Shown: positions 1-37,624 of the stretch, one piece after another
How positions within the stretch are numbered: position 1 is the stretch's first letter
Layout: each line of letters begins with the position of its first letter
NCBI GenBank assembly: GCA_035636135.1
Contig: DASPZT010000093.1
Span: 1-37,624 of the forward strand
Direction: 5' to 3'
Origin: Candidatus Limnocylindria bacterium
Lineage (GTDB): Bacteria > Chloroflexota > Dormibacteria > CF-121
DNA length: 37,624 nucleotides
Translations under genes and position numbers: made by a program
Notes under the pieces: model-generated
Told to the model about the DNA's origin: nothing
Database searches by the model: none
The model's input: the letters and a program-made list of their open reading frames with translations, nothing else

Positions 1-105
1 CTGCGTGGTGCACTCCAGCGCCAGGTCGACGACTTCCGGGATTGGTCGCGAGAGGCTGGCCACCAGCTTGCGTCGAAGGAGGCCGATCGCCGGGGCCGCG
101 GGCAT
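1..105 (-). CDS. 5' end of an unidentified CDS running off the window (35 codons visible)
   Basis: Reverse-strand ATG at 105 (cat at 103-105) opens a frame that stays open to position 1 (MPAAPAIGLLRRKLVASLSRPIPEVVDLALECTTQ). Third-codon positions are mostly G/C. TGCTATACA (extended -10-like) lies on the minus strand at 123..115. Not in the ORF track because it is under 60 aa. Confidence 0.3.
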   Translation of the reverse strand, partial: MPAAPAIGLLRRKLVASLSRPIPEVVDLALECTTQ

Positions 106-254
106 TCGCCGTCTTGTATAGCACGGTTCTGCCCCCCTTACTCTCCCTTCCCCGTGCGGGGATGGCTTTTTTTCCCTCCCCTTACGAAGGAGGGTGGGGG
201 TAGGACTCTCGTTTCCTTTGCGGTTGAGTCCGGACTCGGGCTTAGAATGCCGCC

Positions 255-1115
255 ATGCCGGAGGCGTTCGCCAACCTGCACCTGCACACCATCTTCAGTG
301 ATGGTGAGCTAGCACCCAACGAGGTGATCAGGGCCCACGCGGCCGCCGGGTTTGCGGCCATCGCCATCACCGACCACGACACGCTCGCGGGTCTGGACGC
401 CGTGGGAGCGCTCGATGGTCACGGCCTTCAAATCATTCCGGGTGTCGAGCTGTCCATTGAGGATGACCCACCGCGCGGCCTGATCGAAGTGCACCTGCTG
501 GGCTACGCGTTCCGCCTCGACGATGCCCGGCTGCGAAAACGCCTGGAAGCGGCGAGCCAGGCTCGGGAGGCGCAGAAAGTCGAGACCGTGCGACGGCTGG
601 CCGCGGCCGGCTATCCGATTACCTGGGAGGACGTGCGCGGTCGGGCCCGTGGGAACGTTGGCAAGCCGCACATCGTCGCCGCGATCGAGGCCGCCCGGCC
701 GGAGGTCGCGCGTGAGGACCTGTACAGCTTGATGGGCCCGGGGGGGATCGCCCACGTTCCGCGGGCCCAGGACCTCTCTCTAGAGGAGGGGGTGCAATTG
801 ATCCGCGGGGCGGGGGGCGTTCCAGTGCTGGCCCATCCGGGGGTGTACCGGCACGTTGCCGACATGGGCGCGACGTTCGACACCTGCGCTGCCGCTGGGG
901 TGGCCGGGTTGGAGGTGACCTATCCTCAGGATCCCAGTGATCCATACGGACCGGGCAGCCGCATGCTGATGGATCGCTTCGCCGCGGTCGCCCGGCGGTA
1001 CGGATGGCTGGCCACCGGTGGCGACGACTTCCATGGTCCGCAGGTGACACCCCTGATCCGCCTCGCGGCCTGGCGGGCCACCCCGGCCGCCGTCGTCGAC
1101 GGCTTGTTGTCTTAG
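255..1115 (+). CDS. PHP-domain metal-dependent phosphoesterase (TrpH/YciV-like)
   Basis: N-terminal NLHLHTIFSDGE and AITDHDT motifs plus later HP/DFHG histidine clusters are typical of the PHP family. GC3-rich ATG ORF of 286 aa. Confidence 0.85.
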   Translation: MPEAFANLHLHTIFSDGELAPNEVIRAHAAAGFAAIAITDHDTLAGLDAVGALDGHGLQIIPGVELSIEDDPPRGLIEVHLLGYAFRLDDARLRKRLEAASQAREAQKVETVRRLAAAGYPITWEDVRGRARGNVGKPHIVAAIEAARPEVAREDLYSLMGPGGIAHVPRAQDLSLEEGVQLIRGAGGVPVLAHPGVYRHVADMGATFDTCAAAGVAGLEVTYPQDPSDPYGPGSRMLMDRFAAVARRYGWLATGGDDFHGPQVTPLIRLAAWRATPAAVVDGLLS

Positions 1116-1296
1116 CCCGGATCTACCGAATCGGGCTAGCATCTCGGGCGCGGATGCGGCCGAGCCGGGCGTCGTCTCCTGCGCGCGCTCAGTCACGCAT
1201 CGACGGATGCGCTCCCTCGCGTGCTCGTCGCCTCCTTCGGCTCGGCGCGCCCCGCATCCCGATTTGCGTCGTCCGATCGGTAGACCCGGGCTATGG
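1111..1296. repeat. MITE/REP-like palindromic intergenic element, copy A (~185 bp)
   Basis: Core 1139-1261 (gcatctcgggcgcggatgcgg...gcgccccgcatcccg) is near-identical to 2884-3016. Terminal inverted repeats are tagcccggatctaccgaatcgg (1113-1134) and ccgatcggtagacccgggcta (1273-1293). The stop codons of both convergent flanking genes (TAG 1113-1115; cta 1291-1293) lie inside the TIRs. Confidence 0.75.
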
Positions 1297-2820
1297 CTGC
1301 GTGAGGAACTGGAGCAGCAGAGGGACGAGCGCGTCCGGCCGGTCAAGCGGGAGGAAATGCCCGCCCGGCTCGATGATCTGGACCACGCTGTTCTGCAGCT
1401 TCTGATGGAGCTTCTCGGCCCAGCCCCGTTCCAGGAACTTGTCGTTCGCGCCCCAAAGGATCAGGGTCGGGACCCGGATCTCGCGAATGTCGTTGGACCG
1501 CGATACCAGGTCCTTGTTGTTGAGGGCGCGGGCGGCCCGGAGATATCCACGTCGGCCGGCCTGGTCGCTGAAGGGGCGGACCCACTCGTCCAGCAGCTCG
1601 GTGGTGATCCGGCCAGGGGTGACGATGCCGGCCTGGAGGCCTTCACCGAAGCCTTTGCGCAGGTCGGCGCTGACCATCCGCTGGTCCCAGAAGGGGTCGT
1701 GGAGACGGGCGATCTCCGGGATGGGCCAGTTGTCGTCCATGATGCTGTCGATGAGCACCAGCTTGCCCACCCTGGCGGGCTCGTCGGCGGCGATCAGCTG
1801 CGCGATCCCTCCCCCGATGTCATGACCCACGAGGTGCGCCCGCTGGATTCCCAGCGATTCCATGAGGGCGATCACGTAGCGTTCCTGCGCTTCCACCGAC
1901 AGGTCCGCATCCACCCGTTTGTCGGAGTCACCGTAGCCCAGTAGGTCCGGAGCCACCACGTCGAAGTAGCGCGTCAGCGGATCGATCACGTCGCGCCAGA
2001 GATACGATGAGCTGGGGATGCCGTGGAGCAACACGACCGGCGGTCCCTGCCCCCGCCGGATGTACGTCATGTCCCCCCCGAAGAGGCGCACGCGCCATTT
2101 CGATTGCGTAAATGCCGAGGGGGCGATCGGCTGCGACTCAGTCACCGGCGTGGTCGCCATCCGCTCGTGTTCCAGCCGTGAAGGCGGAGGGCCGAACCCA
2201 GCCGGCTGTGGCACGAAGGCAGCCACCGGAGGAGGAGGTGGTGGTGGTGGTAGTAGTGGTGGCGGTGGCGGCGGCGGTGGTGGCGGCGGCGGTGGAGCCA
2301 TGACGGGGACCGGGGGGGCCGCGATTGGAGGAGCGGGCGGTGGTGCGGGCAGCGGCGGTTGCGGCTGTGTTTGTGGCGGCGTGCCGGCCAGCACCAGGTT
2401 GGTGGAGCTAGCCCGGGCAATCAGTTCACCGGCGCCGTCGGTACAGACCGCCTCGGCAACGGCGATCTGGCGGCCGCGGTGAACCACCCGGCCGATGCAG
2501 CGCAGCATTCCGGACTGGACGGTGACCGGCCGGATGAAATTGACGGTCAGGTCGACCGTGGTGAAGTTTTCCCCGGATGCCAATGTGGTGACCACGGCGA
2601 ACCCCATGGCGCTGTCTAGCAGCGACGCCAGCGCACCACCGTGGGCCACGTCGTTGGGGTTGTAGAGTGACTCGGTGACCGGCATTTCGTAGGTCGCCGT
2701 GCCATCCCCGGCCCCGGTCACGCGCATCCCGAGGAGCGCGAGATAGGCCGGCAGGGGGGCGGCCCCGCTGATGACGGCCTCGACGTAGCGCCGGCCGGGC
2801 GTGGTGGCCTCGTCCGCCAT
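1291..2820 (-). CDS. Fusion protein: PaaI/hotdog-fold thioesterase + Pro-rich linker + haloalkane-dehalogenase/epoxide-hydrolase-like alpha/beta hydrolase
   Basis: N-terminal YNPNDVAHGGALASLLDSAMGFAV is a PaaI-type hotdog motif. C-terminal VLLHGIPSSSYLWRDVI and LVGHDIGGG (Asp nucleophile elbow) match the dehalogenase-like fold. Start moved to ATG at 2820 (MADEATT) because the longer ORF reads through repeat copy B. Confidence 0.85.
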   Translation of the reverse strand: MADEATTPGRRYVEAVISGAAPLPAYLALLGMRVTGAGDGTATYEMPVTESLYNPNDVAHGGALASLLDSAMGFAVVTTLASGENFTTVDLTVNFIRPVTVQSGMLRCIGRVVHRGRQIAVAEAVCTDGAGELIARASSTNLVLAGTPPQTQPQPPLPAPPPAPPIAAPPVPVMAPPPPPPPPPPPPPLLPPPPPPPPVAAFVPQPAGFGPPPSRLEHERMATTPVTESQPIAPSAFTQSKWRVRLFGGDMTYIRRGQGPPVVLLHGIPSSSYLWRDVIDPLTRYFDVVAPDLLGYGDSDKRVDADLSVEAQERYVIALMESLGIQRAHLVGHDIGGGIAQLIAADEPARVGKLVLIDSIMDDNWPIPEIARLHDPFWDQRMVSADLRKGFGEGLQAGIVTPGRITTELLDEWVRPFSDQAGRRGYLRAARALNNKDLVSRSNDIREIRVPTLILWGANDKFLERGWAEKLHQKLQNSVVQIIEPGGHFLPLDRPDALVPLLLQFLTQP

Positions 2821-2837
2821 GCGAGGGCATTGTATGG

Positions 2838-3050
2838 CTTCAGCCCGCACTTCGCCCCAGGCCGAATCCACCGGCTCGAGCTCGCATCTCGGGCGCGGAT
2901 GCGGCCTGAGCCCGAGGCTCCGGGCGTCGTCTTCTGCGCGCGGTCGGTCACGCACCGACGGGTGCGCTCCCTCCCGTGCTCGTCGCCTCCTGCGGCTCGG
3001 CGCGCCCCGCATCCCGCTCTGCTTCGCCCGACCGGTGGATCCGGCCTTAA
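2838..3050. repeat. MITE/REP-like palindromic intergenic element, copy B (~210 bp)
   Basis: Same core as copy A, in direct orientation. Its own TIRs are aggccgaatccaccggctcg (2859-2878) and ccgaccggtggatccggcct (3028-3047). Confidence 0.75.
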
Positions 3051-3159
3051 CGGAGAGTGGCCTCAGGGCGTAACGAGCTCGTCACAATACCAGCGGCGGC
3101 GCGACAAAAATCGCAAGCCCGCGGCCCCTTCGCAGTTGGCAGCCATAGAGGTTCGGGCG

Positions 3160-4152
3160 TTGCCCGGGCCGGATCCCGAAAAAGGGGGACCCGGACTGCT
3201 CACCGCACTGCCGCGGCACGCGACTCACGCGATCGTCCTGATACTGGCCGGTGCCCTGCCCTGGCTGGCCGTCCATGCGCCCATCGGACCGGCGCCGGCC
3301 CTGGCCAAAGATCGCACCCTGGTCGTGGCGCCGCCCGCCCGGTGGGCCGATCACCGCGAGTGGTCGACCGATGGCTTCATGGTGAAGCCCGAACTGTCAC
3401 TGACCGCGGCTGGGATCGAAGAGCAGCACCGGCCGATCCTGACCTATCGCGCGTCCGATGGGGACACCCTGCGCGCCCTGGCGGCCCAGTACGGCCTCAC
3501 CGTGAACACGCTGATTTGGTCGAATCCCGGCGCCGTCGACCTCCTTGAGCATGGCCAGGTGATCATGATTCCGCCGATTGACGGCGTGCTGGTCCGGGTG
3601 GAGCGCGACGACACGGTGCCGGCGTTGGCGCGGAAGTACCGGGCAGAGGCAGACGCCATCATCGAGTTCAACCTGCTCCGGCACCCCGAGAACCTGGCGG
3701 TCGGGTCATGGTTGATGATCCCCTTCGGGGTCGGCCCCGAGGCGGCGCCTGTCCCCGAAGCCAATCCCCGGACCGTGTCGGCCGGCGGGCGACCGGTGTG
3801 GATCTCGCCTGTCTCCGCCGGTAGCGGGGGCGGCCTCTATCCGTTCGGTCAATGCACCTATTACGTCAACACGCGGCGGTCCGCACCCTGGGGCGGCAAC
3901 GCCTGGGAATGGTATGGTCGCGCGCGCGCCTGGGGCCGGCCCGAAGGCCCGGCGCCCCGCGTGGGCGCCATCATGGTCACCTGGGAGAACCCCTACTGGG
4001 GGCACGTGGCCTACGTGGAAAAAGTCAACTCCGACGGCAGCTGGCTGGTCTCGGAGATGAACTACTACGGGGGCAGCGGCGGCGGCTGGGGCAAGGTCGA
4101 CACGCGGCGCGTGGTCCCCGGCACCATTCCCCTGATCGGCTTTATCTACTAG
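3160..4152 (+). CDS. Peptidoglycan hydrolase with two LysM domains and a C-terminal CHAP domain
   Basis: LysM-like segments TYRASDGDTLRALAAQYGLTVNTLIWSN and VRVERDDTVPALARKYRAEADAIIEFN. CHAP Cys/His motifs GQCTYYV and WGHVAYVE. A hydrophobic N-terminal anchor is present. Start is uncertain: TTG at 3160 is preceded by agagg, TTG at 3136 is also possible, and the track's 2830 start lies in repeat B. Confidence 0.8.
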   Translation: MPGPDPEKGGPGLLTALPRHATHAIVLILAGALPWLAVHAPIGPAPALAKDRTLVVAPPARWADHREWSTDGFMVKPELSLTAAGIEEQHRPILTYRASDGDTLRALAAQYGLTVNTLIWSNPGAVDLLEHGQVIMIPPIDGVLVRVERDDTVPALARKYRAEADAIIEFNLLRHPENLAVGSWLMIPFGVGPEAAPVPEANPRTVSAGGRPVWISPVSAGSGGGLYPFGQCTYYVNTRRSAPWGGNAWEWYGRARAWGRPEGPAPRVGAIMVTWENPYWGHVAYVEKVNSDGSWLVSEMNYYGGSGGGWGKVDTRRVVPGTIPLIGFIY

Positions 4153-4176
4153 CCGGCCGTGGTCAGATGGCCGGCT
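4151..4176 (+). terminator. GC-rich hairpin at the CHAP gene stop
   Basis: agccggcc (4151-4158) pairs with ggccggct (4169-4176) around a 10-nt loop. There is no clear U tract. Confidence 0.4.
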
Positions 4177-4354
4177 CCAAGGTCCGGCCCTGAGCGCTGG
4201 CGAGCACCGTGCGCGCCCTGCTCCCTCGATCAATAGATCTGACTCTGGTCGCGCGTGTCCTTATGGCCCGACCGCGGCCCTCACCACCGTCACGGCCGTA
4301 CCGCGCTTTTCCTCCCTCTTTCGAGGTTGGGGTGGGGTCCCCAGCGTGCTCGTG

Positions 4355-5707
4355 TCACTCGAACGGCCGCCCCAAGCGTCCGACCCGGTCCTCGACCGCC
4401 TGCCCCGCCGCCAGGATGGTCGCCTCATCGTTCCATCGGCCCACGAGTTGAATCCCGACTGGCAGTCCATGGGAAAGGCCGCACGGCACCGAGAGCGCGG
4501 GTGCGCCGGTCAGGTTGAAGGGTGCCGTAAATCGCACCAGCGCGGCGTCGACCGGCTCCTGGCGGTTTCGCCAGCGGACTCGCGGCTGCCCGACTCGAGG
4601 CGCCACCAACGGAACGGCGGGCACGGCGAGCACGTCGACCTCTTCGAAGACGGAGCGCAGCTCGTCGCGCAATCGTTGCCGCAGCCGCTGAGCCAGCAGA
4701 TAGTCAGCGCCGCTGACCAGGTACCCCAGCTGTAACCGGGCGCGGGTCTCGACGCCATAGTCTGCCGACCGGGCGGGAAACCAGCGGGCGTGCACCGCGG
4801 CGGCTTCGGCCCGCAGGGTGACTAGCTGGACCGCGACCGACCACCCCATCGCCGGCAGCCTCACCCGGCGCAGGCGCGCCCCATCCGCCCGGAGCCCGGC
4901 GACGGCGGCGGCGACCAGCCGTGCCACCCCGGGCTCGACCTGCCGCCCGAAAAATCCATCGGGCACGCCGATGACCATGCCCTTCGCGGAAGCGGGCCGC
5001 ACCCGGCGCCCGGCAATCACTTCGAACAGCAGGCGGGCATCGGCCACGCTCCTGGTGATGGGGCCCACATGGTCGAGCGACGGGCCCAGCGCCAGGACCC
5101 CGGTCGCCGGCACACTCCCATAAGTCGGCTTCAATCCGACGCAGCCGCAGAGCGCGGCCGGAATCCGGATCGACCCGCCGGTGTCGGTTCCCAGGCTGCC
5201 GGCGCACAATCCCGCTACCACCGCAATAGCCGATCCGCCGCTGGAGCCGCCCGGGATGCGGGTTGGATCCCAGGGATTGCGGGCGATCCCAAAGAAGGGA
5301 TTGCTGGTCGACACGCCGTACGCGAACTCGTGCAGGTTGAGCTTGCCCAGCATCACGGCGCCCGCCTGGCGCAGCCGGCTCACGGCGGTCGCGTCCTGGC
5401 GGGGCACCCAGCGGGCCAGGATCCGGGAGCCGGCCGTGGTGCGCACCCCGCGGGTGGCGAGCAGATCCTTGAGGGCCATCGGCACCCCCAGCAAGGGCCC
5501 GGTCTCGCCGCGGTGCAACTGGCGTCCCGCAGCCCGCGCCTGGCGCCTGGCGGTATCCCCGGTCAGGGTGATGAAGGCCCGCAGCCGGTGGGCCTTCACG
5601 ATCCGCGCCAGGTAGGCGTCCACCAGCTCGACGGGGGACACGGCTCGGCGGCGGAGGCGGCGAGCCACCTCGGTCAGCGGCTCGTCGCACAGGTCGTCGA
5701 CGGTCAT
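4355..5707 (-). CDS. Amidase-signature (AS) family amidase (GatA/AtzE-like)
   Basis: GGSSGGSA signature, catalytic-Lys context PMALKDLLATRG and a Ser-cisSer-Lys type layout. Start placed at ATG 5707 (MTVDDLCDEPL), which overlaps the stop of an upstream micro-ORF (ATGA). Confidence 0.85.
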   Translation of the reverse strand: MTVDDLCDEPLTEVARRLRRRAVSPVELVDAYLARIVKAHRLRAFITLTGDTARRQARAAGRQLHRGETGPLLGVPMALKDLLATRGVRTTAGSRILARWVPRQDATAVSRLRQAGAVMLGKLNLHEFAYGVSTSNPFFGIARNPWDPTRIPGGSSGGSAIAVVAGLCAGSLGTDTGGSIRIPAALCGCVGLKPTYGSVPATGVLALGPSLDHVGPITRSVADARLLFEVIAGRRVRPASAKGMVIGVPDGFFGRQVEPGVARLVAAAVAGLRADGARLRRVRLPAMGWSVAVQLVTLRAEAAAVHARWFPARSADYGVETRARLQLGYLVSGADYLLAQRLRQRLRDELRSVFEEVDVLAVPAVPLVAPRVGQPRVRWRNRQEPVDAALVRFTAPFNLTGAPALSVPCGLSHGLPVGIQLVGRWNDEATILAAGQAVEDRVGRLGRPFE

Positions 5708-5865
5708 GGCAGCTCCGGGTCCGGCTGTCGGCGCGCCTGGGCCCGCATGGCTTGCACCAGGTCCTGGTATCGACGCCACGCCGGGAGCAGCCGCTCGAGT
5801 TCACTCTGAGACACGCGCAGGCCGGCGGCGCGGGCAGCGGCCGCCAACTGGTCGCGCTCCGTCAT
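5704..5865 (-). CDS. 53-aa micro-ORF translationally coupled to the amidase (possible GatC/AtzG-like small subunit)
   Basis: Hand translation gives MTERDQLAAAARAAGLRVSQSELERLLPAWRRYQDLVQAMRAQARRQPDPELP*. GC3 is high and the TGA overlaps the amidase ATG (ccATGAcc). Absent from the ORF track because it is under 60 aa. Confidence 0.5.
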   Translation of the reverse strand: MTERDQLAAAARAAGLRVSQSELERLLPAWRRYQDLVQAMRAQARRQPDPELP

Positions 5866-5938
5866 CTCATCCAGTATCAGCCGGCACTAGCAGAAACAGA
5901 TGTACGACGTGATGCGGGTCATTTGGTATCAGCTTCGT

Positions 5939-5967
5939 TTGACAACGCGCTTGCGCCGTCCTAAGCT
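5939..5967 (+). promoter_or_regulatory. Sigma70-like promoter for the 6049 gene
   Basis: TTGACA (5939-5944), a 17-nt spacer, then TAAGCT (5962-5967), in a locally AT-richer divergent intergenic region. GGAGG at 6033-6037 precedes the ATG at 6049. Confidence 0.4.
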
Positions 5968-6048
5968 GCGCGATGCGCCACCGGGTCGAGGGGAAGTTCC
6001 GGGGCAGGCGCCGAGATTGCCCACCTGCACACGGAGGAGCGCCAAAGG

Positions 6049-7473
6049 ATGCTGCACGTAGAAGTCCGCCGGCTCGACATCGCCCCGACCCCCGACCAGT
6101 TCTGGACCCTCGTGTCGCGGATCAACGGCCCCGAATTCATGGGCGTCCTTTATCGGGCGCGAGAGGCCATCTTCGACAGCGCCGGGATCGGTTTCACCAT
6201 CGACCTGCTCAGCAAGTTTCTGCAGTTCGACGTCACTCGCAGCTGGTCCGCCCCGGAGGAAGGCGAGATTTTCTTCGGCTCGGCGCCGGTCGTGGGGTGG
6301 CTCCGGGTGCGGCGACCCGGCTCGGCCACGCTGCGCGAGCTTCGCTCCGATGATGTCCACTTCATGGAGCTGGAGCATGCCGGCAAGCCCGCCTTCGCCG
6401 AGGTCGGCATCGCCCACCGATCAGGCAGCGAGAAGCTGCGCAACGATTTCCTGAAGCGGGTTCGGACCGCTACGGCCGATGTGATGGGCCAGGAGATCGG
6501 CGCACCGTCCGGCTGGCCGGTTCTGACCCCAGCCACCAGCCACAACTTCGAAAACATCCGCCGCAACCGCCAGGGCGCCGAGCTGTCGACGGACGAGGCG
6601 CGCGCCGTGGGCGCCTTCGCCATTCCGGAAGTCCGGGCCCTGATTCGGGACCTGGAGCGGGTTGGCTCCCTCACCTCGTCGGAGTTGCCCCGCGTCCTCG
6701 GTGAGGCGCAGGGCGCGGCCGTCGCCGGCCGGCTCGGTGAGCTGCGCGACATGGGCCTGATCCAATCCGAGTACGTTATCGTGTGCTCGCGCACCGGGAA
6801 CGCGGTCTTGCGCACCGATGATCCCAACAAGCTCGCTAAGATGGCGCCGGACTGGATGAAGTGCGCTTGCGGACGATCCCTCAGCGAAGAGCGGGTGGAT
6901 CAGGTGATCATCCCCACGGAAAGGGCCCGCGAGCTGAACGACCGGGGTCGCTGGATGACCACGATGGCGGTCGCCAGCTTGTCCCGGATCGGCGTGCCGC
7001 GCGAGGCGATCATCGTGGACGCCGGAGCCAACGGGAGTGGGACCGACATCATCCTGGATGTCAGCGGTGACCTGGTGCTGGCCGTGCTGAAGGACCGCGA
7101 GTTCAACCTGGCCGACGCCTACAGCTTCAACGCCAAGGTCTCGCGGATCAAGGCGTCCGAAGGGGTGATCGTCAGCAACGAGGGCATGTCCGGCGACGCC
7201 CGCAAGATGGTGCAGGAGGAGATGGGCGCCCCGCGCCCGCGGATCAGCGATCCCTTCCGTGTCACGTCGGTGGACGGCATCGCCAACTTCGAGGCGGAGA
7301 TCAACCGGGTCGTGGAGCGGCGGCGCCGGCAGTACTTCCTGCGGGCGCTCGGGGACCTGGCCACCATTCAGGGACTCAACATCGGTCAGCTGGCTCTGGC
7401 CAAGGTGGAGGCCGGTGTCCGGCCGGCCGGCAAGGACGCCCCCATCGAGGAACCGGTCGCACAGCAAGCCTAA
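6049..7473 (+). CDS. Hypothetical protein: unknown N-terminal domain + winged-HTH-like segment + C-terminal Mrr/restriction-endonuclease-like fold
   Basis: GC3-rich 474-aa ORF. Residues ~195-255 (SSELPRVLGE..LGELRDMGLIQSEYVIVCSRTGNAVL) look like a wHTH. Residues ~300-392 (GANGSGTDIILDVSGDLVLAVLKDREFNLADAYSFNAKVSRIKASEGVIVSNEGMSGDARKMV) follow the Mrr_cat layout, but the (D/E)xK acid is not evident. Confidence 0.75.
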   Translation: MLHVEVRRLDIAPTPDQFWTLVSRINGPEFMGVLYRAREAIFDSAGIGFTIDLLSKFLQFDVTRSWSAPEEGEIFFGSAPVVGWLRVRRPGSATLRELRSDDVHFMELEHAGKPAFAEVGIAHRSGSEKLRNDFLKRVRTATADVMGQEIGAPSGWPVLTPATSHNFENIRRNRQGAELSTDEARAVGAFAIPEVRALIRDLERVGSLTSSELPRVLGEAQGAAVAGRLGELRDMGLIQSEYVIVCSRTGNAVLRTDDPNKLAKMAPDWMKCACGRSLSEERVDQVIIPTERARELNDRGRWMTTMAVASLSRIGVPREAIIVDAGANGSGTDIILDVSGDLVLAVLKDREFNLADAYSFNAKVSRIKASEGVIVSNEGMSGDARKMVQEEMGAPRPRISDPFRVTSVDGIANFEAEINRVVERRRRQYFLRALGDLATIQGLNIGQLALAKVEAGVRPAGKDAPIEEPVAQQA

Positions 7474-7607
7474 GCCCGCTTCGGGCTAAGCAGCGGCAAG
7501 GGGCCCTGCACACCGCGGGGCCCCCTTCCGCACTCGGTTGGTGCCGGTGGCCCGTATCTGCCACCAGCTTCACCCGATCAATCGAGCACCGTAACGCCGA
7601 ACCGGAT

Positions 7608-7829
7608 ATGGTCGGCGTAGTGGGTGACCGTCGACTGAGCGTCGTCACGTTGGCGCTGGGCGGACTCTGTCTGCTGGTGGGCCTGGTGTGGACGCTGCAG
7701 GGCGCCGGGGTTTTGCCGGGCAGCTTCATGACCGGCTCACGGTTCTGGCTTGCCATCGGGATCATCCTCGACATCGCGGGCGTCTATCTCCTGTACCGCG
7801 GTGTCGCGCGCCAGTCGCGCTCGCGGTAG
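7608..7829 (+). CDS. Small two-TM membrane protein
   Basis: 73 aa with two hydrophobic helices. Its stop lies 3 nt before the GTG of the next gene, suggesting an operon. No obvious SD. Confidence 0.5.
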   Translation: MVGVVGDRRLSVVTLALGGLCLLVGLVWTLQGAGVLPGSFMTGSRFWLAIGIILDIAGVYLLYRGVARQSRSR

Positions 7830-7832
7830 TCC

Positions 7833-9266
7833 GTGGCTGACGTTCCGGTGGCCACCCGGCGCCTGGTCTTGATTGGACTGGCCGTCGGCTGCCTGACTCT
7901 GGGGATCGGCTACCTGGCCCGCGCCGTTTTCGGCATCCCGCTGCTCCCCGAGGAGGCAGGCGGCCTGGTGGTCAAGGTCTTGCCCCTGCCCGTCTTCGAG
8001 GCCGTGATCCGCACCTTGGGGGTCCTGGCGCGTCCGTTGCTTCTGGTTGGTAGCACCGTCGGGTTGATCGTCTTGTTCGGAGCCGCCACCGTGATCATCG
8101 ACCGGCGCCTCAGGGTCAGCCGGGGCCCGGCGATTGCCGGCGTGATCGGGCTGGTGACGCTGGCCGTCGGCCTGGTGGCCGGCGACGGAATCCCGGCTCT
8201 GATCGAGGCGACGGTCCTGGCGGTGGCGGGCACGATCGCCTACAGCTGGAGCACGGCACTGCTGCAGCCCGGCTCAACCAGCGACGACCGGCGCGTCCTG
8301 CTCCGCAACCTGCTGGTCGGATCGGTCGGGCTGGCGGTGCTGGGGATTGCCTACGTCGACGTCCGCCGGTTTGTCACGGCCCTGGCCACCCGGGAGGGTA
8401 CCCGGTCGATGACGGAGATCACACCGGTGGCGGACTTCTACGTTGTCTCCAAGAACATAGCGGGCGATCCGGTGGTGGACGCCAACGGGTGGCACCTCGT
8501 CCTCCCCGACGGCGCCTCGCTCACCTATGCGGAGCTGCTGGCCCTCCCGGCCGCCGAGGTCGAGCTGACCCTCTCCTGCATCAGCAATGAGATCGGCGGC
8601 ACGCTGATCAGCAACGGGCGCTGGCGCGGGCCCCGGGTCACGGACCTGCTGGCTGCTCATGGGGGCGACCATCCCGACGCGCGCTGGCTGCTGATGGAAG
8701 CGGCCGACGGCTATACGGAGAGTTTGCCCCTGGACGAGCTGACACCCGACCACCTGCTGGCGACCCATCTGAATGGGGATGGTCTCCCCTGGGCCCATGG
8801 CTTTCCGGCCCGCTTCATCTTCCCCGGGCACTACGGGATGAAGCAGCCCAAATGGGTGACCCGGCTGCGGCTGTCGGCGACGGACCAGCGCGGGTACTGG
8901 GAGCAGAACGGGTGGAACGAGCGGGCGGTGGTCAAAACCATGTCCCGCATCGACGCCCCCCTGGATGGGCTGGTGGTCCCCGCCGGCCCCATCGCCATGC
9001 GGGGCCTTGCCTTCGCCGGCAACCGGCGGATCAGCGCCGTGGAAATCCGCTTGAACAACGGCCCCTGGCAAGCCGCCGACCTCGATCCCGAGTTCTCACC
9101 GTACGCCTGGCGGTTCTGGGGACTCACCGCCCCCCTGGTGACCGGGCATTACGACATCGAAGTCCGGGCCCGCGACGGCACGGGCGCCTGGCAAACGGCG
9201 CAGCGGGTGCCCACCCTGCCCGACGGCGCCAGCGGATACCACCGCATCGCGCTTGAGGTCCAATAA
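7833..9266 (+). CDS. Membrane-anchored molybdopterin-dependent oxidoreductase (sulfite oxidase / MsrP-YedY family catalytic domain)
   Basis: Polytopic N-terminus (~5-6 TM) followed by FYVVSKN...LTLSCISNEIGG..ISNGRWRGPRV...FPGHYGMKQPKWVTRLRL, typical of the Oxidored_molyb fold. GTG start. Confidence 0.85.
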   Translation: MADVPVATRRLVLIGLAVGCLTLGIGYLARAVFGIPLLPEEAGGLVVKVLPLPVFEAVIRTLGVLARPLLLVGSTVGLIVLFGAATVIIDRRLRVSRGPAIAGVIGLVTLAVGLVAGDGIPALIEATVLAVAGTIAYSWSTALLQPGSTSDDRRVLLRNLLVGSVGLAVLGIAYVDVRRFVTALATREGTRSMTEITPVADFYVVSKNIAGDPVVDANGWHLVLPDGASLTYAELLALPAAEVELTLSCISNEIGGTLISNGRWRGPRVTDLLAAHGGDHPDARWLLMEAADGYTESLPLDELTPDHLLATHLNGDGLPWAHGFPARFIFPGHYGMKQPKWVTRLRLSATDQRGYWEQNGWNERAVVKTMSRIDAPLDGLVVPAGPIAMRGLAFAGNRRISAVEIRLNNGPWQAADLDPEFSPYAWRFWGLTAPLVTGHYDIEVRARDGTGAWQTAQRVPTLPDGASGYHRIALEVQ

Positions 9267-9269
9267 GAC

Positions 9270-9307
9270 ACCCTCCCCCTCCCCCTGGGGAGGGGCAGGG
9301 GAGGGGG
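9270..9307 (+). terminator. C/G-tract hairpin (CCCTCCCC...GGGGAGGG type) after the oxidoreductase gene
   Basis: ccctccccctcccc / ggggcaggggaggggg inverted arms lie immediately after the TAA at 9264-9266. Similar C-tract/G-tract hairpins occur at ~171-200 and ~4311-4338. Confidence 0.45.
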
Positions 9308-9380
9308 TTGCTGGAACGTCTCTCAGGTTTTTCTCAGGCACATTCAGCGAGCTCGCGGTACTGCTCGCTAGGCTGAGGCC

Positions 9381-9563
9381 ATGAGCACACTGGTCTCGGA
9401 GAAGACGCTCAAGCGAGTGGCGATCATCGGCACCCTGCTGCTGACGGGGGTCTTTGGCGCCGCGGTCGCGGCCGCGCCCAAGCCCCAGGCGGCCGCCCTC
9501 CATCCGAGCCTGCGCGTGCTCCCCGCCGGGTCGGAGGTCCACACCCAGACCTATGTCTCCTAA
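9381..9563 (+). CDS. Small signal-anchored protein (60 aa)
   Basis: ATG preceded by gagg. GC3 is high, there is one hydrophobic helix (VAIIGTLLLTGVFGAAVAAA), and it overlaps the apbE start by 11 nt. Confidence 0.5.
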   Translation: MSTLVSEKTLKRVAIIGTLLLTGVFGAAVAAAPKPQAAALHPSLRVLPAGSEVHTQTYVS

Positions 9564-10404
9564 TCTCCAGGTCCGTCACTTCTCGGCGCTGGGCTCCACC
9601 TGTGAGTTGATCGCGGTGGGGGCCAGCCCGGCGGCGCTCGAGCGGTGTGAGGCGCTGGTGCTGGACGCGGACGCCCGGCTGACCCGCTTCGGGCGTGACA
9701 GCGAGCTGTCCCAGCTCAATGCCGCCAACGGTCGTCCGATGCCAGCCAGCCCCCTCCTCTACGGCATGCTCGAGGCCGGGTTGTACGCCTACGAGGCCAG
9801 CGGGGGACTGGTCAATATCGCTGTCCTGCCAGCCCTCTGCGCCGCCGGGTACGACCGGCCCTTCCGGCTGGGTCTGTCGGAGCCGTCCAGCCTGACCCCG
9901 CCGGTGACGCCGGCCCTGCCCGAGGTGCTCTGGCTCGATCCGGCCACCCGCACCGTGGCCCTCGCCCCGGGGGCGGCGGTCGACCTGGGCGGGATCGCCA
10001 AGGGCGCCCTGGCCGACTTGCTGATCGCCGAGCTGGGCCAGGATGCGGTCTGCAATCTCGGCGGTGACCTGCGGGTGCGCGGATCAGGCCCGAGCGGCGA
10101 CGGCTGGCACATCGGCCTCTGCGATGGGTCGGTCGTGGCCCTGGCGGACGGCGGCGTGGCCACCAGCGGGACCACCCGCCGGCGCTGGGGCAAGGGCATG
10201 CATCACCTGCTGGACCCGCGCACGGGACTCCCGGTATATACCGACCTGACCGAAGTCTCGGTGGTGACCGATACCGCGCTGCACGCGGAGATTTACGCCA
10301 AGACGGCCGTGTTGATGGGGTCGGCCTATGGCCTGCCCTTCCTCAGCCAGCGGGCGGACCACTTCGCCGTGGTGGCGCCGGCGGTGCCGGCCGCGGCGGC
10401 GTGA
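9553..10404 (+). CDS. apbE: FAD:protein FMN transferase (ApbE family)
   Basis: DLGGIAKGALADLL motif and overall ApbE layout. Start moved to ATG 9553 (MSPNLQVRHF); the upstream part of the track ORF is Arg/Pro-rich out-of-context sequence. Confidence 0.8.
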   Translation: MSPNLQVRHFSALGSTCELIAVGASPAALERCEALVLDADARLTRFGRDSELSQLNAANGRPMPASPLLYGMLEAGLYAYEASGGLVNIAVLPALCAAGYDRPFRLGLSEPSSLTPPVTPALPEVLWLDPATRTVALAPGAAVDLGGIAKGALADLLIAELGQDAVCNLGGDLRVRGSGPSGDGWHIGLCDGSVVALADGGVATSGTTRRRWGKGMHHLLDPRTGLPVYTDLTEVSVVTDTALHAEIYAKTAVLMGSAYGLPFLSQRADHFAVVAPAVPAAAA

Positions 10405-10943
10405 CGGTCGCGGAGCTCCTCTGGCTGACCTCGCGCACCGCTGCCCTGACCGCCTTCTTCGTCATCGCCGCGGCCCTTATCACCGGGCAGGCGCTGCGGA
10501 CCTTCGTGCTGGAAGGCTGGGTCGGACGGCGTGAGGTGGTGGCCGTGCATGGATTTCTGACGGTCTGCTGGGCGCCCCTGGTCGCGGTGCACGTGCTGGC
10601 CGGCGCGCTCGATCCGGTCTCGCGGTTGACCCCGCTGGACGTGGTCATCCCGCTCCGCGTGCCGTACGCGGCGCTGCCCATCGGCTTGGGCACGCTGGGC
10701 TTTGACGTGTTGCTGGTGGTGGGCGTCACCAGTTACCTGCGGAAACAGATGGACGCCGCGACCTGGCGCTGGCTGCATCGCACCAGCTATCTCATGTTCG
10801 GGCTGATGTTCCTGCACGCCGTGCTATCGGGGACCGACCTGGGCCGGCCGGTGATCGCGGCCGCCCTGTGGGCCACCTTCTCGTTCGTGGTGATTCTGAC
10901 GGTGGCCCGGGTCGCGATCGGCCGGGTATCGGTCTCCACGTAG
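10401..10943 (+). CDS. Ferric-reductase-like transmembrane protein (MsrQ/YedZ-like heme-b membrane component)
   Basis: 180 aa with about 5-6 TM helices and spaced histidines (VAVHGF, AVHVLAG, LHRTSYLMFGLMFLHAV). The GTGA overlap with the apbE stop indicates coupling. Confidence 0.7.
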   Translation: MTVAELLWLTSRTAALTAFFVIAAALITGQALRTFVLEGWVGRREVVAVHGFLTVCWAPLVAVHVLAGALDPVSRLTPLDVVIPLRVPYAALPIGLGTLGFDVLLVVGVTSYLRKQMDAATWRWLHRTSYLMFGLMFLHAVLSGTDLGRPVIAAALWATFSFVVILTVARVAIGRVSVST

Positions 10944-10953
10944 AATTCACCTG

Positions 10954-12204
10954 ATGTCGCTCGCCACCCAGGCCCTCGACGTGGAGGCGGTCCGGCGGCA
11001 GTTCCCGGCGCTCAGCCTGCGCATCGACGGCCAGCCCGCCGTCTACCTGGACAACCCGGCCGGCACCCAGGTCGCGCAGCGAGTGATCGACCGCCTCACC
11101 GAATACTGGCGGACCATGAACGCGAATCAAGGGGGCGTCTTTGCCACCAGCCAGCGCTCGGACGCGCTGCTGGCCGAGACCCGAGCCATGGCGGCGGCGT
11201 TCCTCAACGCGCGGAGCCCGGCAGAAATTGTATTCGGACCCAACATGACCACCATCACGTTCGCCGTGAGCCGCGCCATTGGCCGCGAGCTCAAGCCGGG
11301 CGACGAGATCGTAGTCAGCCGGCTGGAGCACGACGCGAATGTCGCACCCTGGCTGGCGCTGGCGGACCAGGGAATCGCCGTCCGCGTCGCGGATATCACG
11401 CTGCCGGCCTGCACGCTCGATGTCGAGAGCCTGAAACAGCAGCTGACGCCCCGCACCCGGCTGGTGGCGTTGACCCACGCTTCCAACGCGGTCGGGACCA
11501 TCCCGCCGCTGCGACAGGTGGCGGACCTCGCCCACGCCGCCGGCGCCTGGTTCTGGGTCGATGCCGTGCACTTCGGGCCGCATGGGGTGATCGACGTTCA
11601 GGCGATCGACTGCGACTTCCTGGTCTGCTCCGCCTACAAGTTCTATGGTCCGCACCTCGGCCTCCTCTACGGTCGACAGGACCTGCTCGAGCGGCTGCGC
11701 CCGTTCAAGGTGCGCCCGGCGTCGAATCAGGGACCGAGCCGCTGGGAGACGGGCACCCAGAACCACGAAGGCCTGGCCGGCATGCTGGGCGCCTTCGAGT
11801 ATCTGGCTGGTCTCTCACCCGAGGGCAACGGCACACCGCGTGCCCAGCTGGTGGCCGCCATGGGCCGGCTTGGGCGGTACGAGCGGTTCCTGGTTGCGCG
11901 GTTGCTCGAGGGCCTGAGCCGGATTCGGGGCCTGCAGATTTTCGGGATCACCGACCCCGCGCGGCTCGGCGAGCGGGCGCCGACGGTGTCAATCGCATGG
12001 CCGCCTCATCAGCCAGAGGACATTGCCCGCTGGCTGGGGCAGCACCAGGTCTTCACCACGCACGGCGACCACTACGCGCCCGGACTCATGGAACGGCTGG
12101 GCTTGCAGGCTCGTGGTGGCACGCTCCGGATCGGCCTGGCCCACTACAACCGGCCGAGCGAGGTGGACCTGGTCCTCGAGCTGCTGGCCGGCTATCGCTC
12201 GTAG
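10954..12204 (+). CDS. Class V aminotransferase, cysteine-desulfurase-like
   Basis: LTHASNAVGT and the PLP-lysine context CSAYKFYGPH, with typical length of 416 aa. Confidence 0.85.
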   Translation: MSLATQALDVEAVRRQFPALSLRIDGQPAVYLDNPAGTQVAQRVIDRLTEYWRTMNANQGGVFATSQRSDALLAETRAMAAAFLNARSPAEIVFGPNMTTITFAVSRAIGRELKPGDEIVVSRLEHDANVAPWLALADQGIAVRVADITLPACTLDVESLKQQLTPRTRLVALTHASNAVGTIPPLRQVADLAHAAGAWFWVDAVHFGPHGVIDVQAIDCDFLVCSAYKFYGPHLGLLYGRQDLLERLRPFKVRPASNQGPSRWETGTQNHEGLAGMLGAFEYLAGLSPEGNGTPRAQLVAAMGRLGRYERFLVARLLEGLSRIRGLQIFGITDPARLGERAPTVSIAWPPHQPEDIARWLGQHQVFTTHGDHYAPGLMERLGLQARGGTLRIGLAHYNRPSEVDLVLELLAGYRS

Positions 12205-12255
12205 CCCGAATCCGGGCTTAGCCTGGTCAGGCGATCCCCCAAGTGGTCACGCTGG

Positions 12256-13362
12256 TCAGACGACCCGCCTGACTACCGTCCCGCTGATCTGGTCACCGAT
12301 GCGCTGACGGGTGCGGCTGCGGAACATCAGGACGGCGTCGATGGGCCAGAGCACGATGATCACCGCCAACAGGTTGCGGACCACGGTCTGCCACCAGTGA
12401 GCCTGTGGCCCCGCCGTTCCGTAGACGCGCAGGCCCATCACCGCCTTGCCCAGGGTCATGCCAAACCGCCATTCCATCCCGATCCGATAGACCAGCGTGA
12501 GGAGCGCCAGGGCCGCCAACCCCTGTGGGTCGAACACCACGTCGGTGTCGGCGAAGTTGGCCACCAGGGTGACGAGGAAGAGGGTGGCGCCGACGATGAG
12601 AGTCACATCGATCACCGCGGCCACCACCCGGCGGACCAACGGGAATTCTCGCCAGCGAACGCCCGCCGCGCCGTGCCGGCCGAGCCGCCGCTCGAGGGTA
12701 TCCGCCATCTCCCGCGGGACGCCGATAACGATGGGTTGGAGGGTGGCGAATGCACCGCGGCGGGCGAGGAATCGGAGGGAGACCAGGAAGGCGGCCACCA
12801 GGAGGGCGGAAACGATGATGACGAACAGTCGCCGCTCGGCGCTGTGGAAGAAATCGATGACCGGCAGGCCGAAGGCGAAACCGAGCCCGGTGAACACGGC
12901 GACGTAGATCAGGACCGCGGGCACCAGTCCGGCGGCGAAGCTGCGCCGCGGCAGACGGGCCGCGCCGGCGACCTGAGTGGTGTGGATGCGCAGGCCGGGG
13001 ATCAGCCGACCGATCAGGATGGCCCGCCACCCCTGCTGCTGGACCATGCCTGCCGCCCGGTCCACCGCGTGGCGAAACCGCAGCGCGTCCGCGGCCCGCA
13101 GCAACGCCGCGCGGCCGATGAGGGCAAAAATCTCCCGGCCAACCAGCGCGCCAGCGATGCTGGCCAGCACCACGGCGGGGACAAACGCGGTGGCCTGGAT
13201 GGTGCCGCTGGCAATGGCGATGCCGCCGATGATGAGCAGGATGTCGCCCGGGGCAAAGGGCACCGGCACGCCCATCTCTTCGATGAAGGCCAGCGCGCAG
13301 ATGATGCCGGTCAGGAGATCGCCGTCGAGGTCCAGCAAGACGTCGACCGGGTTGAGCGACAT
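12256..13362 (-). CDS. DedA/SNARE-associated membrane domain fused to a C-terminal RDD domain
   Basis: N-terminal FIEEMGVPVPFAPGDILLIIGG (DedA). C-terminal RRVVAAVIDVTLIV...GKAVMGLRVY...RQRIGDQISGTVV (RDD-type). Confidence 0.8.
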   Translation of the reverse strand: MSLNPVDVLLDLDGDLLTGIICALAFIEEMGVPVPFAPGDILLIIGGIAIASGTIQATAFVPAVVLASIAGALVGREIFALIGRAALLRAADALRFRHAVDRAAGMVQQQGWRAILIGRLIPGLRIHTTQVAGAARLPRRSFAAGLVPAVLIYVAVFTGLGFAFGLPVIDFFHSAERRLFVIIVSALLVAAFLVSLRFLARRGAFATLQPIVIGVPREMADTLERRLGRHGAAGVRWREFPLVRRVVAAVIDVTLIVGATLFLVTLVANFADTDVVFDPQGLAALALLTLVYRIGMEWRFGMTLGKAVMGLRVYGTAGPQAHWWQTVVRNLLAVIIVLWPIDAVLMFRSRTRQRIGDQISGTVVRRVV

Positions 13363-13378
13363 CAGGCTCGGAAGAACG

Positions 13379-14962
13379 CTAAACCAGCTCCGCGATGAGC
13401 GGGATGGGGAGGTTTCCGCAGTTGAGGAAGCGGTCGTGGAAGGATTTCAGGGAGAACCCCGGTTGGCGCTCTGCGTTCCGGCGCACCTCGTAGATCAGCA
13501 GCTTGCCGAGCGTGTAATTCAGGTACAGGGGGTCGAAGGCCCCCCGGGTGGCTTCCCGCCGTGCGGGCAGCTCGGTCTGGAAACCCTTCTCCATGAATGT
13601 TCGCACCGCATCCTCCATCGTCATGCCGCGACAGTGGAGACCGATGGCGACCAGAAAACGGCAGTTGCGCAGAAGCGCATCCATCACCTGGGCGAGTTCC
13701 AACCGGGGATCATCCTTGTAGCCGGCCTCCAGCATCATCTGCTCGCAGTAGTGCGCCCAGCCCTCCCCTGTGCTCTGCACCCAGAACAGGCGGCGGGTCA
13801 GCGACGAGGCGCCCCGTTCGTGCAGGGCCTGCACGTAGTGGCCGGGGTAGGCCTCGTGGATGGATACGTTCTCCAGCACGGCATAGTTGAGGTAGCGCAG
13901 CCATTCCTCGGTCTTGGCCGCGCCCCAGTCCGGCGTCGGGACGGTGACGTAGTAGTAGCTCTCAGTCGCGACGGTCTCCAACGGCCCGGCGCTGTCCAGC
14001 GCGGCGCTGGCCCAGGACATGAAGCTGGGCGTCGGGGCTACCGTACACCGCACATCGGACGGAATGGTCATGATGTCCCGGTCCACGATGAACGTCCGGA
14101 TGCCTTCGAGCATGGCAGCAGTCTCGGGGATCAGCGTCTCGACGCTGGGATGCCGGAACTGGATCGCGTCCAGCGCCAGCGGAATGCCGTCGGCCGCGAT
14201 GCGGGCCGCCACCACGCGCGCCCGGGCTGTGTTCCGCTCGAGATCCTCGCGGGCCATGGCCTCCAGGGTCGGCAGGTCGAGGGTAACGAGGTCGCGTGTG
14301 CGCAAGTAGCTCGTGAAGCGCGCCTCGCCCAGGGCGTAGTCGTCGTGGGCTTTCGGCAGCCGCGACCGCAGCCAGGCGGCAAAGGCATCGAGCTGCGGAA
14401 TCGCCCGGCCGACCGCGGCGACGGTTTGCGGGTGGTGGCGCGCCACGGCGGTGACCTCGCTGGCCAGGTACTGGCTGAACCCTTCGGTGGCCTCGATCGC
14501 GATTTCGAGGTTGGGCCTCGGCAACGACGGCTCGAGGTTGCTCCGAGCTGCCTCCAGGACGCCGGGATACCCTTCAAGATGCAGGCGCAGCGCCGCGAGG
14601 CGGACCGGTAAAGGCGCGTAGGCGCGCTTGATGTAGACGCTGACGTCCAGCTCCGTGCCCCAGCCGGCGTAAAACAGCGGATTCCGGAAGGGTTCGCGCA
14701 GGTCGTGCAGCTCAATCCGCTGCGCGCGCAGCTGGGCCATGATCGCCCGCCGATCCACGTCCTGGTCGCGGGAGAGACCCGCCTGGCCCTCCAGCAGCCT
14801 CAGCTGCTGGTCGATCTCCCCGATGCGGCTTTTGACGGTCGACGCGGAGGCGTCGCCCACCCGGCCATCGTAGGCATGATCGCCGACCCGGCGACCGAAC
14901 CCAGGCGAGAAGTGGAAAAAGCCGTCGAAGACCTTTCGCTCGATCTCGGCCCACGCCGGCAC
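13379..14962 (-). CDS. DUF885-family protein (putative metallopeptidase-like)
   Basis: HEAYPGHYVQ motif and DUF885-like N-terminus (FHFSPGFG..GDHAYDGRVGD). Start is uncertain: GTG at 14962 was chosen because the track's 15253 start overlaps the divergent amidohydrolase gene. No clear SD. Confidence 0.75.
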   Translation of the reverse strand: MPAWAEIERKVFDGFFHFSPGFGRRVGDHAYDGRVGDASASTVKSRIGEIDQQLRLLEGQAGLSRDQDVDRRAIMAQLRAQRIELHDLREPFRNPLFYAGWGTELDVSVYIKRAYAPLPVRLAALRLHLEGYPGVLEAARSNLEPSLPRPNLEIAIEATEGFSQYLASEVTAVARHHPQTVAAVGRAIPQLDAFAAWLRSRLPKAHDDYALGEARFTSYLRTRDLVTLDLPTLEAMAREDLERNTARARVVAARIAADGIPLALDAIQFRHPSVETLIPETAAMLEGIRTFIVDRDIMTIPSDVRCTVAPTPSFMSWASAALDSAGPLETVATESYYYVTVPTPDWGAAKTEEWLRYLNYAVLENVSIHEAYPGHYVQALHERGASSLTRRLFWVQSTGEGWAHYCEQMMLEAGYKDDPRLELAQVMDALLRNCRFLVAIGLHCRGMTMEDAVRTFMEKGFQTELPARREATRGAFDPLYLNYTLGKLLIYEVRRNAERQPGFSLKSFHDRFLNCGNLPIPLIAELV

Positions 14963-15011
14963 GACGCTGAGGGTACCAGAAGAGGCCGCACGGAGCCTTA
15001 AACTTCCATCG

Positions 15012-16286
15012 ATGGCCGACCATACCGTCGCCCTGGTGGCCGACCGGCTGATCGACGGCTCCGGCCGAGACCCGATCGAGGCGGCCGCGGTGATCTGGGA
15101 AGGCGAGCGCATATCCGCGGTCGGTCCGCGCGCCGAGATTCGCATTCCGGCGGGCGCCGAGGTCATCGAAGAAGACGACCTGACCGTCCTGCCCGGGTTG
15201 ATGGATCTGCACGTGCACCTGGGCATGCAGGCGGGGGTCAACTTCCCGCGCATCCTGATGACCCCCAGGGCACTGGCCCTCCTCTACGCCGTGCCGAACT
15301 GCGCGGCGACGCTCCGGGCAGGCTTCACCACGGTGCGCGACGCCGGCCTGACCCCTGCGGGCGTGAAGCTCGCCGTGGAGCGGGGGCTGTTTCCTGGACC
15401 CCGGCTGCAGGTGGCGGTTAGCATTCTCGGTCAGACAGGGGGTCACGCCGACCCCTTCATGCCGTGCGGCGTGGGGCTGGATTTCGGATCCGGCCTGGAC
15501 GTTCCCGCTGGCGTTGTCGATGGGGTTGACGACATGCGCCGGCGGGTTCGCGAAGTCCTCCGCAGCGGCGCCGACTGGATCAAGCTCTGCACCAGCGGCG
15601 GCGTCCTCTCCGCGACCGATACGCCCGACGCGGCGCAGCTCACGGTGGAGGAGATTGCGACCGCGGTCTATGAAGCCCAGGCGCAGGACAAGGGCTGCAT
15701 GGCACATGCCATGTCCGCCCAGGGCATCAAGAATGCCCTGCGGGCGGGAGTGCGAACGATCGAGCACGGCTGCTTTCTGGATGAAGAGGGCATCGCGCTC
15801 ATGAAGCAGCGGGGCGCCACCTTGGTTCCGACCCTGGTGGCACCCGTCGATGTGATTCGCAATGCCGCCAAGGACCCCGCGAGCATCCCGGAGTCCATGG
15901 TGCAGAAAGCCCGGGACACGGTCGAGCGGCACGCGGCTTCCTTCCGGGCGGCGCTCGAGGCCGGCGTCGAGATCGCCATGGGAACGGACAGTGGGGTGGG
16001 AGACCACGGCCGCAACGGCCAGGAACTGGTGCTCATGGCCGAGCGCGGGATGACGCCCATGCAGGCCATCCTGGCCAGCACCCGGACGCCCGCCCGCCTC
16101 CTGGGGCTGGCCGATCGGTTGGGCACCCTCGAGGCGGGGAAGCTGGCCGACCTGCTGGCCGTCCGGGGCGACCCCCTGGCCGAGATCGGCCTGTTCAACG
16201 ATCCAGGCCGGGTGCAGGTGGTGGTCAAGGGGGGTGCGATCGTCCACCAGGCCGGGCGACCGCTGCCGGTGCCCGCCGGCTTGTAA
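15012..16286 (+). CDS. Amidohydrolase-superfamily metal-dependent hydrolase (COG1228-like)
   Basis: LPGLMDLHVHLG metal-binding HxH, later HAMSAQG, IEHGCFLD and AMGTDSGV motifs. Confidence 0.85.
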   Translation: MADHTVALVADRLIDGSGRDPIEAAAVIWEGERISAVGPRAEIRIPAGAEVIEEDDLTVLPGLMDLHVHLGMQAGVNFPRILMTPRALALLYAVPNCAATLRAGFTTVRDAGLTPAGVKLAVERGLFPGPRLQVAVSILGQTGGHADPFMPCGVGLDFGSGLDVPAGVVDGVDDMRRRVREVLRSGADWIKLCTSGGVLSATDTPDAAQLTVEEIATAVYEAQAQDKGCMAHAMSAQGIKNALRAGVRTIEHGCFLDEEGIALMKQRGATLVPTLVAPVDVIRNAAKDPASIPESMVQKARDTVERHAASFRAALEAGVEIAMGTDSGVGDHGRNGQELVLMAERGMTPMQAILASTRTPARLLGLADRLGTLEAGKLADLLAVRGDPLAEIGLFNDPGRVQVVVKGGAIVHQAGRPLPVPAGL

Positions 16287-16346
16287 CAGTTTTCCCGACC
16301 GTCACACGCTCCGTAAGGCACGGCTGTTACGTTGGCGTCACCGACT

Positions 16347-17876
16347 ATGACAAGCCCGTTTCTGGCCCGTTACCGGTCTTCCGCCGTCCGCAGCCTGGTT
16401 GCCACCCTGCTGGCCGGTCTCCTGGCCGCCCCCGGGTTGGCGCTCACGCCGGCCTTCGCGGCTGCCGGTGGCAGCCAGAAAGTCGACCGTCAGGTCGCGC
16501 TGCGGCTGAATTCGGGCAGGCCGATCAAGGTCATGCTGATCGCCCGTGGTGACCTGACCGACGTGGTCCAGGACCTGCACCGCCAGGGGTTCAAGGAGGT
16601 CAAGCGCGTTCCCATCGTGCATGGCGTGAGTGCCAGCATGACGGCGGCCGCGATCCAATTCTTCGCGGCCGATCCCAACGTCTTCCGCATCGTCTACGAC
16701 GCCCCGGTCCAGCTGATGGACACGGCGGTCAGTGCGACCGCCCTGGCGACCGCGTATCCATGGGTGGACGACGCGGTTGGCCTCTGGAGCAATCCGGTGG
16801 CCCCGCTCACCGGCAAGGGGATCGGGGTGGCGGTCATCGACAGCGGGATCGCGGCCCACCCCGACTTTGACAACCGGGTCACCGTCAACCTGAACTTCGC
16901 GTCAACCGCGACCAGCGGCGCAGATCAGTTCGGCCACGGTACCGCGGTCGCCGGCATCATCGGCGGCAACGGCAGTGCCAGCAGTGGCCAGTACATCGGG
17001 ATTGCCCCCGAAGTGACGCTCGTCAATCTGCGCGTCAATGACGGCACTGGGGCCGCCGGCACCTCCGACATCATGAACGCCATCCTGTGGGCGGTCGTCA
17101 ACAAAGACACGTACAACATCCGCATCATCAACCTCTCCCTGGTCTCCTCCATCGCGGAGAGCTACACCACCAGCCCCCTGGACGCCGCCGTCGAGTACGC
17201 CTGGCTGAAAGGCATCGCGGTGGTGGCTGCCGCGGGCAACCTGGGCCCCAACAGCGCCCTCTATGCGCCGGCCAACGACCCCTACGTCATCGCCGTCGGC
17301 GCGACGGATGATGCCGGGACCGTGACGCCGGCCGACGATCGCCTGGCGTCGTTCTCCAGCTTCGGGATCACCCAGGACGGGTTCGCCAAGCCCGACCTGG
17401 TTGCGCCGGGCCGGCACATCATCTCCACGGTCGCTGCTGGAAGCACCATCGCCACCACCTACCCGCAATACCTGGTGGGCACGCAGTACATGCAGCTGAG
17501 CGGAACCTCGATGGCAGCGCCGCAGGTCTCTGGCATCGCGGCCCTCTATCTCGAGGCCCACCCGGGCATCCGGCCCGGCCAGCTCAAGGGCGTCCTCACG
17601 ACCACCGCCCACGGCTTTGGGCTCCTGGGCACGGTCCCGGCCGGCGCCGGAGCCGGTTACGCCGATGCCGCCTCCGCCATCGCCTACAACGGCACGATTG
17701 GCAATGTCAACGGCGGGTTGAGTCCGAACAACTATCTGAAGGTCATGTTCATGACCGTGAACCAGCTGCCCGCCGGGACCACCGTCTCCTGGGACAGCGT
17801 CTCCTGGGACAGCGTCTCCTGGGGCAGCGTCAGCTGGGGCGACATCAACTGGGCCGCCGTCAGCTGGGGGTCGTAA
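16347..17876 (+). CDS. Secreted subtilisin-like serine protease (peptidase S8) with propeptide and a C-terminal Trp-repeat tail
   Basis: Catalytic triad contexts GVAVIDSGI, HGTAVAGIIGG and SGTSMAAPQVSG. Signal peptide LLAAPGLALTPAFAAAG. ATG 16347 is preferred over TTG 16332. Confidence 0.9.
   Translation: MTSPFLARYRSSAVRSLVATLLAGLLAAPGLALTPAFAAAGGSQKVDRQVALRLNSGRPIKVMLIARGDLTDVVQDLHRQGFKEVKRVPIVHGVSASMTAAAIQFFAADPNVFRIVYDAPVQLMDTAVSATALATAYPWVDDAVGLWSNPVAPLTGKGIGVAVIDSGIAAHPDFDNRVTVNLNFASTATSGADQFGHGTAVAGIIGGNGSASSGQYIGIAPEVTLVNLRVNDGTGAAGTSDIMNAILWAVVNKDTYNIRIINLSLVSSIAESYTTSPLDAAVEYAWLKGIAVVAAAGNLGPNSALYAPANDPYVIAVGATDDAGTVTPADDRLASFSSFGITQDGFAKPDLVAPGRHIISTVAAGSTIATTYPQYLVGTQYMQLSGTSMAAPQVSGIAALYLEAHPGIRPGQLKGVLTTTAHGFGLLGTVPAGAGAGYADAASAIAYNGTIGNVNGGLSPNNYLKVMFMTVNQLPAGTTVSWDSVSWDSVSWGSVSWGDINWAAVSWGS
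17784..17873 (+). repeat. Six tandem 15-nt units encoding (S/A)VSW(D/G) pentapeptides at the protease C-terminus
   Basis: gtctcctgggacagc occurs twice exactly, then four times in degenerate form. The protein reads VSWDS VSWDS VSWGS VSWGD INWAA VSWGS, followed by the stop. Confidence 0.85.
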
Positions 17877-17878
17877 CC

Positions 17879-18598
17879 ATGCGCAAGCGAGAGCTTTCGC
17901 CCCTCGCGCAGCTCTATGTGGTCAGCGTCGCGGGGCTGGCGGTGCTCGCCGCCCTCGTCCTCTGGCGCGCGGGCCACCAGGCCGGTTCGCCCATTGCGCT
18001 CCTGCTGGTCGTGGCCGCCGGCGCCATCAGTCACGCGTTCCCGCTGGAGGGTCGCAACCATGAGGCCTACCACGCCACCCTTCCGTTCGTCATCGTGGCG
18101 GCGGCTCTGTTCACCACGCCAGAGCTGGCGGTCTTCATCATCCTGATCCACCTGGCAGAGCAGCTGCGCGCCCACCGGCGCTGGTACATCCAGGTCTTCA
18201 ACACCACCGGATACTTCCTGGCCGCCGCGCTGGCGGGCGTGATGTATCGGGTCGCCATCCATCAGCTGGGCACCCCGGTGATCGGGCAGATGGAGGCCGC
18301 GCTGACGGCGGGCTGCACCTTCGTGATCCTGAACCGGGTGCTGGTCGCCGGGGTGTTGTGGCTGGCGCGTGGACTGTCGCCGGCGCGCTCCGGCCTGTTC
18401 CGGCCCGAGCTGCTGGCGGTGGACCTGATCATCATCTGGGTGTCGGCGCCCATCCTGGCGCTGATCGCGGTGGCCGGGCCGGTAGCCGTCCTCGTGACGG
18501 CGGGGCCGCTCTTCCTGGTCCGCCCGGCGCTGGCGTTCTTGCTCGAGACCGGTGGTGCGCCCCGGCGGCGCGCTGCGGTGGCTCGGGTCAGGCGGTAG
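17879..18598 (+). CDS. Polytopic membrane protein, paralogous to the sensor domain of the downstream GGDEF protein
   Basis: 239 aa with about 7 TM helices. HLAEQLRAHRRWYIQVFNTTGY aligns with HLVELLHARYRWYIQAFNIANF of the next gene. N-termini are also alike (RELSPLAQLYVVSV vs RELPPAARLYLVSV). Confidence 0.7.
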   Translation: MRKRELSPLAQLYVVSVAGLAVLAALVLWRAGHQAGSPIALLLVVAAGAISHAFPLEGRNHEAYHATLPFVIVAAALFTTPELAVFIILIHLAEQLRAHRRWYIQVFNTTGYFLAAALAGVMYRVAIHQLGTPVIGQMEAALTAGCTFVILNRVLVAGVLWLARGLSPARSGLFRPELLAVDLIIIWVSAPILALIAVAGPVAVLVTAGPLFLVRPALAFLLETGGAPRRRAAVARVRR

Positions 18599-18599
18599 G

Positions 18600-19838
18600 G
18601 TGCGCGAGCTGCCGCCGGCGGCCCGGCTCTACCTCGTGAGCGTCTTTTCGGTGGCGGCGCTGCTGATGGTCGTGAGTGTGGTCCTGGCCCGACCTGTGCT
18701 GCCCGATCTGGCCGCGGCCGGGCTCATCCTGGCGCTGGCTACCGGCGTCCAGCAGTTCCAGGTCCGCAGCCCCAAGCACCAGACCTATTTCCTGACCACC
18801 ATCTTCTTTGTGGCGGGCGCGATCCTCCTCAGCCCGGTCGAGCTGGTGGCGGCGGTCGTGCTGTCCCACCTGGTCGAACTGCTGCACGCCCGCTATCGCT
18901 GGTACATCCAGGCCTTCAACATTGCCAACTTCACCATCGCGGGCCTGGTGGCCCGCGTCATTTTTACCGTCGGCCAGCCTGCCACCGCCGCGCCCGGCGC
19001 GGGCCTCGTTCTCCGGGCGGCCGCGGCCGGACTGGTGTTCGTGCTGCTCAATCATCTGCTGACCGCGCTGGTCATCCTGTGGGCCCGCCGGATCCCGATC
19101 AAGCAGGCGGGCACCTTGAGCCGCGAGAATCTGGGCACCGACCTGGCCCTGGCGGCGCTGGGGACGCTGGCGGCCCTGGTGTGGCGGACGGACCCCTGGC
19201 TGGTGCCGCTCTGCCTGGCTCCGCTGTTCCTGATCTACCAGTCATTGCGAATCCCTGGCTTGCAGGAAGAGGCGCGCACCGACCCCAAGACCGGCCTGGC
19301 CAACATGAAGCATTTCAATGAGGCCTGCGCCATGGAGATCGATCGGGCGAGCCGCTTTCGCCGTCCGCTGAGCGTCCTGATGGCCGACCTCGACCACCTG
19401 CGGGAGATCAACAACGGCCGCGGCCATTTGGCTGGGGATCAGGTGATCCGGCGGGTCGCCGAGGCCATTCGACGGGCCGTGCGCGAGTACGACCTGGCCG
19501 CCCGGTTCGGCGGTGACGAGTTCGCGGTGTTGATGCCAGAAAGTACATTGCCGGACGCGGTGGTCGTCGCCGAGCGCATCCGGCGCGAAGTCGAGAGCCT
19601 GTCTGACACCGCCGCGGGACAGTCGCTGCCGATCACGGTGAGTGTCGGGGTAGCGCACTTCCCGCGCGACGGGAAGACCGCCACCGACCTCCTGCAGGCG
19701 GCCGATCGCGCGGTCTACCAGGCCAAGGCCTTCGGCCGCAACCGGGTTTTCGTGTTCGAGGACCGGCTGGACGCGGCGCCCGAACTGGTCCTGGTGCCGA
19801 TGGGCGTGAACGAAGAGCTCAGCCCGATCCGAAACTAG
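18600..19838 (+). CDS. Diguanylate cyclase (GGDEF) with N-terminal polytopic membrane sensor domain
   Basis: RFGGDEFAVLM active site with an REYD I-site-like RxxD five residues upstream. GTG at 18600 lies one nt after the previous stop and was chosen by alignment with the paralogue. Confidence 0.85.
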   Translation: MRELPPAARLYLVSVFSVAALLMVVSVVLARPVLPDLAAAGLILALATGVQQFQVRSPKHQTYFLTTIFFVAGAILLSPVELVAAVVLSHLVELLHARYRWYIQAFNIANFTIAGLVARVIFTVGQPATAAPGAGLVLRAAAAGLVFVLLNHLLTALVILWARRIPIKQAGTLSRENLGTDLALAALGTLAALVWRTDPWLVPLCLAPLFLIYQSLRIPGLQEEARTDPKTGLANMKHFNEACAMEIDRASRFRRPLSVLMADLDHLREINNGRGHLAGDQVIRRVAEAIRRAVREYDLAARFGGDEFAVLMPESTLPDAVVVAERIRREVESLSDTAAGQSLPITVSVGVAHFPRDGKTATDLLQAADRAVYQAKAFGRNRVFVFEDRLDAAPELVLVPMGVNEELSPIRN

Positions 19839-20110
19839 CCGCCTGGCTGCCCTTTCGCGCGCCGCCGCCGGCGCCGATCACTCCGGACCCGCAAGAAGGT
19901 GTAGGTCTTCTCGGTGGCATACCCGCGCTGGATGGCGTCCTGGATGCGCGGCCAGAATTCGTCCTGCACCCAGTTGCGGGCGACCAGTACTTCCGCACCG
20001 GTCAGGCGAAGGTTGCCCTGGTCCATGTCTGAGGTGGTATCGCTGCGCTGCAGCGCGCGGACCGCGTCGAGCGTCAGGTTCGGAACAAGCCATAGTTGCG
20101 GGATGACCAC
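19835..20110 (-). CDS. Small protein of unknown family (paralogue of 30772..31017)
   Basis: GTG at 20110 is preceded by ccGGAGGtcgag. It shares A-x3-V-[RK]-ALQ ... G-x-[ED]-[VI]-[LV]-VAR-x-WV-x-D-x2-W with the 81-aa ORF at 30772..31017. Arg-rich tail. Confidence 0.5.
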   Translation of the reverse strand: MVIPQLWLVPNLTLDAVRALQRSDTTSDMDQGNLRLTGAEVLVARNWVQDEFWPRIQDAIQRGYATEKTYTFLRVRSDRRRRRRAKGQPGG

Positions 20111-20206
20111 CTCGACCTCCGGACGTGGGTCGGGCACGCGCCAACTATATCGGGCTCGGCCCGACCGGTGGATACCGGCTAACACGGTGCCTTATCCTGT
20201 AGGACC

Positions 20207-20638
20207 ATGGGTGTGCTGCGCGGACTGCACGTGATGGGCGCGATTTTCATGCTGGGTGGGATTAGCGGCCAGTTGCTGGCCCGGCTGCAAGCGGGTGGAG
20301 TGGCAGGAGGATCCGAGCCGTTGCTCGCGCTGGCCCGGCGAATCCAGCTGGCCATGGTCTCGGCGGGGTCGGCTCTGGTGCTGGTGACCGGGATCGCGCT
20401 CTGGGTCACGGACCGGATCAAGTTCCTGACCGGCTGGCTCTTACTGGGCGTGTTGCTCTATCTGGCGGCCGCGGCCCTGGACGGAGCCTTCCTCGCTCCC
20501 AACCTGCGCCGGCTACACGCCGCGGCCCGCAGCGGCACCTCGCCGGCGGCGGCGGATGCCAGCGGGACCGTGGTTGAGGTCACCGCCTGGGCGCTCCTGG
20601 TCGCAGTCGTCTTCCTGATGACCGCTCGACCCTTCTAG
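20207..20638 (+). CDS. Integral membrane protein (4 TM; DUF2269-like by eye)
   Basis: 143 aa, GC3-rich, with four hydrophobic helices. The family assignment is only tentative. Confidence 0.6.
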   Translation: MGVLRGLHVMGAIFMLGGISGQLLARLQAGGVAGGSEPLLALARRIQLAMVSAGSALVLVTGIALWVTDRIKFLTGWLLLGVLLYLAAAALDGAFLAPNLRRLHAAARSGTSPAAADASGTVVEVTAWALLVAVVFLMTARPF

Positions 20639-20646
20639 TTTTTGGG

Positions 20647-21375
20647 CTAAACCAGCCGGGCGCGCAGGATCCAGGCGTGGTTCAGAGTTTTCATCTCCTG
20701 CACCCGGGCGACGGGGTCGATCATGGCGGCCACCTCCTCGGGCTTGTGCAGGACCTTGAGGACCCGGAACGGTTGGGCGTTCACCACCCGCCGGACCACG
20801 AGGACCCCGGGATCGCCGGGTTCCCGCAGGCTGTCCATCAGAAGCAGTTCGCCACCGGGTCGCACCACCCGCGCGATCTCCTTGAAGGTCGCGTCGCGGG
20901 TGGCGCCGTCCAGGTGGCTCAAGACGAAGGCCATCAGGCACCGATCCATCTTGTGGTCGCCCAGCGGAATCGCCTCGGACCGGCCGAGCATCAAGCGGGC
21001 CGTCTTGCCGGCACTGGTCAGGCGCCGCCTGGTCACCGAGCGCATGGTCTCCGACGGTTCCACCACGGTGACCCGGGCGCCGGCGTTCAGACAGCGGATG
21101 GTCCAGTGTCCGCTGCCGGCGCCGACCTCGAGCAGGTCGCCCCGGGCGAAGGCGTCGACCGCGTCCGCCATCTCTTGGAGGTCACTGGCATAGCGTTTGT
21201 CGGCCTCCCGGCTGCCGTACCATTCGTGCTCGAACTGGTCGGCAATCGCCACGTAGTAGGCGTCTTGCTCGGCTCCCAGGCCTTCGCGCAAGGCGACCTG
21301 CTCCAACCGGTCGTAGGTGGCGACGATCTCGTCGTTCTTTTCGGGCGGGACGATTTTCTCTTTCATTGGTGGCAT
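20647..21375 (-). CDS. Class I SAM-dependent methyltransferase
   Basis: Motif I LLEVGAGSGHWT, followed by VTVVEPS and ELLLMD motifs. Confidence 0.85.
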   Translation of the reverse strand: MPPMKEKIVPPEKNDEIVATYDRLEQVALREGLGAEQDAYYVAIADQFEHEWYGSREADKRYASDLQEMADAVDAFARGDLLEVGAGSGHWTIRCLNAGARVTVVEPSETMRSVTRRRLTSAGKTARLMLGRSEAIPLGDHKMDRCLMAFVLSHLDGATRDATFKEIARVVRPGGELLLMDSLREPGDPGVLVVRRVVNAQPFRVLKVLHKPEEVAAMIDPVARVQEMKTLNHAWILRARLV

Positions 21376-21457
21376 TGGGCCATCGCCGGGGATCGCCTGA
21401 GTGGCGCTGGGGCGGCCGGCGGGCGCCCAACATGATACCCAAACGCGTTCCGGGGTC

Positions 21458-21491
21458 GTGACAGGCAGCTGTCAAAGACCCCTTCTAGGCT
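21458..21491 (+). promoter_or_regulatory. Palindromic operator GTGACAGGCAGCTGTCA plus a TGTCAAAG-N8-TAGGCT promoter-like arrangement (leaderless geometry)
   Basis: The palindrome at 21458-21474 is repeated at 31075-31091. TGTCAAAG (21470-77), 8 nt, then TAGGCT (21486-91) ends 6 nt before the ATG at 21498. Confidence 0.45.
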
Positions 21492-21497
21492 GCCGGT

Positions 21498-21800
21498 ATG
21501 GACAACGTCATTCCCTGGTCTCAGATCCATCCCAGCATCAAGTCGCGCTCGGCCTTCGTGGGGGTCGTGGTGATCGACCCCGAGCGTCAGCTCTGCCTCA
21601 GCGAGCTCGTCGACCTCGAGCCGGAAAGTCTGCGTGGGCCGGACGCGGCGGCCGGGGATCTGGTGGCCGCGGTGCAGCAGGCGGCGGCCCGGGTTGCCCA
21701 GGCCTATCGCGCCGCCCGCCGCGGCCAAGCTCCCGACGATTCCAACCCATCCCGACGGACGGCCGGCCTCCGCGTGCTCCCAGGCGGGGCCACCTCCTAA
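21498..21800 (+). CDS. Hypothetical protein (100 aa)
   Basis: ATG ORF with strongly G/C-biased third positions and no recognisable motif. It lies directly downstream of the palindrome/-10 arrangement. Confidence 0.55.
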   Translation: MDNVIPWSQIHPSIKSRSAFVGVVVIDPERQLCLSELVDLEPESLRGPDAAAGDLVAAVQQAAARVAQAYRAARRGQAPDDSNPSRRTAGLRVLPGGATS

Positions 21801-21838
21801 ACCGGACCCCCTGTTAAGCGCTGGCGGGCCGCTTATCC

Positions 21839-21870
21839 TTGACATTATCAACAGATTGTGGCAGAATACG
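21839..21870 (+). promoter_or_regulatory. Conserved ~30-nt block (GACATTAT-N7-TTGTGGC-AGAATACG), copy 1, overlapping TTGACA-17-CAGAAT
   Basis: gacattatcaacagattgtggc--agaatacg (21841-21870) compares with gacattatagaaggttgtggctgggaatacg (26941-26971). TTGACA at 21839-44 lies 17 nt from CAGAAT at 21862-67. Confidence 0.45.
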
Positions 21871-22070
21871 ACCAGCGCGACATCGAGAAGGCGGCGAGAG
21901 AACAGGGATTCCGCATTGGGCGAACCAAGAAGGGTCATCCGGTTTTCTATCCCCCGGATCCCAGAATGGGGCCAGTCTTCGGATCTGGCACGCCCTCGGA
22001 CGTGCGCTCGGTGAGGAATCTCCTCGCCAAGCTTCGCCAGGCAGGACTGGTGTGGCCACCAGGGAGGTGA
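21858..22070 (+). CDS. HicA-like (YcfA family) small protein, putative mRNA-interferase toxin
   Basis: 70 aa. ...EQGFRIGRTKKGHPVFYPP...GTPSDVRSVRNLLAKLRQAGLVW follows the HicA layout (G[FW]-x-x-x-R-x-x-GSH ... L-x-x-I-L-K-Q-A-G-L). GTG start. Noticeably more A/T-ending codons than neighbours. Confidence 0.5.
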   Translation: MAEYDQRDIEKAAREQGFRIGRTKKGHPVFYPPDPRMGPVFGSGTPSDVRSVRNLLAKLRQAGLVWPPGR

Positions 22071-22075
22071 CAGGG

Positions 22076-22558
22076 ATGACGGAGTGGAGCGTCGATATCG
22101 AGGCCGTGTCGAAAGAACGCCTTGACGAGGATTTTGCCGACGCCGTTCTTGAGGAACTCGCTCCGCATGCCCCCGCCCTGAGCATCAGCGCCAATCGGCT
22201 CGAGGCACGCTTCAGCGTTGACGCACCCTCCGCATCCCAGGCGTTTGCTCAGGCGCTCAAGCTTTTCAAGAACGCCGTGCCGGGAGCAGAGGTTGTTCGC
22301 GCACAGATCGAGACCGCCGAAGAACTCGACCGGGCGCTCGCCGCGTCCAACGTGCCCGATCTCATCGGGGTCGCCGAGTTAGCCGATCTTTTGACTGTCT
22401 CGCGCCAGCGCGCTTCGGAACTGGCGCGCATCCGCGGGTTCCCTAAGCCCTGGGTCGTCCTCAAAGCCGGTCCCGTGTGGAAACGATCCAGCGTCGCGAG
22501 ATTTGTCAGTGATTGGGCGCGCCAGCCCGGCCGGCCTCGGCGTTCCGTCGCCGTTTAA
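22076..22558 (+). CDS. HicB-like / excisionase-type HTH DNA-binding protein (putative antitoxin)
   Basis: ATG at 22076 follows aGGGAGG (22061-67), 5 nt after the HicA-like stop. C-terminal LIGVAELADLLTVSRQRASELARIRGFPKPWVVLKAGPVWKRSSVARFV is an HTH_17/Xis-like motif. The N-terminal ~85 aa form a small alpha/beta domain. Confidence 0.6.
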   Translation: MTEWSVDIEAVSKERLDEDFADAVLEELAPHAPALSISANRLEARFSVDAPSASQAFAQALKLFKNAVPGAEVVRAQIETAEELDRALAASNVPDLIGVAELADLLTVSRQRASELARIRGFPKPWVVLKAGPVWKRSSVARFVSDWARQPGRPRRSVAV

Positions 22559-22566
22559 GAAGCGGG

Positions 22567-25500
22567 CTAGGCGCTGACCTCTTCGTTGGCGACATCGGCC
22601 TGATCGCCGTTGCGGCTGGGGTCGGGCGGTGTCTGTGGCGAGGTGACCGACGGGCCCGGCAGCCGGATGATCGTCCAGTTCCCGGCCCGCTCACCCCGTT
22701 CGGCAAGGGTTTCATCCTTCGAGAAGAGCAGGATCTGGTGCTCCTGTCCGAGCCGCCCCAGCTCGTCCAGCGCCGCCTTCATTCGCCGGCGGTCGGCGTG
22801 CACCAGGGCCTCGTCCAGGAGTAGCGGCAGCGACTCGGTGCTGCCACTGATGATGCGGGCCAGGGCGACCCGCTGCAGCAGGTAAATCAGCGACCGGGTA
22901 CCCATGCTGAGGTGGTCCACATCCTTGAAGGCGCGATGATCCTGCGTGCGCACCTGCAGGCCAAGGTCGTCCATCACCTGGACTTCTCGGTAGCGCCCGT
23001 TGGTGATGGGTGCCAGCTGGCTCTGCAGCTGGGCCTTCATCTGCGGGATCACGGCTCGCCGCACCGACTTGGCGGCTTCCTCCAGGGTATCGATCGCCAG
23101 GTCGTAGGCATGGGCCTGCGCCTCCAGCTCCTGCAGCTGCTCCTGGACGGTCACCATCTCCTCCTCCAGCGAGGCGACGTCACCGATCTGGAGCAACCGG
23201 TCATTCAAGAGCTCTTCCGCTCGGGCACGCTCCTCCTGCGCTCGCTCTTTGGACGCCCGATGCTGATCCAGCTGGCGCTCGAGATCCGCCAGCGGAACCG
23301 CTCGGTATGGCTCCAGGCTGCCGGCAGCCAGGCCCTGCTGGGCTTGCTGCGACTGCCCTTCCAGCTCGCCCACCAGCTTGGCCAGTCCGGCCGTGTCCTG
23401 GTCGCCCGCTACGGCAATCTGCGAGTCGCGGAGCTCTTTGAGCCTGGCTGTGGAGGTGACGTAGGTGTCGACATGGGCCACGGCGTCATCCCAGCGCCGG
23501 GCCGACGCCTCGGGATCGGCGTCGGTGATCCCCGCGGGTCGATAGATGGCCTCCAGCTTGGCTCGGTATTGGGTGGCCTTCTCGTGCTCGGCCATGGCCC
23601 GGTCCGCCGGCTGCCGCAGCTGGTCGAGTTGCGCCTCCAGCTGCTGGATCCGGGTGCGCAGCTGCTGCGCGGCGCGTCCCGCCTCGCAGGCTCCCAGGAA
23701 ATCCTGACCGGCCGCCAGCGCTTCCCGCCGATCGAAGCCCAGCCGGTCCAGGACCCCATGCAGCCGCTGCCGGAGGGTTTCCCGCCGGTCGTCGAGCGCC
23801 TTCTCGGTTCGGGTGGCCTCTTCCCAGCGCAGCTGGGCGGCCTTCCAGGCGGCATCATCATCCGCCAGGGACTGCATCAGCTGGGCGGTTCCTTCCAGCG
23901 CGCCCTCGGTGGGTGCCGGCTGGGAAAGGCCCCAGCTGCCGATCAGCTCGCGCAAGGTGCGGCCGGCGGCGCGAGACCGTTCCTCGAGCTCCGCCGCCTG
24001 CCGGTCGAGCTCCAGGCGGGTTGCGTCGGACCGAATTCGCTGCAGGTGGTCCACCAGCGCCTGCTGCAGCTCACCGGAGCTGCGCACGCCCCACGGACCG
24101 AGAATCTCTCGACGGCGTAACCGCGCATCATCTTTGGCGCGCAGCCGCCGGTCGACCTGCCGGTTGGCCGCGCCGCGCAAGACCAGTCCCAGGATGGCCC
24201 CCAGCAGGCCCATGCCCAGCAAGAAGGCAGCCACGATAAACGCCAGCGGGCCGACACTGAGCCCGACGAACATGACCAGGAAGGCCACGGCCATCAGCAG
24301 CACGCCGACCAGCGTCACAATGCCCCAGGTCCCGTACTGGGAGCGGGAACGCTCGGCCATCGTCTCTTCGTGCCGCATCGCCTCCTCCGCCTGCTGGGCC
24401 GCCTTGATGGTCTCCGGTACCTCCTTGTAGCGAGAGACGTCCTGCTTCAGCTGCTCGAGCCGCGGGGGGAGCTCGGCCCCGGCCCGACGCCGGGCTTCGG
24501 TCGCCGCATTGCTCCGTTCCCGCCACTCCGCATAGACGCGCTGGAACTCGACGTGCCGCGACGTCCACTCGGCGCCCTGGCCGATCAGGCCCGGATGTCG
24601 ATCGGCCAGGTGCTGCACCTCGTCGGCGCCGGTGCGGGCGCGCAGGTGGGCTTCCGGCGCCTGCGCATCCATCAGACTGAGCGAGGACACCAGCTCCCGC
24701 ACCATGGGCTCTTCCTTCAGGGAGCTCGGGCTGACGCCGCGCGCGCGGGCGATCTGGCCCTGGTACTCCTGCTCGAGTTTCGCGCGCTCCGCCCCGAGCG
24801 CGGTCACTTCGGAGGCGGCCTCCGCGGCCCGGGTGGCGAATTCTCGCTCGGCTTCCTCGGTCGCCCGCCAGCGGGTGCGCAGGCCGCGCACCTCTTCGTC
24901 GCGCGCACGCGGGAAACCGGAAAAGGCGGCATGCTCGTGGAGGCGGGCATTCTCATCGGCGATCATCTGGTCGATCTGCTGCACCCGGTCCAGGCGCCGC
25001 CGGGCGTCCTCGAACCGGGCGGTCAGCACCGCCGCCTCCAGCGTCTGCACCACGGAGAGCTCGGCCTCGGTCAGGGTGGCCACCACCTCTCGCTTCTGGG
25101 CCAGCTCTTCAACCGCGCTCCGAGCCTGCCGGGCCGCGGCCAGCTGGCGTTCCAGCTCCGCCAGACGGGCGGCCAGCAGGTGCAGGGGGCCGGTTCGGCC
25201 GCGGGGGCGGCCCACCCGTTCGATCCGTTCCTGTCGCAGCCGGTCCAGGACCTTGCGGGCCGTGCGATCGGGATGGGCCGAGTCGGCCAGCGCCGTGATC
25301 GCTTCCCGGATCGCCCCCGAGTCCTCGATCCGCATGACTTCCGCTCGCGAGATGCAGGCCGTGCCCGTGAAGATGTCCTTGGGGATCCCCAGGATGCGCC
25401 GCCCCAGGGACCCGGTCTCGCCGTCGGTCAAGAAATGCGCCGTCATGTCCTCGCCGGTCTCCAGATCCTGTACGCCGACGGTCTCGCCATCGAAGTCGCG

Positions 25501-25776
25501 GTCCACCCGCAGCCGGCGGCCATCGTCCAGCTCGAACTCCAGCGCCAGCCGAAAGGCGCTGTCGTGCCACGGCCGCCACCGCTCCACGGCCGCCGCGGCG
25601 GCGGGGCCGCGCGTCTTTTCCGACTGGAAGCCATACAGGCCGGTGAGGATGGCTTCCTGCAACGTGGACTTGCCGGCCTCGTTGGGCCCGATCACCAGGT
25701 TCATCCCTTTGCCGAAACGCAAGTCGGTGGCGCGCAGCACGCCGAAGCCATCGACCTGGATGCGCGTCAGCTGCAT
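22567..25776 (-). CDS. Rad50/SbcC-like SMC-type ATPase (YhaN/AAA_27-like) with a central two-helix membrane hairpin
   Basis: Walker A GPNEAGKST, signature LSMGTRSLIYLLQRVALA and Walker B LPLLLDEALVHAD, with long Ala/Glu/Arg/Leu-rich coiled-coil arms. Residues ~484-533 (WGIVTLVGVLLMAVAFLVMFVGL / PLAFIVAAFLLGMGLLGAILGLVL) are hydrophobic; nt 24178-24327. Confidence 0.9.
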   Translation of the reverse strand: MQLTRIQVDGFGVLRATDLRFGKGMNLVIGPNEAGKSTLQEAILTGLYGFQSEKTRGPAAAAAVERWRPWHDSAFRLALEFELDDGRRLRVDRDFDGETVGVQDLETGEDMTAHFLTDGETGSLGRRILGIPKDIFTGTACISRAEVMRIEDSGAIREAITALADSAHPDRTARKVLDRLRQERIERVGRPRGRTGPLHLLAARLAELERQLAAARQARSAVEELAQKREVVATLTEAELSVVQTLEAAVLTARFEDARRRLDRVQQIDQMIADENARLHEHAAFSGFPRARDEEVRGLRTRWRATEEAEREFATRAAEAASEVTALGAERAKLEQEYQGQIARARGVSPSSLKEEPMVRELVSSLSLMDAQAPEAHLRARTGADEVQHLADRHPGLIGQGAEWTSRHVEFQRVYAEWRERSNAATEARRRAGAELPPRLEQLKQDVSRYKEVPETIKAAQQAEEAMRHEETMAERSRSQYGTWGIVTLVGVLLMAVAFLVMFVGLSVGPLAFIVAAFLLGMGLLGAILGLVLRGAANRQVDRRLRAKDDARLRRREILGPWGVRSSGELQQALVDHLQRIRSDATRLELDRQAAELEERSRAAGRTLRELIGSWGLSQPAPTEGALEGTAQLMQSLADDDAAWKAAQLRWEEATRTEKALDDRRETLRQRLHGVLDRLGFDRREALAAGQDFLGACEAGRAAQQLRTRIQQLEAQLDQLRQPADRAMAEHEKATQYRAKLEAIYRPAGITDADPEASARRWDDAVAHVDTYVTSTARLKELRDSQIAVAGDQDTAGLAKLVGELEGQSQQAQQGLAAGSLEPYRAVPLADLERQLDQHRASKERAQEERARAEELLNDRLLQIGDVASLEEEMVTVQEQLQELEAQAHAYDLAIDTLEEAAKSVRRAVIPQMKAQLQSQLAPITNGRYREVQVMDDLGLQVRTQDHRAFKDVDHLSMGTRSLIYLLQRVALARIISGSTESLPLLLDEALVHADRRRMKAALDELGRLGQEHQILLFSKDETLAERGERAGNWTIIRLPGPSVTSPQTPPDPSRNGDQADVANEEVSA

Positions 25777-25800
25777 GCTAAGCCCGGATCCACGCTAGGC

Positions 25801-26892
25801 TCATGGCTCGAAGGCATCCAGGGCCAGCTGGAGGGCGCGGCCGACCGTCTCATCTTTTTCCGCGTCGCCCCGATGGGCCTGGAGCTGCCGAACCATCTCT
25901 CCTCGGCTCGTGAATTCGCTGCCCACCGCCTCCAGGTCGTGGATCCGCCGCGTTTCGTCCAGGAATTCCAGGTGCGCGAACCCGTCATTGCACTCCAGGG
26001 CCAGCGCCCGCGGATCCAGGTCTAGCGACTGGGTTCGTTCGCCAACCAGTCGGGTGCGCAGGACGGCGCCGTCCAGGTGCCGGCTCTCGCGGGCGGCCAG
26101 CACCGCATCGCGCACCTGTTCCCGGCTGGTCATACCAGTCACGTCCAGGGTCTCCTCCACAAAGCGGCGGTGATTGATGTCCTGCAAGTCGACCGACACA
26201 TTGCGGTCATCGCCGACCGTGACCAGGGCCACGCAGTGACGGCCGGTCTCGTCCCATCCCAGCGGCTCCGGGCTTCCTGGATAGGTCAGCAATCCCTGGC
26301 TCATGGCGTTGTGGTAATGGCCGAGGAGCGCCTGGCGAAAACCCGCCCGCTCGACCTGGGCTTGCACGATGGGCGCCACCGGCGTGACGCCGTCGGGGAC
26401 CGTATGCATGTCCGAGGCGTGCAGCAGGAGCAGGTGGGCGCCATCGCCCAGCGACGGCGTGGCCGCCAGCGGGGTCTCGGAGGTGTTGGCCGGATTGAAG
26501 CCCGCCGCCCAGACGCTGACGCCGCCATAGACGTAGGGGCGAAGGTCCTCATGGGTGGCCACGGTGACATTGGCGGGCCAGCGTAGATATCGATACGGGG
26601 AGCTGGCGGTGGCCGGGTCGCTATGCCCGGGCGCGATCAACACCGGTCGAGAGGTTTGCCCCAGCGTTTGGGCCAGGAAGAGGGCGGTCTCCCGGGTGAT
26701 GTGATCATGTTCGAACAGATCACCGGCGCAGGTGATTAGATCCACCTGCTCGTGATCGGCCCGTTCGAGAATTCGCTGCAGCGCGGCCCGGAGGTCTTCG
26801 CGTCGCCGCTGTGCCGCGACCCCGAAGAGTCGCTGCGGAGCAAAGGATCGGTCGAGATGCAGGTCGGCGAAATGGAGCAGGCGAAGGGCCAA
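25801..26892 (-). CDS. Mre11/SbcD-like metallophosphoesterase nuclease (YhaO-like)
   Basis: LLHFADLHLD, CAGDLFEH, LLLHASD and LGHYHNA phosphoesterase motifs. It lies 24 nt upstream of the ATPase gene on the same strand. Confidence 0.9.
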   Translation of the reverse strand: MALRLLHFADLHLDRSFAPQRLFGVAAQRRREDLRAALQRILERADHEQVDLITCAGDLFEHDHITRETALFLAQTLGQTSRPVLIAPGHSDPATASSPYRYLRWPANVTVATHEDLRPYVYGGVSVWAAGFNPANTSETPLAATPSLGDGAHLLLLHASDMHTVPDGVTPVAPIVQAQVERAGFRQALLGHYHNAMSQGLLTYPGSPEPLGWDETGRHCVALVTVGDDRNVSVDLQDINHRRFVEETLDVTGMTSREQVRDAVLAARESRHLDGAVLRTRLVGERTQSLDLDPRALALECNDGFAHLEFLDETRRIHDLEAVGSEFTSRGEMVRQLQAHRGDAEKDETVGRALQLALDAFEP

Positions 26893-26940
26893 AGATCTCC
26901 CGCAAAGGCGAATTGCCGAGAAATTCGGTTCGAGGTTGCC

Positions 26941-26971
26941 GACATTATAGAAGGTTGTGGCTGGGAATACG
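26941..26971 (+). promoter_or_regulatory. Conserved ~30-nt block, copy 2, in the divergent nuclease/WYL intergenic region
   Basis: See 21839..21870. On the minus strand the block contains a perfect TATAAT (26949..26944), 52 nt upstream of the nuclease start. A CGAATT-N7-AATTCG inverted repeat lies at 26909-26927 and GTGACAGG at 26993-27000. Confidence 0.45.
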
Positions 26972-27003
26972 GTGTCCGCGTGAGTCCGTTAACGTGACAG
27001 GTC

Positions 27004-28068
27004 ATGGGGTCGTTTGAGAAGGGGGACCGGGGGGCTCGCATCCTCAAGATGCAGACCCTCTTGCAGGGCAACCCTCGCGGGCTGACTCGCGCGGAGCTGG
27101 CGCGCCGGACGGGGGTCACGGTTCGGACCACCTACCGTGACGTGCGGGCGCTGGAGGCGATGAACGTTCCCGTCTACGAGGAGGGCGGGCGGATCCTCAT
27201 CGATCCCAACTATTTCGTCGCCCCTGTGAAATTCACGCTGGGCGAGGCGATGGCCCTCCTCATCGGTGTCCGCCTGTGGTCGCGATACACGGATGAGGCC
27301 GACCCGGACGCCGCCGACGCGTTCAGCAAGCTGGCCGCCGTGCTCCCGGCACCGGTAGCCGAGTACGTGCACGCCACCGTCGCCCAAATGCTGAAACGCC
27401 CGGCCAACCCGGGCTACTCGCGTACCGTGCAAACCTTGGCCCTGGCGTGGGCCGGCCGCCGGGTGGCGCGCATCTGGTACCGGGCGGCCGAGGCCGACGC
27501 GCCGCCGCGGCTGATCGAGCCCTACTTTCTCGAGCCCTCCCAGATCGGCCACAGCCTCTACGTGGTGGCCCGGGATCGCGGCGTTGGCGAAATGCGCACG
27601 TTCAAGGTCGAGCGCATCGCTCGGGCGGAACTCACGGCCGACACCTATCAGATCCCACCCGACTTCGACATCAACACCTACCTGTCGCGGGCCTGGGGCA
27701 TCTTCCATTCCGGTGAGCCCGTGGAAGTCCGCCTCCGCTTCTTTCCGCCTGCCGTGGCCCGCGTCACGGAGTCGACCTGGCATCCGTCCCAGCGCCTCCG
27801 TCCGCTGTCCGATGGAACGTTGGAAATGAGCGTGACCGTGGCGGGGACGGTCGAGATCACGCCCTGGATCCTTGGCTGGGGCGAGACCGTCGAGGTGTTG
27901 GAACCACCGGACCTGCGCCTGCGCATCGTCGAAATCGGCCGCGCTCTGGCGGAGCGCCACGCCGGTGTGGGCCGCGTCCAACCGGCCAACGGCGAGACCG
28001 GTGCCCGGCCCCCGGCCGTCGGGCGGGCCGTTACAGCTCGTAGCGGGCGTGCGCCGCGGCATAGCTAG
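27004..28068 (+). CDS. HTH-WYL-WCX transcriptional regulator (PafBC/DriD/YafY-like)
   Basis: N-terminal LTRAELARRTGVTVRTTYRDVRALEAMNVPVYEE (HTH_11/DeoR-type). WYL domain RIWYRAAEADAPPRLIEPYFLEPSQIGHSLYVVARDRGVGEMRTFKVERI. C-terminal extension ending VEVLEPPDLR. Confidence 0.85.
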   Translation: MGSFEKGDRGARILKMQTLLQGNPRGLTRAELARRTGVTVRTTYRDVRALEAMNVPVYEEGGRILIDPNYFVAPVKFTLGEAMALLIGVRLWSRYTDEADPDAADAFSKLAAVLPAPVAEYVHATVAQMLKRPANPGYSRTVQTLALAWAGRRVARIWYRAAEADAPPRLIEPYFLEPSQIGHSLYVVARDRGVGEMRTFKVERIARAELTADTYQIPPDFDINTYLSRAWGIFHSGEPVEVRLRFFPPAVARVTESTWHPSQRLRPLSDGTLEMSVTVAGTVEITPWILGWGETVEVLEPPDLRLRIVEIGRALAERHAGVGRVQPANGETGARPPAVGRAVTARSGRAPRHS

Positions 28069-29077
28069 GGTCATCGGCCCGGAACAGGTCCGCATCGACG
28101 CCCCGCCGGCGCGAGACGAAATAGGCCAGCCACTGCAGCGGAATCACGTTGAGGATGGGGGCCAGCGGCTCCGGGAGGGGCGGAGTGGCAAACGTCCACC
28201 CAGCCGCATCGAGAGCTGCGGCCGCTGAGCCAACTACCGCAAACGGCACGCCGATCGCGCTCAGGCCGGCCGCCACATCCTGGGTCCGCGCCAGGCTCGG
28301 CCCCGGCTCGGCGATCATTACGGCGCGGTCGGCCGCATCGATGCTGATCAGCGGTCCATGGAGGACGGCCTCGACCTCGTGCCCCTCGGCGAACACGAAG
28401 GATGCCTCGCGCAGCTTGAGCGCGCCCTCCAATGCGGTGGCGGTCGCCGGGCCGCCGCCGATGAAAAAGGTCCCGCGATCGAACCGAATCTGCTCTGCCT
28501 GGGCGGCGATCGGGTCGCGGCTGTCCTCCAGGACGGATTGCACGCGAGCGGGCAGCCCCTCCATCGCCTCGGCCCAAGCCGAGTGGAGATCGGGCGACGC
28601 GTGCGTCGCCAGCTGGGCCAGGCGCACCAGCGCCCCGACGTGACTGACGGTATGGACCGAGGAGCGCTCCTGCGGCACGGTCTGGACGACGCCGGCGCCC
28701 GTCAACGGCGAGCCCTGGCCGGTGATGGCGATCCAGCGGTCGGCCAGCCCGCTGACGTGTTGGAGGGCCCCCATGCTGAAGCGCTTGGTGCCGCGATGGC
28801 TGAGGACGATCAGGCCGTCCCCGGGACGGAGCGCCGGCGGGTACTGGCTGAACTCGAAGGCCGGGACCGCCCACGCCTCGTAGCCGGCTGCCCGAAAGAG
28901 GTGCTCCCCCACCATCGCGCCGTGGTAGCTGGTGCCGGTGCCAGCGATGAACAGCCGGCGCACGCCTTGCAGCCGGTTGGCAGCCGCCGCCACCGGCTCG
29001 GTGTCCGCCAGCAGGCGGGCCGCCTGCTCCCCCTGGCTCTCGATCGCCGCTCGCAGAAAGGCGCCTGGCTCCTTCAC
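28031..29077 (-). CDS. Double-SIS-domain sugar-phosphate isomerase/aminotransferase-like protein (GlmS isomerase-domain / FrlB-AgaS-like)
   Basis: RLFIAGTGTSYHGAMVGEHLF (SIS motif), a second SIS-like half (FFIGGGPATATALEGALKLRE) and no glutaminase domain. Confidence 0.8.
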   Translation of the reverse strand: MKEPGAFLRAAIESQGEQAARLLADTEPVAAAANRLQGVRRLFIAGTGTSYHGAMVGEHLFRAAGYEAWAVPAFEFSQYPPALRPGDGLIVLSHRGTKRFSMGALQHVSGLADRWIAITGQGSPLTGAGVVQTVPQERSSVHTVSHVGALVRLAQLATHASPDLHSAWAEAMEGLPARVQSVLEDSRDPIAAQAEQIRFDRGTFFIGGGPATATALEGALKLREASFVFAEGHEVEAVLHGPLISIDAADRAVMIAEPGPSLARTQDVAAGLSAIGVPFAVVGSAAAALDAAGWTFATPPLPEPLAPILNVIPLQWLAYFVSRRRGVDADLFRADDPSYAAAHARYEL

Positions 29078-29189
29078 GGCGCCCGAACGTTAGCAGATCC
29101 AGCCAAATATTCGGTTGCGACGGATCCGTCACGATCCCGTGAGTGCATTGCGGTCGCCAGCGATCCGTGGGCCGCCTATCCTGAGCCCC

Positions 29190-29399
29190 GTGCAGCCCGA
29201 ACCCTTCGATCCCAAAGTCATCGACGATCCGTCCGTGAGCCACGTCAGGGAACGCGTGCAGCGGGCCGCCCGGCAGCAGCCGCTACGTCCGGGTGCGCTC
29301 TGTCCCTCCTGCGGCGGTCACGCCTTCCGTCGGGCCGAACTGAAAGCGGGCACCCCGTGCCCCAAGTGCGGCCAGAAGCCATCTAGCATCGCCGCCTAG
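29190..29399 (+). CDS. Small zinc-ribbon protein
   Basis: CPSCGG...CPKCGQ pair and GC3-rich frame. Start uncertain: GTG 29190 or TTG 29115, with no clear SD. Confidence 0.4.
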   Translation: MQPEPFDPKVIDDPSVSHVRERVQRAARQQPLRPGALCPSCGGHAFRRAELKAGTPCPKCGQKPSSIAA

Positions 29400-29454
29400 A
29401 CAAGAGGGGGGCGATAGCGAACGGCCTTTGGGCCGAGGGGGGAGCGGCCGGTAG

Positions 29455-29521
29455 GCGCTGCTATCAAGCAGCGCCGGTGCGGGAGGTCAAGAGGAAGAGC
29501 CGTGGCGGCTCTTGACCTCCC
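29455..29521. terminator. Two adjacent strong hairpins between convergent genes
   Basis: gcgctgct-atca-agcagcgc (29455-29474). gggaggtcaagag...ctcttgacctccc (29481-29521) has 13-bp arms, with an alternative 16-bp register through aagagccg-tgg-cggctctt. No U tract. Confidence 0.5.
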
Positions 29522-29563
29522 GCAACATCGGCCAGCTGGGGGGATCTGCCCCCCAGTGAGTCT

Positions 29564-30310
29564 CTACGCGGCTTGGAGAATACGGGGCTCGAGATCCTCG
29601 GGGCGCAGGCAGGTGGAGAGAGCATGCGCGATGACTTCCGGATGCAGGTCGAGGCCTCGCTGGAACGGATGCACGCTCAATATCACCGGGATGGAGCGCC
29701 CGTCGAAGTGGTAGGCGAGCGTTTTGCCATGCAGCTGCTCGATCGGGCGCCAAGCCTTCCACCCGCTGATGGCACGCTGCCAGAAGTAGGCGGCCGTCGT
29801 CCCGCCCATGGCCACGATTGCCTGGGGGGCGACCCGTTTCACGATCGGCTCGAGGTGCCGGGTCACGCATTGGGTGAGCGCGGGGTCGGTGACCCGATCG
29901 GGATTCCCAGTCGGGCAGCGGACTGCCCAGGTGTGGAAGGCAAAATCCAGGGCGTCGCGCTTCGCGTGCGGCAGGCTTAATCGCTCCCGCAATCCGGCGA
30001 AGACTCTCTGGCTGAACTGGAAATAGGGCTGGACCACTTCCCACCGGAACTGGTGTTCCAGGTTCGACTCGCGCTCCAGCCAGGCTTCGAAGGCGGCGTC
30101 GGAGGCGCTTTCCGGATCAATGGGGCTGGGACTGAGGAAGAGCAGGGGACCGTGCGGGTTGCCGAAGCCGAGCTGCGGGCGGCGATCGAGCCTGGCCAGC
30201 TGCTGGCACGGGCTCTGGGCACCCTTGGCCGCTTCGGTGGCCGCGCACTCGTGGAGAAGCTGCAGGGGTTGGGATCCGAAGAATTGGAGGTGTTGGGGGG
30301 CTCTGCTCAT
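29564..30310 (-). CDS. Uracil-DNA-glycosylase-superfamily-like protein with atypical motifs
   Basis: GNPHGPLLFLSPSP sits where UDG motif A (GxxPG-type) is expected, and SVHPFQRG where motif B (HPS/HPA-type) is expected. Start taken at ATG 30310 (MSRAPQHL). Confidence 0.55.
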   Translation of the reverse strand: MSRAPQHLQFFGSQPLQLLHECAATEAAKGAQSPCQQLARLDRRPQLGFGNPHGPLLFLSPSPIDPESASDAAFEAWLERESNLEHQFRWEVVQPYFQFSQRVFAGLRERLSLPHAKRDALDFAFHTWAVRCPTGNPDRVTDPALTQCVTRHLEPIVKRVAPQAIVAMGGTTAAYFWQRAISGWKAWRPIEQLHGKTLAYHFDGRSIPVILSVHPFQRGLDLHPEVIAHALSTCLRPEDLEPRILQAA

Positions 30311-30378
30311 GCTAGGTGGTTCGACGCACCCGGCGACCCCATCCTTGCGCTGGCGCGGTCGGTCCGTACGATTGGAGC

Positions 30379-30732
30379 ATGCCCAGACCCGGCGCAGCCG
30401 CATCCCCGCCACCGCCCCAGGTGCCGGGCATCGACGTCGTCGAAGCCCGGCGCCGGCTCCAGGGAGAGCGGCCTCCGTACGTCCTCGACGTTCGCGAGCC
30501 CTGGGAGTACCTGGCCGGCCATCTTCCCGGCGCCGTCCTGGTGCCGCTGGGCGAACTCGACCGCCGCCTCGCCGAAGTACCGAGAGACCGGCCGGTGCTG
30601 GCGGTCTGCCACAGCGGCAGCCGAAGCTGGACGGCCGCGGCCTTTCTCCTGGCGTCCGGTTATCCGGACGTCACCAACGTCGATGGCGGAACCGCCGCCT
30701 GGATAGAGAAGGGGTATCCCACAGACCGGTAG
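30379..30732 (+). CDS. Single-domain rhodanese sulfurtransferase
   Basis: YVLDVREPWEYLAGHLPGAV and active-site loop CHSGSRS. ATG at 30379 is preferred over the upstream GTG at 30316. Confidence 0.8.
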   Translation: MPRPGAAASPPPPQVPGIDVVEARRRLQGERPPYVLDVREPWEYLAGHLPGAVLVPLGELDRRLAEVPRDRPVLAVCHSGSRSWTAAAFLLASGYPDVTNVDGGTAAWIEKGYPTDR

Positions 30733-30771
30733 ACGATCCCGGCCCGCTGCGCCCGGCCCTGGTGCGGCTGG

Positions 30772-31017
30772 TTAGCTCCCGACCTTTAGCTGGGTGGCGT
30801 CGAAGATCAGTACCCGGCCGGCCACCACGCTGCTGGCCAGGCCCTTCCAGGCCTCGGGGTCCACTACCCAGGCGCGGGCCACGACGATGTCCGGGCCCTC
30901 GAGGATCATCCGGGTTCCGTTGCTGGAAACCTCCACTGGGGAGAGTTGCAGCGCCTTGACTTTCTCGATGGCAAGACCCTCTGCCAGGATCGTTCGCTCA
31001 ATTTCCACCCGTGCCAC
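30772..31017 (-). CDS. Small protein of unknown family (paralogue of 19835..20110)
   Basis: 81 aa with an ATG start and GC3-rich frame. It shares the AxxxV[KR]ALQ...VVARAWVVDPEAW pattern with the other copy and is divergent from rmuC. Confidence 0.55.
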   Translation of the reverse strand: MARVEIERTILAEGLAIEKVKALQLSPVEVSSNGTRMILEGPDIVVARAWVVDPEAWKGLASSVVAGRVLIFDATQLKVGS

Positions 31018-31074
31018 TTACGTGAGCCCCAATATGCCGGATTCGGCACCCAACCGCAACCAAGGGCCTCGGCC

Positions 31075-31131
31075 GTGACAGGCAGCTGTCACGACGCCCT
31101 GCTTGACTTTCGCCATGCGTCACGACAGGAT
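31075..31131 (+). promoter_or_regulatory. Second copy of the GTGACAGGCAGCTGTCA(C) palindrome followed by TTGACT-17-CAGGAT
   Basis: Palindrome at 31075-31092 (7-bp arms, 4-nt spacer). TTGACT at 31103-08 and CAGGAT at 31126-31. GAAGGAG at 31162-68 and GTG start at 31174. Confidence 0.45.
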
Positions 31132-31173
31132 GGACCGCAATACCGGTCCCGCCCACGTCTTGAAGGAGTCGCA

Positions 31174-32295
31174 GTGAACGTCATAGATCTGGTCCTGCTG
31201 GGCGTCGCCCTGGGCGCGGTGGGCCTGGCTCTCGGGTTGCTGGCTCGTGGCCGGCGGAGCACCCCGCCCGACTCCCTTCTGCGGTCGCTGGCCGACCTCG
31301 GTGGGGTGAAGGCCCAGATGGATGCCCTCACAGCCCAGCAAGTTGGGCTGACCCAGACGCTGGGCGGGCTGCAGACGGCGCTGCAGGGCGTGGAGACCCG
31401 GATCGTGCAGAGCTCGGCCGGCGTGCAGGAAACGCTGGGACGGCAAGTGCAGGAAGCGCGGGTCGCGGTCGAACGGCTAAAGGCCGACGCCATGGCCCGT
31501 CAGCGCCTCGAGGAAGAGATCCAGGCATCCTCGCGGCGAATCGAGACGGTGTTGCTGGGCAGTCGCACCCGGGGCGCCGCCGGCGAGAACATCCTGCACG
31601 ACGCGTTCAAGCAGTTTCCACCGGGCATGATCGACATGAATTTCCGGGTCAACGGGAAGGTCGTCGAGTACGCGCTCGTGCTCGCCAACGGAAAGCGGCT
31701 GCCCATCGACAGCAAGTGGCCGCTGCCCGAGCTCCTGGACCGGCTGGCTCAGGGGGACCATCCCGATGAGGCCGGCGCAGCAATCTCCGATGAGGTCGAG
31801 CGGGTGTTGAAGAATAAGATCCGGGAAGTCCGCCAGTACATCGACCCGTCCGTGACCCTGCCGTGGGCGATCGCGGCGGTCCCGGATCCCGTGTTCCAGG
31901 CGTGCCGGCGGGCCCACATCGAGGCCCACCGCGAGGGGGTGGTGCTGATGCCGTACAGCATGGCGGTGCCATTCATCCTGGCCCTGTTCCGCCTGCATCT
32001 GCAGAACTTAAGGACCGTCGATATCGAGAACCTGGAAGGGTATCTGCAGCAAATCGAAGACGGAATCACCACCCTGGATCGCTCGCTGGAGAACAGCATC
32101 TCCCGGGGCAGCACCATGATCCAGAACGCTTACACCGATTCCAAGCGAACCTTGGGCCAGATGCGCGGGGCCGTCGCCGCCCTGCGGTCGGTCCCGGACG
32201 CCAGCCTGGTGGTCGAGCACGACCAGGCCGACCTGCTGCCCATCCAGGCCGACGGTCCCGGGAATGGCGCCGGCCGACCCCGCCTCGTTTCTTAG
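31174..32295 (+). CDS. rmuC: DNA recombination protein RmuC
   Basis: N-terminal TM anchor and coiled coil, then RGAAGENILHDAF...VEYALVLANGKRLPIDSKWPL and VRQYIDPSVTLPWAIAAVPDPVF, matching the RmuC nuclease-like core. GTG at 31174 has a strong SD. Confidence 0.8.
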   Translation: MNVIDLVLLGVALGAVGLALGLLARGRRSTPPDSLLRSLADLGGVKAQMDALTAQQVGLTQTLGGLQTALQGVETRIVQSSAGVQETLGRQVQEARVAVERLKADAMARQRLEEEIQASSRRIETVLLGSRTRGAAGENILHDAFKQFPPGMIDMNFRVNGKVVEYALVLANGKRLPIDSKWPLPELLDRLAQGDHPDEAGAAISDEVERVLKNKIREVRQYIDPSVTLPWAIAAVPDPVFQACRRAHIEAHREGVVLMPYSMAVPFILALFRLHLQNLRTVDIENLEGYLQQIEDGITTLDRSLENSISRGSTMIQNAYTDSKRTLGQMRGAVAALRSVPDASLVVEHDQADLLPIQADGPGNGAGRPRLVS

Positions 32296-32346
32296 CCCGC
32301 CCCGCGCCCAAGATGCGAGTTCGACTCGGTGGATCCGGGCTTAGCC
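32291..32346. repeat. Short (56-bp) derivative of the MITE-like element (ends only)
   Basis: cttagcccgc...cggtggatccgggcttagcc. The right end matches the copy B right end (ccgaccggtggatccggcctta). The rmuC TAG stop (32293-95) lies in the left end. Confidence 0.5.
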
Positions 32347-32810
32347 TAAAACGTCTGGAAGTGGGCCAGGCGAGCCGCCAGCAGCAGCAGGACGATGGCG
32401 CCGACCACGATCAGCATGGTTTTCTGGTCAATCATCGTCCCGGCTTTTACGGTCAGCATCTCGTCCGCCGTCGACGACAGGTCGCCATTGCTGGCCTGCA
32501 GGATATAGGTGCCGTCCTCGAGATCGGCCGGGACCTGGACCATGAGGTGGTTGGTGTCCGGGGCCTCAATGGTCGTGGCCGCACGACCGCCGATCACCAC
32601 CCGGGTCGTGGTGGCCAGGTTCTGGCCGATGAGGACGATGTTTGGCTGGACCTTGAGGTTGATCGTGGCGGGGCTGACCATGAAGACCTTCGGGGTCTTC
32701 CGCGGGGTGGCCGCGGTGGGGTGATCGACGGCGGCAGCCGAGGTCACCGTGCACGCCAGGGCGAACCCCAGGAGCATGGTGGCCGCCAGCAGACGTCGTC
32801 CGACCTTCAT
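32346..32810 (-). CDS. Secreted, C-terminally membrane-anchored protein with an Ig-like (IPT/TIG-like) domain
   Basis: Signal peptide MKVGRRLLAATMLLGFALACT, a beta-rich middle (VSPATINLKVQPNIVLIGQNLATTTRVVIGG...) and a C-terminal TM helix (LIVVGAIVLLLLAARLA). gaggaag SD. Confidence 0.6.
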   Translation of the reverse strand: MKVGRRLLAATMLLGFALACTVTSAAAVDHPTAATPRKTPKVFMVSPATINLKVQPNIVLIGQNLATTTRVVIGGRAATTIEAPDTNHLMVQVPADLEDGTYILQASNGDLSSTADEMLTVKAGTMIDQKTMLIVVGAIVLLLLAARLAHFQTF

Positions 32811-32932
32811 CTTGTGAAAAGCTTCCTCAAATTGGATAACGGTGCCCCGGTCGGCCCTGATAGTGGCTGTGGTCCCAATGACCTACGGTGCCGTCCGTAT
32901 GGCCTCAGCGGGGGCGTAATGCCCCTCGTTAC

Positions 32933-32965
32933 AAAGAGGCCTCCGCTGCGTGCGGAGGCCTCTTT
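32933..32965. terminator. Bidirectional intrinsic terminator
   Basis: Perfect 14-bp stem aaagaggcctccgc / gcggaggcctcttt with a 5-nt loop. The A/T triplets give a U-stretch on either strand. It lies 16 nt below the H1-like gene stop. Confidence 0.7.
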
Positions 32966-32980
32966 CTGATTGGCTCTTGG

Positions 32981-33481
32981 CTAGCGGCTGGAGCCGCCGC
33001 CGGGCCAGGTCTGTTCTGGCGGTCGCTCGCCGATCTTCACCCGTTCGGATCCTGGGAACGACCCGGCGTTTTCACTCCCAAACGGGGATTCCGCGGGTCG
33101 GGCCACCGGCCGCTGGGTCGGAGCTGGCGACGGCGCCGGGCTGGCGGCCGGCCGGGGAGCCGGAGCCGGCCGAGGCGGGGCCGGTGCCGGCCGGAATGCG
33201 GCCGGTGCGGGAGCCGGAGCCGGCTTGGGGGCGACGAAGGCCGGCTTGGCAGCGGCCACGGCCGCCTTGGGCGCGGCCGCCTTGGCGACAGCCGGTCGCC
33301 GGGCGGTCGCCTTCTTTGCCGACCGCTTGGCCGTGCTCTTCTTGGCCGTGGTCTTCTTGGCCGTGGCCTTCCTGGCGGTGCTGCGCTTGGCCGTGCTCTT
33401 CTTGGCCTTGCCCCCCGATCGCCGGGCGGACGCTTTCTTGGGCGCCGCCTTCTTCGCGGACTTCTTCTTCTTCGCCGGCAT
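32981..33481 (-). CDS. Lys/Ala-rich histone H1-like basic protein with a Pro/Ala-rich middle and distinct C-terminal tail
   Basis: MPAKKKKSAKKAAPKKASARRSGGKAKKSTAKRSTARKATAKKTTAKKSTAKRSAKKATARR... ATG at 33481 is preceded by aAGGAGGg, with a good promoter upstream and a strong terminator downstream. Confidence 0.75.
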   Translation of the reverse strand: MPAKKKKSAKKAAPKKASARRSGGKAKKSTAKRSTARKATAKKTTAKKSTAKRSAKKATARRPAVAKAAAPKAAVAAAKPAFVAPKPAPAPAPAAFRPAPAPPRPAPAPRPAASPAPSPAPTQRPVARPAESPFGSENAGSFPGSERVKIGERPPEQTWPGGGSSR

Positions 33482-33569
33482 TCCTAAGACCCTCCTTGTT
33501 GCGAGTTCACCACTCGCCCGCTGGGATTTTCGTGTCACAAGGCACGAATGATGTCGACCTACGCTGCGT

Positions 33570-33598
33570 GTTATAGCATCGCGTCCCGGCAAAGACAA
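33570..33598 (-). promoter_or_regulatory. Sigma70-like promoter of the H1-like gene
   Basis: On the minus strand: TTGTCT (33598..33593), 17 nt, then TATAAC (33575..33570). Confidence 0.5.
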
Positions 33599-33626
33599 GG
33601 TGCGGGTGGGGCCGCGCCTGCTGGCG

Positions 33627-35219
33627 TTACATGCCCAGTACGGCGCTGGTCCCAGGCCGTGGATCGCCGGCGCCGCACAAGGTGCCGTCAGCCTCGAGCG
33701 TGACCAGCTGGGCTGCGCCGCCGGCCGCCCAGCCGCCCATCATGCTGGCGGCGTGGCCTCGCGCCTGGAGCTCGGTCAGGACGTCGGCGCCGACCCGGGC
33801 CTCCAGATTCAGGCTGGTGTCGGACCAGTCGGTCTGTGATCCCATCGTCCAGCGCGGCGCGTCGACGGCTGCCTGCGCGCCGGCCTGGAAATCGACCAGC
33901 TGGCTGATCAGCTGCAGGTTGGTCTGGATCTGCCAAAAAGCGCCTGGGGTTCCGCCCACCGCGCGCGGCTGCTCTTCCTGGAAGAGCAGCCACGAGTTCA
34001 GGGTGTGGATCGGTCGCTTGCCTGGGGCGAGGCTGTTGGGGCTGTCCGGCTCCAGCGAGAACCCCGCCATCCGATTGTTCAGGAGAATGCCGGTGTCCCC
34101 GGCCATCACACCGCTGCCGCTGTACAGGCTGTGAATGTAGGAAACGATGGTCCGGTCCCCGTCGACGACGCAGAGGTAGGTGGTATCGGGGGGCCCTGCC
34201 GGCGCGGGCGCCAGCATGGCTGCTCGCCGGCGGTCCAGCCGCTGCGCCTGCAGTCGGGCTCGAGTGGCGGAGAGCAGGGACGCGATCGGCACCTGCTCGA
34301 AACGAGGGTCGCCGAGGCGACCCAGGCGGTCGGCCAGGGCCAGCTTGAACGCCTCCACCTGCAGGTGGATCGTTTCGGGGCTGGCTGGGGCCAGGTGGGG
34401 CAGGTCGAAGTGCTCCAGGATCATCAGTGCCAGCAGGACCACGATGCCCTGGGAGACGGGCGGCTGCTCGTAAACGGTCCACCCGCGGTAGGTGGCCCGC
34501 AATGGTTCGAGCACGACGGTGCGGTGTTCGGTCAGGTCCTGGGCGGTGAAAAAACCGCCGCCCTGGTCCGACGCCGCCACCAGCGCCGCCGCGATCTCGC
34601 CCCGGTAGAAATCATCCGGCCCGGCCGTCTGCAGGCGGCGCAACGTTCGGCCGAGCGCCGGCTGCCGGAGCCGGTATCCCGGCTGGGGCGCGGACCCGCC
34701 GGGTAGGAAGATGGCGGCCGTCTCCGGGGTAAACGCGGCAGCCATCTCCTCGATGCTGCGGGACTGCCGGGCGGTGAGCGGAAAGCCGTCTTCGGCGTAG
34801 GCAATGGCGGGTTCCAAGAGCTGGGCCAGTGAACGGCTGCCGAAGCGTTCCAGGGCCACCCGCCAGGCGTCGACCAAGCCGGGGACCGTGGATGCCCACC
34901 AGCCGGTCTCCGGAATCGCGCCGCGGGCCGCAAAGGCATCCAGCCGGGCCGCGGCGGGGGCAGCCCCGCTGCCGTTGATGGCGGTGACCTGACCGGTCTC
35001 CCCCGACCGGACCAGGAGGAACCCGTCGCCGCCCAGCTGGCCGCTCCAGGGCTCGGTCACGGTGAGGACGGCTCCGGCCGCAACCGCGGCATCCACGGCA
35101 TTGCCGCCTCGCCTGAGGACGTCCAGGCCGGCTGAGCTGGCCAGCACATTGACGCTGGCGATCATGGCGGTCGGGGCCCGCCGGGGTTCTTGCGCCGGCC
35201 AGGAGCCCTCCGAACTCAA
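33627..35219 (-). CDS. ggt: Gamma-glutamyltranspeptidase
   Basis: Autoprocessing/nucleophile context PPDTTYLCVVD, N-terminal ASSAGLDVLRRGGNAVDAAVA and C-terminal GAGDPRPG. The TTG at 35219 overlaps the upstream stop (TTGA); the alternative start is ATG 35165. Confidence 0.9.
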   Translation of the reverse strand: MSSEGSWPAQEPRRAPTAMIASVNVLASSAGLDVLRRGGNAVDAAVAAGAVLTVTEPWSGQLGGDGFLLVRSGETGQVTAINGSGAAPAAARLDAFAARGAIPETGWWASTVPGLVDAWRVALERFGSRSLAQLLEPAIAYAEDGFPLTARQSRSIEEMAAAFTPETAAIFLPGGSAPQPGYRLRQPALGRTLRRLQTAGPDDFYRGEIAAALVAASDQGGGFFTAQDLTEHRTVVLEPLRATYRGWTVYEQPPVSQGIVVLLALMILEHFDLPHLAPASPETIHLQVEAFKLALADRLGRLGDPRFEQVPIASLLSATRARLQAQRLDRRRAAMLAPAPAGPPDTTYLCVVDGDRTIVSYIHSLYSGSGVMAGDTGILLNNRMAGFSLEPDSPNSLAPGKRPIHTLNSWLLFQEEQPRAVGGTPGAFWQIQTNLQLISQLVDFQAGAQAAVDAPRWTMGSQTDWSDTSLNLEARVGADVLTELQARGHAASMMGGWAAGGAAQLVTLEADGTLCGAGDPRPGTSAVLGM

Positions 35220-36010
35220 TGGCGCTCGAGCCAGGCGAGGACGGTGCGGTTGACCTGGTCTCGCTCCAGGTCGACGGTGATGGTGTGCCCTGAGAGCTCG
35301 AACCAGATGAGCTGCTTATCAGCGGAGCCGAGTCGTTCCAGGATGTAGGGAGCATTCTGGACGGGCACGGTGCGGTCGCGACGACCGTGCAGGAGCAGGG
35401 TGGGTACCCGGATCGAAGGCAGTTCCTTCTGCACCACCCGGAGGAAGTGCATCAGGCTCTCGATGCAGACCGAGGGCCGGCGGGCATAGCTATGCAGGGC
35501 CAGCAGTCGGGACGGGTCTCCCAGGTCGCAGTCAGCCGATGGAACGTGCCAGGGCAGCACGTATTTGAGCCACCGGATGATCCACAGCCGCCGGTCCGGG
35601 AAGAGCCGAGGATTTCCCATCGCCCCCATGGGTACGATGCCCCGGATGTCCGGGTTGTTGGCCGCCAGGTGAAGGGCCATGGTGCCGCCCAGCGATTGGC
35701 CGGCCACGAAGACCTCGCGACAGTCCTGGCGGAGCCGGTCGAGCGCGTGCTGGGCGGACCGCGCCCAATCCGTCCAGCGGGTCCGGGCCATGGCCTCGGG
35801 GGTCTCGCCATGGCCGGCCATCACCGGACCCAGGGCATCGTACCCGTGGACGGCCAGGAACTCACCCAGCTCGCGGACCTCGGGAGGAGTGCCGGCGAAG
35901 CCGTGAAGGAGCAGGCAGCCGCGACTCCCGCCCCGAAGCCGGAATGGCCGGATCGCCTCGGCGTCCGTGGGCGTATTCCAGATCGTTCCGGGCGGGCTGA
36001 GGGACCGCAC
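35216..36010 (-). CDS. Alpha/beta-hydrolase carboxylesterase/lipase-like protein
   Basis: LLLHGFAGTP, nucleophile elbow GQSLGG and a C-terminal His context (SGHTITVD). GTG start at 36010. Confidence 0.85.
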   Translation of the reverse strand: MRSLSPPGTIWNTPTDAEAIRPFRLRGGSRGCLLLHGFAGTPPEVRELGEFLAVHGYDALGPVMAGHGETPEAMARTRWTDWARSAQHALDRLRQDCREVFVAGQSLGGTMALHLAANNPDIRGIVPMGAMGNPRLFPDRRLWIIRWLKYVLPWHVPSADCDLGDPSRLLALHSYARRPSVCIESLMHFLRVVQKELPSIRVPTLLLHGRRDRTVPVQNAPYILERLGSADKQLIWFELSGHTITVDLERDQVNRTVLAWLERH

Positions 36011-36076
36011 GTTCGGCAGTGTACCGTCCGCAAGTTCACCCCGGAGCCCGGGTTATACGACGCGGGGGTTATCACT

Positions 36077-36397
36077 GTGGCAATTGTCGGCTGGATTATC
36101 GCGCTCGCCCTGGGGATCGGCCTGGCCCTGTTCGCGGTCCAGAACCAGGGGAGCGTGCCCATCAGCTTCTGGGGCGTGCCGTCCCAGGTCCTGCCCGTCT
36201 GGTCGCTGGTGCTGGCTTCCGCCGCCGTGGGGGCGCTGATGGTCGGGATCATCGCGATGATCGGCCGGCTGCGTCTGTATCTCGGTGGCCGCCACAACCG
36301 GAAGGTGCTCACCGAACACAAGCGGATGATCGTGGAGCGCGATAACCGCATCCACGAGCTGGAGCAGGAAATCTTCCGTCTGCGCGGAGCGGCCTGA
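36077..36397 (+). CDS. LapA-domain (DUF1049-like) small membrane protein
   Basis: Two TM helices followed by an amphipathic coiled tail (KRMIVERDNRIHELEQEIFRLR). Only the 3' third of track ORF 35387..36397 is credible, because the rest is antisense to the esterase. GTG at 36077. Confidence 0.55.
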   Translation: MAIVGWIIALALGIGLALFAVQNQGSVPISFWGVPSQVLPVWSLVLASAAVGALMVGIIAMIGRLRLYLGGRHNRKVLTEHKRMIVERDNRIHELEQEIFRLRGAA

Positions 36398-36404
36398 CGC
36401 CCCG

Positions 36405-36833
36405 ATGGAACTCAAGGTCTGCCCGCTCTGCGGGTACCGCTACAACGCGCCCGAAAACCAGTACTGCGGCAAGTGCAAGGGCTGGATGGGGGCAGGGGCC
36501 GCCCCGGCTGGGGGCGCGGTCGCCGTCGCCGGACCACCCCGCTCGGGCCTGATCCCGCGCACCCTCCCGGAGCTGGCCTGCTACCTGCCGGTGCCCCTGC
36601 TGGCGCTCTGGAACGGGCCCAATCCGTTCGGTGCCGCCTTCGGCCTGTTAATGGCCAGCCTGCTGCTGAAGGGGGTCCGGGTGGAGATGAACCGCTTCTC
36701 CAAGGGCCTCCTGTTGGGCATCATTGTGGGCGGCATCTTCTTCGTCTACTTGATCTTCCTGCTGATCTTCGGCTGGATTTACTTCGTCGTCGAGCCGCTG
36801 CTCGAGCCAGTGATCAAGCTGGTCAAGCATTAG
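36405..36833 (+). CDS. Zinc-ribbon (CPLCG...CGKC) membrane protein
   Basis: N-terminal CxxC-x13-CxxC followed by 2-3 TM helices. It starts 7 nt after the previous gene. Confidence 0.55.
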   Translation: MELKVCPLCGYRYNAPENQYCGKCKGWMGAGAAPAGGAVAVAGPPRSGLIPRTLPELACYLPVPLLALWNGPNPFGAAFGLLMASLLLKGVRVEMNRFSKGLLLGIIVGGIFFVYLIFLLIFGWIYFVVEPLLEPVIKLVKH

Positions 36834-36844
36834 GGCTGGCGCGG

Positions 36845-37624
36845 TTAGCCAGCCGATCGGTTCGGTTCAGTTGCCCCGGCGGCGGTGCGGGTGCCGGCCG
36901 AGCTGGGTGTCAGCCAGTTGAGCGCGTTCAGGTACGCCCGCACGCCGGCCTCCACCACGTCCACCGACACGGCACGACCCACGACCACCTGGGTGCCGTA
37001 GCTCAGGGTGACGACCGCCTCGCCGAGTGCATCGCTCCCCCGGGTGGCGGCCGCCAGGCTGAAGTCTTCCAGCTCGGGGGCGATGCCGGTGACCTCCTGG
37101 ACTGCCTTGAAGCAGGCATCCAGCGGCCCGGCCCCAGAGGCCCTCGCGCTCTGGCGGGTGCCCTCCACCAGGACTGTCACCGAAGCGGTGCACGGAAGGC
37201 CGCTCTGCAGGTGGGTGTCGATCTCGTCCAGGGCATAGCGGCCGGGCGTGGTCCGACCCTGGGCCTCGTCGGCGGCGAGCCGGATGTCTTCCGGGTACAG
37301 GACGCGCTTGCGCTCGGCCAGGTTGAGGACGAGCGAGTACGCGGCGCTGAGGCCGGCCTCATCGAGGGTGATGCCCATTTCGGTGAGCTCGTCGGCGAGC
37401 CGCCGGCGGCCGCCCTCCGTCCCGACCTGGCCCGACTTCGGATCGTATCCCAGGTCGACTGGATCGATGAACGACGGCGCCAGGGACTTCGGCCGCCGGG
37501 GCGGACTCAAGGTTGCCCTCGGGAATGCGCTCCGGACCTCTTCCACCCAGCGCTCCCAGCCGGAATAATCCATGGTCGCCAGCATGGCCATGTAGGCGTC
37601 GAAGCGCAGCAGGAGGGCGCTGGG
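36845..37624 (-). CDS. C-terminal part of 2-isopropylmalate/citramalate synthase family protein (partial, continues beyond the window)
   Basis: LeuA_dimer-type regulatory domain (GAGPLDACFKAVQEVTG...RGSDALGEAVVTLSYGTQVVVGRAVSVDVVEAGVRAYLNALN). The frame stays open to the window edge. Confidence 0.75.
   Translation of the reverse strand, partial: PSALLLRFDAYMAMLATMDYSGWERWVEEVRSAFPRATLSPPRRPKSLAPSFIDPVDLGYDPKSGQVGTEGGRRRLADELTEMGITLDEAGLSAAYSLVLNLAERKRVLYPEDIRLAADEAQGRTTPGRYALDEIDTHLQSGLPCTASVTVLVEGTRQSARASGAGPLDACFKAVQEVTGIAPELEDFSLAAATRGSDALGEAVVTLSYGTQVVVGRAVSVDVVEAGVRAYLNALNWLTPSSAGTRTAAGATEPNRSAG

Follow-up and report, generated by a model that had tools for sequence, protein, structure and literature searches.

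The palindrome repeated in this stretch of DNA is a regulon motif, and with a probability of roughly 0.8 we read its 17-mer as the operator of a single WYL regulator (27004-28068) that would activate the promoters of DNA-repair genes upon damage. The window, that is, the whole stretch of 37,624 nt analysed here, is contig C93 of genome G000, which comprises 2.57 Mb in 427 contigs, is 83% complete and has a G+C content of 67%.

Searching the whole window, we find GTGACAGGCAGCTGTCA as an exact match on the plus strand at 21458-21474 and again at 31075-31091. Together with the preceding c, the block common to both copies is 18 nt long (21457-21474 and 31074-31091); the two exact copies described in an earlier, sequence-only reading are thus real, while the length given there, 19 nt, has to be corrected. 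At up to three mismatches, three matches are observed against 0.07 expected, and none of 100 dinucleotide shuffles reaches three. Both copies lie between divergent genes, as that reading had it. The features concerned are given below, with scores from a PWM built from sites in relatives, for which the reversed genome served as control:

20647-21375, minus strand: methyltransferase gene, divergent from the 100-aa gene, with copy 1 between them
21458..21474, plus strand: predicted operator copy 1, dyad GTGACAG-GCAG-CTGTCA with core GAC-N8-GTC, exact match, PWM score 40.5
21486..21491, plus strand: -10-like hexamer TAGGCT, 11 nt past the dyad of copy 1, with the ATG 6 nt further on
21498..21800, plus strand: orphan 100-aa gene, its product starting MDNVIPWSQIHPSIKS... 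and ending in a C-terminal LRVLPGG
30772-31017, minus strand: 81-aa ORF, divergent from rmuC, with copy 2 between them
31075..31091, plus strand: predicted operator copy 2, 5' of rmuC, exact match, PWM score 38.6
31103..31108, plus strand: hexamer TTGACT at the N11 (-10) position of copy 2, which could also be a -35
31174..32295, plus strand: rmuC, 373 aa from a GTG, with the ribosome-binding site GAAGGAG (Pfam RmuC, E 8.4e-11)

Copy 1 reads TGTCAAAG-N8-TAGGCT, then 6 nt, then the ATG at 21498, which is the geometry originally reported for it, and the TTGACT reported at the hexamer position of copy 2 is found as well. Written out, the dyad-carrying sequence is GTGACAGGCAGCTGTCAC. The PWM scan gives these two as the only full sites in the window. 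A near-copy at 9695-9711 was rejected, having three mismatches, a position within a coding region and a PWM score below 10. The 8-mer GTGACAGG occurs four times on the plus strand of the window against 1.40 expected, and at least four copies appear in 7 of 100 shuffles. This count agrees with the sequence-only reading, which had also attached a meaning to the two additional copies, before the WYL gene and an HTH gene; that meaning does not hold, as the copies at 22067 and 26994 have neither a partner half-site nor a hexamer at the right spacing and are put down to chance. The copy at 22067 is composed of a GGGAGG ribosome-binding site and the TGA stop of the preceding gene.

On the whole, the motif is well separated from the background, both in this genome and in its relatives. 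The genome-wide scan of G000, a check suggested together with the sequence-only reading, gives 12 sites with PWM scores above 20 (20.6-43.4), the next best scoring 15.0 and 13.1, while the control has a single match at 12.3. Five copies in G000 are exact, and others have one to three mismatches. All 24 other genomes of the same family that were searched carry the motif, with 1-13 sites each at no more than one mismatch; the reversed pattern has 3 matches in 41 genomes. Among 150 genomes sampled over the wider phylum the motif stays at background level except in this family, with 8-16 sites in each genome, and in one genus of a second family, with 4 in each. As to the spacing, GACAG.{4}CTGTC has 20 strand-hits against 0-4 at spacings of 2, 3, 5 and 6 nt. 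The dyad is kept before the 100-aa gene in 17 related loci and before rmuC in 19. Footprinting over about 20 loci, with WYL proteins at 69-76% identity to the query, finds both dyads retained, while the intergenic surroundings and even the orientation of the 100-aa gene vary; in these relatives the dyads of the 100-aa gene are followed by TAGGCT, TAGCCT or TATCGT and then by an ATG 6-7 nt on. The mycobacterial half-motif TGTCR-N11-TAnnnT, scanned in the same check, is not enriched (13 matches against 13 in the control), and the matches of CTGTCR-N11-[TC]AnnnT that have no distal half are mostly intragenic, for which the half-motif alone was rejected as a candidate.

The geometry of the sites was derived from 96 distinct activation-type sites collected from the family loci and G000, 77 of them not before rmuC; these counts pool orthologous and paralogous promoters and are not independent, covering at least nine unrelated gene families. 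The consensus over the 96 sites is [T/C]GACAG-rCwG-CTGTC[A/G], an inverted repeat with the outer triplets GAC and GTC, and the triplets of the two half-sites are 8 bp apart in every site; the inverted repeat with these triplets recurs in the second family. A hexamer [T/C]AnnnT stands exactly at N11 past the 16-mer in 71 of the 77 non-rmuC sites, compared with 0-3 at offsets shifted by -4 to +4, and the hexamer is followed by a start codon at 6-7 nt in 57 of the 77, so that the mRNAs would be leaderless. The copies are thus found at promoters, in line with what the suggested check was to look for. If numbering starts with +1 at the A of this gene's ATG (21498), the hexamer spans -12 to -7, the proximal GTC lies at about -27 to -25, and the dyad reaches from about -40 to -24. 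The distance from the proximal GTC to the -10 is 12 nt (the GTC, one further nucleotide and N11). Except at rmuC and mraZ, the -35 position is taken up by the dyad, whose distance to the -10 is fixed, and a usable -35 is absent, the TTGACA-like distal half lying 22 nt from the -10. The spacer within the dyad is always rCwG on the sense strand. At 18 nt from the -10, a stretch CAG(A/G)CA looks like a weak -35, which possibly explains the asymmetry of the spacer. Use of the dyad in both directions was rejected, since at both window copies the reverse strand has no -10-like hexamer at N11 and the rCwG spacer is kept on the sense strand only.

A bipartite site with fixed spacing and no canonical -35 might also be expected if an alternative sigma factor read these promoters without the help of an activator and the dyad were their extended upstream element. 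We hold this to be very improbable, because the two-fold symmetry points to a dimeric DNA-binding protein, the hexamers are of the housekeeping type (TAnnnT or CAnnAT), and the 22 nt from the distal half to the -10 fit no known sigma spacing.

The genes behind the sites outside the window are the following:

contig C209, plus four relatives: radA, downstream of a dyad
contig C318: recJ, downstream of a dyad
contig C179: yajQ (DUF520), downstream of a dyad
contig C77: DUF559 endonuclease-like gene, downstream of a dyad
relative genome G001: RecB-like RNase_H_2 nuclease, downstream of a dyad
many copies: DUF222+HNH genes, downstream of dyads
two genes: TnpB genes behind motif-type promoters

The site on contig C179 leads into yajQ-cinA-recA, and because the three genes are tightly packed on the same strand, recA probably belongs to the regulon too. 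In the second family, sites occur before cinA, rpsF, an ArdC-like gene, an excisionase-type HTH gene and a 71-aa gene. The suggested check for sites upstream of repair genes finds them at radA, recJ, rmuC, the recA operon and nucleases, and the refuting condition given with the sequence-only reading, a lack of enrichment at promoters or repair genes, did not come true. In G000, selfish nuclease genes stand behind five of the 12 sites (three DUF222-HNH and two TnpB genes), and some of these sites share flanks, as would be the case if the 17-mer were part of a mobile repeat such as a MITE/REP element or the end of an insertion sequence. The flanks of radA, recJ, rmuC, yajQ, the DUF559 gene and the 100-aa gene, however, are unrelated, orthologous positions are kept across genera, and the dyad and hexamer alone are conserved; for the single-copy genes a mobile repeat is thereby excluded, and as an account of the motif as a whole it deserves hardly any credence.

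A regulon containing the recA operon, radA and recJ would also suit the classical SOS response, and LexA is indeed present in this genome, on contig C282, so that the dyad could be thought a LexA operator. The region upstream of lexA, however, has two exact CGAAC-N4-GTTCG boxes together with degenerate ones and no TGACAG dyad. The dyad is moreover fixed relative to the -10, while SOS boxes vary in position, and a CGAAC-N4-GTTCG box next to a second recA-like gene (contig C415) suggests a separate LexA regulon. We thus give very little credence to a LexA operator; with a lexA gene that has boxes of its own and no dyad, the organism appears to possess a classical SOS response and a second regulon besides.

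The most conserved member of this regulon is the 100-aa gene, which is always linked to the WYL locus. Its protein has 46 homologues, all annotated as hypothetical and apparently confined to this lineage, and their alignment shows a conserved N-terminus, a long helix and the C-terminal LRVLPGG. Searches of the protein with Pfam, NCBIfam and PADLOC give no match, and the fold search of its AF2 model (pLDDT 72.5) against the PDB yields nothing below E 0.96. No other target linked to the regulator is as conserved, which makes it the best candidate for a damage-response effector peculiar to this lineage.

The proposed regulator and its neighbours in the window are the following:

22567..26892, minus strand: operon of SbcC-like and SbcD-like genes, divergent from the WYL gene (Pfam AAA_23/SMC_N and Metallophos)
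27004..28068, plus strand: WYL regulator with the order wHTH, 3-helix bundle, WYL, WCX, proposed as the activator binding the dyad
28031-29077, minus strand: GlmS-like SIS-domain gene, neighbour of the WYL gene

The Pfam matches of the WYL regulator are HTH_11 (9.9e-9), WYL (1.1e-11) and WCX (1e-18), in keeping with the class A WYL transcription factors, whose winged HTH is N-terminal to WYL and WCX. The sequence-only reading had proposed this gene as the regulator, and it does encode the only WYL protein of the genome, the single match of PF13280 in G000, whose completeness of 83% means that a second WYL gene could be unassembled; most of the relatives that are at least 90% complete have one close WYL homologue. 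Among PDB sequences it is equally close to PafC (1.4e-12) and DriD (1.5e-12). Its AF2 model is of moderate quality (pLDDT 64, pTM 0.38) and has the domain and secondary-structure order of DriD, that is, wHTH, three helices, WYL and WCX; the best fold matches of this moderate model are DriD (5e-17) and PafBC (1e-14), followed by BrxR and CapW. In a HMMER alignment, R41 and R45 of the regulator align with R37 and R41 of DriD, and among 18 orthologues R41 and T42 never vary, while the conservation of R45 is at least 90%. In the crystal structure of DriD with DNA, R37 and R41 read the two guanines of the GTC/GAC triplet, and their mutation abolishes binding (PMC10853764). The genomic linkage between gene and motif speaks for this regulator, too. 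In the fetched loci of family f1, two motif promoters flank the WYL gene, up to about 6 kb upstream and 1.3-3.8 kb downstream, and in the second family a motif promoter stands 19-22 bp past the end of the match to the WYL homologue, whose identity is 31-34%. The intergenic region between the WYL gene and the SbcD-like gene contains no dyad, both on reading the sequence and in the PWM scan, which fits DriD and PafBC, whose levels stay constant on damage.

A site of a different character is found at mraZ, the gene that heads the cell-division and cell-wall cluster. All 12 fetched family loci, from four genera, have the mraZ promoter tTGACAGGCA(G/C)CTGTCG-cgg-TGg-TAACTT, in which the dyad lies inside a canonical TTGACA-N17-TAACTT promoter, 5 bp nearer to the -10, and MraZ boxes come after it. 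In the genus of the window itself, GAC-N8-GTC alone survives at mraZ. The mraZ promoters of two other families of the class have no dyad, hence the mraZ site is specific to this family. A single operator might then work in two registers, activating at the repair genes and blocking at mraZ, where the damage-activated regulator would obstruct sigma region 4 and so shut down the division genes. We regard this as rather unlikely; if true, it would amount to a damage checkpoint without a SulA-like inhibitor.

The mraZ site bears as well on the question whether the dyad belongs to a different dimeric transcription factor, or is mainly the operator of a repressor, with the WYL gene as an unrelated neighbour. 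The dyad overlaps core promoter DNA, like many repressor sites, and its position within the canonical promoter of mraZ is more typical of repression. At the other promoters, however, the invariant 11-nt offset and the lack of a usable -35 form the pattern of activator dependence, whereas the position of repressor sites usually differs between promoters; outer GAC and GTC triplets together with a conserved pair of arginines agree with a WYL regulator; and the WYL gene and the motif are linked in two families with different gene orders. A different factor or a repressor is thus improbable, and the WYL protein as activator is the reading that we follow.

In the mechanism we propose, a homodimer of the WYL regulator would contact the outer triplets, GAC and GTC at 8 bp from each other, with one winged-helix domain each, the dyad occupying the place where a -35 would otherwise stand and its proximal GTC lying 12 nt upstream of a housekeeping-type -10 hexamer. 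Having no usable -35, these promoters would need the bound regulator to bring in RNA polymerase. On the model of DriD, DdaA and PafBC, ssDNA binding to the WYL domain after DNA damage would switch the regulator on, and transcription would start at or next to the start codon, yielding leaderless mRNAs for a small repair regulon. What the sequences show directly is the motif with its geometry and conservation, the genes behind it, the single WYL gene with its linkage to the sites, and the conserved arginines; we infer that the WYL protein binds the dyad, that it activates and does not repress, that ssDNA is its signal, and where transcription starts. Points that count against this main reading are the triplet spacing of N8 instead of N7, the TTGACT at rmuC, which has no A at position 2, the incomplete genome, the pooled site counts and the moderate quality of the AF2 model.

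The rmuC promoter requires a closer look, for which two further features on the plus strand of the window are needed:

31115..31177, plus strand: 20-codon upstream ORF, its ATG 6 nt past TTGACT and its TGA overlapping the GTG of rmuC (GTGA)
31126..31131, plus strand: CAGGAT (CACCAT in other genera), a possible -10, 17 nt past TTGACT

All 19 rmuC sites have TTGACT as their hexamer, in most cases with TT after it. It may be the -35 of a canonical promoter TTGACT-N17-CAGGAT, in which case the dyad would be centred near -55 at rmuC; or else it may stand in the -10 position of a regulator-dependent promoter like the others. In 16 of 19 distinct rmuC loci the upstream ORF stays open and keeps both its frame and its length of 20 codons; among the deviating loci, it is two codons shorter in L037, with an ATGA overlap, starts one base later in L033, and has its first start codon replaced by AGG in L045. 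On contig C179 the yajQ leader is of the same design, with a GTG 7 nt past TACCAT and an 18-codon ORF whose stop overlaps the ATG of yajQ, and this favours the -10 reading of TTGACT; the missing A at position 2 of the -10 box counts against it. In a reading related to that of the two registers, the rmuC and yajQ-cinA-recA transcripts would each open with a short leaderless ORF, of 20 and 18 codons respectively, to which translation of the main gene is obligatorily coupled; such coupling, if true, would serve those genes of the regulon that are not leaderless themselves.

Below we compare the system with the WYL regulators known so far. The nearest in many respects is DriD of Caulobacter crescentus, a wHTH-WYL-WCX homodimer that activates a damage response independent of SOS (PMC9186387, PMC10853764, PMC13004042) and whose site, ATACGAC(N7)GTCGTAT, lies over the -35 position and keeps a constant distance to the -10 (PMC13004042). 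When we align the oligonucleotides of didA, CCNA_03891 and bapE (PMC13004042), the proximal GTC or GGC lies, in our own reading, 12 nt before a shared CAAnnn. The system described here resembles DriD in that the outer triplets would be read by two recognition-helix arginines, those aligning with R41 and R45; in a site over the -35 position at a fixed distance from the -10, in promoters with no good -35; in a regulon that includes recJ and, here probably, recA; and in a regulator gene that has no activated promoter of its own. DriD is a homodimer encoded by one gene, and the regulator here would be one as well. It differs in that the triplets are 8 bp apart and not 7, that the centre of the dyad is G+C-rich and asymmetric (rCwG) while that of DriD is A+T-rich, and that most of the target mRNAs are predicted to be leaderless. 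The two proteins share about 22% identity and come from different lineages, the predicted regulator from the Dormibacteria (Chloroflexota-related) and DriD from the Alphaproteobacteria.

In mycobacteria, the PafBC promoters have the consensus tGTCgg(N10)tA(N3)T, with no -35 and no further upstream element (PMC8635444); only PafB contacts the DNA (PMC8635444), and PafC contacts sigma region 4 (PMC8635444, PMC11804915). The promoters studied here share with them (the '-26 element', RecA-NDp) a GTC 12 nt from a TAnnnT -10, the lack of a -35 and, as predicted here, many leaderless targets. The mycobacterial PafBC regulon also holds radA, recA and the multi-copy DUF222-HNH ('13E12') genes. A literature search found no paper that joins PafBC with 13E12, or Dormibacterota with WYL. 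Unlike PafBC, which is a heterodimer from two adjacent paralogous genes, the system here has one WYL gene, and the distal half-site TGACAG is obligatory, the half-motif alone being no more frequent than in the control; for these reasons it is not PafBC. The sequence-only reading had spoken of a WYL/PafBC-type damage promoter, of which the link to a WYL protein is supported and the PafB/PafC mode is not, as a full GAC-N8-GTC dyad and a single WYL gene fit the homodimeric mode of DriD and DdaA better.

DdaA, found in Acinetobacter and other Moraxellaceae, is a homodimeric class A WYL activator that recognizes CGWCA-N5-TGWCG, which equals CGAC-N7-GTCG (PMC12392091), and its regulon includes recA, ssb, uvrA and other repair genes as well as mobile and defence genes (PMC12392091). 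The palindrome with outer GAC and GTC and a repair regulon with recA, probable in the present case, are common to both systems; the spacing differs, being N8 here and N7 in DdaA, whose motif is described about 50 bp upstream of the start site (PMC12392091). SiwR of Mycobacterium smegmatis, likewise a homodimeric WYL activator, depends on the -26 region and responds to genotoxic stress (PMC10693628), but it serves an adjacent dinB-like operon only, with the triplet GGA, whereas the regulon here is dispersed and the triplet is GTC.

Overall, the system would extend the ssDNA-sensing type of WYL activator, represented by PafBC in Actinobacteria, DriD in Alphaproteobacteria and DdaA in Moraxellaceae, to uncultured soil Dormibacteria, and with about a dozen promoters per genome it offers a clean, computable regulon. 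Annotators of such genomes can use the motif to flag damage-inducible genes, including the unannotated 100-aa family. The site combines the two-half-site architecture of the homodimeric regulators with a feature of a second system, which lends support to the idea of an ancestral promoter geometry common to these systems, and its natural N8 spacing offers a variant on which the reading of half-site spacing can be tested. Judged from the DNA itself, the site very probably works like those of the DriD/DdaA class, with a half-site spacing greater by 1 bp and a proximal geometry shared with PafBC, and we regard the system as a well-supported further case of a type of switch described only recently, and not as a type of its own.

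All 12 mraZ loci retrieved from this family carry the 17-mer dyad (core GAC-N8-GTC), the proposed operator of the WYL regulator, inside a canonical mraZ promoter, TTGACA-N17-TAACTT, located some 75-90 nt upstream of the ATG of mraZ.

L010, L013, L017, L019, L021-L027 and L029: mraZ loci with the dyad

At these 12 loci, three GTGGG MraZ boxes lie downstream of the dyad, and its distance to the -10 is 5 bp shorter than at the repair promoters. In the window's own genus (locus L122) the mraZ site is reduced to GAC-N8-GTC, and the dyad is absent at mraZ in two other families of the class.

Selfish nuclease genes (TnpB and DUF222-HNH) account for 5 of the 12 motif sites in the window's own genome, G000. 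Among them, two genes for TnpB, an RNA-guided endonuclease, are located behind motif-type promoters with the layout TTGACACACAGTTGTCA-N11-CATGAT-7-GTG.

G000 contig C289, minus strand: TnpB site, score 27.4 with the position weight matrix (PWM) built from sites in relatives
G000 contig C415, contig end: TnpB site, PWM score 24.4

In the predicted transcripts of the regulon genes rmuC and yajQ, the main gene itself is not leaderless; a short ORF comes first, with 20 and 18 codons respectively, which starts 6-7 nt past the hexamer and whose end overlaps the main start codon as GTGA or ATGA.

Window 31115-31177: leader ORF of rmuC
G000 contig C179 (minus strand), 24-80 nt past the 17-mer dyad: leader ORF of yajQ

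The yajQ leader also holds a copy related to a REP-like element with a G+C-rich hairpin, CTCCCTCCCCC...GGGGAGGG..., which is dispersed over G000 in at least 80 copies, another related copy being located at 9271-9294 in the window. A four-unit, 120-bp tandem array is present at locus L059 (1435-1915, on G001:C171). Its units, which may be damage-inducible small transcripts, are each made up in order of a motif-like TGACATGCAGCTGTCG, N11, TAGCCT, a stretch of about 70 nt and a hairpin rich in G+C.

In the window, the 100-aa protein (21498-21800) belongs to an orphan family apparently confined to this lineage, and fold and family searches with it gave no match. The N-terminus, M-G/D-NVIPWSQIHPSIKS, hardly varies across the family; near the C-terminus, LRVLPGG is conserved and only a few variable residues come after it. 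Canonical-looking promoters are present upstream of the HicA-like gene (TTGACA-N17-CAGAAT, 21839-21865) and of the WYL gene (26925-26975); the two share a similar block, and neither contains the dyad. The WYL protein (27004-28068) matches the first 312 positions of the PADLOC 'Cas3c' model with an E-value of 1e-79, probably because the two have in common an HTH-WYL-WCX module, which the model joins to Cas3.

Two exact CGAAC-N4-GTTCG boxes, together with degenerate ones, are found upstream of lexA (G000 contig C282, 772-815 and downstream), and another such box adjoins a second recA-like gene (contig C415, 2076). Because of these boxes, a classical SOS system appears to coexist with the WYL regulon in G000.

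Follow-up and report, generated by a model that had tools for sequence, protein, structure and literature searches.

A WYL regulator divergent from an SbcEF-type nuclease-ATPase operon in Dormibacterota: most likely a lineage-specific, damage-inducible repair unit with an unrelated mobile cassette alongside

The window analysed here is a stretch of 37,624 nucleotides of DNA. Its host is an uncultured soil bacterium of the phylum Dormibacterota. Five open reading frames, for which the coordinates and strands given by the initial annotation were all confirmed, lie together with their control elements between positions 21801 and 28068 (Table 1). A gene for a WYL-domain transcription factor is divergent from an operon encoding a nuclease and an ATPase, and a small HicA-like gene and its partner gene adjoin the far end of that operon.

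Table 1. Features of the locus, with their positions in the window
Feature	Position	Strand	Basis or remark
Strain-variable insertion with cassette and its promoter, roughly 770 nt	21801-22566	+	Alignment with L003 and L002
Cassette promoter-like site TTGACA-17-CAGAAT with near-palindrome TTGACATTATCAA	21839-21867	+	Overlaps the GTG start of the HicA-like ORF
Small HicA-like protein of 70 aa (..KKGHPVF..)	21858-22070	+	PADLOC HicA-like, E 6e-6
Partner protein, 160 aa, predicted ferredoxin-like N-terminal domain and C-terminal HTH	22076-22558	+	AlphaFold, pLDDT 90.6
YhaN/SbcE-type SMC-like ATPase, 1069 aa	22567-25776	-	AAA_23, AAA_27 (YhaN type)
Central hydrophobic helical hairpin of the ATPase, residues 481-537, turn G508-P509	24166-24336	-	Sequence and AlphaFold model
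Terminal motif GGATCCGGGCTTAGC of a dispersed small repeat, filling the nuclease/ATPase intercistronic gap	25777-25791	-	In the window's own clade only
YhaO/SbcF-like (SbcD/Mre11-type) metallophosphoesterase, 363 aa, TTG start	25801-26892	-	Metallophos, TIGR00619
Divergent control region between regulator gene and nuclease operon	26893-27003		Alignment of 37 orthologous intergenic regions
Inverted repeat CGAATT-N7-AATTCG, predicted 5' leader of the nuclease mRNA	26909-26927	-	Seen in the sequence
TATAAT -10 of the nuclease-ATPase operon	26944-26949	-	Invariant in 37/37 Dormibacterota loci
HTH_11-WYL-WCX transcription factor, 354 aa	27004-28068	+	Pfam; true start is the ATG at 27004

The ATPase matched the Pfam families AAA_23 (56.9 bits, 6e-15) and AAA_27 (40.6 bits against a cut-off of 22, 3e-10), and its homologues are annotated as 'YhaN' in their source records. 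Its head is split, with the Walker A motif at the N-terminus and the signature and Walker B motifs at the C-terminus; the motifs GPNEAGKST and LLLDEA do not vary among 20 homologues. The N-terminus is Rad50-like and Rad50 head structures were matched. The protein has no CxxC zinc hook, the place of which is taken by the hydrophobic hairpin, modelled by AlphaFold as helices 453-508 and 511-562 within long flanking helices that extend from residue 197 to residue 924. The hairpin reported by the initial annotation is real. Nearly every full-length member of the family that was sampled, from six or more phyla, has a hydrophobic stretch without CxxC, so that the hairpin is a trait of the whole YhaN/SbcE family rather than a local novelty. 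It is probably inserted into the membrane at the apex of the coiled coil. Nor is a membrane-tethered Rad50-like machine of this kind undescribed: it corresponds to the YhaN/SbcE-YhaO/SbcF family of Bacillus, for which a hydrophobic central domain is on record (PMC2811018).

The nuclease matched Metallophos (4e-8), the sbcd model TIGR00619 (6e-12) and solved SbcD structures. Its Mre11 motifs I (DLH), II (GD), IV (H) and V (GHYH) are intact. Motif III reads PGHSD in the window and PG[HN][AST R]D in all Dormibacterota, whereas most distant members carry GNHD or GTHD; as the canonical GNHD histidine is missing from the Dormibacterota nuclease, its activity may differ from that of SbcD. The nuclease gene lies directly upstream of the ATPase gene with a gap of 24 nt, an order that is kept in related loci. 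The repeat motif filling this gap is found in the window's own clade only and is therefore not a conserved part of the operon.

The regulator contains HTH_11 (residues 15-63, 1e-8), WYL (141-209, 1e-11) and WCX (238-316, 1e-18) domains by Pfam, all in one chain, and would be a wHTH-WYL-WCX factor of the homodimer type. In a profile search against the PDB its best solved matches were DriD (8tp8, 7e-20), PafC (7p5x, 7e-11) and PafB (3e-7), with neither BrxR nor CapW among the matches at E<=1. Judged by sequence, the regulator is nearer to the ssDNA-sensing damage regulators DriD and PafC than to the defence-type BrxR and CapW. Besides, the ssDNA-contact residues R204 and R207 of DriD (PMC10853764) align to R198 and K201 of the regulator, both of which are invariant in 20 orthologues.

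The WYL, nuclease and ATPase genes form a trio in all 32 Dormibacterota species genomes in which the contig reaches far enough. The link of the regulator to the operon claimed by the initial annotation thus stands, and it is tight and specific: the divergent arrangement was found at 32 of the 32 loci with enough upstream sequence while the flanks vary, genes having been gained or lost on both sides without the trio being broken. The distance to the nearest conserved flanking genes ranges from 178 to 2679 nt on one side and from 1316 to 3125 nt on the other. Across 39 species the chromosomal position of the locus is stable and syntenic, unlike that of a variable island. The wider surroundings, from a UDG-like gene to a GGDEF gene, are likewise syntenic across the phylum, so part of the WYL-operon adjacency could reflect inherited gene order rather than functional coupling. 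None of about 40 loci with distant YhaN-like operons had a WYL gene beside the operon, which makes the WYL pairing lineage-specific.

The control region shared by the regulator and the operon measures 111-150 nt across the loci, and 111 nt in the window. No -35 element could be recognised for the operon's TATAAT promoter. In the majority clade, a 24-bp inverted repeat, GGCTGA-N12-TCAGCC, is centred near -31 of this promoter, and a search of 1.2 Mb found it nowhere else. The window's clade lacks it, following a deletion of about 28 nt. Other clades carry CGCG-N12-CGCG as a distinct inverted repeat, apparently in the leader segment that corresponds to that of the CGAATT-N7-AATTCG repeat. No palindrome common to all clades was found in the control region, nor was any obvious one seen in the window's clade, and the DNA upstream of the operon's -10 differs between clades although the regulator's recognition helix is invariant phylum-wide. 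The DriD box ATACGAC-N7-GTCGTAT is absent; only a half-site-like ATACGAC occurs, within the coding start of the cassette.

By analogy with characterised WYL factors, the locus is most likely a lineage-specific SbcEF repair operon that is WYL-controlled and inducible by damage, beside which lies a mobile cassette unrelated to it. Among the findings that agree with this are the trio at 32 of 32 loci, a regulator more conserved than its two neighbours, the invariant -10 of the operon, the majority clade's inverted repeat and the likeness of the regulator to DriD and PafC. On the precedent of DriD, PafBC and SiwR, the regulator would occupy the shared 111-nt control region and would sense damage-derived single-stranded DNA through its WYL domain. 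It would then activate the -35-less TATAAT promoter of the operon, and the double-strand-break processing complex would be made on demand, a job that LexA performs for yhaONM in Bacillus.

The same genes could also be read as neighbours by inherited synteny only, or the WYL protein as a global PafBC-like damage regulator, with the operon in neither case its specific local target. This would suit a regulator that is more conserved than its neighbours (70-78% identity as against 59-66% for the ATPase and 53-69% for the nuclease), with residues 2-15 and the RTTYRD recognition helix invariant among orthologues, and upstream DNA that diverges between clades without a universal palindrome in a broader region syntenic across the phylum; DriD and PafBC, too, control regulons besides themselves (PMC10853764). 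We nevertheless consider it unlikely, as the trio is intact at all 32 loci despite the gene turnover on both sides, the majority clade's inverted repeat is limited to this control region in the sequence searched, and a divergent layout around a shared region of 111-150 nt is the classic pattern of a local regulator, as in SiwR (PMC10693628).

A role of the trio in anti-phage or anti-plasmid defence, with a BrxR/CapW-like WYL repressor that would silence a membrane-anchored SMC-like nuclease until invader DNA or damage appears, is less probable still. Many defence systems are under the guard of WYL repressors, which also sense ssDNA (PMC11662680), the N-terminus of the ATPase matches the PADLOC models mad3, LmuB, GajA and PtuA, the regulator matches the N-terminal part of the PADLOC 'Cas3c' model at 1e-79, and a toxin-antitoxin-like cassette adjoins. 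However, apart from a split-head match to mad3, the PADLOC matches of the ATPase are confined to some 45-100 residues of the P-loop region, and the nuclease matched no PADLOC model. The PADLOC run proposed by the initial annotation revealed no known defence system adjoining. The stability and synteny of the locus in 39 species, the absence of similarity to BrxR or CapW at E<=1 and the role in DSB repair and competence of the one family member that has been characterised (PMC2811018) all speak against defence.

The HicA-like gene and its partner have a different history. At the site of the insertion, a relative 98% identical (L003) carries only a short unrelated spacer, and relatives with ATPase identities of 98%, 86% and 82%, L091 and L092 among them, lack the cassette precisely. 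One relative has a truncated copy and two have frameshifted ones. The GC3 of the cassette is 0.68-0.71 as against 0.79-0.86 in the neighbouring genes. A second sub-lineage (L086, with an ATPase 83% identical) does carry it at this site. PADLOC scored three homologues of the 21858-22070 protein as HicA-like, with E from 6e-6 to 9e-9, and no Pfam match, HicA included, was obtained for the window's protein. The partner matched PADLOC PDC-M06B at 1e-9 and has 109 homologues; it belongs to no Pfam family and gave no significant PDB match by sequence profile or fold. At unrelated loci the HicA-like gene is always upstream of its HTH partner, and the cassette homologues L085-L089 keep palindromes of the TTGAC..GTCAA type. 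The same pair is found in unrelated genomes without WYL or YhaN genes nearby and in 7 of 8 viral contigs. On comparison of these loci, the pair is a strain-specific, decaying insertion outside the WYL-SbcEF unit, and one sub-lineage would have received the cassette next to the 3' end of its ATPase gene, where it would now be in the course of being lost again.

The initial annotation had wired this pair into the WYL unit, partly on account of a block of about 30 nt said to mark the two outer promoters and to suggest common control. Positions 21841-21870 and 26942-26971 do align, as GACATTAT / TTGTGGC / GAATACG, with about 21 identities, two indels and a local score of 26 that was reached by 6 of 5000 shuffles of that pair, and each region is the other's best match among the window's intergenic DNA. 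As the window offers 153 intergenic pairs, the similarity becomes borderline after multiple testing. The resemblance therefore exists, though weakly, but not as two outer promoters in the same sense. The left part of the second copy includes ATTATA (26944-26949), which on the minus strand reads TATAAT, the operon's invariant -10, while in that of the first copy TTGACATTATCAA at 21839-21851 forms the -35 and palindrome of the cassette promoter; the GACATTAT part thus falls in two different elements on opposite strands. The right part, TTGTGGC..GAATACG, is not kept in the control regions of L091 and L092 or in cassette homologues elsewhere; the block is not conserved in the relatives of either partner.

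A single WYL-governed module of five genes with the block as its common operator could appeal to the mutual best match of the blocks and to the cassette of L086, in which the block is retained at the same site. We hold it to be highly improbable, since no trace of the cassette is seen at 34 of 35 related loci, the closest relatives have it deleted, truncated or frameshifted, its homologues sit in unrelated contexts and viral contigs without WYL or YhaN genes, and the block is split as described. The initial annotation had itself made the model depend on whether related ATPase operons neighbour WYL and HicA-like genes and on conservation of the block; among relatives the WYL gene accompanies the ATPase and the pair does not, and by that measure the model is largely refuted. 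The more modest reading it had kept in reserve, of a repair operon that merely adjoins an unrelated toxin-antitoxin pair, was essentially right, except that the WYL link is also real.

From the sequences compared, the resemblance between the cassette promoter and the control region of the trio is best read as coincidental, and chance alone does not fully explain a similarity reached by 6 of 5000 shuffles. One might speculate that a DriD/PafC-like sensor serves in Dormibacterota as the dedicated SbcEF switch instead of LexA and that, in the window's sub-lineage, the cassette promoter convergently mimics the WYL-controlled one, a combination we regard as a long shot. It would imply a membrane-anchored SbcEF-type nuclease complex whose active site has been remodelled (motif III GH[AS]D) and a cassette fired by the same ssDNA signal, that is, a toxin-antitoxin module that exploits a response to damage or invader DNA as a parasite or has been recruited to it. 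On balance, we favour a composite region of two independent units, the WYL-SbcEF trio at 22567-28068 and the mobile cassette at about 21801-22566.

Among known systems, the operon compares most directly with SbcE/SbcF (YhaN/YhaO) of B. subtilis, an SMC-like ATPase with an SbcD-like nuclease that acts in DSB repair and competence, in which SbcE has a hydrophobic 'unique central domain' (PMC2811018). The yhaONM genes are in the LexA/SOS regulon list, and H2O2 raises their expression about 8.7-fold in B. pumilus (PMC3896406). Both systems share the AAA_23 and AAA_27 signature, a nuclease gene immediately upstream, long coiled-coil arms, and a central domain that is hydrophobic, contains a conserved proline and lacks a CxxC hook. 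Unlike the Bacillus system, to which sequence similarity is distant, the operon described here has no yhaM-like third gene, carries PG[HN][AST]D in place of GNHD as motif III of the nuclease, and would be controlled, if at all, by the adjoining WYL factor instead of LexA. Its ATPase, at 1069 aa, is also longer than the distant relatives sampled (about 700-1030 aa).

As to the regulator, SiwR of Mycobacterium smegmatis is a homodimeric WYL factor that activates the operon next to its gene by way of a palindrome lying between -35 and -10, with the operator at the -26 region; its target answers genotoxic stress and its WYL-domain arginines R204/R207 bind ssDNA (PMC10693628). The regulator of the window is likewise a single-chain wHTH-WYL-WCX factor adjoining its putative target operon, whereas the SiwR target is a DinB/YfiT-like gene pair in a different phylum, not a nuclease-ATPase operon. 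DriD of Caulobacter crescentus and PafBC of Actinobacteria are SOS-independent damage regulators (PMC10853764, PMC12041258) and are its closest solved relatives by sequence, with the basic ssDNA-contact positions conserved; their regulons are dispersed, unlike a neighbouring target, and PafBC is a heterodimer or fusion. With BrxR and CapW it shares the same domain architecture, but neither a sequence match at E<=1 to solved members nor an adjoining known defence system.

Lastly, the cassette may be set beside the HicAB type II toxin-antitoxin systems. HicB-type antitoxins combine a partial RNase-H-like fold with a DNA-binding domain, whereas the N-terminus of the partner is modelled as a ferredoxin-like beta-alpha-beta-beta-alpha-beta fold; HicB was not among its fold or profile matches, and neither HicA nor HicB of Pfam matched the window's proteins. 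The cassette resembles HicAB in that the gene for the small HicA-like protein, which has a GH motif, precedes that for a DNA-binding partner, behind a palindromic promoter, and in its patchy, mobile distribution.

All five open reading frames described in the initial annotation are present in the window, which overlaps the soil-metagenome contig JGI 3300012189, and their components are of known kinds: the YhaN/YhaO family, the WYL damage regulators and a HicA-like cassette. Searches against solved structures led from the ATPase to Rad50 heads, from the nuclease to SbcD and from the regulator to DriD and PafC, in agreement with the family searches for these three proteins. An Rfam scan of the window returned no matching family.

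Features of the regulator-nuclease-ATPase locus and its surroundings
Feature	Position	Strand	Assignment or content
Regulator gene	27004-28068	+	HTH_11, WYL and WCX (family searches)
Nuclease gene	25801-26892	-	calcineurin-like phosphoesterase with SbcD/Mre11 similarity (family searches)
ATPase gene	22567-25776	-	AAA_23, AAA_27 (YhaN-type domain), Rad50-like N-terminus
HicA-like ORF	21858-22070	+	sole match the PADLOC 'HicA-like' model, E 6e-6
HTH partner gene	22076-22558	+	no Pfam family; PADLOC candidate PDC-M06B, 1e-9
100-aa ORF	21498-21800		no family match; high GC3
UDG-like gene	29564-30412		weak UDG-superfamily match, E 1e-3, under the Pfam cut-off
RmuC gene	30946-32295		RmuC-family protein
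Cassette promoter	21839-21875		TTGACA-17-CAGAAT
Predicted operon -10	26944-26949	-	ATTATA (reverse complement TATAAT)
Inverted repeat in predicted nuclease-mRNA leader	26909-26927		CGAATT-N7-AATTCG
Dispersed repeat copies	232-246, 1110-1290, ~2870-2960, 3013-3081, 12208-22, 25777-91, 32296-345		terminal motif (C)GGTGGATCCGGGCTTAGC

Homologues of the large ATPase came nearly all from Candidatus Dormibacterota MAGs. Scanning genomes with 20 aligned homologues as the query yielded 80 loci, 39 of them Dormibacterota species representatives with 59-98% ATPase identity to the window. The WYL gene and the HicA-like/HTH pair had both been proposed as companions of the operon; the former is, with a divergent WYL gene in all 32 loci where the sequence upstream of the nuclease gene extends to 1.2 kb or more, but the pair left no trace in 34 of 35 related loci. 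The distance from the regulator-nuclease-ATPase trio to the UDG-like gene ranges over 178-2679 nt and that to a GGDEF gene over 1316-3125 nt in the Dormibacterota loci, and a SIS gene adjoins the regulator in the window's clade only; thus the trio stays intact while its flanks change. Among orthologues the regulator is more conserved (70-78% identity) than the ATPase (59-66%) and the nuclease (53-69%), and its N-terminus and RTTYRD recognition helix are invariant.

Outside this lineage, no WYL ORF was found within 7 kb of about 40 distant YhaN-like loci, using an HMM built from the orthologues, narrow enough for very divergent WYL proteins to escape, along with Pfam scans of upstream ORFs. The genes upstream of these operons are unrelated and encode a YhaM-like HD/OB protein (in an actinobacterium), DinB or metabolic enzymes. 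A protein search with the regulator returned Dormibacterota orthologues only and is therefore uninformative on its linkage to the operon in other phyla. The link between the WYL gene and the operon is real yet lineage-specific.

The surroundings of the trio hold further genes of interest. The UDG-like and RmuC genes lie less than 4 kb from the regulator; the former is syntenic across the phylum and the latter also in the close relatives examined, and together they may form a loose cluster of DNA-metabolism genes. The 100-aa ORF between the methyltransferase and ATPase genes is kept in all close relatives (L002, L003, L086, L091 and L092).

As WYL regulators also govern defence islands, the trio locus could be taken for a defence system, a reading we consider improbable. 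The PADLOC check did return matches for the ATPase, including a split-head match to mad3, but the others were limited to the P-loop region and the nuclease had no match. The trio, moreover, occupies a stable chromosomal site and not a variable island, and the regulator has no detectable similarity to the solved BrxR or CapW structures.

The HicA-like/HTH pair, which the initial annotation proposed as a module member, is an indel. L003, whose ATPase is 98% identical, has a short unrelated spacer in place of the segment between the stop codons of the 100-aa ORF (21800) and the ATPase gene (22567) and lacks both cassette genes as well as the promoter block; the cassette is likewise absent from L092 (86%) and L091 (82%). 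At L002 (97%) nothing but the 3' half of the HTH gene remains, and it contains an in-frame stop, while in L083 (99%) and L086 (83%) the pair is present at this site with the HicA-like gene frameshifted. The GC3 of the two genes (0.68 and 0.71) is lower than that of their neighbours (0.79-0.86). The same genes recur in the same order in unrelated contexts, adjoining an APH kinase gene in L087-L090 and other genes in L085, and in seven of the eight IMG/VR viral contigs that encode the HTH partner. The pair is a mobile, TA-like cassette and not part of the repair module.

The 160-aa partner was modelled (pLDDT 90.6) as a ferredoxin-like beta-alpha-beta-beta-alpha-beta domain followed by a C-terminal HTH. 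A profile search of the PDB gave no match and a fold search none below E 1e-3; its identification as HicB was dropped, there being no HicB-like or other significant PDB match. A metagenome scan with it recovered near-identical loci only. Its family, which lacks a Pfam domain and matches PDC-M06B, comprises at least 109 proteins (P0241-P0349) that always stand behind a HicA-like gene and occur in Actinomycetota, Armatimonadota and viral contigs (L093-L100). The cassette promoter is the sole sigma-70-like one found in the region; it overlaps the GTG with which the HicA-like ORF begins, and a transcript from it would start downstream of this codon. In cassette homologues the start, an ATG or GTG, comes three codons later, at a position occupied by TAC in the window. 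It is doubtful that the toxin-like gene is expressed at all.

Two similar stretches of about 30 nt, one before the HicA-like ORF (21841-21870) and one in the control region between the regulator gene and the operon (26942-26971), had been taken to suggest common control. The alignment itself exists (GACATTAT / TTGTGGC / GAATACG, with two indels); its score was reached in 6 of 5000 shuffles, and neither stretch has a better partner elsewhere in the intergenic DNA of the window, although 153 pairs are possible there. The left parts, however, are different elements. That of the cassette (TTGACATTATCAA) includes the -35 of the sigma-70-like promoter and a near-palindrome, diverged versions of which occur at homologous cassettes elsewhere (TTGACATTGTCAA, CCTTGACGTCCTCAAGG), a layout usual for autoregulation; the left part in the control region is the predicted minus-strand -10 of the operon. 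The right part (TTGTGGC..GAATACG) is conserved neither in the control regions of L091 and L092 (TTGCGGCCCAAAAGACG) nor in cassette homologues. The comparative data dissolve most of the block, and the resemblance is therefore read as coincidental, with a small probability left to recent convergence. A candidate DriD box (ATACGAC-N7-GTCGTAT) at GAATACGAC was also rejected as chance, being a half-site only, inside the cassette coding start and absent from homologues. In practical terms, the shared block is a distraction, and so is the TA-like pair.

The control region offers other candidate signals. A TATAAT box is invariant in 37 of 37 loci; it precedes the start codon of the nuclease gene by about 50-90 nt, a plausible leader length, so ATTATA in the window is taken as the operon's -10. 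This -10 is perfect, and neither a -35 nor a TG extension can be recognised in the promoter. Majority-clade loci have an inverted repeat of 24 bp, GGCTGA-N12-TCAGCC (GGCTGAATTTATTCCGAATCAGCC), that spans about -43 to -20 of this promoter, and no other copy was found in the 1.2 Mb of sequence searched; the window's clade has lost it through a deletion of about 28 nt. No palindrome with perfect arms of 4-5 nt is common to all control-region clades, despite the invariant recognition helix, and the sole recurring match among clades, CGCG-N12-CGCG, is located in the leader. It occurs in L004-L041 in what is apparently the part of the leader corresponding to the window's inverted repeat; the arms are clade-specific, and either an RNA hairpin of conserved structure or a second protein site could account for the repeat. 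A TAGACT-like -10 of the regulator gene itself precedes its start codon by a few bases, which suggests a leaderless or very short-leadered mRNA.

In the PDB profile search the regulator was nearest to DriD and PafC/PafB, and R204 and R207, which contact single-stranded DNA in DriD (PMC10853764), correspond to its conserved R198 and K201. SiwR, a homodimeric WYL factor, activates its adjacent operon through a palindrome in the -26 region (PMC10693628). On the model of DriD, PafBC and, in particular, SiwR, the regulator would bind the control region, sense single-stranded DNA and switch the SbcEF-type operon on after DNA damage. Besides, the regulator matches positions 6-312 of the 1009 of the PADLOC 'Cas3c' model (E 1e-79), and JGI names several orthologues 'Cas3'; some genomes evidently encode close relatives of the regulator as fusions to Cas3, and the name is probably wrong for the stand-alone orthologues. 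A link to mycobacterial Rv1277/Rv1278 as PafBC-regulated homologues was set aside, as the literature searched gave no support.

In the nuclease, motif III (residues 88-92) reads PG[HN][AST R]D in 40 of 40 Dormibacterota orthologues and PGHSD in the window, unlike the GNHD or GTHD of E. coli SbcD and most distant family members; the canonical histidine is replaced and a histidine stands one position earlier instead. Several YhaO-like partners at distant loci (L046, L053, L056, L060, L062 and L074), mostly Desulfuromonadales/deltaproteobacterial with one from Planctomycetota (L060), have degenerate metal-binding motifs, for example LALG for DxH, GAGD or GCYD for GNHD and GGRG for GHxH, which suggests catalytically dead nuclease subunits beside intact ATPases. 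In an Actinomycetota MAG (L054:4779-5909), an HD and OB-fold protein resembling YhaM precedes the YhaO/YhaN-like pair, and thus the Bacillus yhaONM trio is partly kept outside Firmicutes in a different gene order.

A small repeat is dispersed in the window, its terminal motif having 8 matches at no more than 3 mismatches against 2.2 expected. The ends of the copy at 1116-1290 (175 nt) are inverted, and its folding energy is -112.7 kcal/mol (z -6.9). One repeat end fills the nuclease/ATPase intercistronic gap, abutting the ATPase ATG, where L002 has a longer copy of 126 nt. The repeat looks like a MITE- or REP-like element of the window's clade only.

The ATPase lacks a CxxC hook and is strongly hydrophobic over residues 481-537. 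Its AlphaFold model (mean pLDDT 71) has near-continuous helices from 197 to 924, with helices 453-508 and 511-562 joined at G508-P509; in this model the apex of the coiled coil is a helical hairpin. The hydrophobic stretch is not a local feature, as it is present in nearly all full-length YhaN/SbcE family members retrieved, from Clostridiaceae, Desulfuromonadales, Actinomycetota, Planctomycetota and Chloroflexota to a Dormibacterota paralogue. Its counterpart in B. subtilis SbcE (YhaN) is the 'unique central domain', described as insoluble and hydrophobic, without CxxC but with a conserved proline (PMC2811018). The supposedly undescribed membrane-hairpin machine thus belongs to a described family, to which the feature is common. 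A whole family with a putative membrane hairpin at the position of the Rad50 zinc hook, a point barely treated in the literature searched, bears on how SbcEF-type complexes work, for example near DNA-uptake machinery.

To our knowledge, nothing is known of DNA-damage signalling in Dormibacterota, an uncultured soil phylum. WYL factors paired with SbcEF-type operons appear restricted to this phylum, and the combination was not found in the open-access literature searched; in Bacillus, the list of the LexA/SOS regulon includes yhaONM, which H2O2 induces about 8.7-fold (PMC3896406). If the proposed damage response holds, the regulator would be the third well-defined single-chain WYL factor dedicated to a neighbouring damage-response operon, after DriD and SiwR, and the first to target a Rad50/Mre11-family machine.

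Follow-up and report, generated by a model that had tools for sequence, protein, structure and literature searches.

The window, that is, the whole stretch of 37,624 nucleotides that was analysed, contains an operon with genes for an sbcD-like phosphoesterase and an sbcC/Rad50-like ATPase, and divergent from it a gene for a HTH-WYL-WCX regulator. The 3' end of sbcC is adjoined by an accessory cassette of about 0.76 kb, which carries two genes, encoding a weakly HicA-like protein and a partner protein. A short block of similar sequence is found twice in this region, once in the cassette and once in the spacer between the sbcD-like and WYL genes. The features that are discussed below are the following:

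21809-22566, plus strand: accessory cassette, absent in the sister genome G001 and without its 5' part in the sister genome G002 (window 21808-22335)
21837-21853, no strand assigned: degenerate inverted repeat CCTTGA-cattA-TCAACA over the -35 element; in relatives it is perfect, CCTTGA-N5-TCAAGG or TTGAC-N3-GTCAA
21839-21844, plus strand: predicted -35 hexamer TTGACA of a P2-like cassette promoter, scoring 10/12 in the promoter scan
21841-21870, plus strand: copy 1 of the block, GACATTAT-caacaga-TTGTGGC-a-GAATACG
21857-21867, plus strand: TGTGG extension and predicted -10 CAGAAT (21862-21867), with TG preceding the -10 and a spacer of 17 nt
21858-22070, plus strand: HicA-like open reading frame (ORF) of 70 aa, with GTG 21858 as the only in-frame start and no Shine-Dalgarno sequence
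22076-22558, plus strand: partner protein of 160 aa, modelled as a ferredoxin-like N-domain and a C-terminal winged-HTH (wHTH), with a strong AGGGAGG ribosome site
22567-26892, minus strand: sbcD-like phosphoesterase (26892-25801) and sbcC/Rad50-like ATPase (25776-22567), assigned by Pfam/NCBIfam matches
26941-26971, plus strand: copy 2 of the block, GACATTAT-agaagg-TTGTGGC-tgg-GAATACG, in the 111-nt spacer between the sbcD-like and WYL genes
26944-26949, minus strand: TATAAT, putative -10 for the sbcD/sbcC-like genes, found in each of 24 family genomes
26990-26995, plus strand: TAACGT, probable -10 for WYL transcription, 8 nt from ATG 27004, a leaderless-like arrangement
26994-27001, plus strand: GTGACAGG, a perfect half-site of the palindrome GTGACAG-N4-CTGTCAC, between the WYL -10 and the WYL ATG
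27004-28068, plus strand: HTH-WYL-WCX regulator gene, about 70% identical in 23/24 family genomes and always divergent from sbcD

The two copies of the block are 5.1 kb apart in direct orientation and flank one gene cluster. They share three identical words, GACATTAT, TTGTGGC and GAATACG (boxes 1, 2 and 3), which are separated by 7 and 1 nt in copy 1 versus 6 and 3 nt in copy 2. The first-pass annotation had described the block at these positions with 25 of 30 identical bases; the positions are correct, but the alignment takes two indels, with 25 of its 32 columns matching and an edit distance of 7. Its transcript of copy 2 also contained one 't' too many compared with the actual sequence, and copy 1, which had been placed just 5' of a gene start, in fact encloses the only in-frame start, GTG 21858. 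In the assembly (2.57 Mb, 427 contigs, 67% GC), exact and fuzzy searches tolerating 1-2 mismatches per box returned these two sites only, and the block is therefore not a generic repeat scattered through the genome, the outcome that the first-pass annotation had named as counting against its observation. The sister genomes G001 and G002 of the same genus have one motif site each, corresponding to copy 2, and a scan of 43 family genomes found the block motif in none of the 40 others, so that it is confined to the genus. A pattern scan of metagenomes gave 30 matches, of which all high-GC ones belong to the same species or genus and the remaining ones, in low-GC contigs, are chance matches. Because all full-block sequences come from the same species or genus, a comparison of conservation between boxes and spacers has no statistical power.

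In the boxes of the block, neither dyad nor direct-repeat symmetry was found. A first alternative is that the block functions in RNA, either as a 5' leader shared by both transcripts or as the target of a small RNA (UUGUGGC...GAAUACG); CATTAT in box 1, read as a plus-strand -10 element, would then start both transcripts near box 2. This -10 reading is not conserved in cassette relatives, the block has no match in Rfam at gathering or E-value thresholds, and predicted folding on both strands of both blocks is weaker than that of shuffled sequences (z of +0.8 to +1.9, and of -0.09), which makes an RNA-level function extremely improbable. Known binding sites were also compared with the block by eye. 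Sigma-54, ECF-type, DnaA-box, Fur-box and IHF readings each fit at most one copy and therefore do not explain the sharing.

The first-pass annotation considered the resemblance unlikely by chance, which holds for the pair when chosen beforehand but not for a scan of the whole window. In composition-preserving shuffles of copy 1 compared with the 111-nt sbcD-WYL spacer, only 1 of 40,000 trials reached an edit distance of 7 or less, corresponding to a likelihood by chance of about 2.5e-5 for the pair tested alone, and the local alignment score of the pair is 28 against a null of 13.9 +/- 2.2. When the 90 AT-rich islands of the window are compared all-against-all, the pair ranks 3rd of 7,996 comparisons, in a continuous tail with 14, 4, 3, 1, 1 and 1 comparisons at scores of 24, 25, 26, 27, 28 and 30, respectively. 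The pair is striking on its own and no outlier in the window-wide scan. The top-ranked island pair is a true paralogy, and the sbcD-WYL spacer also matches an antisense stretch within rmuC with a score of 26. Genome-wide, copy 1 has 4 unrelated matches at distance 8 and 29 at distance 9. In a 37-kb window of a 67% GC genome, the best chance matches can be as good as this 25/32 match between AT-rich promoter regions.

The second-best island pair (score 30) has the sequence AGCCCGGATC(T/C)ACCGA(A/G)TC and is located at window positions 1092-1143 and 32323-32372, inverted. Both spots are apparently intergenic, in opposite orientation.

Compared with G001, the window has 21765-22567 as extra sequence, and compared with G002, 21808-22335; G002 retains only the 3' end of the 160-aa gene. 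The gene pair of the cassette is also present at an unlinked site in the Chloroflexota genome G030, in MAGs of Methylomirabilota and Acidobacteria, and in metagenome contigs that have no assigned origin; about 110 members of the HicA-like family have been detected in the same groups (Chloroflexota, Methylomirabilota and Acidobacteria MAGs and unassigned metagenome contigs). The cassette would be a small, horizontally mobile HicA-like/wHTH unit. Copy 2 is kept in both sister genomes. An att site or terminal repeat was also considered for the block and rejected: the cassette ends at about 21809 and 22566, and copy 2 lies 4.4 kb past the right end and is present in cassette-free G001.

The 70-aa ORF scores 13.6 bits against Pfam HicA_toxin and its relative L043 scores 18 bits, both below the cut-off of 27. 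Its AF2 (AlphaFold) model (pLDDT 78.6) has an alpha-beta-beta-(beta)-alpha fold, with HicA of B. pseudomallei (6g26_F) as the best PDB match (TM 0.59/0.66, probability 0.89, E 0.29). Several relatives are labelled 'YcfA/HicA-like' by JGI, and the G-H position is present in the 70-aa ORF and missing from some relatives. Profile and model together suggest a protein that is weakly HicA-like. The model of the 160-aa partner (pLDDT 82) consists of a ferredoxin-like beta-alpha-beta-beta-alpha-beta domain and a wHTH; the protein has no Pfam or NCBIfam match, and no HicB was found among the best 50 PDB matches listed for the model. As the partner has no recognizable HicB N-terminal domain and does not appear to be a HicB, the cassette would pair a HicA-like protein with a non-canonical partner. 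In L067, a metagenome contig of the same species, the toxin ORF and the -10 element differ from the window at 8 sites in 213 nt, including two frameshifts caused by 1-nt insertions and two changes that hit the -10, and the HTH gene differs by 1 change in 488 nt. This pattern may reflect decay of the toxin gene or a local assembly error.

Copy 1 is predicted to be a sigma-70-type promoter of the cassette. It combines a -35 element, a spacer within 16-18 nt and a -10 element with A at position 2 and T at position 6, and its position is conserved in orthologous cassettes. TTGACA-17-CAGAAT with its TG extension (10/12) is the sole such site in the 1.4 kb from 21300 to 22700, and TTGACW-16..18-YAnnWT occurs at just 25 sites in the whole assembly. 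A TTGAyw -35 element is found in the same register in 11/11 cassette relatives, and the -10 CAGAAT is identical in L083, L085, L086 and L090. In 10/11 relatives from other organisms, the cassette promoter has the same position and its -10 shares 2 nt with the toxin ATG, such that the last two bases of the -10 and a following G form the annotated ATG, for example in CAGAATG. In addition, seven cassette relatives have a second promoter 27-45 nt further upstream. This upstream promoter is missing in the window, since the left edge of the cassette (21809-21831) leaves no space for it. Where close relatives read CAGAATG, the window reads CAGAATACG and the family ATG is lost. The ORF of the window opens at GTG 21858, between the -35 and -10 elements and without a ribosome-binding site, and the predicted transcript start, near A 21874, is downstream of this GTG. 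The odd GTG start can be explained by the loss, in the lineage of the window, of a family ATG that was embedded in the -10. The suspicion in the first-pass annotation that a GTG inside copy 1 points to an atypical arrangement was therefore justified.

The cassette relatives L083, L085 and L086 (upstream of 67-aa genes), L043 and L044 carry two or three tandem 'tCCTTGAC' promoter/operator modules, the last of which contains the HicA-like ATG within its -10 (..AATG). The pattern TGTGnTAnnnT is found at 17 sites in the genome, no more than in scrambled controls (14-25). Nine of the 17 read TGTGCTA, one of them upstream of lexA (contig C282, about 950-965), and TGTGCTAnnnT may be the preferred extended -10 of the organism.

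The inverted repeat over the -35 element is presumed to be the autoregulatory operator of the cassette. A further alternative is that the cassette wHTH protein binds both blocks, regulating its own promoter and cross-regulating sbcDC and WYL. HTH proteins of the antitoxin type commonly bind the promoter from which they are expressed (PMC11594946), and copy 1 overlaps the inverted repeat of the cassette family. However, a dyad like the family operator (CCTTGA-N5-TCAAGG or TTGAC-N3-GTCAA) is absent from copy 2, which is also identical in G001, where the wHTH protein is missing. Binding of both blocks by the wHTH protein is consequently very unlikely.

The origin of the matching bases was examined by aligning copy 1 (40 positions) with ten cassette relatives. 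At 30 of the 40 positions, copy 1 carries the base that is common to at least half of the ten relatives, and 21 of the 28 copy 1 bases that match copy 2 are such bases. Copy 2 matches 21/30 of the cassette-family positions versus 7/10 of the lineage-specific positions (Fisher p = 1). The promoters of other cassettes show no resemblance to the sbcD-WYL spacer (p 0.2-0.98), and the likeness is therefore specific to the co-resident pair; copy 2 as a fossil cassette promoter was rejected on the same grounds. A likeness limited to two sites 5.1 kb apart in direct orientation, which foreign cassette promoters lack, could have arisen by local copying: in an ancestor of the genus, duplication or conversion would have carried a short patch from the sbcD-WYL spacer to the cassette promoter or the reverse, and the patch would since have decayed in the spacers between the boxes. 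Yet the matches are not concentrated at the lineage-specific positions of copy 1, and its -35, part of its spacer and its -10 are orthologous to cassettes in other phyla. Some of the sequence in the words of copy 2 is ancestral in the family, an identity of 20-30 nt that could seed homologous exchange is absent, and the cassette boundaries do not coincide with the blocks. As most of the matching bases are those usual in the cassette family, local conversion and directed convergence are disfavoured, and local copying is considered unlikely.

Copy 2 is part of a different kind of control region. ATTATA, which is TATAAT on the minus strand, is found exactly once in the sbcD-WYL spacer of 24/24 family genomes; the sbcD start is 52-68 nt away from it and the WYL start 48-174 nt. 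Since the distance to sbcD is fixed and that to WYL variable, this TATAAT is probably the -10 of the sbcDC-like operon, which agrees with the proposal in the first-pass annotation that the minus strand of copy 2 could provide the -10 of the nuclease operon. In relatives, the start codon of the WYL gene is preceded, at 6-12 nt, by TAnnnT (TAnACT or TAACTT). In copy 2, the two -10 elements enclose boxes 2 and 3, in the stretch expected to hold the -35 elements of both promoters; no resemblance to TTGACA is seen in either of these divergent -35 regions. A plus-strand sigma-70 promoter was not found in copy 2 in a scan of 26700-27200: CCGACA-18-GGGAAT lacks the A at -10 position 2, and the 2-nt insertion in copy 2 disrupts the relation between TGTGG and -10 that is seen in copy 1. 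In the orthologous spacers of other genera ATTATA persists, and boxes 2 and 3 persist partly (GGTTG.G, GAAT).

The leader of sbcD shows its own conservation pattern. It is strongly conserved in genera g5 and g2, with the sequence cgaattgtgcctggcgcgatggcataagcgagcgcgaaagcagcgcc (for example in L006-L011, with about 65 nt from ATTATA to sbcD). In the genus of the window (26893-26943) the leader is shorter and different, with a CGAATT...AATTCG hairpin. A match to the sbcD leader was not found in Rfam.

The same region raises the question of which site is recognized by the WYL regulator. The palindrome GTGACAG-N4-CTGTCAC is present at at least 10 sites in the genome, two of which, 21458-21475 and 31075-31092, are within 6 kb of the WYL gene; others are in contigs C77, C97, C136, C145, C179, C209, C289, C318, C349 and C407. 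At several palindromes TGTC is found 16 nt before TAnnnT (TGTC-N12-TAnnnT), for example with TAGGCT at 21486-91, 6 nt before ATG 21498, and more distant WYL orthologues have GCGACA-N6-8-TGTCGC upstream. This geometry of TGTC and TAnnnT resembles that of the mycobacterial PafBC-dependent RecA-NDp motif, for which Gamulin and colleagues reportedly gave the consensus TGTCRGTG-N8-TAnnnT in 2004. The palindrome is more likely than the block to be the WYL site and fits the WYL regulator better, because the block lacks symmetry or a fixed spacing. As a LexA gene is also present in the genome, the assignment of the palindrome to the WYL protein is one that we infer.

The strongest alternative to a coincidental likeness is a shared operator, in which a host protein (WYL or another) recognizes the three boxes at both sites and co-regulates the cassette, the sbcDC-like operon and the WYL gene. 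The pairwise similarity is nominally significant, and the two copies face the same way on either side of a single gene cluster. The three words are perfect and the differences are concentrated in the spacers, which is the pattern of protein-contacted boxes and speaks against coincidence. The restriction of the likeness to the co-resident pair and the partial persistence of boxes 2 and 3 in the spacers of other genera point the same way. Also, box 3 of copy 2 is placed where the divergent -35 elements fall, neither of them TTGACA-like, which fits an activator-dependent design such as that of PafBC targets (PMC9186387), and the Rv1955-57 toxin-antitoxin (TA) operon of M. tuberculosis, which is under a WYL-dependent damage promoter, provides a precedent (PMC2897130). 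Against this, there are two sites only in the genome, with no regulon and no sites in other family genomes, and the gaps between the boxes are unequal in the two copies (-1 and +2 nt). DriD and BrxR recognize palindromic sites, whereas the boxes have neither dyad nor direct-repeat symmetry. G001 has an unchanged copy 2 despite the absence of the cassette, and in one strain boxes 2 and 3 of copy 1 carry two substitutions. Bases common to at least half of the cassette relatives make up most of the matching bases of copy 1, and GTGACAG-N4-CTGTCAC is the better candidate for the WYL site. For the block, neither a dyad nor a fixed distance between motif and -10 was found, nor recurrence, nor conservation in orthologous spacers. 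The first-pass annotation had implied a common operator, possibly for WYL, in front of both genes; with two sites, an accessory cassette, unequal spacing, no dyad and no plus-strand promoter in copy 2, this idea was not upheld, and a shared operator is regarded as doubtful. A variant in which the cassette promoter acquired host boxes after entry, such that a host factor would co-regulate a domesticated TA remnant (mainly the wHTH protein) with the double-strand-break repair operon, is rather improbable.

The preferred reading, to which a probability of roughly 55% is assigned, is that each block is the core promoter region of its own transcription unit, that the two units are unrelated, and that the likeness of the blocks is largely coincidental. 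Copy 1 would be the cassette's own promoter and copy 2 the control region from which the sbcDC-like operon and the WYL gene are transcribed in opposite directions. In the relatives, the transcript of the proximal promoter would begin after the toxin ATG and thus express the HTH partner only; in the lineage of the window, the upstream promoter would have gone and the ATG been lost, with the ORF now opening at GTG. Box 1 of copy 2 would hold the sbcDC -10, and boxes 2 and 3 would fall within the spacer and the -35 region of the sbcDC promoter and upstream of TAACGT. A common factor for both blocks would not be required.

The organization of the cassette resembles that of known systems. In E. coli hicAB, the promoter P2 gives an antitoxin-only transcript and is repressed by HicB, according to the work of Turnbull and Gerdes as reviewed in PMC11594946. 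As in that account, the unit described here is a toxin-first two-gene unit with tandem promoters (here in the relatives), and the downstream promoter has a palindromic operator and a start that would be too late for the toxin start (PMC11594946). In contrast to E. coli hicAB, the arrangement is predicted here from sequence comparison, and the -10 of the relatives physically overlaps the ATG. Also unlike hicAB, the cassette partner has a ferredoxin-like N-domain and a wHTH and is not a recognizable HicB, the toxin reaches HicA below threshold only, and the window is without P1 and ATG. In M. tuberculosis, the higBA-type Rv1955-Rv1957 operon has a RecA-NDp, PafBC-dependent promoter inside an annotated ORF (PMC2897130). 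The cassette is similar to it in being a two-promoter TA-like operon with one promoter downstream of the annotated start, and Rv1955-Rv1957 is linked to a WYL-regulated damage response (PMC2897130). The block, however, has no RecA-NDp-like geometry, and a link of the cassette to the WYL regulator is unlikely. The sites of DriD and BrxR are palindromes, and the PafBC motif is located at a fixed distance upstream of the -10 (PMC9186387, PMC6789036). As for DriD, PafBC and BrxR, the HTH-WYL-WCX protein of the window is divergent from its probable target genes, and the promoters are without a good -35. Unlike the sites of these three regulators, the block is neither a palindrome nor a fixed-distance motif, and GTGACAG-N4-CTGTCAC fits better.

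The block itself is apparently ordinary, as each copy can be explained as the promoter core of its own unit and the evidence does not support a shared regulatory element. Such an element, if true, would have tied a TA-like cassette to a WYL-controlled repair operon. If the acquisition of host boxes were true, a mobile cassette would have been wired into a DNA-damage circuit, comparable to M. tuberculosis higBA under its PafBC-dependent promoter. The puzzling start codon is accounted for by a family ATG that lies within the promoter -10 and is lost here. The 'antitoxin-only internal promoter' design of E. coli hicAB appears to be hard-wired into the sequence in 10/11 relatives examined.
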